A DNA stretch of 53,560 nucleotides, counting the filler, from Squatina squatina (lineage: Eukaryota): the NCBI GenBank assembly GCA_031763465.1. It is 3 parts of 3 records of this genome, joined end to end, with 100 filler letters (N's around TTAATTAATTAA, not from the genome) between each part and the next. Parts side by side here need not be neighbours in the genome. Positions count along the whole stretch, not along the records: positions 18,712 to 39,607 come from JARFOE010000056.1; 2 more parts are not named here. One strand, given 5' to 3'. The notes under the pieces are model-generated. The model did not search any database and was not told the DNA's origin. It saw only the letters and a program-made list of their open reading frames with translations. Every line of letters starts with the position of its first letter. Positions within the stretch are counted from its first letter, which is position 1. Positions 1 to 53,560 of the stretch are shown here, piece after piece. The translations under genes were made by a program, and so were the position numbers.

Positions 1-378
1 GAAAGATGTGTTTGGTGGTGGGATCGTGCTGGAGGTGGCGAGAATGGCGGAGGATGATCCGTTGAATGTGGAGGCTGGTGAGGTGAAAGGTGAGGACAAG
101 GGGAACCCTATCATGGTTCTGGGAGGGAGGAGAAGGGGAGAGAGCAGAAAAGTGGGAAATAGAACCGACACGGTCGAGGGTCATGTCAACCATGGTAGAG
201 GGAAATCTTCGTTGAGGAAAAAGGAAGACATGTCAGAAGCACTGGTTTGGAAGGTGGCGTCGTCAGGACAGATGCGACGGAGATAGAGGAACTGGACAAA
301 TGGAATGGAGCCTTTACAGGAAGCGGGTTGGTAGGAATTGTAGTCCAGGTAGCTGTGGGAATGAGTGGGCTTAAAGTA
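1..378 (-). mobile_element. Penelope-like retroelement fragment (RT C-terminal/linker region), degenerate
   Basis: Minus strand reads YFKPTHSHSYLDY..CKGSIPFVQFLYLRRIC..MSSFFLN and, in another frame, DRVPLVLTFHLTSLHIQRIILRHSRHLQHDPTTKHIF, typical of vertebrate Penelope-like elements. Confidence 0.8.
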
Positions 379-1725
379 GATGTTTGTCAGTTGGGTGACA
401 AACCATCTCTTTGGGAGTTGGGTGTTTTGCATCAAACTCTGTCACAGGCATTTCTCAATGTAAATATTGATACAACAACTTTTTATTTTTCCATTAATTT
501 CTCACTATCAAAATTCTCTGTGGTTCTGCTCGGGCGGTATTCAATGTGTTTCAGGTAGGTTGCATTGAGTTCAACCTCAAAATCTGGGATGCTTCGCTGA
601 TCCTAATTCACTGGGCTGGTTACACCTTTCGCAAATCTCTCTGACCACAGTGCAGAATTAGAAAGCATTGCCTCGAGCTACTGCCTTCCTTCTTTTGGTT
701 TTGCCTTATCCATTTATTATACGTATTTTCAAGTACTAAAATGTTTTCAAATTCAGAGCTCATATTATGGTTCATTAACTTCTGTCAGTTTTTGATATGT
801 TTAATTTATGACACACCTACTGCTGTAGGACACAGACTTAGTCATAACCTATTCATGAAAATGAGCTAAATCCTTTTGTTCCAGGCTGCTGCAGCAAGTG
901 AAGCAGGGACTCTCACCAATTAATCATTCACTGCAGCAAAGCATACGCTACTTGGCTGTACAGGGGAGAGCGATGGGGTGGGAGTGATGGAGGGGGTTTT
1001 GTAAACAGAAGAGACAGTGACAGGATAAGGTGCTGCTACCGCAAAATAGATTTCCGTAAACCTCTTGCCAAGTTCCACGATAAATGATTTCAAAATAAAA
1101 CTTCACTGTTGTGTATATTGGCCAGTGTGGAGCCCATTCTCCTCGCAGAAATTGTTTTATCTGCAACCTTCGGAAGCCTTCACCCTGTTGCATCAAAATT
1201 TGGNNNNNNNNNNNNNNNNNNNNNNNNNNNNNNNNNNNNNNNNNNNNNNNNNNNNNNNNNNNNNNNNNNNNNNNNNNNNNNGGCATCTTTTTGTTCTGCC
1301 GGCTTGTTGAAGGTTGGCAGTGTATTTAATGTGAAAAATAGTTTCCTTAGTGTGGGGAAGTTTTTAAGCCAGTAAGCACATTTTCCAATTCAGTTCTTCC
1401 GAAAAGGTGATTGTTTCATAAATCAGTTGCTTTATGTGCTTATTGCATATTACTGGAAACCTTTCCTCAGTTTTTTTCCTGCAATCTTTCCTCAGTGCAA
1501 TTCCAACAGGCTTTATTTAATAAGAAAGAAAAGGTTTTTATCATATATTGGCAAAAGGGCAAGTTTCAAATCAGGATGTAATATATGATTGATACCTAGT
1601 AAGCACATAGCCAATAATCCACCATGCTCTGATGGACCAATCACAAAAAAGAGCATATAATGCTCAACATTTTTAAGAACACTTCATGCATATGTGATGT
1701 AATTACAGACTGATTTTCCTTCCAG

Positions 1726-1804
1726 AGCCAGTTCTGTTACTTGGAATCCACACAAGATGATGGGAGTTTTGTTGCAGTGTTCAGCTATTCTTGTCCGAGA
1801 AAAG
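1726..1804 (+). CDS. GAD1: Internal exon of glutamate decarboxylase (GAD1/GAD67-like) containing the PLP-binding lysine
   Basis: Acceptor ttttccttccag, donor AAG|gtatct. The 79-nt exon reads (R)[26 protein letters not shown], against recalled human GAD1 [27 protein letters not shown]; GAD2 has GVPLQCSALL. Paralog assignment (GAD1 vs gad3) is less certain than the family. Confidence 0.85.
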
Positions 1805-3302
1805 GTATCTATTTGAATTAAAATACATGAACTTGTTTTTGCTAGTTTCTCTGGTTACAGAGTTAAAATAGAGTTAAAGTAAGAATAATTCAGCTTTTAT
1901 TATAAGACAATTCTAAACATGCAAACAGTTCTAAAAACAAACATAATTAACTATAATGACAAATGGTATGAATTACAGAAGTTCTGCCACGTTTTTGTTT
2001 TGCTAAAACTTTTTTTGTGCCTTCATTCCAAAAGTAACATAATCNNNNNNNNNNNNNNNNNNNNNNNNNNNNNNNNNNNNNNNNNNNNNNNNNNNNNNNN
2101 NNNNNNNNNNNNNNNNNNNNNNNNNNNNNNNNNNNNNNNNNNNNCAGGGCTTCAGTGAAAGAGTTGATCAACTGTGGTGATGATTTGGTGTTGATTGATG
2201 GGCAGGTAATGGTTTCTGCCCAAATCCCCAACTGTTCACCTGATTCTTACATGGAAAAGTAGACACAACCAGCACTGAAGAACTGGCTGTGCTACTCCCA
2301 ATCAGCAAAATTCCAATTAACCTGCTTCATATCTTCAATATGTCAATACCATTGCAAGGATAAAGACGCACATAAAAACACAACTTAGAGCTCAAGGGTG
2401 ATGAACTGAATAATAAGCAAAATTATTCTGCAGCTATTTGTTCTGCATGAATAGGCCTTTGAGGCCTGGGAAGCTTGGAGCAGAATGGGTTATTTGGGTA
2501 AATGTCATTGCCTTTCCATCCATGTTTATGAATTTATATTAACAACATAAAGATAAAGAATAGTTCAATGAATATTTATTTAATAGCACCAATGCTTCAG
2601 TCGGCCCAAGGGTTGAGGAAAAATTTGTATTATTTGTATTATTTACAAAAACAATACCACAGGCAGCTGGGCAACAGGCAGTCAGTTGACGAACTGTTTT
2701 CAGAAGTATAGATTCTTCCCTCAGAGAATAGAATAACCAACAGCTCATGAAGGTGAAAATATCCATTCTGCAGTTCGTCGCAGTTAGCTCCCAGGAATAC
2801 AAATGTTATTAGGATACTCTAAGGACTTCACAAATCTCAATGTGTCTGCACTATAAATAATGATCAGCACAGAAGAAAGCATCAATGTAAATGTTAATTC
2901 AAACATATACTGCTTTGGGTACCATTATGCATCACCATTATTATTTTTTTAAATTGCTTTTCAGATACTGACGTCCTGCTTTACCTTTTATAATTCCACA
3001 ATATTACATTATTTAAGTAAAAAGATGTGAAGAGATGAGTCATTTTTAAAACTGCAGTTAGTCCAGAATTTTCTGTAACTGGGTGGGTCGATGAAGGCAG
3101 TTGCTGTGGCACATTGCAACCCCGTTCTTCTTTTCATCCCGCTCCTGAGATCGGCTTTCCCTTAAGGCAGGCCTGTGTGTCACCCAGCCCTATTAGATGG
3201 TGTGGGTCAGATGACATAATTGATGACACATTTTCAGCCAGGATAGTTAAAGGAGCCATTGCCACATTGAATTCGAGGTTCATCCAGGATTTTACTTCTT
3301 CC

Positions 3303-3531
3303 ACTTATTAAAAAAGGAGGGACAGAGAAAATGGGGAATTACAGACCAGTTAGCCTGACATCGGTAGTGGGGAAGATGATGGAGTCAGTTATTAAAGATG
3401 TAATAGCAGCGCATTTGGAAAGCAGTGCCATGATCGGTCAAAGTCAGCATGGAGTTATGAAAGGGAAATCATGCTTGACAAATCTTCTAGAATTTTTTGA
3501 GGATGTAACTAGTAGAGTGGATAGGGGGGAA
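3303..3531 (+). mobile_element. CR1 LINE ORF2 (reverse transcriptase) fragment
   Basis: GNYRPVSLTSVVGKMMES..SQHG.MKGKSCLTNLLEFFEDVT, canonical CR1 RT start; runs into a gap. Confidence 0.9.
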
Positions 3532-3649
3532 NNNNNNNNNNNNNNNNNNNNNNNNNNNNNNNNNNNNNNNNNNNNNNNNNNNNNNNNNNNNNNNNNNNNN
3601 NNNNNNNNNNNNNNNNNNNNNNNNNNNNNNNAAAATAATTTTACACATT

Positions 3650-4000
3650 TTAATCCAAGCCAAAATTTGTATAACTAATTTTAAATATTTGTGCATGATT
3701 TTTATTTTTACATTTTTAATTGAAGATTTATATTGACCCTTACGCTGCTGAAAGCAGGCCCTACGCCTGCTTTTATCAGGCATAAGAGTTTAGTGGGCAA
3801 ATAGCCCAACTCTGCACCAGGGAAAATGATTTTTGGGTCGGTGCGGATGATTTGTCAAGGCGAACCTTGACAGATCGCAAGTTCCGGGTTTTCGCGCTTG
3901 CACAGTGCACACGGAAACCTAAACTTTACAGGGCCTTTCCGATGGCTTACGACAGCGTATGCTGTGTGTCCGTCATCATCAAGAGAACAAAATCCAGGCC
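3650..4000. mobile_element. Partial non-autonomous DNA element (Harbinger-type family also at 11171, 22330, 43855)
   Basis: Shares motifs (ataagagttt, gacagatcgcaagttccggg, end ...aaatccaggcc) with the other copies. Confidence 0.5.
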
Positions 4001-5052
4001 AATGTTCCAATTAATTTGCACGTCTTAAGTTGCTGATACTAGTTGATTTTGGTGCTCTGATTTTGGATTTATCAACCAACAAGGCAAATTTCCAGGTGCA
4101 CAGAATTCCAAGAACAGGAAATAAGAAATGTAAGCCCAAATTGAACTCAGTTGGCTTGGCATCAAGTGCAAGATTGTCAGGGGTCACAGTTTAGACCCCA
4201 CTGCACCAGGTAGACCATACATATGTGCAAAATTCCTGTGTATTGTAAATGATTGCCATAAGGATAATCTAAGGAAGAACTAGAAATTGGAACAAGCTTA
4301 TAACTGACCTCAGCTGCACATTCTTGAAGGAACTGTTAGAACACATCCCATTCTGTCCTCCTTAACCTCTAAATATTTACTGTGCTCTCCCAGATTTCCC
4401 TGGATATCTGACGCTTCCCTGCATTATTATATGCCTGCCTTTGCAGATTCTTATTATCCATGAGTGTCTTCTCCCACTAGACTCTCAGTAGCAGAATGTC
4501 TCATTTCCATGGCAACAAAATTAGCCTTTTAACCACTTGTAACATTGGAAGATAACATGCTTTCACTGTTTCTGATTGCCGGTGGATAGGATTCCAAGTT
4601 TATGCATCGGTGGATTAAGAACAATAATTTCCATTTATATCAGAAAGGACCTTGTCTCAATACTCCTACCCTGCCCAGAAAGAATTTAATTCTCCCCAAC
4701 AAATCAGCTTTAGGGCCTAATTTTAACAACTTACTGAGCATCAGATACACCCTATAGGATCTTAATCAGAATGAACCACAACTTTTAAGAGTGTGCCCCT
4801 ATATCTGCTTCCATTTTTTTAAATCCCAATTTAAAATATTATTGTAGATTCAATAATTGAAATCTGTCTTGAGAAAAATAAGTGCAGATTGAACTACCTC
4901 ACTTAATCTGAAGTTATGTGGCACTGACAATACTTCAGCGTTAGAAAAAGCACAGTGACCATAAGGCTATTTCGTTGTATAGTACGGAAAATATTTAACA
5001 GCATAAATCGTGAAGAGACCAGTTGTATCACAAACTGTTGTAAAACAGGACT

Positions 5053-5236
5053 CAAGATTTAATAGAGGTGTTCAAAATTATGAGGGGTTTTAGTAATAAA
5101 ACAATAGGGAGCAACTTTCCACTGGCAGGTCAGTCAATAACCAGAGGACACAGATTTAAGATCATTGACAAAAGAACAAGTATGAGATTTTTTTTAACGC
5201 AGTGAATTGTTACGATCTGGAACGCACTGCCTGAAA
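5053..5236 (+). mobile_element. CR1 LINE 3' fragment
   Basis: atagaggtgttcaaaattatgagggg...accagaggacacagatttaag...atctggaacgcactgcctgaaa; same motifs at 9560 and 33150. Confidence 0.8.
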
Positions 5237-5335
5237 NNNNNNNNNNNNNNNNNNNNNNNNNNNNNNNNNNNNNNNNNNNNNNNNNNNNNNNNNNNNNNNN
5301 NNNNNNNNNNNNNNNNNNNNNNNNNNNNNNNNNNN

Positions 5336-5712
5336 NTGCACCGTGGCTGCAGTGTGTACCATCTACAAGATGCACTGCAGCAACTCGCCAAAACTTCTTC
5401 GATAGCACCTCACAAACCCGTAACCTCTACCACCTGGAAGGACAAGAGCAACAGGCACATGGGAACACCAACACCTCCAAGTTCCATTCCAAGTCACACA
5501 TCATCATGACTTGGAAATATATCGCCATTCCTTCATGGTCGCTGGGTCAAAATGCTGAAACTCCCTACCTAACAGCACTGTGGGAGCACCTTCACCACAA
5601 GGACTGCATGTTTAAGAAGGTGGCTCACCATCACCTTCTCAAGGGCAATTAGGAATGGGCAATAAATGCTGGTCTTGCCAGTGTTGCTTACATCCCAAAA
5701 ATGAATGAAAAA
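5336..5712 (+). mobile_element. Non-LTR retrotransposon 3' end (…RSF.VAGSK.WNSLP; tail gggcaataaatgctgg)
   Basis: VAAVCTIYKMHCSNSP.LLR.HL reading and a characteristic tail; related copies at 23150-23455 (-) and ~28700-28810 (+). Confidence 0.7.
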
Positions 5713-7050
5713 CATTGATAGTAGGACCAGGGATCAGAGGATAAAATTAATGAGAGGCTAGTTAAAAACTGAAGTTGGAAAGAATTTCTTCCCAGGAACA
5801 GGAATTAGCCTCTGGAATGGTTTTCTCGGAACTGTATTAGAAGCAAAAAAGCTTAGGATTGTTCAAAATCCAGATGGATGATGAGGTGGGGGTTCCTGTA
5901 TTTTTTTTTGTGTGAATGATCGAAGAGAAGCCAAATGCTTTCCCTCATCTGTGGTCTTGTGAATCTAAGAGCTTAAACCATGTGTAAAAATAAAAAGGAA
6001 TATCAATATTAACAGGCACTGCTTCACTAGGTAGGGAGAATGAGCAAGGTGGGCACATTATGAATGAAGAAGATGATGATGTGACAGGTTTGAAATTGTA
6101 GTCATCTCAGACTAGTGGCAAGAAAGATTTGGCTAGTTTCTCCATGTTATCTGAGTAAGTTGACAAATTGCAGAGGTCAGGATACAGCCAAATAAGAACA
6201 ACATCAGAGAGAGTGAGGAAAGACAATGGAAACCCAACTGCTGGGACTGACAGTGCTGATATGAAGAAGTTTCACAATTCTACCTTGTTAATCTTTCAAA
6301 CGGTTTGACCTTCATAGCTGAAGTAAAATGTATTTACAACTAACATAAACTGCAGCCTTGTGCAGTCATAGCAATTTACAGAAAAGCAATTACATCTCCT
6401 GCACTAACTCTTCACTGCCATTTTGGCCAGCGATGACAGATTCAATTTCAATCATTCTTGTGTTGTGTTTATCACACTCGATTATTTTCACATGTGGAAT
6501 AAAACTAATTCCGTGCCAATTATTCATGGTGAACACTATCTCATGGACTTAGCAACACAACAGACATTGGTATAAGAAAACATTTGTCATTTATTAATGN
6601 NNNNNNNNNNNNNNNNNNNNNNNNNNNNNNNNNNNNNNNNNNNNNNNNNNNNNNNNNNNNNNNNNNNNNNNNNNNNNNNNNNNNNNNNNNNNNNNNNNNN
6701 NNNNNNNNNNNNNNNNNNNNNNNNNNNNNNNNNNNNNNNNNNNNNNNNNNNNNNNNNNNNNNNNNNNNNNNNNNNNNNNNNNNNNNNNNNNNNNNNNNNN
6801 NNNNNNNNNNNNNNNNNNNNNNNNNNNNNNNNNNNNNNNNNNNNNNNNNNNNNNNNNNNNNNNNNNNNNNNNNNNNNNNNNNNNNNNNNNNNNNNNNNNN
6901 NNNNNNNNNNNNNNNNNNNNNNNNNNNNNNNNNNNNNNNNNNNNNNNNNNNNNNNNNNNNNNNNNNNNNNNNNNNNNNNNNNNNNNNNNNNNNNNNNNNN
7001 NNNNNNNNNNNNNNNNNNNNNNNNNNNNNNNNNNNNNNNNNNNNNNNNNN

Positions 7051-7135
7051 AGCCATGATCCAATTGAATGGCGGAGCGGGCTCGATGGGCTGAATGGCCT
7101 ACTCCTGCTCCTACTTCTTATGGTCTTGCGGTCTA
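7051..7135 (+). mobile_element. CR1-type LINE/SINE 3' tail
   Basis: agccatgatc..tgaatggcggagc.ggctcga.gggctgaatggcctactcctgctcct, repeated at 9945-10030, 51595-51690 (-) and 53483-53560 (-). Confidence 0.8.
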
Positions 7136-7602
7136 TGACTGTGATGAGGTCTGAAACTAAGTGGTTCCAGGGTCCAAATTTTTCATAATTCATATACATC
7201 TTTATTCAAGGTTAAATTTAGCATGGGCTTTCTGTAAGTCTGTACTTTAGATAATTAAATCAACATTTGCCTGGCATTCTCAAGCAAAGATAGTTTGAAT
7301 TTGAAATTGGATCTCTGAAGTCCTTCAGCCAGGCTACTGTTTGAAGCCAGGGCATTAGTTAAACAGACGGTGATGTCGATGTCACAGTGAAACTCTTCAA
7401 AATTCCCCTTTCCTTTCAGGATCAACTGTTTTATATTCTGCTATTATTTCCATTGGTCAGAAAAAAACTGGGATTCCAATCCATTATCGTTGTGGAATAG
7501 AAGAAGGATAGGAGCATTTTAAAGAATGATGACTATGCCTCATTTTTTGTGCACCTGATATTTTAATCTTATTCTATCTCTCCCCTTTTTCTGGTCAATT
7601 AG

Positions 7603-7828
7603 AAGCACCAATTGTGGCTGGTGAAGATGGTAAACAACCTTCTCCCAGATTCCCAGGAGATCTGGGAGAGAACCCTCGCAATAAATTGGATTCTAATTCC
7701 CCTCCACCTCCTTCCCTGGCAGGGACATACTTGGACACACTTAAGCGCATCCTTGACACAATGTGGCCAAGATCAGCAAATCAGTGCAGTGCTGAATCAA
7801 AGCTCAGTTGTCCGCCCCACTCAGTCAG
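7603..7828 (+). CDS. Candidate coding exon of unknown gene
   Basis: Long polypyrimidine tract plus ag at 7601-7602; open frame APIVAGEDGKQPSPRFPGDLGENPRNKLDSNSPPPPSLAGTYLDTLKRILDTMWPRS...; weak donor ag|gtatca. Not recognised. Confidence 0.25.
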
Positions 7829-9744
7829 GTATCAAATTTGTGCTGAAATGCCCCTGAGCACTTCATCTCTCCAACATAACCTATTCTGTTCTGAAGAGCC
7901 ATCATGGAAAAGCAATATACCTTAGACACGTCTTATCTCATAAATTATTTAGGCAGAGCCCAAGATTGTCAGCTGTGTCATGCAGTTCTTAATTCCAATG
8001 GTGAACTCATCCAGCATTATGCTTTTACTGAGCTTAAAGATTTTAGGCTTCAAGGAATTGTCTATAGTCTATCTGTTGTCTGAAATTAATCTCATTCCTT
8101 ATTGATGAGTCAATCAGGGTAAAAGTCATTGTCAAGTGTTGTCCTTCACTATGTTTGCAAATAGAAGTGAAAGCTTTGATTCCTTTGTGTTTCGCAGAAT
8201 GGAATGCCCCATTTCTGTCTCAGCACTTGCGTTATAGACATTTTGGCGCCACGTCCACTGTGGGACTGAATGCGATTGACAGTAGATCTGGTTCAATGGT
8301 TGATAACTTGACAGGATCGCACAGGAAGCAGTTCTGTNNNNNNNNNNNNNNNNNNNNNNNNNNNNNNNNNNNNNNNNNNNNNNNNNNNNNNNNNNNNNNN
8401 NNNNNNNNNNNNNNNNNNNNNNNNNNNNNNNNNNNNNAGGTTGGCCAGACAGTCGTCCAGGTGACGAACAGGACGCTAACCAATTATGCTGTGTTAAAAT
8501 ATTATTTGGCTTTTTGTTCAATAATGTGATCATGGGGTTGGTCCCTGGGTTAGTAAAATGGCTACCTGGTCAGAAGCTAAACAGAACTATATGGAATGGG
8601 TTCCTAACCTCTTCAGTGGTTCAATTAATTCCTACTTGTTACTTAATGTAAAAGGCTGTTTGGGTTAAATTCTAACGGTAAAGGTATTAATGAACACTGC
8701 AAATATATTAAACAGTTTGTTGTTTAATAATCAGTAAACTGAAATGTAATCTTGGGTTCCACGAGCCTGCAGCAACTAATGTATGAATGGATTTATTTAA
8801 ATCTCTAACTACTGATTTGAAGATTTCATATTTTGTTAAGTGTTTTTATAACTAATCTTTTCTGTCTTGTATTCTAATGTCAGCTTTAGTGTTTCAGATC
8901 CTTTCTATTTTCTTCAAATTTGTTTATATTTATATTCTTTTGTTCTCCACCCTTTGACAGTGAAGGTGCGTAGTTCAATTCCAGTGGGATATTGAGATTA
9001 ATGGTGGCTTAACTGTTCGTGCTGAGGATTTTCGATGCACAAGCTGTCACGATGCTGTGTGTGCATGTCGGTGCTCCACAGTGAGACTCGCGGCAGCAGT
9101 TAGCGCTTAGACAAGCAGCATTAATCTTCAAAATGATTCATTTGTTCATAAAACCGAGAGGAATAAACATGTTATTCAACTCTCGGCCGTAGAAATAATG
9201 GATTTTGGTCTGTCTGAAGAGAAGATTATCGTGTCTTGCAGAAATTATTCAATTACCAGGCTGTGAATCTTAAAGGGGTAATTTATTAATTTGCTTCCCC
9301 AACAAACAGCTCCCCTTGCCTGCTGGGAGTGCAGGTTGGTCATGCCTGATGTGCACTCCTGGCCAGCAGGCCATCCTGCTAATTGTTAAAATTCCTGCTT
9401 AAAACCATTGTCATGTTTAGGGATTTCTGATTGTGTCACCATGGGGACCATGGTTTGCATACACATTGAAAATGGTACTATTGACTTAAAAGTAACCCTC
9501 AAGGGATTTAAATTCACAGGCTGGCAGGGATGGGAGATGTTGATTAAGGGGTTGTGGACAGAGTCAGTAGAGAGAAACTGTTCCCATTGGCGGAAGGGTC
9601 GAGAACCAGAGGACACAGATTTAAGGTGATTGGCAAAAGAACCANNNNNNNNNNNNNNNNNNNNNNNNNNNNNNNNNNNNNNNNNNNNNNNNNNNNNNNN
9701 NNNNNNNNNNNNNNNNNNNNNNNNNNNNNNNNNNNNNNNNNNNN

Positions 9745-9865
9745 GTATCACCTGCCCCACCTGCGGCTGTGTCTGCGGTTCCCGCATTGGACTATTTAGC
9801 CACCTCAGAACCCACAACTCCAGGGTGGAAGCGAGTCATCCTCGAACCCGAGGGACTGCCTAAGA
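9745..9865 (+). mobile_element. RTE (BovB-like) LINE 3' end with C-terminal zinc finger
   Basis: ITCPTCGCVCGSRIGLFSHLRTH followed by an agtcatcctcgaacccgagggactgcct tail. Confidence 0.75.
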
Positions 9866-9869
9866 GAGA

Positions 9870-10032
9870 GAGCGAGATAGATTTCTAGATACTAAAGGCA
9901 TCAAGAAATATGGGGAGAAAGCGGGAATATTGAGATAGAGGATCACCATGATCATATTGAATGGCGGAGCAGGCTCAAAGGGCTGAATGGCCTCCTCCTG
10001 CTTATATTTTCGATGTTTCTATGCTTCTATAG
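9870..10032 (+). mobile_element. CR1 LINE 3' end with (atgtttct)-like tail
   Basis: gatagatttctagatactaaaggcatcaag...tatggggagaaagcggg...gatgtttctatgcttctat. Confidence 0.8.
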
Positions 10033-10260
10033 TGCTCGTTACAAGGCAAAGGAGATGTGAGTGCTTTACAAGGCAGTAGCGAATGAGTGGAAAGTAAGCA
10101 GCAAGGGGAAAAAAAGGGAAGAGGGTTGGGAGGGGAGGGTGGGGCTGGGGTGGAGGAGAAGTGTTCAAGTGTCAAAGAGGATGGTTTTAAGGAGTTTTTT
10201 GAAGACCGGGAGGTTACGTGGCAGAGATGCTGAGGGTGAGAGCACCTGATGGCTACAGCA

Positions 10261-10446
10261 TAGGTTGACCAGACGATCTGGTTTTGCCGGGTCAGTCCCG
10301 GTTTTTCAGCAAACATCCCAGTGTTCTGACAATTACCTGAAAGTCGCTGAAATGTCCCGGTTTCTAGCATGAGAGAGACGGAGCCCTGACTGCGTATGCA
10401 CAGACTGATGGTCCTGGTTTGGAAATCTTAAGATCTGGTCACCCTA
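10261..10446. mobile_element. hAT-type MITE (TIR TAGGGTGACCAG)
   Basis: taggttgaccaga ... tctggtcacccta; flanking 8-bp TSD ctacagca/ctccagca (7/8). Confidence 0.8.
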
Positions 10447-11170
10447 CTCCAGCACGATGGCTGAAGGAGGGGAGAAGATTGAGAAAGAAAATAGAACAAA
10501 ATAATTAAACAGGGAGTAATCAACATCAAAGGTGCAACATGCTTGTAACTTGCTGTGCAAATTTAGTCTTCCCAAAGGTGTGCCAACAGTTGGATGAAGG
10601 AATGGAATCATTGTGTTCTCTTGTACATGTTAAATATTTGAAATTCTGGGTGAGAATATTTTGGGAATAAAAGTTATGTGGCATTTCATATTCTAACGTG
10701 TCGCTTTATCTAGCTCAGGCACCATCATTTCCTGTCAATGTTCTGATTTCTTTGGATCTGTTCATACCTCCAGGGAGATGAGATAAAAGAGCAAGAATCA
10801 TTTACTGCTTCAGAAACCTGTCACACCCAGCATTCATTGTGTTCTAAGCAGCCTGGATAAGCAGTATCAGCATTTTAATGTCTGTTGGCTACTAGCTAGG
10901 GAGTCTGAATTTGTCTTGTAAAAATCTAGGAAAGGTTGTCTCCTGTCTCTTTACCATTGAAATTTGTCTGCTGATGTATCATCCATTCTAAACGGCAATA
11001 CACGGAGCACTGTCTCCCCCACATGGTAATAACTACTGAGAGCTATGAATTCATTATTGCAGCTGAAGTTATCTTACTTCAGGTGGAAAGTCACTCTGAA
11101 TGGATAAGGGGAGCAGGAAGTTAAGACTGAACAATACTCAGTGGGGGTAATGCATTATCAAACGCTACAG

Positions 11171-11920
11171 GGGCCTGAAATCGCCATCTCCCCGGGTGGG
11201 ATCGATGTTCCCACGTACCCAGGGAAACCTCGCAAGTGCCGAATCTGTGGCTGTTCTGCGCATGCCCGCAGATCCGGCACTTGCGATCTGTCAAGATTTT
11301 TCTCGACAGGTCCAACGTTTAGGCTGGAAAGGAGATATTCAGCGCTGAGCTTTGCGAGATTTTCTCCACTCTTGCACTGGAAATCTCTGTAGCTTTTTTA
11401 CGCATGGTAAAACCAAGCGTATGTGTTTGGTTTTACCAGCGTAAGAGTTTTTTAAAAATGTTAAAATCAAAAAAAATTAATTGTACATTACTTTAAAACC
11501 ATTCCCATTAATTTCAGTATGTTTTTAAACATTTTAAAAGTTTTTTGTAAATTTCAAAATTTTTCTTTGCATTATTTCTCACTTTTATGAAATGTTAATG
11601 TTACAATCATTTTTAAAATGTTTTTTTTTGATGTGCTGGGTAGTTTTGAATCTCTCATTCAAGCTTTGACAGGTCTGTCAGATCTGTCAAAGCTTGAATC
11701 AGAGATACTCCTACCTGATTGGTTAGGGCCTCCCATGTGACCTCCCCAGTCTCTCCGAATGACTTAGAGATGACAGAGCAGAGCCCCGCTGTGCATGCCC
11801 AACTGTGGGGGCAGAAGACAGGAAGTTTACGTGGATCCCGGACTGTCAGGTAAGTTCATAGAGATTTTTGCGATCGGATGCCACCGCACACAGGAAGCCT
11901 CCAATCGCAATTTCAGGGCC
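11171..11920. mobile_element. Non-autonomous DNA transposon (Harbinger-type TIR gggcctgaaat.gc)
   Basis: Starts gggcctgaaatcgcc, ends cgcaatttcagggcc; contains an internal 27-bp-arm palindrome; partial copies elsewhere. Confidence 0.65.
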
Positions 11921-12189
11921 ATTAGCTTTATATACAATAGAGTTTCAGACCCTGATATTAAGGATAATTTTATTTAACGTACACCCGATGGGGTGGCCGC
12001 AGGAGCAGGTTACAATGCCATCAGGGCCCGTGTACACCATGGGACCCCAATCTGTATTTATTAATGAGGCTCGGGCTCCAGTGGAGCACTTAACCAGCAG
12101 AGCTAAAATCACAGATTGGTGTGATTGGAGCGGGAAATTAAGCCACTCATTTTAACTGGTTCCTTGCTCCTTTTCCGCTGATTGAGAAG

Positions 12190-12861
12190 AGCTAAAATCA
12201 ATGTATGCTTCTCCAACGAAACAGTGAAAGACCTGTGTCACCTGCTACAGGATGACTTGCAGCCAACCTCCAGTACAAGCACGGCACTGCCTGTTGCAGT
12301 GGAGGTTACTGCAGCCCTGAATATTTTTTGCATGTGACGACATCCAGGCTGTCACGGAGGCATCGGTAATATTAACCAGTCCACACGAGCATCAAGCAGG
12401 TGACTGATGCCTCCTTTTCAAAAGCTAACACCTACATCACTTTCCCATGGACATCCAAAAAGAACAGGAGACGGCCCTGGGATTTTGCAGTTTGCAGGAT
12501 TCTCCAAAATCCAGAGTGAGCCAGACTGTGTACATGTTGCCCTGAACACAACCTTCATGGATCACAAGGAATTCCACTCCATCGATGTCTGCAACCATCT
12601 GCATATGGCCGTGCCGGTCACTGACCACGTTTGAGGCAGCTGCCATACTGCTTTTATCGAAATGTCAGTCATCCAATCCCCCATTGATTGACATTGGACA
12701 AGAAATGCAAAGTTTTTCCTTTAGAGGTCAGGCTAATCACTGCAGGGCTGGCTTACAACATCTGCGTACCATCCACACACAGCTGCTGAACAGAGGATCA
12801 GCGAGGTCCATGCTTTTATGAAAGCCGCTATTGAGTGCGTGGTAGGAATCTTAAAACAGTG
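12190..12861 (+). mobile_element. Degenerate Harbinger (HARBI1-like) transposase fragment
   Basis: Frameshifted readings LCHLLQDDLQP..ALPVAVEVTAALN, FAGFSKIQSEPDCVHVAL (cf. IAGFPxVxGAIDCTHV) and AIECVVGILKQ. Confidence 0.75.
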
Positions 12862-15800
12862 NNNNNNNNNNNNNNNNNNNNNNNNNNNNNNNNNNNNNNN
12901 NNNNNNNNNNNNNNNNNNNNNNNNNNNNNNNNNNNNNNNNNNNNNNNNNNNNNNNNNNNNNGGGCAGGAGGAGAGTCAGGAACGTGTGGGATTGGGGGGT
13001 GGGTGCGGTGCGGGAAGAAGGGCAGGAACTTGGGCAATGGGGGAGGTCAGGAACTTGTGCTGGGTGGAAGGTCAGGCATTTGGGCAGGGTAGAAGGGCAG
13101 GAATTTCGTTGGGAGGTCGGAGAAGGTCTTAACCCATGAGACTGAGACCTGCCTGTTCCAAATGCGCTCTGTTCTGTCTGGAGTCAGTGGTCAGAATGGC
13201 TCGAATTTCACTTTGCAAAGAGAAATTGCTGGGTGCATCTTATCCTGCAAGGGAGCCAATCAGCAATCAGGACGTGCCATGAAGCGGGCCCAATCAGAGC
13301 TTTATGTGTTACAAATAAACACACCCATCCATCCATCCCTGGGAATTCCTTGGCTTTTGAGTCCGTGTCGGACCTCCAAGCAAATGCTGTTAAATAATAC
13401 AATAGTCAGCCCATTCAAGGTACTTCAATGTAAGTGAAATGCCTTGAGCAGTATAAGTACAAGTCTTTTCCTTTTCAAAACAGTTTGTAAGTCTTTGTCA
13501 TGAAGTGTGGTTAAACCACCATACAAATAAGAATTTAAATCTGTTGTTTTGGAGTTATTATAGAATAACAGATTGGTAAGATTTGTGGTATAAGTTAAGG
13601 GTTTAAATCCACCCTAATTGGAAAATGCAAGGAATTCCAGGTGAATCCAATGTCTTGAAGTTAGATTGTGATATATGCATGGAGTTGTTTTATGTTAATC
13701 GGGCATTAATCAAATCCCATTAGCCCTGCACATCTACTGTGCTCAAATTACATGAATATATTTAGTGCCAAGAGACAAAAAATCTAAGTATCATTAACAT
13801 TTTAGGCTGCTGCAGTTTAGTTCTCAATCAGAGCAGTGTCATTCACAACTGTTAAATGGGTTGTTGCACTGTGGATTTATAATGAAGGTCTGTCCAAACA
13901 AGGTTCAAGCATCCAGTTTCATCTGGAATATTTATCATATTCTGCCACCGGACACAGTTCAATAGTCAAGTGATTGAGCACTTGCCGCCCAGGACCTGGC
14001 TGCTGTGAGATTGAGCCCTGGGGCTACCTGTCACTTAGTTCAGCCTCACTCAACTCTTGTCAGTATCTCCTGGCTCACCCATCTACGGCCCAGACCTTCC
14101 CATCTGGAGTTCGTTTCAATTGGCCATGAAGAGAAAATGAATAAGTCAAAAATGTTTTGATTTTCGCTAACAATCTCCTTTTCTCCACTCTACTTATTGC
14201 GACTTTGTGAAAATTCTCTGTTAAATATTTTATCACGCAGCACTGGGAAATGCAAAGGACACAGGGTCTTTGTTTGAATTATTATCACAATTTAAGTAGA
14301 CATTAAAGAAAATGTTTACACAGACTACATCTAAAGTTGTTACCAGAGCCTGTGCTCAGCATTCTCTTAACAATCCATCCCAGCCTCAGAAAAAAATCCA
14401 CATAGCTTTACTTAAAAGCAAGTTAATTTTCTACTTATGGCACAATCCTTATGAGCTTGTGACAGACGGTGACGGTAAGCTTTTCACACTCAGGACATTA
14501 TTTCCATCACAGATCTAAGACCACATTTTATTATTATTGGAAAGGCTGTATCAGGAAATGTGATTTTTATTTCTAACTTATTGAGCTGCCTGAAACCGTA
14601 GCTTTTTCTGGATTACTTTGAAATCAAAAAGATGGACTATTTGACGGGACATTTATTTAGNNNNNNNNNNNNNNNNNNNNNNNNNNNNNNNNNNNNNNNN
14701 NNNNNNNNNNNNNNNNNNNNNNNNNNNNNNNNNNNNNNNNNNNNNNNNNNNNNNNNNNNNTTAAACCATTTTCGTGTCTGGGCTTCATTTGCATTCCATC
14801 AGTGAGCTGCTCATGCTTTTAGAATAGATCACCAATCAGACGGAGTGAGAATTCCAGTGACTCGACCACAGATCATAGCTCGTCCAGGTAAGATAACGGT
14901 TGAGAGGAGGAGGCGATCCCGCAGGAGGGCCACGGAGGGTCGCATATCGGGCAGGGGCTGATTTTAGTTTAAAAAATTTTCTTCAACTTTTTGGAAGCAA
15001 TCTGCAGCAGTCCCTTTAAGGACTATAAGTTAGGCTGCTCAAGTCCTGGAAGTGCCGTCGGAGCTTGCACATTACAAACTCTGACTGGGACAAACTAACG
15101 CACGAGTGCCAAGTTGGCCAACTTTAGGATGCTTGATTTCTAATTTTTTTCTCGACTTTATAAAATAACAGCACGGACGGGCGAACTTTAACCACTGTCA
15201 AATAATATTTGCTGCTACTTTTCTGCTGTCAAATGAATTAGACATCAAGGAAAGGGAGAAGTTGCATATGTTTTGTCACTTTTAGGCTGTGGAATAAGTC
15301 ATTTTTATCATTGCATTCAAATTGTGTTTATGCGAAAAAAAATTGAACATAGTTCTTTCCCCCAGTTCCCTGACAGCTGCAAACAGAGATAATGTGTTAA
15401 ATACAGATAAAACTATTTAGGTGATAAAACTGCCTCAAGCTGAATGCATCCACAGAAGATGTGCACAAGGTATTAAACATGACTGGATTAGGATGTGATT
15501 ATTTTTCAAAATGACACAGTGTGCTGCATCTGTTTAAGGTGTCGATGTTCTCTCTGTCGTTGTGCTGAAAGGTTGTCAAGTTTTTAATTTCACAAAAATC
15601 TCAGCCCTGTCAGTTGACCTTTTGCCAATAAACCTTTGTTCCTGACAAAAGGGATTTTCAGCGCATAGACAAAAATATTTATAGTGTTCCTTTTATGGTG
15701 TCTGCCTTAATAGTTCGGCATTTCACTTGTGAAATGTGTTGTATCAGAGAAAAGTAATCCCAGTGTTAGTGCCCCTTCTGTTCACTTGCAATGCTCGCTT

Positions 15801-16429
15801 TTGACTCGCAGACTAATTAAAGAAGTGAGCAGCCGATCAGATCCTCAGATTGGAGTTTCCCCCCTTTGTTGCTGTGAATTCTTTTTGGCACACATTCTAT
15901 TATCAATGCTCACTTTTAATTTGGGCCATTGAGCAATGCCTCCGCTCTGTTAATAGTTGAGACTCAGGAGCTGCAAACAGGGGATTGACATGTCATGGTG
16001 AGCAGGGGTTGGGTGCAGGAGATTAAAACCAGTACAATATGTAATAGGCTCGTTATACCANNNNNNNNNNNNNNNNNNNNNNNNNNNNNNNNNNNNNNNN
16101 NNNNNNNNNNNNNNNNNNNNNNNNNNNNNNNNNNNNNNNNNNNNNNNNNNNNNNNNNNNNGAAAATGCAATCAGAGGCACCCACACGCAGGGAGCCTCAG
16201 ATCGCAATTTCAGGCCCTGTGTGTTTCTATCTGTCTTCAACTTCTTGTGTTCATTACCTGAAAGGAGGTCCTCCGCCAAACAACCCCTGTCGAGCTCCTG
16301 GGGTCAGGCACCTCCCACATAATTGGCATAAGACATTTATCAATTGTTGAGTTGATAAATTCCTTAGTGTTTACAGTGTTCTGGGACACAACTTCAATGC
16401 CTAGCCCCGTAGCATGTTAACAACCTTCT

Positions 16430-17096
16430 GTGCTGCCAAATTGCCCTTGTGCGCTCCACTTCCTCTTGGGACGGGTCCAGCGGCACTGCTGGGGCGTGAT
16501 TGGCAGTGCTACACAGAAGCTCCATTAGGCATTTCAACGCCGCTCCCCTTCGCTAAAAGGGGAGGACTGCTGCGCACTCTGCATGGCCTCTGATGGCCTC
16601 CACTAGGGCACGAGGATGGCGTGGTACTGAGGCAGCAGCCCGGCACCAAAAATGGAGTGCTGGGATGCACAATAGCGGCCCGGACGACGTAACCGGGGAA
16701 GTCGTCGGGCTGACCCATCAGTCGGCCAAAGAGATAAGATGGCGGCACGTAGTGCTCGCGACCTCTCCTTTGACTTCTGCCCCGCGAGCGGATGTCGGTG
16801 TGGTCTGCGGCCCGCAAGTTTGGAGTTGACACCACTCACGGCAGCCTCGGGGGGCAATATCCACTGCAGGGCAGAAAGGATTCGGCGCATGGCGCTAAAG
16901 CTTCACTACGCTTTTTTGATGTCGTTGTCGGCTGTACAGCGGCCCGTGGTGCTACCAGCGGGGCGCGCCACTACTGTGGTAGAGCCTCCGCGAACTATTG
17001 CACATCCCCCCCAACCCAGGTAAAAGGTACTTTGTGCCCCATTCGCGCCCCGAGGAGGCACGAAAGGGCGTTGCAAAAGGGGGCAATTTCGACCCC
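16430..17096. mobile_element. GC-rich non-autonomous Harbinger-type element
   Basis: Ends ..ccaaattgccct / aaaagggggcaatttcgacccc; related to 24341-25020 and 49639-50316. Confidence 0.6.
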
Positions 17097-18499
17097 TTGT
17101 GTTATAAATGTTACTGTTGCCTGTAAATTATCCGATGTGAGAGAAAGTCAACAAAGCAGCTCAGACCAAGTTCAGACCATGTTCATAGAGCTTTGATTAG
17201 TTCTTTTACTGCAAAGTTTTTGTCACTGATTATCCATGATTGCATATGTGCTCACTGCTTCTTGGTAGCTTTCCAAGTCACTACTTTCTTTTGATTTGTG
17301 CATTCCCTACTGACTGGTTAGTTGCTACTTCTTGAATATGACATTTGAGCCATTCAGAAGGAGTAAGGGAAAGGATCTGCGTATTGCTTTCAATATGACT
17401 AGCAATTATCTTGTGGCAGTGTTCATGTTAATTGAATGATAATTTGATGATAATGCTATTTATTAATAACAGGGGTATTATGTAATAACCAACAGGATCC
17501 TGCTGCTAAGCTGAAGCTGTGTTTAAGGTAGCTTAGTCCTTTAAAGCCAGAAATTCTGCTCACCTTAAGTAAATACAGCCAGCTAAGTTTATTTTTTGTT
17601 TGTTCAGGGAACTTTGCAAATTTGAAAGCAACTCCAGTCACAGATTGGAAATTTTGGGTTGCAGCGTAGAAGCACCCAGGTTTTCAAGATTGTTTTACGT
17701 CAATGTTGATATATTATAAAAGGTAGATTAGATAGACAGAGACATAGAATTAAATAAAATAACACTGCGGATAAAGATGAGACCAATTAATAGGATGCCC
17801 CAGTGGAATTGAAATCATTACATTAATCCAATGATTCTCAATAACGTGTTCATTAGGAACACATTTGCAAAGATTAAAATGGCTAATCATAGAATTATAG
17901 AAATATACGGCATAGAAGGTGGCTATTCAGCCCATTGTGTCTGTGCCAGCCGAGAAAGAGCTAATGGCGGGTACCAATATTTTTAGGGACAATTAAAATT
18001 ATTTAATACTGCAGGATTATTTTAAAACATTTTTACCAACTAAAGGATTTTTATGGGGCTATAAATTTGCAAATGCCTAAAATTTCAACTGAGTCAGAGT
18101 TCTATGTGCTGATTTCCCCCCTGCAAATGGCAGGGGTTTGTAATTTCATCAGATACTTGCTTGGGTCTTTTGCTCTTTTCACTCCCGTCTTGGTGCAACA
18201 TGTCAGTTTGACCTAGAAATAAGAAAACTCGGTCAGCTGAAACCAAGCATAAATCGCAAGCTCTCCTAGTTCTCTCGGGCCGCACTAATTCGCAGTTGTA
18301 CTGTGTGAGCATGGGAATTGTGCTCTGGCTCTATTTTTACTTGTTTTGTCAAAACACATTACGCTAAATAATACCTGTTTTAATGTTGTTGAGTCTATAA
18401 GAAAACATCCTACAAATCCTTGCTTTACATTGTTCAAGGTCATGAATTGTATTGAGGTATGTTACTGGGTACATATACTAATGATGCACATTTCATAAA

Positions 18500-18611
18500 G
18501 GAAGAAAGACTTGCATTTATAGAGCACCTTTCATGACCACCGGATGTCTCAAAGCGCTTTACAGCCAATTAAGTACTTTTGAAGTGTAGTCACTGTTGTA
18601 AGAAACGTAGC
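18500..18611 (-). mobile_element. Deu-domain/SacSINE1-like SINE 3' portion
   Basis: aaagacttgcatttatagagcacctttcatgaccaccggatgtctcaaagcgctttacagccaattaagtacttttgaagtgtagtcactgttgta, recalled as a common shark SINE; family name from memory. Confidence 0.6.
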
Positions 18612-18711
18612 NNNNNNNNNNNNNNNNNNNNNNNNNNNNNNNNNNNNNNNNNNNNTTAATTAATTAANNNNNNNNNNNNNNNNNNNNNNNNNNNNNNNNN
18701 NNNNNNNNNNN
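18612..18711. other. Artificial contig/scaffold join linker
   Basis: 44 N + TTAATTAATTAA (18656-18667; stops in all six frames) + 44 N. Confidence 0.9.
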
Positions 18712-18814
18712 TAGACATTTGGTTTTGCCTTCCACATGATTGGGGTGAAAAGTGAAATTGGGGAGAATGAATTTGCATAATATGATTAGTGAATAAATTA
18801 GAATTTGAGTAAAA

Positions 18815-18843
18815 TTTAGGGTTAGGGTTACCCTAACCCTAAA
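18815..18843. repeat. Short inverted telomere-like repeat
   Basis: tttagggttagggt-t-accctaaccctaaa: perfect 14-bp arms, 1-nt spacer. Confidence 0.85.
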
Positions 18844-19151
18844 AAGTTAGCCAATGCGGAAGGCGAAATTTGGCTAATTCTTGACTGCTATGACACGGTC
18901 AACAAACTTGATGTACGTGACAGACAGAAGAAATGTTATTCATCTGTTCCCCTTCACTTACCAATATACAATATTGCTTTCTCGGTTCTGGGATATAAAA
19001 CAGCACTTTTCAATACAGGACTATTTCACTATCAACTTTAAATTAACAAATATTCTCAAAATATCACACTCCAAAGAATCAGAAAGCTGGACTTCATAAT
19101 ACTGTAAAGTAAAAACTGGTACAAAAACTGATTATAAATTTGGAACTAATA

Positions 19152-20035
19152 CTGTAATTTTCCAAATATAATACACCCCCAAATATAATATTCACTCCGA
19201 TTTTCATGAACAAAATCAAATTTGCCTTATCACCGTGTAGAATACGCACCTAGACTTTTGCAGTAGATACGGCAGGCTTCTTCATTTTAATTGTTACAAT
19301 GACAGCGAAAATGAGCAAGTTACATTGCAGTCTTCAAACTTAAGGTGCTAGACGTTGCTGAAACCATGGTAACAAAGCGGCAGCAGGGGAATTCGATGTT
19401 AACGAGACAAATGTTCAACTTCGGCGAAACTCAAAGGACAAGCTAAGCAAGCCAAGACTTCTGGACGTAGAAGGAATGTTCAGCACCCACAGCTCGAGCA
19501 ACAACTTCTGGAATATATTCACCAACATTGAGCAAGGAGATGCGCAGTCAGCACTGTAGAAATTCATTTGAAAGCCCTTTGTATCACAAATGGTTTGGAT
19601 CCCAATAGCACCTTTAAAGCATCCCCAAAATGGTGCTACCTCTTCATGCAAAGGCTTGACATATCCATAAGTCGTCACACTTCAATCGCGCAATGCATGC
19701 CTGACGATTTTGAAGACAAGCTATGTGAGTACCAACGTTATATCATAAGGCTGTGAAAGCAACATCATTATAGTGCCTCTCACTGCCAATGCGGATCAGA
19801 CACCTCTCATGTTTTTCATTCCGTTCAGTCAAACTATGGCTATCAAAGGAGAATAATCGATCACCTTAAGATCAACTGGCAACGAAAAGAATCATTTCAC
19901 AGCCATGCTCGGGGCATATGAAGATGGGACAAAGATTCCGTCATATGTTATCTTCACATAAAAAATGCTCCCAAAGAATGTTAGTTGGTCACAAGATGTG
20001 ATTGTCTGTGCACATGAAAAAGGTTGGATGGATGA
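19152..20035 (+). mobile_element. pogo-family (POGK-like) DNA transposon, copy 1: left end and decayed transposase
   Basis: TA|ctgtaattttcc candidate left end; Brinker-type DBD remnant (HGNKAAAGEFDVNETNV), CENP-B-like HTH (FKASPKWCYLFMQR), NADQTPL and HEKGWMD; stops and frameshifts. Confidence 0.8.
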
Positions 20036-20135
20036 NNNNNNNNNNNNNNNNNNNNNNNNNNNNNNNNNNNNNNNNNNNNNNNNNNNNNNNNNNNNNNNNN
20101 NNNNNNNNNNNNNNNNNNNNNNNNNNNNNNNNNNN

Positions 20136-21296
20136 TGGGAATTCGATGTTAATGAGGCAAACGTTCGACTTTGGCTAAACTCAATGAATGAGCTAAAGTC
20201 CCAAAGCAAGAAAGCCAAGGCTCCTGGACATAGAAGGAAGGCTCAGCACCCACAGCTCAAGCAACAACTTTTGGAATATATTCACCAACGGCGAACAAGT
20301 GGATGCAGTCAGCACTGTGGAAATTTGTTTGAAAGCCCTTTATATCATGAAAGTTTTGGATCCCAATAGCACCTTTAAAGTATCTCCAAAATGGTGCTAC
20401 CTCTTCATGCAAAGGTATGACATATCCATACATTATTGCACTTCAATTGCATAATGCATGCCTGATGATTTTGAAGGCAAGCTATGTGAGTACCAGCATT
20501 ACAGCATAAGGCTGCGAAAGCAACACCACTATAGCACCTCTCATATTGCCAACGTGGATCAGACACTTCTCACGTTTGACATTCTGTTCAGTCAAACTGT
20601 GGCTATCAAAGGAGAACAATTGATCGCCTTAAGATCAACTGACAATGAAAAGAATTGTTTCACCGTCATGCTTGGGGCATATGGAGATGACACAAAGATG
20701 CTGCCATATATTATCTTCAAACAAAAAACTCTCCCAAAGAATGTTCAATGGCTACAAGGTGTGAAAAAAGTTGGATGGATGAAGGTTTGACCAAAGACTA
20801 GTTACGTAGCGTGTGGTGCAAAGGCCCCTCTCGGGAAAGTCCCATTCTAGTCCTCAATGCTTTTAGGTGTCATGGAATGTCATGCATCAAGGATAGCCTA
20901 AATGATAATCGCACAGATCTTGTCATCATTCCTGGGGGCATGACAGGCCAGTTGCAAGCGATGGATGTCAGCTGCAACTGACCATTTAAGCAGCAGATAC
21001 GTCAAAAGTGGAACGAGTGGCTGTACTCTGGAGCACATGCGTTTACACTGTCAGGCAACCAGAGGAAACCTGACCTTTTGCTCATTGCCCGATGGATCAA
21101 AGAAGCCTGGGATGTAAATGATCCGTTCCTGATCCAGCGTGACTTTAAGAAGTGCTGCCTCACAAACGCCATGGATGGTTCAGGAGACAACATCCTCTGG
21201 GANNNNNNNNNNTATAGTGATGACGAGAGAGATGATGAGACAGTAGAAGAGATGCGCAAACTATTCAAGGACAGCAATTCAGACATAGAATTTTAA
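20136..21296 (+). mobile_element. pogo-family (POGK-like) transposase pseudogene, copy 2
   Basis: EFDVNEANVRLW..., IANVDQTLL, LVLNAFRCH (second catalytic D appears as N), IPGGMTGQLQAMDVSCN, WIKEAW..FKKCCLTNAMDGSGD; several stops. Confidence 0.85.
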
Positions 21297-21643
21297 GGTT
21301 TTGCCGAAAACAATTTGTAGCTTTGAATATTAAACGTAGCGATAACTATTTTACTTCCGATCCTTTCCAAGTGTACTTCTATACATGTAAATAAATGTAA
21401 AAAATCTGAAGACTTAGCTTCTTGATCATTTCATTCAAAAATTATGTTTATAAATACTGAAAATGAATGAAAACAAGAGATGATTCTCAGTTATGCCTCA
21501 GAAACAGGAAGAATTAAAAAGAAATACCATTGAAACATTTCCANNNNNNNNNNNNNNNNNNNNNNNNNNNNNNNNNNNNNNNNNNNNNNNNNNNNNNNNN
21601 NNNNNNNNNNNNNNNNNNNNNNNNNNNNNNNNNNNNNNNNNNN

Positions 21644-21780
21644 AGGATTTGGACCTACGTACAAACATCAGGAGACGATCACCTACAGGTGTAATGAAGG
21701 TTATGAAATGGTTGGCAACAATGTCATTGAATGTAGTGAGAACAACACATTCGTGCCACCACCACCTACCTGCAGACCAC
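21644..21780 (+). CDS. Sushi/CCP exon copy 1 (5' end in gap), CD46 CCP4-like, RCA-family gene
   Basis: GFGPTYKHQETITYRCNEGYEMVGNNVIECSENNTFVPPPPTCRP, donor CAC|gtgagt (phase 1). Confidence 0.85.
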
Positions 21781-22939
21781 GTGAGTAAATATTCCTTAAA
21801 CTTGAGAATGGAATCAAAAGATGTGGGTGGACCTTTTTGCAATCTGTTGCAACTACGTTAATGCTGGAATGTTGGGATTGACTTTTCAGTTTGCACTGGC
21901 ACATGGATTTCTTTTTCTTACAGTTGTAAAAAAATGAAATCGGAATAATTTCTGTAAACCAATGAGCAGAGGAATCTTAATGATTTAATGCCATACATTG
22001 CCCACCCTTTAATCATGTCGTAATCTTGTGGTCACAAACACATATACTGCAGATATGACTCCAGCTATTGGAGGGTTTTCCATTGACCCCCATTGGCAGT
22101 ATGTTTTTACTTTGGTGTGTAATCTGCGTATGGTTCCTAATCCATGTTGTCAAAGCAATTATATAGAATACATTGCTAAGACAAATGAAACATTTTGTTT
22201 TCACGACTATTATTGTAGAATTATTATGCTGCATGATCTTGTTGATTTAACCTCTGGGTTAATTCTCTGAAAACAACTGAAACTATTCTAACATTAAAAT
22301 TTAATAAATAGGAGATAAATAACACACACAAATTCTAAAATTTAAAAAAAAAAAATCTTTTAAAATGTTTAAAAATATACTTACCTTCCTGGAATGGTTT
22401 TAAAGTAATGTCCCATCAATTTTTTGATTTAAAATTTCTTACAGTGGTAAAACCAAGCAGATACGTTGGGTTTTACCATGCGTAAAAAAATTTGAAGAGC
22501 TCCCCAGTGAAAGTTTTGCAAAAATCAGCGTTGTTTCTGGACAGATCGCAAATGCCAGTTATGCGGGCTTTCAATGAACAGTCCCATAACCGGCTTTTGC
22601 GTGTCTCCCCGGGTGCATGGGAACATCGCAATTTCAGGCCCATTATTCTGGAGGATTTTGTAATTGCTGTAGAAGATGGTCTTTTTTTCCCCTTGACTTA
22701 ATTCTCATGTAATGGAGTTCTGAACTTGTTTTCAGTTTATATTTGCCCTTCCACCCACCCCACCTCCACCAGGCATAGTTCTCAAGGAGATTTACTCATT
22801 GGTTTTTAATGATGCCTTAACCAGCATAACAATATTTCGATGAAGTGGGAAGATGAGTAGTGAGCCAAATGGACTTTCAATCAGTATCATAAGTACAATT
22901 AATTGTTTAATGGAGATAAAAACGTTGCTCTTTTGTCAG

Positions 22940-23125
22940 TTGTTGGATGTCAATCTCCTGAACTGCTTGCAAATGGTCGCATAGTCACAGGATTTGGACC
23001 TACATACAAACATCAGGAGACGATCACCTTCAGCTGCAATGAAGGCTATGAAATGGTTGGCAACAGTGTCATTGAGTGTAGTGAGAACAACACATTCGTG
23101 CCACCACCACCTACCTGCAGACCAC
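22940..23125 (+). CDS. Sushi/CCP exon copy 2 (complete, 186 nt, phase 1-1), CD46 CCP4-like
   Basis: Acceptor ctcttttgtcag, donor CAC|gtgagt; VVGCQSPELLANGRIVTGFGPTYKHQETITFSCNEGYEMVGNSVIECSENNTFVPPPPTCRP. Four Cys and the VV.C..P...NG...GFG pattern follow CD46 CCP4. Confidence 0.92.
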
Positions 23126-23149
23126 GTGAGTAAACGTTTCTTAATCTTT

Positions 23150-23455
23150 TTTCTTATTCGTTCATCGGATGTGGGCGTCACTGGCAAGGCCAGCATTTAT
23201 TGCCCATCCCTAATTGCCCTTGAGAAGCCTTTTTAAACCGATGCAGTCTGTGTGGGGAAGGTACTCCCACAATGCTGTTAGGGAGGGAGTTCCACGATTT
23301 TGACCCAGTGACAATGATGGAATAATGACACATTTCCAAGTCAGGATGGTGTGTGACTTGGAGGAAAACATGGAGGTGATGGCTTTCCCGCACGCCTGCT
23401 GCCCTTGTCTTTCTAAGTGGTCGAGGTTGTGGGTTTGGGAGGTGTTGTCAAAGAA
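23150..23455 (-). mobile_element. Non-LTR retrotransposon 3' end inserted in the intron after CCP exon 2
   Basis: Minus reading QVTHHPDLEMCHYSIIVTGSKSWNSLP; absent from the paralogous intron after exon 1. Confidence 0.75.
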
Positions 23456-23729
23456 ATTTGAGAATGGAATCAAAAGATGTCGGGGGAACATTTTGCAAAT
23501 CTGTTGAAACTATGTAAATAGCTGGATGTTGGGATTGATTTTTCCCATTTGGTTTTGGCACATTGATATTTTTTCTTGCTGCTCTTAAAGAAAAATAGAA
23601 AACTTTTCAGGGAGCCAATGAGCAGAGGAAGCTTAATGCTTTAATGCCATTCATTTGTTCCTTTTATCATGTCTTAATTTTGTGGTCACTACCACACATA
23701 CAGGGCTGAGTTCCAGATTTCCACTACCA

Positions 23730-24260
23730 TTTCTGTGGAAACAGTGTTTTCCGATTTCACTCCTAAATGACTGAGCTCTAATTTTATGATGATGTGCCCA
23801 TTGTTTAGATTCCTCCACCGTGGTAAATCATTTCACTGGAGCTACCGTACTGAATCCCTAAATCATTTGAAATACCTCAATTAGGTCACCCCTCAACCTT
23901 CTGAACTTAAGGGAATTGAGGCAACATTTTTTGCAACCTATTTTCTGAATTTAATGCTTTAGGCACTGGTGTCATTTTGGTGAATCTGCACCATATTCCT
24001 TCCGAGACCAACATCTCTTTACAGAGATTCGGCACCTAAAACTGAATGCAGTACTCCAGCTGAGGGTTGACCAAGGATCTGTAAAATTGAAACATCACTT
24101 CCTCACTTTTAAATTCCAACACTCTTGAAATAAAGACCAATGTTTCATGAACCTTTTGGGATTACTTTTTGTACCTGCGCACTCGGTTTTAGTGATTTAT
24201 GTACTTGGACACCTTAATCCCTTTGCTCCTTGACAGCTCCAGGCCTCTCACCATTAAGAA
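23730..24260 (-). mobile_element. Old CR1-like LINE fragment
   Basis: Degenerate CR1 3' ORF2 motifs (gcagtactccagctgagggttgaccaagg; gtcacccctcaaccttct). Confidence 0.55.
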
Positions 24261-24340
24261 AGTAGGGGGAAACCTGACATTGGCATGAGAGGAAACCATT
24301 ATTCAATGTTTTGATTCAACATTGCATGTTAAAGGAACAT

Positions 24341-25020
24341 AGGTGCCGAAATTGCGCTGTGTCTTCTTTGGGGGGCAGTAAAACTCCGGGGCCGGGTCTT
24401 TTAGCACATGGCCCGGGTGTCCCGCCCCGGAAATGAAGCAGAGCGCTGTCTCCGGAGTTCCGCTTTATTTGGGTGCGGTGTCAGCGCGCTGTTAAAGCAG
24501 AGAGCTGCTGCGCACTCTGCATCGGCCGCTGATGGTCACCACCGGGCCACCAGGGCACGGTGTGACCGGGGCCAGCAGCCCAGGAGCAAGTCGGCGTGCC
24601 AGGCTAAAGGATGGCAGCCCGTTTGACGCAAGGGCTGCCATCGGTTCGCCGACCCAAGAGTCGGCCGACAAATAAAGATGGCAGCTTGGGATACTAAAGG
24701 CCTCCCCTTTTACTGGGTGCCCCGGGAGCCGATGCGCACCGGCTTTGCGATCCGCAAAGCTGGCGTTGTCATCGCCTCCTGTTGGCCTTGGGTCCAGCAG
24801 GGCAATTTCCCCTGCAAGGCACAAAGGAGTCGGCGTGCACGGCGATGACATCATTGCTGGTTGTGCACTGGCCCGGGGTGTGGCGCTAATGGCCCAGCAC
24901 CTCCAGGACCTCCCGGACAATTTCCTGGGAGAGGCCAGCAGCCCCACCTCGTCCCGGGCAAAAATTAATTAACGCCCCATTCGTGCCCCCCGGAGGCGCT
25001 AACGGGGCCAAAACTCATCA
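24341..25020. mobile_element. GC-rich non-autonomous Harbinger-type element
   Basis: Begins aggtgccgaaattgcg; shares gccccattcg.gcccc..gaggc subterminal motif with 16430-17096. Confidence 0.55.
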
Positions 25021-25599
25021 AATTAATCCTGCTCCTTCTGCACACTTTATTGCTAATGGTAATGTTGGAGCAAGGAGCAGAGTTTTGGTGGGTGGTGGGA
25101 AGTTCAGGAGGTGGTAGTTTCAGTGAATTTTTAGCTGACAGGAAGTGGTAGTTTTGTGAAGTTGAGCTGTGGGAGATCTAGGAGTTGGAGGTGGCTTGTA
25201 AAGGAAATCTGCAAGTGGCAGTGAGTGGAGAGTGGTGGTAAGGAGAGGGTGGGAGGTGCCAGGCAAACGAAAAGTGGGAATAGTATGGATGGAGGAATAA
25301 GGAAGAACAGGAGTAAGCAAGAAAACAGGCAGGATAAGCAGGCTGTGGAAAAGATGACTCAGAAAAGGGCGATATTGTTGTGCGGTCTGTTGGTTGGTGC
25401 AAGGCACGGAGCGACGAAGAGAAGGGGAGCAGTGGAAGACTAAGTGGGGCAATGGAAGATCAGGAGAGGCAATGAAGAGAATTGGGCTCCAGGTTTCATT
25501 AATGAGGGATGGGCTTTGATGGCCACTTAATTATTTTTGCCAATTTCTCAGCAGTGGGAAACTGACCGTGTATTTTCTGTTGGTCATCACCCTGTCTTC

Positions 25600-25633
25600 C
25601 CCCACACCCCACACCCCACACCCCACACCCCAC
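25600..25633. repeat. (CCCCACA)n simple repeat
   Basis: About five direct copies. Confidence 0.85.
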
Positions 25634-26166
25634 TCCGCTTCTCACCTTTTCTCCACTGGTCCCACTACCTCTGCCACCTTCTCTGCCCCTCACTGTGCAA
25701 CCCTAATATCTTGCATCTCCCCCCGACCTTGGTATCATCTCATACTCACTCTCCATCACCTGCACTAAACTTTAAAGAAAATTAATATTTTTTTTAAATG
25801 TTGTCCTCCACTCTCCTCAAGTTCTACTGACAAATTATCGAGCCACATAAGGAGATACTAGGACAGGTGATCAACAGTTTGATTTTAATGACCGTCTTTA
25901 AGGATGATTGAGAGAGATCAGGTTTTGGGAGGGAATTTCAGAGCTTGGGACCTATAATTCAAAATATGATAAACATTTGGAACAATTTAGTTGATAATGC
26001 AATGAAGTCAGATCTTTAATCATTGGATTTTTTAATGGTGCCTTAAAAAGCATAATGTTATTTTGATCATGATGGGAACAGATGCAGTGGGCCAGATAGA
26101 CTTTCATTCAGCATCATAAGTACAGTTACTTTCTTCGTGGAGACTAAAACATTGCTCTCTTGCCAG

Positions 26167-26292
26167 TTGTTGGATGTCAATCTCCTGAATTGCTCACAAA
26201 TGGTCACATAGTCACAGGATTTGGACCTACGTACAAACATCAGGAGACGATCACCTACAGGTGTAATGAAGGTTATGAAATGGTTGGCAACA
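26167..26292 (+). CDS. Sushi/CCP exon copy 3 (3' end in gap), CD46 CCP4-like
   Basis: Acceptor ctctcttgccag; VVGCQSPELLTNGHIVTGFGPTYKHQETITYRCNEGYEMVGN; last 77 nt identical to the first 77 nt of copy 1. Confidence 0.88.
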
Positions 26293-26392
26293 NNNNNNNN
26301 NNNNNNNNNNNNNNNNNNNNNNNNNNNNNNNNNNNNNNNNNNNNNNNNNNNNNNNNNNNNNNNNNNNNNNNNNNNNNNNNNNNNNNNNNNNN

Positions 26393-26840
26393 CAAATTCA
26401 GTACCCTGTTCCTGCTTTCTCCCCATATCCCCTGATCCCTTTAGCCATAAGAACTATATCTAACTCCTTGAATATATTTAATGATTTGGCCTCTACTGCC
26501 TTCTCTGGTAGAGAATTCCACAGGTTCATCACCACTCTCTGGGTTAAGAAATTTCTCCTCATCTCAGTCCTAAATGATTTACCCAACTTTTATTCAACTT
26601 TAAAAAAAGAAAATTGTTGCTAACTCAGCATATTCCTGGATAGAATCATAGAATAGTACAGCACAAAGGAGGCCATTCAGCCCATTGAGTCTGTGCCGGC
26701 TCTTTTGAAGAACAGTCCAGTTAGTCCAACTCCCCTGCTCTTTTCTCATATACCTGGAATCTTTTTTCACTCCAGTATTCATCCGATTCCCTTTTGAGAG
26801 CTACTATTGAATATGTTTCCACCACCTTATCAGGAAATGG
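26393..26840 (-). mobile_element. CR1 LINE 3' fragments (two adjacent)
   Basis: GKSFRTEMRRNFLTQRV.NLWNSLPEKAVEAKSLNIFK; second 3' tail at 26640-26830. Confidence 0.8.
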
Positions 26841-27139
26841 ATAGCCAATGTTTTCTTCCTACTGTTTGTCTAATAATTTAACTGCAATTTTCAATATTTT
26901 CCAACGGTTTGTAGAGCGAATTTACCTCAGTATATACAAAAGTAAAATGAAAATGCTAAATATTTCTGCTGTTTTATTTGATAATGATTAAATACTGGTC
27001 ACGCAACAAAGAATTTGTTAGTATATTTCAGGCCTTTGCTAACCACACTTATGCAGGTGCAGTTATTGTTGTCTCTTTGTGTGTGCAAGTATGACCATTT
27101 TTAGATCTTTTCTAATTTTCTATATTTTCCCCTCCACAG

Positions 27140-28520
27140 GTTAAAATTCTGAACTGTCTCTATCCTTGATGAAAACTTCTGGCAATGCCCTGTTTCAGTG
27201 AATCCCCTCTCAGAGCAAATGAACTGAAGTATCTTCCTTCTCTGTTCTATTGCAAGACAAATTTGATGCAGTTCCTACTAATTTAGTTGATCTGGGATTA
27301 GAGTTTCCTTTCCAGATTTTCTATCTCCTTTATTATACTTCTGACAATTGCACTTCAATGAAACCTCAATGCTAATTAAGTTTTCCCTTTTTGATTCCAG
27401 TGAAGCAGATGTTTCTCTCTTTTTAAAAAAAAAAGTCCACTGTGAGTTGTGTTTTAGATTTGAACACTTAGTTAGTTTAAAAAAGACACAATGATTCTGA
27501 TTGTTTTTAAATGTATTTGTACCATACTGGTCATAGTTGTGTGTGCAAGGAAATGAATCGGTCCACGATTGAGGTATTACTTTTATTTGGACTTCTATGT
27601 GAATTACTGATTGGCGTCCTGTTGAGAAGATTACTTTTTAATAACAGCAACGTGGGATGTTTGATGAGACCAAGATTGATATTGGCTTTTTTTCAATTTT
27701 GCATTTGATATGGTACCTGTGTAGCTTCATGAAAAATTTGCTTACCAAACATTGAAACCTTAAGCGAATCTAAAGGAAAAGCCTATTCTCAAATTTCAAA
27801 CTAAACCCTTTTTTTTGTTACTTTCCTGTGCAGTGGCCAGTCTGAAGGGAGACTGCTTTCTTTGCCATATTTGGGATTGGTGCTGAAACATGACATTTCG
27901 ATGCTTATTCGTTGCTTCCTGCACCTCCTTATTGCATTGAGACATTTTTAAAATTCAATGCATGGGTGTATTTCACGATGAACAACTTGAGATAAGGTCA
28001 CTCAGTATAAAAAGAATTTTGTTTCACTGAAAAGTTAATTGTGCTTTTAAAACATCTGATTTTAAATTGAATCAAACAGTTTTTATCCTGTAGTGTTGTT
28101 TTGCTGATTTTGCGTCACTGTTGAGGTTCTAAGTATCAGCTTGATTTGATCAGTCTTTGTACGGTAGGTACTTGTTGTGTTAGAATCCTGAAGATGATCC
28201 ATTCCTTTTAAATGTCTGCTCTTGTGTCTGAAATATTTTCTGACAGTAAATGTGATGAAAGTATTTATTTTTCCGGCATCCTGGGCCAGTTACATATTTT
28301 AAAATTTAGAGCTATATTCCATTTCCACGATCAAAGTTATAATACAATGCCATCAAAAGTAACAATATCACATTCACGAAATAGCATATCCTCTTGTGAA
28401 AACTGTACCTTCACTATGCTCTGCCACCACAGCTATTATGCAGCAGCTTGCTATGTGAAGTAAAAGACAAATTATCAGAAATAAATTCAATGGCAAGTTA
28501 TGCAATTGAATTCAATAAAT
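27140..28520 (+). other. Probable terminal exon and AT-rich 3' UTR of the CCP gene
   Basis: Strong acceptor tttctatattttcccctccacag; all three frames stop within 10 codons; repeat-free AT-rich run to AATAAA at 28480 and 28514. Confidence 0.5.
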
Positions 28521-30774
28521 CTGGTAATTCATACCCGAGCACTAGACAATGACCATGAAAGCTGCTACACTTGTTTTTGTAAGAAAAAAATGGTTTACTA
28601 ATGACCTGCCCCACCCCTATTGGGCTAGCCTGTACATCGACTCCAGTTCCATACGGTGTGGTTGATTCTTAATGCCTTCTGCAGTGGCCTTTTGGGCCAC
28701 TAAGTTATAACACAATTGGTTCAAGAAGGCAACCCACCACCACTTGGGGCAACTAGGCATAGGCAATAAATGCTGCATTGCCAGTGTTGCCCACATGCCA
28801 AGAACAAATAGATTTTAAAAAACCCTTAAGATCAAACTTTGATGCTCAATTGTAAAGAAATGAAATTAGTCTTGGTGCACATGAGTGTGACTATTACATC
28901 AGTGAATGGAACCAGTTTCAAAATGGCTGACTTGAAAGAGGAAAATGAAGGAATATTAATTTTATCAATGTTGGTGCTTAATTTTATCTTTATTGATCCA
29001 AAATGCCCAACAATGCTACATAAAATAATTCTGTAAATGTTGTGATATGTGTCTTAAGTTTTTGATTTAACTCATTTATGCTTTAGTCCTGAAGACACAA
29101 AGAAAGAGCACATGATTACTCACTATTGAGATGCTATTAAAGCTGCATCACTATTACTACTGATGGGAATCTAATTAACTGCGTGGCTCATCTGTGTATA
29201 TATTGGATTTTATTTATACTTAAATACTGATTTTAAAGCGCCTTGGGAAGTATTACTATGTTAAAGGACCTATATAAATGCAAGTTGTTACAATATATCT
29301 AGTTTTGTTTTTATATTCTATTTTTGGCACATCAGTCTTTATGTCTGCAATCCTAAACCAAATCCAAAATGAAGTAGCTGCATTTCATACAAAGCAAGAT
29401 GATGTCACTGGTATCTTCTAATATTTACACTTCGGAGACTATACCATCGTATATCAAGCACTGAAGACCATAACCAACTTAGGTAGTTCTGAAATCATCA
29501 AGTCTTAACTGATTTTTTTTAAAGAAAAATTGTATACAAGTGTAATCTTAAAATACAATATGAATGCACAATTTTAACCAGGTTTACTATTCTGGACTTG
29601 GAATAGATGCAGATAATCATTTTCGCCTCTCTAGCATGACCCAATTTAACAACTGTTGTGCACAAGTGATCGAGCCCAACTCCTGCCCCGATTTCTTATG
29701 TTCTATCACATCTGTTAGAGTGACATCCGGATCATGGTTTCAAGTGTTCCACTATTTTCTTTTAAGAAGCTCTATACAAGAACACAAGTAGCATGAGATC
29801 CATATTAATTTGGCAGTTCACAAAATTTCAAATATATAGTCCCAAATTTAAAAGAGCACAACTCATTTTTAATGCACTTCATTTAAACATTTCTAAAAAC
29901 CTTTTGGCAGATTAACCAAAATCCCTTACGTGCCTGAAGTATTTGTTTTTAGTATTTGTTTGAAATGGGGGGGTGGGTGGAATTGATCATGGCCTGTTTT
30001 AGTTCTGAAATTGGCAATGCACAAGAGAAACTGGAGGCCTCATCTCCAGAATTGTGCCGATCTGCAAATGCCAGTCAGATATCCAGGGGCCGACAGTGGC
30101 CCTCAGATAGGTTCTGGGAAGTGGAGAAGCGAACGGGAGGAGCGGTGAGCAGTCCAGCTCCTCGTGGCTCCATGTTAAGGTAAGTTTGAAAAGAAAAAAA
30201 CTTAGTGTATTGTTGGGAGGCCTCCAGCGGTCTCTCTTAATGACTGCTGGTTAAGTCACAGAAGAACCTGAAAAACTGAGTGGAGCATGCCCAGCACATG
30301 CTTTACTCAGTTATGACCAATTTAGGAGTGGGGTTGTAAAACTACCTTTGGGCCTCTCATTAGCATATTCAAGAGGCCGAATGCCTGTTTCAGGCGGCTT
30401 CCAAGGACTCTTGAATATGGCATTGGACATACTTCCGGTGCAGTTCAGGTGAGGGTCATGGTGCTGCAAGTGTTTGGATTTTTCCCCTACTTTCTACTTG
30501 CATGACTAGATCCAATTTTACCCTCAGATTTTCAAAACTGTGTTTGGAATCTTTTCAGTCTGTCATCTTTTTATTTCTTACTAAAATGGGGAAGTAACTT
30601 GCCTCTACTTGATGTTTCAATTTATACTGCCACTTTCTTTATCCTGCTCAGTCAACACTTTCACCATTCCCTGGTTTCTACTGTAATCTGCTATTGTACC
30701 AACACTGCCATTTGTGCAGCACTGCAAACCAAGTCTAAGTGATACTGGAAATGTACCAGGGAGTGGGGTTTGGC

Positions 30775-30952
30775 TAGGGCGACCCAACATCCCGGTTTTT
30801 ACTCAAACCTCCCAGTGACCCGACAATTCTTTGCAAAAGCCTCAAATGTCCCAGTTTGGGACGGGGACCTGACTGCACATACGCAGTCTCTCAACGCAGC
30901 TGGCAGGTAAGTTTTTGTCCCGATTTGGCCTTCCCAAAATCTGGTCACTCTG
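30775..30952. mobile_element. hAT-type MITE, diverged copy
   Basis: tagggcgaccca...atctggtcactctg; TSD ggtttggc/gacttggc (6/8). Confidence 0.65.
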
Positions 30953-32650
30953 GACTTGGCAACAAGTTTCAATGCATACACCAGCCTTTTGCAATTCAAC
31001 TTGAAGTTGCCTGAGCATGTAGAGTGTAAAAAGCTCCCAGAAGCTATCCACATGATTCAAATAATCTGCAACTCAACACGTCTTTCCTTATGATACAACA
31101 GTTATTCGAAATTTATTTTCTAACTTAATTAAAAACAAGCTGAAGCATGAACTTTGAAGCCTATTTTGAATTGTTTTCAGAGAACTATCTTTGAAAGCTT
31201 ATTTTTATTTCAGACAAAATCCAGCAAAAATCATGATAAAATGTGTTTTGATGTATTCACTCGCCATACATTTCTTAGCCCTACTTCTAATATATTGCCT
31301 ATTACACAGCATGGAACCCCTGTTAGAAAACTGCATATGATCCAACTCAGCATTAGCAATACAATGGGAGATCTACTGGTAATATACTGAAAATGGTAAT
31401 TAACTTGCAAGAACATCACAATCTAAATGTCATTTATAGATGCAAAACAATCTTAAAATGCTGGGTACTTCTATTGCCGGAAACTGACGCGTACAGTCCA
31501 AAACAAAGTCCTTTCAGCAAAAAACACACTGCATTCTGATTGACCTCAACCTCTGTTTCCCTGACAATTAGATTTTGTGTCTTTTTTTAAAAAAAGCTTC
31601 AGCTTAATAAAAAAAATATATACATTGTGCACCACATGGTATGATAGTATATGATACAACTTCACACGAGCAATGCCATGGGAGATGTGTATTATACACA
31701 AAAATATCAATGAATTCACAAAATGAGATGGATTATGGGATTGCAATGGCACTAAAAGTTTTCATTGCGCATGTTACCAAAGAATGGAGTTAATTTCTAT
31801 TTCAAGATCTGTTGCTCACAGTCATCTTTGGGAATGGCCATTTTCCCCTCGCATGGCATTTTGTCACTGTATGTGGCTTATAACAATTATTTTCCATCCT
31901 TGGGGCACAGCCAGGAATTATACAAAGTTCATATGTTAAAGCTAAAATTCCCTTCCCTTTTATGTTTTGTAAAAGTTAGTAATTTACCAATACTGTAATG
32001 TTTAAATGTTGGAGTCAATGTTATTTCCTGGTCTAAGTCAATCCGGGTCTAAGTCCGTAATTGTTGGGAGTTGTTTGGTCTTCCGATTAGTTATGATTTG
32101 TGCACTTTACAGCTGCGAATCATGGCCCTAAACTTCCTCTGGCCCCACTCTGCCACTGAAAGTACTTTAGTTCTGGACTTATGGCCATCCATCAGTTGCA
32201 GTCCTAACTCTCGCTCATTTCCTGGCATCAAGCCCATTACCATTTTTAAGGTGGGCACAATGGCATAAGGGAGCCTGCCTCAAAATACAGTCAGCAGAAC
32301 TGCTCGAAGATAATAAAACTCTCAGCAGCTCTACTACTGAATGGTACTGATATGTCCTGAGAAATTAGATGTACTGTGCATGCTTAGGCTGCACAATCTG
32401 AATTCGGCTTTGGGAAAAAATATCAATCCAAAGCATAAGTAGTGAGTGAGATTGAGGCATGAAAAGTTGTCAAGGACAATGGATAAATGCAGTCATTCTA
32501 TTGTGAAGTATTTTCAATAGCTGCAAGTAAGCAATGAAACTTTTTCAGAAAGCATTTTGTAAGAATGGATACAACAGTGCCATTTCATGGCTAGTGCCTG
32601 CAATTACAATGACAGGAAACATTGTAAATGTAAACATAGAAATTTATAAC

Positions 32651-32867
32651 TAGGGTGACCAGGCGTTCCGGTTTTTGAGGAAGTGCCCCGGTGTCCTGAC
32701 ACTTACCTCAAAAGTGCTCAAATGTCCCGGTTTTTCATGTCCATTCAACTGTGCATGCGTAGTTCCAGCGAAGAACTGACGGCACATGCACAGTTCTGCC
32801 GGAGAATGGACTGCGCATGTGCAGCACGATTGTCCTGGTTTGGGCCCCTGCTGATCTGGTCACCCTA
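32651..32867. mobile_element. hAT-type MITE (TIR TAGGGTGACCAG) with perfect 8-bp TSD
   Basis: tttataac|tagggtgaccag ... ctggtcacccta|tttataac. Confidence 0.9.
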
Positions 32868-32959
32868 TTTATAACTGATGAAATAAATGCAAAAGTGTGA
32901 CAACAGGAGATGCGATTTTTTTTAGACATGTAAGATATTTAGTCAGATGTAAATATACA

Positions 32960-33502
32960 TATTTTATAAAACACTTGTTCAGCTTCAACTGGAGTATTGT
33001 GCCCAATTCTGGACAGTGTACTTTCGGAAGGATGTGAAGGCCTTGGAGAGGGTGCAGAAAAGATTTGCAAGAATGGCTCCAGGGACTTCAGTTATGTGGA
33101 TAGAGGGGAGAAGTTGGGATTATTCTCCGTAGAGCAGAGAAAGTTGAGAGAAGATTTGATAGAGGTGTTCAAAATACTGAGCCATCTAGACAGAATAGAT
33201 AGAAACTGTTCCCATTGCCGGAAGGACCGAGAACCAGAGGACACCGATTTAAGGTGATTGGCAGAAGAACCAAAGGAGACATGAGGAAAAACCTTTTTAC
33301 CCTGCGAGTGGTTAAGATCTGGACTGCGCTGCCTGAGGGGAGGCAGACTCAATTTTATCTTTCAAAAGGATTTGGATAAGTACCTGAAGGAAAAATATTT
33401 GCAGAGCCATGGGGAAAGTGTGGGGGGAGTGGGACTAGCTGAGAGTCGGCACGGGCTTGACGGGCTGAATGGCCTCCTTCTGTGCTATAACCATTCTATG
33501 AC
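32960..33502 (+). mobile_element. CR1 LINE 3' portion
   Basis: ctggagtattgtgcccaattctgg, KLGLFSVEQRKLREDLIEVFKIL, 3' tail gggctgaatggcctccttctgtgct. Confidence 0.85.
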
Positions 33503-33896
33503 ACTAATGGCATTCAGAAGCCCTCCCCTCACCCACCGAGTATCACTACTTAAGGGGATCATGAACTACTTACAGGCAACGTCCTCCGTAAACTGCACTG
33601 CCTCCTGCACAGCTGCATCCCCCAGTGCCCATTCAATTTTTGCGCATGGTGGTATCTACAATGGAAAAGCCGGTGATTGGCCTTCAGGGAACCTTGCAGA
33701 TGTTTGTGTCACCACACAGCTTAGTGAGAGCATTGTTTACAGGTTAGTTACTGGATTAATTCTCTTGGCTGCTGGTGCAATTGTATGCATTTTGGAGCTT
33801 TCCTACATGTGCATGAAGTTTGAATAATCTACAAGGAGTGTTCTGCCTGGTGCTGAAGTACTTTTCTGTTCATTTAAAAGCGTGCACTGAAACAAG

Positions 33897-34516
33897 TTGC
33901 TCACTGACATGGGTGGCCTGGTAAGTCTTCCTCTTGGAATTGAGCATGACTGGGAGAATGAAGAGAGGCCACACAGAGCAGGACAGGCTGCTAGAAGAGG
34001 GAGGAGGAGGAGGGGGGAAGGGTTCTCAGCAGGAGGCCATATCCACCCAGGGCCTTTAGGGAGCAACTCTTACCTCAACCTCAGCGAGGACCAATGCATG
34101 AAATGTCTTTGCTTCACAATGAGGTTGTGGCTGAAATTGGTGAACTGCTGCAGCCACAAAGCAGGGCATGGACCACACCGCTGTGACTGTGTCAAGGTGA
34201 CCATGGCTCTTAACTTTTATGCATCAGACTTCTTCCAGGCTGCTGCTGAAGGTATCAGCAACACCTTGCAGTTTGCAATAAGCTGCTGCATAGGAAAGGT
34301 TGCTGAGGCTCAGGGTACACAGAGGGACAGCTTCATCTCATTCCCTCTTGCCAGTGACAAGCAGGCTGAGCGAGCACGAGGGTTTGCTTGGGTTGCAGGG
34401 TTCCCCATGGTGCAGGGGGCCATTGACTGCACGCACATTGCTTCGCATGTGCCTCATGTCAACTTGGCCAATTTCATGAGCTGAAAGGGATTCCTTCAAT
34501 GTGCAGCTGGTTTGTG
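33897..34516 (+). mobile_element. Harbinger (HARBI1-like) transposase pseudogene, N-terminal half
   Basis: YLNLSEDQC..VKVTMALNFYAS..FQ..FISFP..VAGFPMVQGAIDCTHIA..NVQLVC; contains a stop and frameshifts. Confidence 0.88.
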
Positions 34517-34619
34517 NNNNNNNNNNNNNNNNNNNNNNNNNNNNNNNNNNNNNNNNNNNNNNNNNNNNNNNNNNNNNNNNNNNNNNNNNNNNNNNNNNNN
34601 NNNNNNNNNNNNNNNNCAA

Positions 34620-35335
34620 GGATATATCCTTGGGGGACTCTAGAAGTAACTTTATGGCAGGAAGAGGAGCCACTGCTGGAGATGCTCTGGCTATGATTGG
34701 ACAGGTCAGAGTGAGGGAAGTCCCACTCAGCTGAACAATGGAGGAAAGCTGTTGGAGGTAGACTGTACCAAAGGCTGCAGAAAAGTAGAGAAGGATGAAG
34801 AGGGATAGTGCACCACAGTCATAATCGTAGATGATGCAATTTGCAACCTTGATCAGGACCATTTCGGTGTTGTAGCAGGGATGGAAACTTGATTGGAGAG
34901 ATTCTAATGTGGAATTGCGGGAAAGATGGCCATGGATTTGGGAGGTGGGGCAGAAGTGTGCAAGGACAGAGAGGTTGAGAGTGGGTATTTTGAAGCGGTG
35001 GATGATAACAGCAGTTATGAAAGGAAGGGGAACAATACCCGAAGAAAGAGAACCATTTTACAGTGTCAGCCAGCACAGGGGCCAGGGAGGGAAGGAGAGT
35101 GGAAATGGCTTTAAGAGAGTAGCAGACTGTGTCTCATGGACAAGATGAGCTCAGATGGTGCAGTAGGGGAGGCAAGAGAAACTAGAGAAAGACATAGGCT
35201 CAGGGATAGGGACAGAGGGAACCATAGGAAAGGTTTGTCTTGGTGGACAAAGGAAAGGTCAGATGCAGCTGATGAGATGGTCTCAACCTTAGAGATAAAG
35301 ATGTTCACATGAGCTCCTTCCACTTGTTGGAGGGG
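34620..35335 (-). mobile_element. L2-clade LINE fragment
   Basis: VLIKVANCI..D.DCGALSLFILL.FSAAFGTV (cf. LLDLSAAFDTV), GVPQG-like gagtcccccaagga. Confidence 0.7.
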
Positions 35336-35443
35336 AGGAGTTTAAGGAGATGAGTGGTAGTGGAGAAAATGACCTCACCAAATCCCATGGCTCCTTAGGT
35401 GCATTTAGATGTCGTTAGATGATCTGCTTTGTTGCTATTCTTC

Positions 35444-35524
35444 CTCCTAGAACACTGATTTCAAATGGTGCTAGAATCGGCACTGACACAATCTAAGACA
35501 CCATATGAAACCAGCTTCCAGAAG
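35444..35524 (-). ncRNA. mir-29b: microRNA precursor mir-29b (mir-29b-2-like flanks)
   Basis: 35451-35473 reverse-complements to UAGCACCAUUUGAAAUCAGUGUU (mature miR-29b-3p). 35492-35515 gives the pairing 5p arm GCUGGUUUCAUAUGGUGUCUUAGA. Flanks CUUCUGGAAG...UAGGAG resemble mir-29b-2. Confidence 0.96.
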
Positions 35525-37684
35525 AAAATGTATCTGCCTTTATTGTAGATTCCAGGATAATGTGTAGTACCTCTTCAAGATATAAAAAGAAAAGGGATGA
35601 GAGTTTGACAGATTCATTCTGAATTAGAAACATTTCCCTTGGTCCAGTTTTGCAGNNNNNNNNNNNNNNNNNNNNNNNNNNNNNNNNNNNNNNNNNNNNN
35701 NNNNNNNNNNNNNNNNNNNNNNNNNNNNNNNNNNNNNNNNNNNNNNNNNNNNNNNCACCCGAGAGCTCCAATCTTACAGCCACAAAGCATTCCTTACTGA
35801 ATTTAGTTCCGTATTCCAGCGTTGAGAAATGTTGAACTCTCCACAGTGAGAATGACGCAGGTTGAATACTAGGATGTGAACAGGTTGCAGTCAGCTATTA
35901 TCCAAGTAAGGAGCTGGCAATCCTGGCATTATTCACTTTTTACCCAGAATTCCAGATTTCTTGGCAAGTAGGTGCCCTAGTTGCTTTCAAAGTTTAACAG
36001 TGTTGTTCGTTGTGCAAGGAGATTGAAATTAAACGGCAGCAAAGCCTGGCCAAGAAAGATTAAATGTAATTTTTCCTGCGTTGCTGTTCACCTCCGAGGG
36101 AGGTAGAAGGAAAGCCTTTTCTTTTATTGATTGGCTGAAATCCTTAAATGAAAAAGAGATATTTTGTTGGTGGAGCAATTCGCAATTGGGTAACTAACGC
36201 GGTAATAAAAAAAACTAAACTTCAAAGAAATCCTTCAAACTTAATCTAAATGTCTTTAGTTAATTAATGAATTAATTAATATCATAACATTTGTTTCAGC
36301 TGTGGTGTAGTTGAGGGTTGATGANNNNNNNNNNNNNNNNNNNNNNNNNNNNNNNNNNNNNNNNNNNNNNNNNNNNNNNNNNNNNNNNNNNNNNNNNNNN
36401 NNNNNNNNNNNNNNNNNNNNNNNNGCAGTCCGCGACGCTAACACAGTGACGTCAACACTGCAGTATCTACAACAGTGATGCAATTACTGTATGCTCATTA
36501 GCAAATAAATTATTTGCAGTGGCCAAATATTCTATATCCTCTTTTCATTTTTATCAAAAGGCACAATTTCTTTTTAAACTTCACACGTCTCCTTTTTTCT
36601 CTTTTGCTTCCCCCCTCCTCCCCCAGGCGTGTCGCTTTGCTCACAAAACAAAATTAATTATAAATCGCCAGGTTGCGAGTGAAAGGAAGCTTGAATACCA
36701 AATGTCAAATATAAAAAGGGACTTGTCTAAGATTATTTTTAATCGAACAAACTTAAAAGTAAACACAGAAAAACCTGCAGAAACCCTTGTAGCTTAGAAA
36801 CTGAAATATATTGTAAGTTTGGCTTTCCCAGAAGTTATTTAAATAAATTAACCAGAAATAAGAAATTAACTTTTATCAACTGCGAGCCAAGGAAAAACAA
36901 TGCAGGATCTTTAACCACTAAACTCAACCGTTCAATTATGCATTCCATTATGCCCCCCCCAAATCTGCAACCCAAGAAATTCAGACATTAAACAAAAAGT
37001 AGTAAATTGTTACTGATGAAATTTAGCCGAAAATCTTGAACATCAACTGCAGCATAATGAAACGAAAATATAAAATACAAGTGAATAAGTAATACTTCCT
37101 GTTCAGCCAGTCAGAGCTAATTTTACCAGGTAATTCAACCACTCAGCCAATAATAGCACAGTTAAAATATCTAAGCCAATGGAGGTGAACACTTCAGCAG
37201 CAATATCTGTCTCAGCGAATCAGGTAAAGAGCCACACAAATAACTTGCTGGTAAGCCAGTCACAAGAGAGCTTCTGCAGACAGCCTTGTTGCAGCCAATA
37301 GGATGGGAGGACAGGCATATACATGATGATGCAGCACAACAAGGAAGTCTATCACAAGTGAGCTGGCTGCTTGCCAAGATCAAGACGCAGAGAGAACAAG
37401 GTAAACAACTTTCTAACGCCAAGCACTGTGACATTTACTCTTCTGGTGTACAGCAGAGCTCCCTAGTCATCAATAGCCTTTAATCACCCTTCATTCTAGA
37501 CAGTGGCACCATCAACCTACATTCTCCACACCTTACTTCGCAATGCGACAGAAACGAGCGCTGCGCTATCGTATTCTAACATCCTCGACAACCAATGAAG
37601 CAGACCCTAGAGCTGCAGATTACAACGAACCTTTTTAAAATTAAAAAACGATAAGTTAAGCAGAAATCATACTATAAAACTTAC

Positions 37685-39235
37685 AGCCGACACGGACTTC
37701 CATTGGACGACACAATAAAGTACCCTTCGCAGGGCCAGAATTCCTGATTTGGAGCTATGTGGGGCAAGGACTAAATTTTAGAATGTGATGCTGCTGCCAA
37801 CTGCTGCTGCGCAGTGCCTTCTTCCTTTACGTAGGCTCTGTTTTTCTGGCCGAATCGTCTTGCGTAGAATATTCCAGAAATCATCCATATTAACCCTTTC
37901 AGCATATTCTTCTTTTCCTTGCCTCTGGGAGAAATCACAGTCCATTCTCATCATGCTTTACATAACCACTGCGTACTATAAAAATCTACCCACTCATTTA
38001 GAAATTCAGATGCGCTTCCTCATCGGTATACGGTTTCCTTTTTCTAGAGTCAATCGTGTAAGCACGTTTCTTCCCGGCGCTTTCTTCTCCTTTTCTATCC
38101 ATCGGTGTCTGCCTATCCTCTTGATGCAGCAGTGCTGCCTCTTGCAGACCTATCGGCACTGCTCTGTGACGCAGCAAGAATTTCTCTAGCCTGCTCCCTG
38201 TGTCAAGCTGTGGAACTTCACTGTTTCCAAACCCTACCAGTTGCCAGCAGAGTCCAGGCCACTTGGACGTTAGCACTTGCACTCTGCGCATCACTCATTT
38301 TCTGTCCTTGTGAGATAGCCACTTGAAGCAGTTTCCAAAACTATACTGCAATACACCATTAACTCCTTGAATGCCNNNNNNNNNNNNNNNNNNNNNNNNN
38401 NNNNNNNNNNNNNNNNNNNNNNNNNNNNNNNNNNNNNNNNNNNNNNNNNNNNNNNNNNNNNNNNNNNNNNNNNNNCTGAAATGTCAGCTCATCGTCTATT
38501 TCCAAAAAAAATAACATTTAAACAGATATATACCAGATAGGGAGTTGCCAATGAAATTCAGTGACACATAGCAAAACACCTTTCTGGCCAAATTCCATCA
38601 TATTCATAAATTGCCATAACGAGTATTGGTACAACATCCAATGCAGACTTGATAAATATGCTCAAATGCACATTATTTTCAATACAAATTAAAGGGGTAC
38701 TATATTAATGGAAAGCAATTCGAATATTTTTCTTGCATTTGTTTACCATCAACATGATATGAATCAACAAACCCCCAACACATCACTGTGATACACAAAC
38801 CTTCAAGAACCTACCTGAAACACCCCTCCCCATGAACAGTCCATCTTTAAATTTTAAAGACATCTTAAAAAAACCATACGCAGCAGCATTATACCCACTG
38901 ATGCTACACAATCGGGGGAGGAGGCAGAAAATACCGCGGCGTTGTCTGGGGGTAGGGGGGATAGAAAGCAACCCAATGGGCCGAGCATCGCCCTTTCCCT
39001 GGGCTATAAAGAACATTTTGGGATGTAAACACTTGAGTCACGTTGTTGGGACACCAGTTACTGCGCCGACGTGCAGCGACCACCACAGCGCAGCTCTCAC
39101 TTGCTCGCTCTCTCTCCTCTTTCTGTCTCTGCATCCTTTCTTATTCCTGGAAAAAAACGAAAATAAATAAGAGTTAGAGGAAGTAGAGGAGGGGGAAACC
39201 CACCTGCGCGGCTGCGACTGTGCCGAAGGAATTCC
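37685..39235 (-). ncRNA. Candidate 5' exonic region of a non-coding mir-29 host transcript
   Basis: Minus-strand donor CAG|gtgggt (39203), acceptor tttttttccag (39147), donor |gtaagt (37684); repeat-free, only short ORFs; lies between the promoter and mir-29b on the same strand. Confidence 0.4.
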
Positions 39236-39420
39236 CCCCTCCTCTTTATTTACATTCTTAAATTTGTTACAAGCGCAGCGGCGCCGCCTCCGCCCATTGT
39301 GACGTCAAATCGAACCCTCGGACGGGCCCCGATTGGTCGGCAGCGGCTGCCCGTCACACGCGGCTCGTGGCTGTGACGCACTTTAAAAACAAAAACACGG
39401 CATCCACGTGATAGCCTCAG
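39235..39420 (-). promoter_or_regulatory. CpG-rich promoter with CRE, CCAAT, GC-box, E-box and TATA-like element
   Basis: TGACGTCA 39300-39307; half-CREs 39352 and 39374; ATTGG 39332; ctccgccc 39288; CACGTG 39405; TAAATAAA on minus strand 39245-39252; CpG-dense and not matching the GC-rich transposons. Confidence 0.7.
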
Positions 39421-39607
39421 CTGCCATGGAAACTTCCAGGGCCCGGAATCCAAATTACCGTAATACACCCTGTATGGGGGCATCCCGAAATTCTCTCCCT
39501 CCTTCTCATTTTGCAATCGCATTGAATACCAAAGCATTCCCATCATCTCTTTTGACACATTGAACATGATCGGAGCCCCCACACTTCCCCAAACAATTTA
39601 TTGCAGC

Positions 39608-39707
39608 NNNNNNNNNNNNNNNNNNNNNNNNNNNNNNNNNNNNNNNNNNNNTTAATTAATTAANNNNNNNNNNNNNNNNNNNNNNNNNNNNNNNNNNNNN
39701 NNNNNNN
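39608..39707. other. Artificial contig/scaffold join linker
   Basis: 44 N + TTAATTAATTAA (39652-39663) + 44 N, identical in design to 18612-18711. Confidence 0.9.
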
Positions 39708-40063
39708 AGTCCTACAGACAAGAACCCGAGCAGTTGACGATTCCCTGTACCTCTGGTAGCAGGATCAATCGGGCTGCGGGGGTGGGGCACAGCAAGACTC
39801 CGGGCGAGGAGGCAAATAACTGTATTGCGGCTGTTGCATTCTAAACCCACTTCTTACATGGGTATATGTTCTACTTTACCATGGTGGAAAACATGTTGGA
39901 TGGAAAGGGGTTAACTGAAGCTGTTTGTTCAGTGACTGTAATTAATGTCAGTCTCCATGGTATCTAATTGTATCAGTGCAGGGTTTCCCTCTTCTATTAA
40001 TAAGGGGCTCCTTTCAATGTGTTATTCCAGACTGTCAGTGAGAGCATCACCTCTGGCAAGAAG

Positions 40064-40313
40064 ATGAACCACCGCGCTGATCCACAGAGCAAGAGTCAGA
40101 ATCCGAGAATGTTCGATTGGAATGTTACAACAATAGAGCAGAATGTGAGAGCAGTGGATTGGAAATTTTCAACAATGGGCAGGCGTTTCATGTGGGAGAT
40201 TGACTATCTTTCTGAATATTACAATGAAATGGCATTAGATTATCAGATACAGTTGGTTCTTCAGATAATTCAATACATTTACTATCCCCTCCTTGCTGCT
40301 GTTGGTGTCCCTG
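40064..40313 (+). CDS. First coding exon of a class A GPCR, GPR139/GPR142-like (N-terminus and start of TM1)
   Basis: MNHRADPQ...WNVTT...LQIIQYIYYPLLAAVGVP, then phase-1 donor CCTG|gtgagt; NVT sequon; TATTAATAA at ~39995. The YYP.LAAVGVP exon end is typical of chondrichthyan GPR139-like genes. Start codon uncertain; exon 2 not seen. Confidence 0.75.
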
Positions 40314-40545
40314 GTGAGTCTCTGTATCCAGCTATTAATTCTGTAAAACATGTTTAACTACATTTCTGTTCTTGTCATTTACTCTACACCCTGGATGCTG
40401 TTCTTACTCCTGGTATGTCTTTCTAACCAGCTATTAACTCTAGAAAACATTTCCAACTGTGTTACTATTCTTGTAAGCTAGTCATGCATCTTTACTGCTG
40501 TTCGTTTCCCTGGTAAGTCTTGAATCCAGCTATTAGATCTGAGAG
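40276..40545 (+). repeat. Three diverged ~100-bp tandem copies spanning the GPCR exon 1 donor
   Basis: Unit ..tgctgtt....cctg|gt..gtct....ccagctatta..tct; GT at 40314, 40413, 40513. Confidence 0.85.
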
Positions 40546-40594
40546 GTGTTCAAAAAGAATTTAACATGATGCAGAACCAGGTTATACCTTGAGG

Positions 40595-41970
40595 GTCAAG
40601 GGCTCACGTTGTTCAAAGAAAAAACAGCCATGGACGAGGAAAATGTTCAGCGGCAGCACACAACTGAAGGAAAATGGCATATACAAATGAAATAAATAGC
40701 ACTGATCCTGGCGAGTGGGCAAGATACAAAGAACAGAAAAGGTTGGAAGAAAGATCATAAAAAATACAAAAAGAGAGGTGGAAATTAAACTTGCAAGGGA
40801 TATCAAAATTCACATTTTATAAATTACATTCGTTAAAGTGGGGCATTCAGGAGCAATGCTGGCCCATTAAAACCTGACATGGGTGATATTGTCAATGGTA
40901 ATAAGGTCATGGCAGACATGTTGAATAATTATTTGCGACAGTATTTACAGTAGAGTGAATCCCTAGGAAACTTATATTGAATCACGAACACAAACTGAAC
41001 TTAACTAACTTCAGCAAATTAACAGTAATGAAGAAAATAATGGCACTAATGCGTGACAAATCCTCAGGAGTAGATGGTTTCCATGCCAGGTTTTGAAGTA
41101 AGTAGACAAGCACACTGCAGATACCCTAATATAATCTTCCGAAGTTAATCTCGATTCAGGAACTGTTGCTTTAGATTGGAAAATGTTGCATGTCACTCGG
41201 AAAATGTAAGCTTAAAATGACAACAGGATATTGACAGAGTAAATCAATGGGGAAAACTGGCAAATGGATTTCAATGTCGACAAATTTGATGTCGTCCACT
41301 GTGGAACTATAAAGGTTAGAACAGGTTACTTTCTAAATAATTAAATCTAAATCAGGTCGGGAGGTATTTCTCAGTCCAGGTACAAACATCATTAAAATAT
41401 CATGAACAGGCACGGAAAATAATCAGATAGGCTGATGAAATGTTGGCCTTTTTATCTAGAGATCTGGAATACAAGGGGGTACAAGTTAAGCTACAGCTAT
41501 ATAAACCCCTGGTTAGACCACGCCTGGAGTATTATGAACAGTTCGGGGCACCACACTTTAGGAAGGATTTACTGGGTTTGGAGGGAGTGCAGCGTCGGTT
41601 TGCAAGAATGATTCCTGGAATCCAGGGCTTAAATTACGAGGAAAGACTATACAAATTAGGGGTGTCTTCCCTGCAATGTTAGAGGTCACAGATTACTTAA
41701 TCGAAGTTTTCACGATATTAAGGGAAAAAGATAAGGTAGATGGAGAGAAAGTATTTTCACAGTGTGGCAGAAGTTTGGAACTCTCGTCTGCAAATAGCTC
41801 TTGATGTTATGTCAATTGTTAATATCAAATCTGGGATTGACAGATTTTTGTTAACCAAAGGTGTTAACGGATGTGGGCCCAAGGTGGGTATATGGAGTTA
41901 GATCACCGATCAGCCATGATCTCAATGAAAAGACTCGAGTGGGTAAATTGCTTAGCCCTGTTCTTATAAC
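40595..41970 (+). mobile_element. CR1 LINE, internally deleted, with 3' end
   Basis: MLAFLSRDLEYKG..LQLYKPLVRPRLEYYEQFGAPHFRKDLLGLEGVQRRFARMIPG; 3' tail gatcagccatgatctc. Confidence 0.85.
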
Positions 41971-42264
41971 AATATGTAAATCACGATTCACTGCTTACTG
42001 TTCTTGTCATTTAAATCTTGTGAAGATTAAAGTCATTGCCTACGGTCCCTGTCATAAATTCCATCCTCTAACACCAACAACATTCCCCCCATCTACCCGA
42101 CCCCACACTCCCCCTGGCCAAGGTCTGCTGCTGAAACAGACATTTCACAAACTCGGTGTTCTCGTTGATCCTGCGCTGAAATAGAGCATTATATCCTCTC
42201 CATCACCAATTGTGCTGCTACCATCAAATGCTTCCTGCTGGTGAGAGATCTGTGAAAGTGGGAC

Positions 42265-43200
42265 CCTTACAGTGAGATGGGAGAAATCACACTCGGGATT
42301 GAGGAAATGGCAGAGACACTAAACAACTCTGTTGTGCCTGTCTTCAAGGAAGAAGATGCAAATACTTGCCAGAAATATTGGAGAACCAATTGTCCAGCGA
42401 GGAATGAGGAACTCAAATAAACTGGTATTCGTAAAAGAATGGTATTGGAGAACTTAATGGGGAAAAAAGCCTATAAATCACCTGAATGTGATGGCCTACA
42501 TCATAGAGATTTGAAAGAAAAGCCATAGAAATAGTGGTTGTATTGGTTGTCATCTTACATAATTCCATAGTTTCCAGAATGGGTACCACAGATTCAAAGG
42601 GTGGAAATGTAACCCCATGATTTAAGAACAGAGGGAGAAAGGAAGCACAAGACGATTGGCCAGTTAGCCTGGCATCAGTGGCAGGAAAATGGTGCAATAT
42701 ATTATTAAGGACCTGGTAGCAGGGTATTAGCAAGTAATAAGATTGGACTTATGAAAGGAAAATCATGATGGACACATCTGTTAATGGTTTTTGAGGTTGT
42801 AACTAGCAGAATAGATAAGGGGGATTTGTTTATGGCTGTCATGTATTTGGTTTTACAATGGCTTTGGATAAGGTGCTGCAAAAAAGGTTATTGAACAAAT
42901 TTAAGGCTCAGGGGATTGAGGATGATACCTTCACATGATTTGAGAATTGGTTAACTGACAGAAATGGAGAGCAGGAATAACAGACAATGTTCGCGATGGC
43001 AGGCTGTAACACATGGGATTCTGCCAGGATTGGAACTTGGGCCCCAGCTATTCACAGTGTACATCAATGATTTGCATGGGGGGACCAAAGGTAATATATC
43101 GAAGTTCGCTGATGATAAAAAGCTCGGGAGGAATGTAAGTTGGGAGAAGGAAGCAAAGAGGCATCAACAATATATAGCTCCGATTTCTTATGTTCTTATA
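42265..43200 (+). mobile_element. CR1 LINE ORF2 fragment
   Basis: ccagttagcctggcatcagtgg; WQAVTHGILPGLELGPQLFTVYINDL..ISKFADDKKLG (RT FADD motif). Confidence 0.85.
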
Positions 43201-43234
43201 TGAGACCTGTAATTTCACCCATCTACCACTGTGC

Positions 43235-43500
43235 CAGCCGTTCACCTGCTGTAACCCTCATCCATGTCTTTATTAAATCCAGACTCGACTAGTGCAATGC
43301 TCTCCTGGCCGGGCTCCAAGTTACAAACATCCAAAATTAGAGCTTAGCCAAACCTCTGCTACCCACATCTGAAATTGCACCAGGTCCCGCCCACCCATCT
43401 CCTCGTGAGCACTGACCAGCATTGACTGCAATCCGGCAACGCCTGACTCTTAAATTATCTCATCCTTTGCTTCAAATCTCTCAATAGACTCTCCCCTACA
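43235..43500 (+). mobile_element. L2 LINE fragment
   Basis: ctcatccatg..tccagactcgactagtgcaatgctctcctggccgggctcc (SRLDYCNALLAGL-like). Confidence 0.7.
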
Positions 43501-43689
43501 ATTATTCGCATTCCCCTGCTCATTTTCCATAATCTTAGAAATGGTTTCCCTTCATGTATTATCAATTCACTTCTTAGGTTAATGTCCTCCCTGCTGTACC
43601 TCTCCCTGCCTCTCTTTCTGTCTCTGTTTATCAAAATTCCTATTTTTCGTGGACTTTCTCTCTCCCCCTTTTTCTCTATCCCCAGAATA

Positions 43690-45200
43690 CTGGGATGATA
43701 CGGTGCAGAAGAAAGCCATTTATCCCACTGTGTCTGTACTGTCCGTTTGAAAGAGCTGTCTAATTAGTGCAATCAAACCCCCTCTATTCTTGACGCAGAA
43801 ACCTTGATTTTTTTGCTTTTAACATTTTGATTCTGTTCCCTTGTGAAGGTTATTGGGCCACGATTTGCGGCCCCACCGGGCATGTATAAGGTGCCTGTGC
43901 ACCAGTGGGGGCCGTTCAGCTGCCAGTTTTAGACAGGCAATGTTCGAGCATCAAAACCAGCAACTTGCAATCTGTCAATAAATTACATTGACAGATCGTC
44001 TGCAATCGCGGGAGATGTGTATTAACGAGCGGAGAGATGGGCTATTTCCCAAATTCTGACCCTTGAATGGCTGTGAAACTCATTGGCCCGGTGGAAGCAG
44101 GCATACGGCCTGCTTTACCAGCGTAAGAGTTTTTAAAACAGATAAATAAAATGTTAATAATTAATTAATGCCATTCGACTCAATTTTACATGTGTGATGA
44201 TTCTCCTTTAATTATTTCAAGTGTGGATGCATTTCTGGTTGTATTCCAATTCATAATGATGGGGTTTCTGTACAGCCGGAATTACCACAGGCATGAATGG
44301 AGATTCCCTTCGATCATTCCTTGTCATTGCCCAACAGAACATTGTGTGTTGCAGTTCTCACTTTTCTAATCTCCAGAGAGCATTGACCAATCTAATCAAT
44401 CTCGCATCATAGGACAACACTCTCATTCCGGGGATCAAGCTGGTGAATCTTTTTTGTATGACCTCCTCAGATTGTGCCAAATTGTGCACAGTACCCCAGG
44501 GGGGGTCTTACCAGAGTCTTGCACAATTATTGTAAGAGTTACTCGCTCTTGTACTCAAACCCACTTGCAATAAAGGCCAACATGCCATTTGCCTTCGTAA
44601 TTGCTTGCTGTAGCTGCCTGCTGACTTCTTACTTCCTGTACAAGGACACCTCAATCACACTGACCACCAGCACTGAATCGTTTCCCACCATTTAAAAATA
44701 TCCTGTTTCTCTATTCTCCCTACTGAAGTGAATAACCTCACATATTCCCACATTATACTCATCTGTAAACGTATTGCCCACTCACTGAGTCTGGGTCTAT
44801 TCCTTTGCAGGCTTTATTGTGCCCACCTCCCTGTTTACTTTCCCAACTAGATCAGTGTCGTCAACAAACTCTCTCACTTCATCTATAGATTGTAACTATC
44901 CAAGGTTTAACATCTATATTAAAACTCCCCTTAATCTTCATTGTTGTACAGAGCACAATCCCAGCTTCCCCATTCTCTTCACCTGACTGAACTTTCGGTT
45001 TCCTGGCACCATTCTAATAAATCTCCTCCGTACCTTCTCTAACCGTTCACATCCTTGCCCAACATCTGATGCTCAGAATTGGATACAATACTCCCGTGGG
45101 GGCCTAGCCAATGATTTATAAATGGTTAACCTGGCATTCTGCGCTTTGTTATTCCATAACTCGGATTTAAAGACAAGGGTTTTATATGAATTTTTCCAGA
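43690..45200 (-). mobile_element. Fragmented CR1 LINE remnants interrupted by a Harbinger-type non-autonomous element (~43855-44310)
   Basis: gcaataaaggccaacatgccatttgccttc, aattggatacaatactcc; insert begins gggccacgatttgcgg and shares ttaccagcgtaagagttttt with the 11171 family. Confidence 0.65.
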
Positions 45201-45224
45201 GATTGTAACTTATCCTGCCACCAA

Positions 45225-46250
45225 GGAGAATGTTGAAGAAGGAAAGAGAGGTAGAGAGGCGGAGAGGCTAAGCTGAGGCAACAGAAGCACGGCCATTAAT
45301 GGTCGAGTGAATATAATCAGGGATGCACAAGTGGGCAGAGTTAGAGGAGCAAAGACATCTCGGGGGGTTGTGGGGCTGGAGGAGTTTGCAGAGATAGCGA
45401 GGGGCGAGGCTATGGAGGAACTCAAAAACAACGGTGAGAATTTTGAAATGGAGGCATTGCTTAAGCGGGAGCCAATTTTGGTCAGCGATCAGAGGGATGA
45501 TGGGTGAGCAGGACTTGGTGCGATTTAAGATACGGGCAGCCAGGTTTTGCATCACCTCCAGTTTGCGAAGGGTAGAATATGGGAGGCCAGCCAGGAGTGC
45601 GTTGGAATTGTCAAATCGAGAGCTAACACAGACCTGGATGAGATCTTCAGGAGCGGATTAGCTGCAGCAATGGTGGAGGGCGATGTTACGGAGTTGGAAA
45701 TAGGTGTTCTTAGTTATGTGATCGAAAGCTCATTTCAGGGTAAAAGATGACACGAAGTTTGCGAACAGTCTTGTTTAGCCTGAGGCAGAAGTTGAGGAGA
45801 GGGATGCAATTAAGTAGCTAGGGAACAGAATTTTGGCGTGGGCTGAATATAATAATTTCGATTTTCTCAATATTGATTCGGAGAAAATTTAGACTCTTCC
45901 AAAATGAATATCGGATAAGCAGTCTGACAATTTAGAGACCATGGATGGGTCGAGAGAGGTGGTTGTGACGTAAATTTGGGTGTCATCATTATACATGTGG
46001 AAACTGCTGCAGTGTTTTTAAATAATTTCTGAGGGAAACATCTGGCTGAGAAATAGAAGATTGCCAGGGATAGTTCCTTGTGGGCACCAGAGGTAACAAT
46101 ATGGGAGTGGGAAGACAAGCCATTGCTGCTCATTCTCTGGCTACGACTAGATCGATAAGGATAGCACCAGGCAAGTGCAGTTCAAACCAGCTGGACAACG
46201 GTGCAGAGGTATTGGAGAAAGATAAAGGGGTCAACCGTGTTAAATGTTGA
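45225..46250 (-). mobile_element. L2 LINE ORF2 3' portion
   Basis: QNLAARILNRTK...I.PLIADQNWLPLKQCLHFKIL..LHSLAPRYLCKLLQPHNPPRCL.SS. Confidence 0.85.
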
Positions 46251-46279
46251 AGAGAAGAAAAGAAGGACAAGGAGAGAAA

Positions 46280-46728
46280 TGTAATTCCCGGATTGAGATG
46301 GGTGCAGTATCAACTAGGCGGCTCTGAAAATGATATTCCTCGACTGAGGCAGAAATAATGTAATCTGAAAGCGAAATACTGCAGATGCTGGAATCTAGAA
46401 TACAAACAAAAACTGCTGGAAAAACCCAGCAGGTCAGGCAGCATCCGTGGAGAGAAAAACAGAGTCAACGCCCCGGGTCGATGACCCTTCATCTCCACGG
46501 ATGCTGCCTGACCTGCTGGGTTTTTCCAGCAGTTTTTGTTTGTAATAATGTAATCTGGGCAGCCCTGAGAATTAAATTCCTTGTCTAAGGCGTTAACAAT
46601 GTAATCTAGGCGGCCCTGGGATTTAAATTCCTGGAATAAGGCTGCAGCAGTCTAATCTCGGCAATCCTGGTAATTAAATTCCTGGAATTAACTGGGAGCT
46701 GTGTAATCTAGGCCGCCCTATGCATTAG
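46280..46728. repeat. ~51-bp diverged tandem repeat, left part
   Basis: Unit gtaatctaggc.gccctgggaattaaattcctgg...; (a/t)ttaaattcc at 46571, 46622, 46673. Confidence 0.8.
46368..46543. mobile_element. Short Penelope-type insertion with a perfect 53-bp inverted repeat
   Basis: Arms 46401-46453 and 46492-46544 are exact reverse complements; 14-bp direct repeat aataatgtaatctg on both sides. Confidence 0.7.
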
Positions 46729-46974
46729 GAGCTCAAAATTCATGTGCAAAATTCTCCATCATGCAATTGCACCCCAATAGCATCTGGCATTGCAATCGCC
46801 CGTGCATCACAGAATTGGGTAAATCGTTTGAAAAAACCAGCTGCACCACTGTTGCAGACACTGAGAGCTCCAATGCAGCACTGAGGTGCTCCTTTGAATT
46901 CTGCAACCAGTTTCCTATGACACATCTCGATAAGCAATTATTTTGCCACTGCCTTTTTTCTCATAAATGCTTCT

Positions 46975-48930
46975 ATGCTCCGATTTCTTCTGCTCATTGG
47001 GCTCTCTCTGATCTGTGTCAGCAAAGTAGTCTTGAGTCACAGAGATGCCTCAACTAAGTCGAAGGGTCGTCATTTTGCGGATGCGCCACTTGTCACCTTG
47101 GCGGCAGCCATGGAGAGCAAGAGGGTGGAGCTGTACACTCCATCGGGCAGAAGTCCTGAGCCATCGGTGTATCAGACTATGTGGCAGGACATTGTCACCG
47201 AGGTGTCAGCATCCGATGCGGACCAGATATCCCCAACTCATTGCCACAACCAGTTTAATGACTTAATTCTTTTGTGCTGAGTGTTGATCATAAACTGTGC
47301 GTGAGAAGTTGGTCATTGCAGCATAGCTGCATAGTTGAACACTAAATGCAGTCATTATGTCTTGCCCATTGAAAATTACTCGTTTCTCAGCTGTCATAAA
47401 TCACGCCTGTGTCACCAGAAAATACTGACCATACTGATGTTGGCATGCAATGATGCTGAAACACTGCCATTTCTATGGCAGGCCAAGGCCACGGCTCATC
47501 TTGTGGAGCAGCAGCCATTGTGTCCCTGGCTGACCGAGAGGAAAGGATCCTTCAATTAATCTGCTCTGAAATGGTTGACACAGTTGCCCAAGAAATGCCG
47601 AACCACCGACAGACGACAATGGTAATTTGTGGAGGAATTATAAAGACGCCTCACCATCAATGTATGAAGCTGTTTTAATCTCCATTTTACCAGTGTGGGT
47701 GGCCGTGATGTCACGTAGGCCTCAACTTTCATTCTAACCAACTCATGAACGTGTTATTTGTTGTTGCAGTTGATTCACAAGTCATACGTTCACCAGCATT
47801 GGTGTCCAACAGTGTGATGGAGGAGTGGGAAGAGGCCACTGACTTTGAGGAAGCAGAGGGGAAGATGAAGAAAACATGGGGTGGAAGAAAAGGAAGTGAC
47901 GGGGAGGAGTTACTTGCTCAATCATCACCACTCCACTCGCTCACCAGCACCAGTTCAGATACATGCACCTGCCATTTAGGCGCACATATCTTCCCCATAG
48001 GCTCAAATGCCAACCTGCACCAGGAAGTCGCAGGTTGCAGCTGGGTGAGCAGCAAAGGGAAGCCAGGGGGCCAGCGATTCTGGGGACAATTAGCGCGTGA
48101 GGACCTCGAGGGAGAAGCTGGCCCAGAGCGCGTGATGGCCATGCATCACAACATGACAGATGAAACGGCGAGGGTGTGAGAGAGCATGTGGCAATTCAGT
48201 AGGAGTATGGCGGAGTCCAGCCCCTGAAATGAGCAGCATTCTGCGCACACCTTAAAGCCCATCATTGCCTGTTTCTGGACGCTGGTGGAATCGCATAGTG
48301 ACTGTCCAGAACCAGATGTCATGCCTTATTTCACACGCGTCGTGTCATCCTCCAACCCTGGCCAGGTCGCGAAAATGCAAAATCTTCTGTTTGCCCGGAA
48401 GACAATGGCTGGTGACATTTATGATCTGGCTGAGCTCACTCAGTCTCTGCATGGCTCCACTCTGCGGGGTAAAAATGCCCTGCAGTCGCTGGACAATCGC
48501 ATGGATGCTCAGACTGCTTATATGCAGTCTCAGCATGCTACAACACAGATGCTTGCCAATGTCATCTGCATGCCTCTCAATCCCTGATTGCTGCCACTGC
48601 CTCTGCATCTCAGATGGTCCACCGGGGATCTGATGTCTTCACTTAAAGACAACAACCACTTCTCCCGCAGATGGTTGGCACAAAGTGAAGACACCCCGGG
48701 GGAGTAGCATTGCTGGTCAGGAGGCTGGACCTGCTATTCTCTCTCAGGACGACAGCATTACTCCTCCTGCCATTGTCAGTCCACCGTTGCAGCTGCCCAT
48801 GGCTGTCACCCAGGCAGCCGTGACTGCTGCCGCAGCTCTTGATGTGTAATAGTCTGACGCCGGCCCTTTCAGGGGAAGAGGTGCTCCAGCGAGACCAAAA
48901 AAGACACCTTTGGTGACCCACACATTTTAA
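46975..48930 (+). pseudogene. Harbinger Myb/SANT-like DNA-binding protein gene remnant (spliced)
   Basis: KGRHFADAPLVTLAAAMESKRVELY...MWQDIVTEVSA....SPTHCHNQFNDL; candidate acceptors near 47480 and 47769, acidic low-complexity region downstream; end approximate. Confidence 0.7.
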
Positions 48931-49232
48931 CAGCAGCCAACCAGTAGCCCTGCTGCAGCCACAGGTGGGTCACTTCATAGGATTCAAAGGGTAGGGAAAT
49001 TAAACAGGGGATCTAAGTAAATGCACAATGTTGAATAGAAAACATTGTTTGTTATTGATATATCGATGTTATCAATGTCAGTTTTTGTTACAATAATTGA
49101 TTCTCCGTTTTATTCCAGTGTCTGCAATGGTTTCAGCACAAAGTGCCAGCTAGGTTTGGTGGGCTTTGGCAGGAAATGCTCAGATGACATGGGTGTTAGA
49201 GTTGGCTTCATGAATACAACTGGAATAAGGAA

Positions 49233-51174
49233 CTACTGGAATCTAGCTTCAATTAAGTTGTTGCGCACATTGCTTGCTGCATTCCACCTGACAACGTTGA
49301 CACGACCTCCAGCCTCATTGATGTCAGCGTCCTCCTCATCACCCTCCTCATCATCGTCCTCCTGTTCACATTGGTTGTTCAGCCTCAGCGGGTGAACCTT
49401 CTTCTTCCAGTGGTTGAGTCGTAATGATGGCCACATTGTGAATAATGTATCACACAAAGACAAATAAGTACACCCAGTCAGGCGAGTACTGCAATAGTTC
49501 TCCGATCTGCCAAGGCAGCGGAATCGTTGCTTGAGCACACTGCTTCTCTGCAGTGTGGTTATCATTGTGGACATGCACGGCTGCAGAGTTGGGCTTCTGA
49601 GGTGTTTGCAGTAAATATGATTGCGAGTGGTAAATCCTGGGGCCGAAATTGCCTCCTGCTGTGTGGCAAAAGTGTACAGGTGGGAGCCGGGAATTGGCTT
49701 GCTGCACCCACCCCGGCCATCCCAAAATTCAACTCTTCTGGATGATCCCGGGCTGGCCGAGTTCGGAAGCCAGTGACGCCACTTCAGTTCCTTGCCGCCG
49801 GCCTCCAAATTACTGCGCCAGGGCACCAATGTCAGGAGGCGAGCCGGGCCTCCCATAAAGTGCAGGGCCGCCAGTCATCCTGAATGTGCTAACCCGGTGA
49901 CTGGGCCTGCAGCCTGGCTCCGCCAGTCAACGTGTCAGGCAAAGTGATGGTGGCCCGATTCTGCCGAGGGGCCACCATTTATCGGCAGACACCATCGCCT
50001 TTAAGGGGCCTGTTGCAGCGACATGTTTTCCTGTCGCTGCAATCGCCCCGCACTGCGTTCGTCTCCCGCAGGCGAATTTCCATGCAGGACACAAACGGAG
50101 CACCAAGAGCATTGCAGCTGCGTGCTGCGGGTTGGCATACATCTTGATGAAGTCACGCTCCGACATGCCGTGAAATTCAGCTGAGCAAAGGCCTGTCTGC
50201 CCCAGGTGAATTTCAGTGCAGGCGAGGTGACAGCTTGCGGATGCTATTTTTTAACCGTCCAATTAGCGCACCTCAGAGGCGCTAATGCAATGTTAAAAGA
50301 GGAAAATTTCAGCCTCGCTGTCACCAGGTAACCAACCACGTGGTGAATTTGCCCCCTGAAGCAGTGACGGGACAGCACTCTGGTGCAAGATGAGCCCCTC
50401 ATTGGCACTGCCTGGATACTGGACAATGTTCAGCACAACAGTTCGGTTGTGATCACACACCAACTGGGAATTGAGAGACAGTATGCCCTTATGTTTGTGG
50501 GAGTGCTCAGGACTGTTATGAGCTGCCCTTATCACGACGTGAGTGCAGTCAGTTGCTTCCTGCACCTGCGGGAATTCTGCGATTCTCACGGAATCAGTTG
50601 AGTGCTCCTGTTCTTCTCTCTAGCAATGGGGAATGATATGTAGAGCCTTCTCTTTCTGTACAGAGATTCTGTGACAACTCTGACTGGGCAATGAATAGAA
50701 AATTGTGAAATGTTGCCCAGAACTCCAGTGGCTCCCTGAGATAATCCATTTGCGTAGAAGTTGAGAGCGCGACTTTCACTACTAATGAGAGAGCTGTCCC
50801 CATCCATGTCTGAGGCTCCAGACTTTGATCGAGCAGATGGCACAGCTCTGTGATGATCTCCCTTGAGAAGTGAAGTTTTGTAACACCTGTTTCCTCAGTT
50901 ACGTTAATGTTGGTGAATTGTTTCAGGCGAGTCCTATGGAGGTACGACCTCCTCTCAATTTTAGGGTGACTCCACACTCGATGGTGGGGAACTGGTCGGT
51001 CTGGTTGTGGCTGTGGCTGCCTCCACCTTCCTCTGTGCGTTGGCCTCTTCCTGTGCCTCCCGCAGTGGTCTCTGCAGCTGTGGCTTCAGCAACTTGCAAT
51101 CCTGGGCCTGCATCACCTACCCGTCTCCTTTGTGCATTCGCTGATGCGGCCTTGTATGATGTCTTAGCCACCAC
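49233..51174 (-). pseudogene. HARBI1-like transposase pseudogene split by a nested element
   Basis: LHFSREIITELCHLL, LNFYANG, IAEFPQVQEATDCTHV, SLNSQLVCDH, YPGS, GWLPGDS, then after the insert VLKQRFRCL and an acidic tail ending VRNNLIEARFQ*. Confidence 0.88.
49639..50316. mobile_element. GC-rich non-autonomous Harbinger-type element nested in the transposase
   Basis: ggggccgaaattgcctc ... gaggaaaatttcagcctc; transposase homology stops and resumes at its ends. Confidence 0.75.
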
Positions 51175-51328
51175 CTTCTTCTTCTCAGACGGTATCTCCC
51201 AGAGCCCACGAATTCAAATCTAGCCGCCAACAGTGGCGCCACCTGGAAAGCAAAAAGCAGCCTCAGCGCCGTTGGAGCAACTCCAGCGGACGTGAATCAG
51301 GCGCTCAGGACCCATGAATTTCGAGACC

Positions 51329-51592
51329 TAGCTTCCTGGACAGAGGTGGGAGCAGTGCAATTTGGGCAGCCCTGGGAATCAAATTCCACGTATGAGGTTG
51401 GAGCAGAGCGAACTCGGCGATTATGGGAATAAAATTCCTGGCCTGGGGCTTGTTCAGTCTAATCTAGGTAGCCCTGGGAATTAAATTCCTGGCTTGGAGC
51501 TGGAACATTTTAATCTTGGCGAAGCTTGGAATTAAATTTGAGGATGGCGACGGGATCAGTTTCATCCAGGCATCCCTGGGAATTAAATTCAC
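51329..51592. repeat. ~51-bp diverged tandem repeat, right part
   Basis: About five further units of gc.gccctgggaattaaattcc. Confidence 0.8.
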
Positions 51593-53482
51593 AGAAACTT
51601 GGAAATCTAGAAACAAAGAAAATAGGAGCAGGACGAGGCCATTGGGCCCTTTGATCCTGCTTTGTCATTCAATATGATCATGTTTGGTCATCTAAATTCA
51701 GTACCCTGTTCGCACTTTCTCCCATATCCCTTTATCCTTGTAGCAATATGAACTATATCTAAGTCCCTGTTGAATACATTTAATGACTTGTCCTCCACTG
51801 CCTTCTGTGGTAGAGCATTCAACAGGTTCACCACCATAAGGGTGCAGAAATTTCTCCTCATCTCAGTCCTAAATGGCTTACCACGTATCCTTAGGCTGTG
51901 AGCCCTGGTTCTGGACTCACCCACCATCGGGAATATCTGTCCTGCACCAAGTCTGTCCAGCCTTGGCAGAATTTTATAAGTTTCTATGATATCACAATCT
52001 ATCGAATATAAGCCTAATCGACCCAATCTCTCGTCATACATCAGTGTTGCAAACCCTGGAATCATTCTGGTGAATCTTTGCTGCCATCACTCCATGGCAA
52101 GAACATCCTTCCTCAGGTAAGGATTATACTCAAGGGATGCACATTATACTCAAGGGATGGTCTCACCAAGGCCCTGTTAAATTGCAGCAAGACATCCCTG
52201 CTTCTGTATTGAAAACATCTCACAATGAAGGCCAACATACCTCTCACCTTCTTAACCGCTTGTTGCACCTGCATGTTTGATTTAAGCGACTGGTGTACCA
52301 GGATAGCGAGGTCACGTTGCACCTCTGCCTTCCCCTATGTATCACCATTCAGGTAATAATCTGCCTTCCTGTTGTGCCACCAAAGTGGATAGCTTCACAT
52401 TTATCTACGTTATACTGCACCTGCCATGCATTTGCCCACTCACTCAACCTATCCAAATCATCCTGGAGCCTCTCTGCATCCTCCTCACAGCTCACACTAC
52501 CACCCAGCTTTGTGTCGTCTGCAAACTTGGAAATATTACATTTAATTCATTTATCTAAACCATTGATATATATCGTCAAAAGCTGGGGTCCTAGTACAGC
52601 TCCCTGCGGTACACCACTAGTCACTGCCTGCTACTCTGAAAAAAATACTTATTTATTCCTGCTCTCTGTCTCCAGTCTGCCAACCAATCCATGCAAGTGC
52701 ATTACCGTGATCCCATGTGCTTTGACTTTGCACACTAACCTCTTATTTTGGACCATATGTAAAGCCTTATGAAAATCCAAATACACCACATCCACTGGTT
52801 CTCCCTTATCTACTCTACTAGTTACATCCTCTAAACATTCCAGTTGATTTGTTCAGCATTTTTTCCTTTTCATAAATCCATGCTGACTTTGCCCGATCCC
52901 ATCGATGCTTTCCAAGGGCTCTTTGATTATATCTTTTATAATGGATGCAAGCATGTTCCCCACTACTGCTCTCAGGCTCATTAATTCCCTGTTTTCCCTC
53001 TCCCTGCTTTTTAAAATAATGGTGTTACATTAGCCACCCCCCAATTGGTAGCAACTGTTCCCGAGTCCATAGTGTTTTGGAGAATGGCCAGCAATGCTTC
53101 CACTATTTCTGGGGCTGCTTCCATTAGTACTCTTGGATGTAGATTATCAGTTCCTGGGGATTAGTCACTAGTGCCCATCAATCTCCCCAGCACCATTCCC
53201 CTTCTAATACTGATTTCCTTCTGTTCCTCACTCTGACTGGACCCTGTGTTACCCAGCATTTCTGCGAGCTTATTTAGGTTCTCCTTTGTGGAGACAGAAC
53301 CAAAGTATGTATTTAATTGTTCTGCCACTTCTTTGTTCCACATTATAAATTCCCCTGTTTCTGACAGTAAGGGACCTACATTTGTCTTCACTAATCTGTT
53401 TCTCTTCAGATATTTATAGAAGCATTTGCAGTCAGTTTTTATGTTCGCTACAAGCTTACTCTCATACTCTATTTTCCCCTTT
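51593..53482 (-). mobile_element. CR1 LINE ORF2 and 3' end
   Basis: KIEYESKLVANIKTDCKCFYKY, QRDLAILVHQSLK..QVQQAVKK..GMLAFI, MIPG..YDERLGRLGLYS..FRTEMRRNF. Confidence 0.92.
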
Positions 53483-53560
53483 AAGAAACATAGAAACATA
53501 GAAAATAGGTGCAGGAGTAGGCCATTAGGCCCTTCGAGCCTGCACCGCCATTCAATATGA
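53483..53560 (-). mobile_element. 3' end of a second CR1-type element
   Basis: (agaaacat)n tail followed by aggtgcaggagtaggccatt.ggcccttcgagcctgc. Confidence 0.85.

Follow-up and report, generated by a model that had tools for sequence, protein, structure and literature searches.

Tandem CD46 CCP4-type exons in Squatina squatina, probably part of a long membrane RCA protein

The window, the whole stretch of Squatina squatina DNA that was analyzed, is 53,560 nucleotides long, and the exons described here lie on one of its contigs, at positions 21644 to 26292. This contig carries three sushi exon copies on the + strand, one complete and two partial, in the following layout.

21644..21780, + strand: copy 1, codons 17-61 of a CCP4-type exon (its 3' part); truncated at the 5' end by an assembly gap, GT donor at 21781
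21781..22939, + strand: 1159-nt intron; its first part is homologous to the intron following copy B, its last part to the intron preceding copy 3
22940..23125, + strand: copy B, complete exon of 186 nt, phase 1-1, open frame, AG before and GT after
23126..26166, + strand: 3041-nt intron containing several interspersed repeats
about 23149..23453, no strand assigned: high-copy interspersed repeat of roughly 300 nt, directly past the copy B donor and absent after copy 1
26167..26292, + strand: copy 3, codons 1-41 of a CCP4-type exon (its 5' part); preceded by an AG acceptor, truncated at the 3' end by an assembly gap

The earlier note had described at least three near-identical sushi exons, the complete one 186 nt long and of phase 1-1, and copies 1, B, and 3 agree with this description. 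The copies are spaced 1.2 and 3.0 kb apart, and no further CCP exons were found within the 1159-nt or the 3041-nt intron. That the exons were duplicated together with their flanking introns was borne out by two BLAST pairs, 22791-23065 with 26015-26292 (84.5%) and 21798-22047 with 23454-23701 (78.7%), the second of which is broken up on the copy B side by the high-copy insert. No exact 20-mer repeat occurred in any of 200 shuffles of the contig. The 1159-nt intron also contains a high-copy repeat, at about 22280-22630, and when this intron was used as a search query the repeat swamped the matches (4532 candidates, of which 40 were scored).

As had been noted, the exons are more alike than their introns, with identities of 175 of 186 bases (94%) and 336 of 409 columns (82%), respectively (Fisher p=7e-5); the windows compared were offset by one base, which exchanged bases that are identical. 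When copy B was compared to the other copies, 6 of 43 synonymous sites (14%) and 5 of 140 non-synonymous sites differed (p=0.02), dN/dS between the window copies was about 0.2, and the intron divergence of 18% (73/409) was not different from that at synonymous sites (p=0.67). Judged from these sequences, the A/B exon duplication is old rather than recent, because introns and synonymous sites have diverged this far, and it is under purifying selection. Among seven full-length type-4 exons, all 21 pairwise dN/dS values fell between 0.22 and 0.55. Gene conversion was considered as the source of the greater exon similarity and need not be invoked for A versus B, whose synonymous and intron divergences do not differ significantly; it is possible for the shared 77-mer described below.

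An identical 77-mer occupies both ends of the contig, with 21644-21720 (+) matching 26216-26292, and another contig, C447548, begins with the same 77-mer. This 77-mer is a repeat node of the assembly graph, and the contig starts and ends at the loop. Because the 77-mer is shared by the contig ends and the start of C447548, partial copies 1 and 3 are recognized as contig ends at the repeat node, and the exon count is therefore at least three but not readable from this assembly. It is exceedingly improbable that a single exon appears as both copy 1 and copy 3 because of an assembly artifact, which would leave two exons only. The identity of the contig ends over 77 nt speaks for such an artifact, but the node has two exits (the array contig and C447548) and one visible entry, and no linear path through it yields fewer than three exons; were copies 1 and 3 of one exon type, the two-exon unit would itself be repeated and collapsed, and the count would be higher. 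Short-read assemblies collapse such arrays. In a relative, organism B, which is ~95% identical at YOD1, array-intron pieces were observed at contig depths of 37-84, compared to 12-17 at YOD1; contig depth is no copy number, and these values hint at a collapsed multi-copy unit in that organism.

On the array scaffold (C56), YOD1 lies at 1,596k, PFKFB exons at 1,600-1,615k, and the array at 1,623.5-1,628k. YOD1 and the PFKFB gene are thus 9-27 kb upstream of the array, as at the human RCA cluster. PFKFB2 adjoins that cluster in humans, and the PFKFB gene upstream of the array is putatively PFKFB2. The array accordingly has an RCA location, next to YOD1 and this PFKFB gene, on a gappy scaffold: about half of the 200 kb examined is N, and the contig bearing the three copies stands isolated. 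Neither type 1-3 nor transmembrane exons were found on this 200-kb stretch, and later or last PFKFB exons were not found between the PFKFB gene and the array. The placement is imperfect because the stretch holds no type 1-3 or transmembrane exon and because RCA family members also occur on scaffolds C80 and C1. That YOD1 borders the human RCA cluster is stated in PMC9235356.

Copy B has the properties of a CCP/sushi module: it encodes about 60 aa with four Cys and scores 50.1 bits against Pfam Sushi (cut-off, 20.7). Its sequence aligns to CD46 194-249, and its predicted structure (pLDDT 89, all-beta) superposes on CD46 at a TM of 0.89-0.90. The proposal that the peptide follows the CD46 CCP4 pattern, including the sequon position, is upheld by this in-register alignment and superposition and by an N-N-T at the position of CD46 Asn239. 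In a sequence search, the long multi-CCP chains CR2, CR1, and factor H were top by summed score, and the best stretch of CD46 was CCP4; in a fold search with the copy B model, CD46 chains took ranks 1-3. Searches with the exon peptide thus rank RCA proteins first, in keeping with the suggested RCA membership. The phase 1-1 exon, its open frame, and its AG/GT splice sites likewise fit the suggestion of a module that can be stacked in frame. At the conserved sushi Trp position before the last Cys, copy B has Phe52. This replacement had been correctly noted but is no mark of the array, since it is common to 70 of 71 strong elasmobranch type-4 modules (the other has Tyr); elasmobranch modules of types 1-3 have Trp in 126 of 126 cases. 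In the structure model, Phe in place of Trp leaves the predicted fold unaffected.

Elsewhere in the genome, scattered contigs carry four type-1 exons, split type-2 exons, and nine type-3 exons, counts that omit the SVEP1-like multi-CCP exons L042, L045, L053, and L057. A contig unlinked to the array carries a transmembrane exon resembling the one in the long gene. The type-2 module halves are separate exons that lie in order on three contigs, physically unlinked to the window. This is the exon organization of RCA genes, with one module per phase 1-1 exon and the second module split over two exons, a split shared with C4BPA (PMC2118859). In module trees, the window exons group with a subtype of which the long proteins of four genera have one copy each and Pristiophorus has 18+ copies (support of 94/95 in the first tree and SH-aLRT of 96 in the second). 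Both trees rest on 60 columns; the bootstrap of the first had not settled, and the second omits the long-branch exons L054 and L056. For partial copy 1, the closest whole-module matches were of a sister subtype. There is also a distinct membrane gene of shorter length (P0032, P0109), and exon L007 of the Squatina squatina genome shares 90% identity with P0032 modules; a single-sequence structure model of P0032 reached a pLDDT of 33. Compared to a CD46 orthologue, with exactly four CCPs, a spacer, a transmembrane segment, and a tail, the window has three or more consecutive CCP4-type modules, and compared to a CR1 orthologue, with seven-module repeats led by a regulatory site, its repeat unit is one module type. 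As the host gene, these sequence comparisons favor that of a long, CR1-sized shark RCA protein over a CD46 orthologue. The exon subtype belongs to the long protein rather than the short CD46-like one.

Public models of sharks and rays contain such modules stacked up to 46 deep. Besides the Pristiophorus array, which is of the window's type-4 subtype, a probable Heptranchias has 10 copies of a sister subtype, and Chiloscyllium has 46 copies of module 2. Type-4 arrays were found in P0001, P0010, P0032, and P0087 and type-2 arrays in P0007 and P0166; a Heterodontus model is built as (1-2-3-4)x3, and modules 1-2-3-4 of a catshark protein align in register with CD46 CCP1-4. These species-specific single-module arrays support the idea of an expandable sushi array but not that of a lineage-specific expansion, as elasmobranchs widely show tandem expansion, which also occurs in a teleost model. 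Shark RCA module arrays were not described in the literature searched, the scope of which left subscription journals with much fish complement work largely outside.

Taken together, the window holds at least three consecutive CD46-CCP4-type exons that are reasonably likely to be spliced into one long membrane RCA protein, as a spacer under a four-module head. The copies would be joined in frame into one transcript of a gene of the long type, that of XP_067863591 and XP_072419238, with a 1-2-3-4 head, a variable stalk, and a transmembrane tail. The array may have grown by unequal crossing-over of one- or two-exon units, growth that is tolerated because every exon is phase 1-1. Type-4 copies would then form part of a glycosylated spacer beneath the regulatory head, and the stalk would set reach and add no cofactor sites, because known RCA proteins depend on modules 1-3, in that order, for regulation; RCA regulatory motifs map to modules 1-3 (PMC6683126).

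A shorter protein would result if the copies were alternative cassette or mutually exclusive exons and a transcript used one or few of them. We regard this as quite unlikely. Predicted isoforms of other sharks do vary by whole modules (10, 9, and 8 in the NCBI models XP_067863591-3 and steps of 60 aa in Mustelus and Cetorhinus), and phase 1-1 permits any subset, but the shortest XP_067863591-3 isoform still has 8 tandem copies, and isoform calls can stem from reads misplaced among near-identical exons. It is very doubtful that the array represents a duplicate that is decaying or orphaned, made of pseudo-exons or a headless gene fragment, or that its copies belong to separate paralogous genes. 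The closest array, P0001, is a model that lacks a signal peptide, a head, and an anchor and ends by reading through a splice donor; related exon L009 elsewhere in the genome carries a stop codon, and L012 is also broken; the genome has several RCA paralogues, and the contig has no sequence link to a head or anchor exon. Against decay, open frames and canonical splice sites were kept despite the intron divergence, with the low dN/dS given above, and copies this closely spaced, with no CCP exon between them, are too tight for separate genes.

Instead of a spacer, the stacked modules could provide multivalent binding, to C3b/C4b or as a decoy for pathogens, which we consider unlikely. A binding role for the array is possible because CD46 SCR4 itself bears the most extensive C3b-binding site (PMC2947992); it also binds microbial ligands (PMC5670209), and CR1 length alleles add binding sites (PMC3265835). 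Purifying selection on the exons is also in line with such a role. Conversely, only 1 of the 7 CD46 SCR4 basic positions that fall in the exon stays basic (register inferred), copy B is net acidic (6 Glu versus 3 Lys/Arg), and the 21 pairwise dN/dS values give no excess of amino-acid change. Module 2 was expanded instead in other lineages, and the expansion of different modules in different lineages fits selection on length, as for a spacer, rather than on one binding surface.

A broader version of the spacer reading is that these genes are an elasmobranch CR1/CR2 counterpart, in which the four-module regulatory head stays fixed and each lineage has rebuilt the stalk by multiplying one CCP exon, a different one from lineage to lineage, to 10 to 46 copies; copy number and cassette splicing would adjust stalk length within species. 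This we offer tentatively, as a possibility on the doubtful side. If true, it would provide a candidate receptor for trapping immune complexes in shark spleen, where PMC10529500 lists no complement receptor besides Vsig4 among cluster-defining transcripts. The analysis also names candidate genes for shark CR1/CR2-like receptors, hidden under SVEP1-like, ZP3R-like, and C4BP-like labels, and the lineage-specific choice of module provides a natural test of whether RCA stalk length or site number is under selection.

For RCA proteins, CCP duplication within a gene is textbook; what differs here is the single-module unit and its repetition, with different modules expanded in separate elasmobranch lineages. 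Among the closest known systems are CD46/MCP and the teleost CD46-like proteins Tecrem and CsCD46. The shark module matches CD46 CCP4 in register, sequon, and fold and has the same chromosomal neighborhood, and the shark head 1-2-3-4 aligns with CCP1-4 of CD46. However, the shark array repeats CCP4 and has Phe for the sushi Trp, whereas CD46 and tongue-sole CD46 have exactly four CCPs, to which CD46 adds an STP spacer (PMC5670209 and PMC2947992). CR1 (CD35) is likewise a long type I membrane RCA protein from intragenic duplication, whose repeats collapse in short-read data, but what varies in CR1 is a seven-module repeat of 18 kb, which brings additional C3b/C4b sites (PMC3265835), and the shark unit consists of one or two exons for a single module and lacks modules 1-3. 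A closer CR1 analogue than the window array is the Heterodontus model. CR2 (CD21) and C4BP alpha carry ligand-binding N-terminal modules on further CCPs, resembling the shark proteins as an active head on a CCP stalk; their stalks consist of mixed, divergent modules, unlike the shark runs of one near-identical module that vary by lineage. In apolipoprotein(a), the kringle IV type-2 domain is a single domain tandemly multiplied with its introns, giving protein length variants. KIV-2 is unrelated to CCP and sits in a secreted protein, and its recent copies hardly differ even in their introns, compared to 18% divergence for the shark A/B pair. Elasmobranch NCBI/UniRef models have automatic names that vary (SVEP1-like, CR2-like, C4BP-like, ZP3R-like) and are silent on architecture, and the module expanded in them depends on the species. 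The models XP_067863591-3, UPI00398EAF8C, XP_072419238, and XP_038675537 have this module family at up to 90% identity and the same stacked architecture.

The array lies on one contig (window 21644-26292, G000:C56:1,623,502-1,628,150) flanked by two gaps of 100 Ns, in a fragmented assembly (1.5 Gb, 1.15 million pieces) whose proteins were nearest to shark sequences in database comparison. The three sushi exon copies described in the earlier note, one of them complete, were confirmed there (the last row gives neighboring genes on the same scaffold):

21644-21780, + strand, copy 1, without its 5' end
22940-23125, + strand, copy B, complete, 186 nt, AG/GT ends, phase 1-1, open frame, Pfam Sushi 50.1 bits
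26167-26292, + strand, copy 3, without its 3' end
G000:C56:1,595,892-1,615,098, YOD1/OTU1 and a PFKFB gene (L021-L023), in head-to-head orientation a short way upstream of the array

No further CCP exon was found between copies 1, B and 3. The flanking introns were duplicated along with the exons, and joining any donor to any acceptor yields a Leu codon, so that the copies stack in frame; both points had been proposed from the sequence. Only the donor of copy B is followed by an insert, of about 300 nt. Close to the array on its upstream side, 19387-20001 and 20137-20764 are two copies (83% identical) of a decayed element, which had no match in a Pfam search and which we take to resemble a DDE/pogo-type transposase. 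Downstream, 27140-28400 has a good splice acceptor, after which come a short frame and extended AT-rich sequence; it may be the terminal exon and 3' UTR either of PFKFB or of the RCA gene.

In a PDB sequence search, CR2, CR1 and factor H ranked on top by score summed over many domains, and the best stretch of human CD46 was residues 194-249, its fourth module. Bovine and human CD46 were fold matches 1 to 3 (TM 0.89 to 0.90, 35 to 44% identity) of a copy B model with pLDDT 89 (12-row alignment, 2 of 5 models good), and the CD46 CCP4 pattern recognized earlier was thus upheld. An excerpt of PMC2947992 places the CD46 SCR4 glycan at Asn239 and closes motif 243-249 with Cys249; counted back from that numbering, exon Asn49 equals Asn239, the position claimed for the N-x-T sequon, and Phe52 lies at the Trp position. 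This Phe is present as reported but is not particular to the array, since it occurs in 70 of 71 strong type-4 modules from 15 elasmobranch proteins; Trp is kept in all 126 modules of types 1 to 3. The sequon varies over type-4 modules and is present in 18/18 complete copies of P0001, a Pristiophorus model. By module, exon structure and locus, the window feature is a member of the RCA family.

As the earlier note had observed, the exons are more alike (175/186 bases) than the introns (336/409 columns; p=7e-5). Because fewer non-synonymous (5/140) than synonymous sites (6/43) differ (p=0.02) and synonymous divergence is indistinguishable from that of the intron (p=0.67), copy B and its neighbors are, on these substitution counts, an old duplication under purifying selection (dN/dS 0.20-0.29). 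Among seven full-length type-4 exons of this genome, dN/dS was 0.22-0.55 in 21/21 pairs.

The array contig begins and ends with one 77-mer, which also opens contig C447548; beyond it, the exon half and intron of C447548 drop to 80-85% identity. These were the only end overlaps among 54 RCA-bearing segments, and a genome search for another contig entering the 77-mer found none. We infer that the 77-mer is a repeat node in the de Bruijn graph; a linear path must run from an entry through the node, the array contig at least once and the node again into C447548. The exons therefore number three or more, and the count rises if the 4572-nt unit of two exons collapsed in assembly. Near-identical modules alternate in the models P0010 and P0032, which suggests that two-exon units were duplicated in relatives also.

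Upstream of the array, C56 carries a DUF4504 gene, YOD1/OTU1 (- strand) and PFKFB exons (+ strand), with the DUF4504 gene about 40 kb beyond the YOD1/PFKFB pair. The PFKFB exons stop 8.4 kb short of the array, and the assembled sequence did not yield the last of them. PFKFB2 lies at the human RCA cluster. Since N content is 49% over the 200 kb examined and relatives of the window exons also occur on C80 and C1, placement by an RCA cluster is supportive rather than proof; the human cluster is described as bordered by YOD1 (excerpt of PMC9235356). Scattered contigs hold at least four type-1 exons, at least nine type-3 exons and split type-2 exons, and at least 13 further contigs hold type-4 exons or pieces, all counts being lower bounds (41 of 119 candidates scored in one genome search). 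A split second-module exon is given as a C4BPA hallmark in part of PMC2118859. A transmembrane exon matches the tail of P0002 at 66%. Type-3 exons that are nearly identical lie one each on four small contigs (L038, L039, L052 and L058, on C65616, C360379, C1146253 and C644982) and suggest a second collapsed array, or alleles. L009 (C864297:338-453), with an in-frame stop and cut short by unrelated sequence, is a pseudo-exon of the type-4 family.

Database searches returned elasmobranch models built of four module types, and in a catshark protein the modules of types 1-2-3-4 line up with CD46 CCP1-4 in the same register.

Architectures of relatives (all predicted gene models)
P0001, Pristiophorus: subtype of the window exons, in 18 complete copies that are 93-98% alike
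P0010 (XP_067863591-3), probable Heptranchias: 1-2-3-(4)x10-3-2-4-1-2-TM, predicted isoforms with 10, 9 and 8
P0166 (XP_072419238), Chiloscyllium: 1-2-3-4-4-3-3-3-(2)x46-TM, similar tail
P0007: type-2 run
P0004, Heterodontus: (1-2-3-4)x3
Second membrane gene, Pristiophorus, Mustelus and Narcine: 1-2-3-(4)n-TM
Secreted forms: helical tail

One clade unites the window exons, all of the P0001 array and the modules that occur singly in the long proteins of four genera (support 94/95 in a first tree and 96 in a second, 60 columns each). The array of Narcine and that of P0001 each make up a clade confined to one species (support 100 and 97), which fits independent expansion or homogenization, not separable on present data. 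The teleost model P0062 (Salminus) contains 12 modules, one fewer in isoforms, and matches the profiles weakly. Of the RCA extension proposed earlier, RCA membership and an expandable array stand, and lineage specificity does not, given arrays across elasmobranch models and in P0062.

Beyond module identity, phase, selection, neighbors and arrays in relatives, all of which the data show, we propose that symmetric exons were multiplied by unequal crossing-over. The N-terminal 1-2-3-4 unit would be the regulatory part, because the motifs needed for regulation have been mapped to three modules in order, the fourth playing a supporting role (excerpt of PMC6683126), and the repeated modules, with an N-glycan site in each, probably form, to judge from sequence, a stalk beneath that head. 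The run is built from module 4 or module 2 depending on lineage, which argues for length rather than surface. Counting against a stalk, CD46 SCR4 itself binds C3b, and the closest array model, P0001, is headless. That the stacked modules serve as avidity or decoy sites is doubtful; the basic CD46 SCR4 residues given in part of PMC2947992 are mostly non-basic in the window exon, in the register adopted here. Cassette-only use of the copies is unlikely, and decay, or copies in separate genes, is very unlikely.

A stalk under a regulatory head would resemble CR1/CR2, in which an active head is carried by a long CCP stalk that arose through internal duplication; the array has the defining architecture of neither CD46 nor CR1. 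Excerpts describe the variable unit of CR1 as a repeat of 18 kb and several modules that adds binding sites (PMC3265835), fish CD46-like proteins as having four CCPs (PMC5670209), zebrafish ZRC1/2 as suggested CR1/CR2 counterparts (PMC13572128) and Vsig4 as the sole complement receptor among cluster-defining transcripts of nurse shark spleen (PMC10529500). Excerpts of PMC9207270, PMC7768046 and PMC10450919 contained nothing on shark RCA membrane genes, and no published description of shark module arrays was found in literature largely outside subscription journals. The array is a real feature, already latent in public gene models.

Of the 54 CCPs in P0166, 46 belong to a single type and are arranged in a higher-order repeat roughly 12 modules long; the model exceeds human CR1 in length. 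P0004 has three near-perfect 1-2-3-4 repeats and then a short hydrophobic end that, by its sequence, looks like a GPI signal, which would place CR1-like repeats on a CD55-like anchor. Secreted models of Heptranchias, Cetorhinus and Mustelus (P0085, P0149/P0160 and P0157/P0161-3) terminate in a helical tail, some 60 aa long, without a Pfam match and perhaps a C4BP-like oligomerization piece; predicted isoforms in this group differ by 60-aa modules. The Narcine model P0087 carries about 410 residues of retroelement-like sequence ahead of a normal RCA signal peptide, a fusion that is probably an annotation error.
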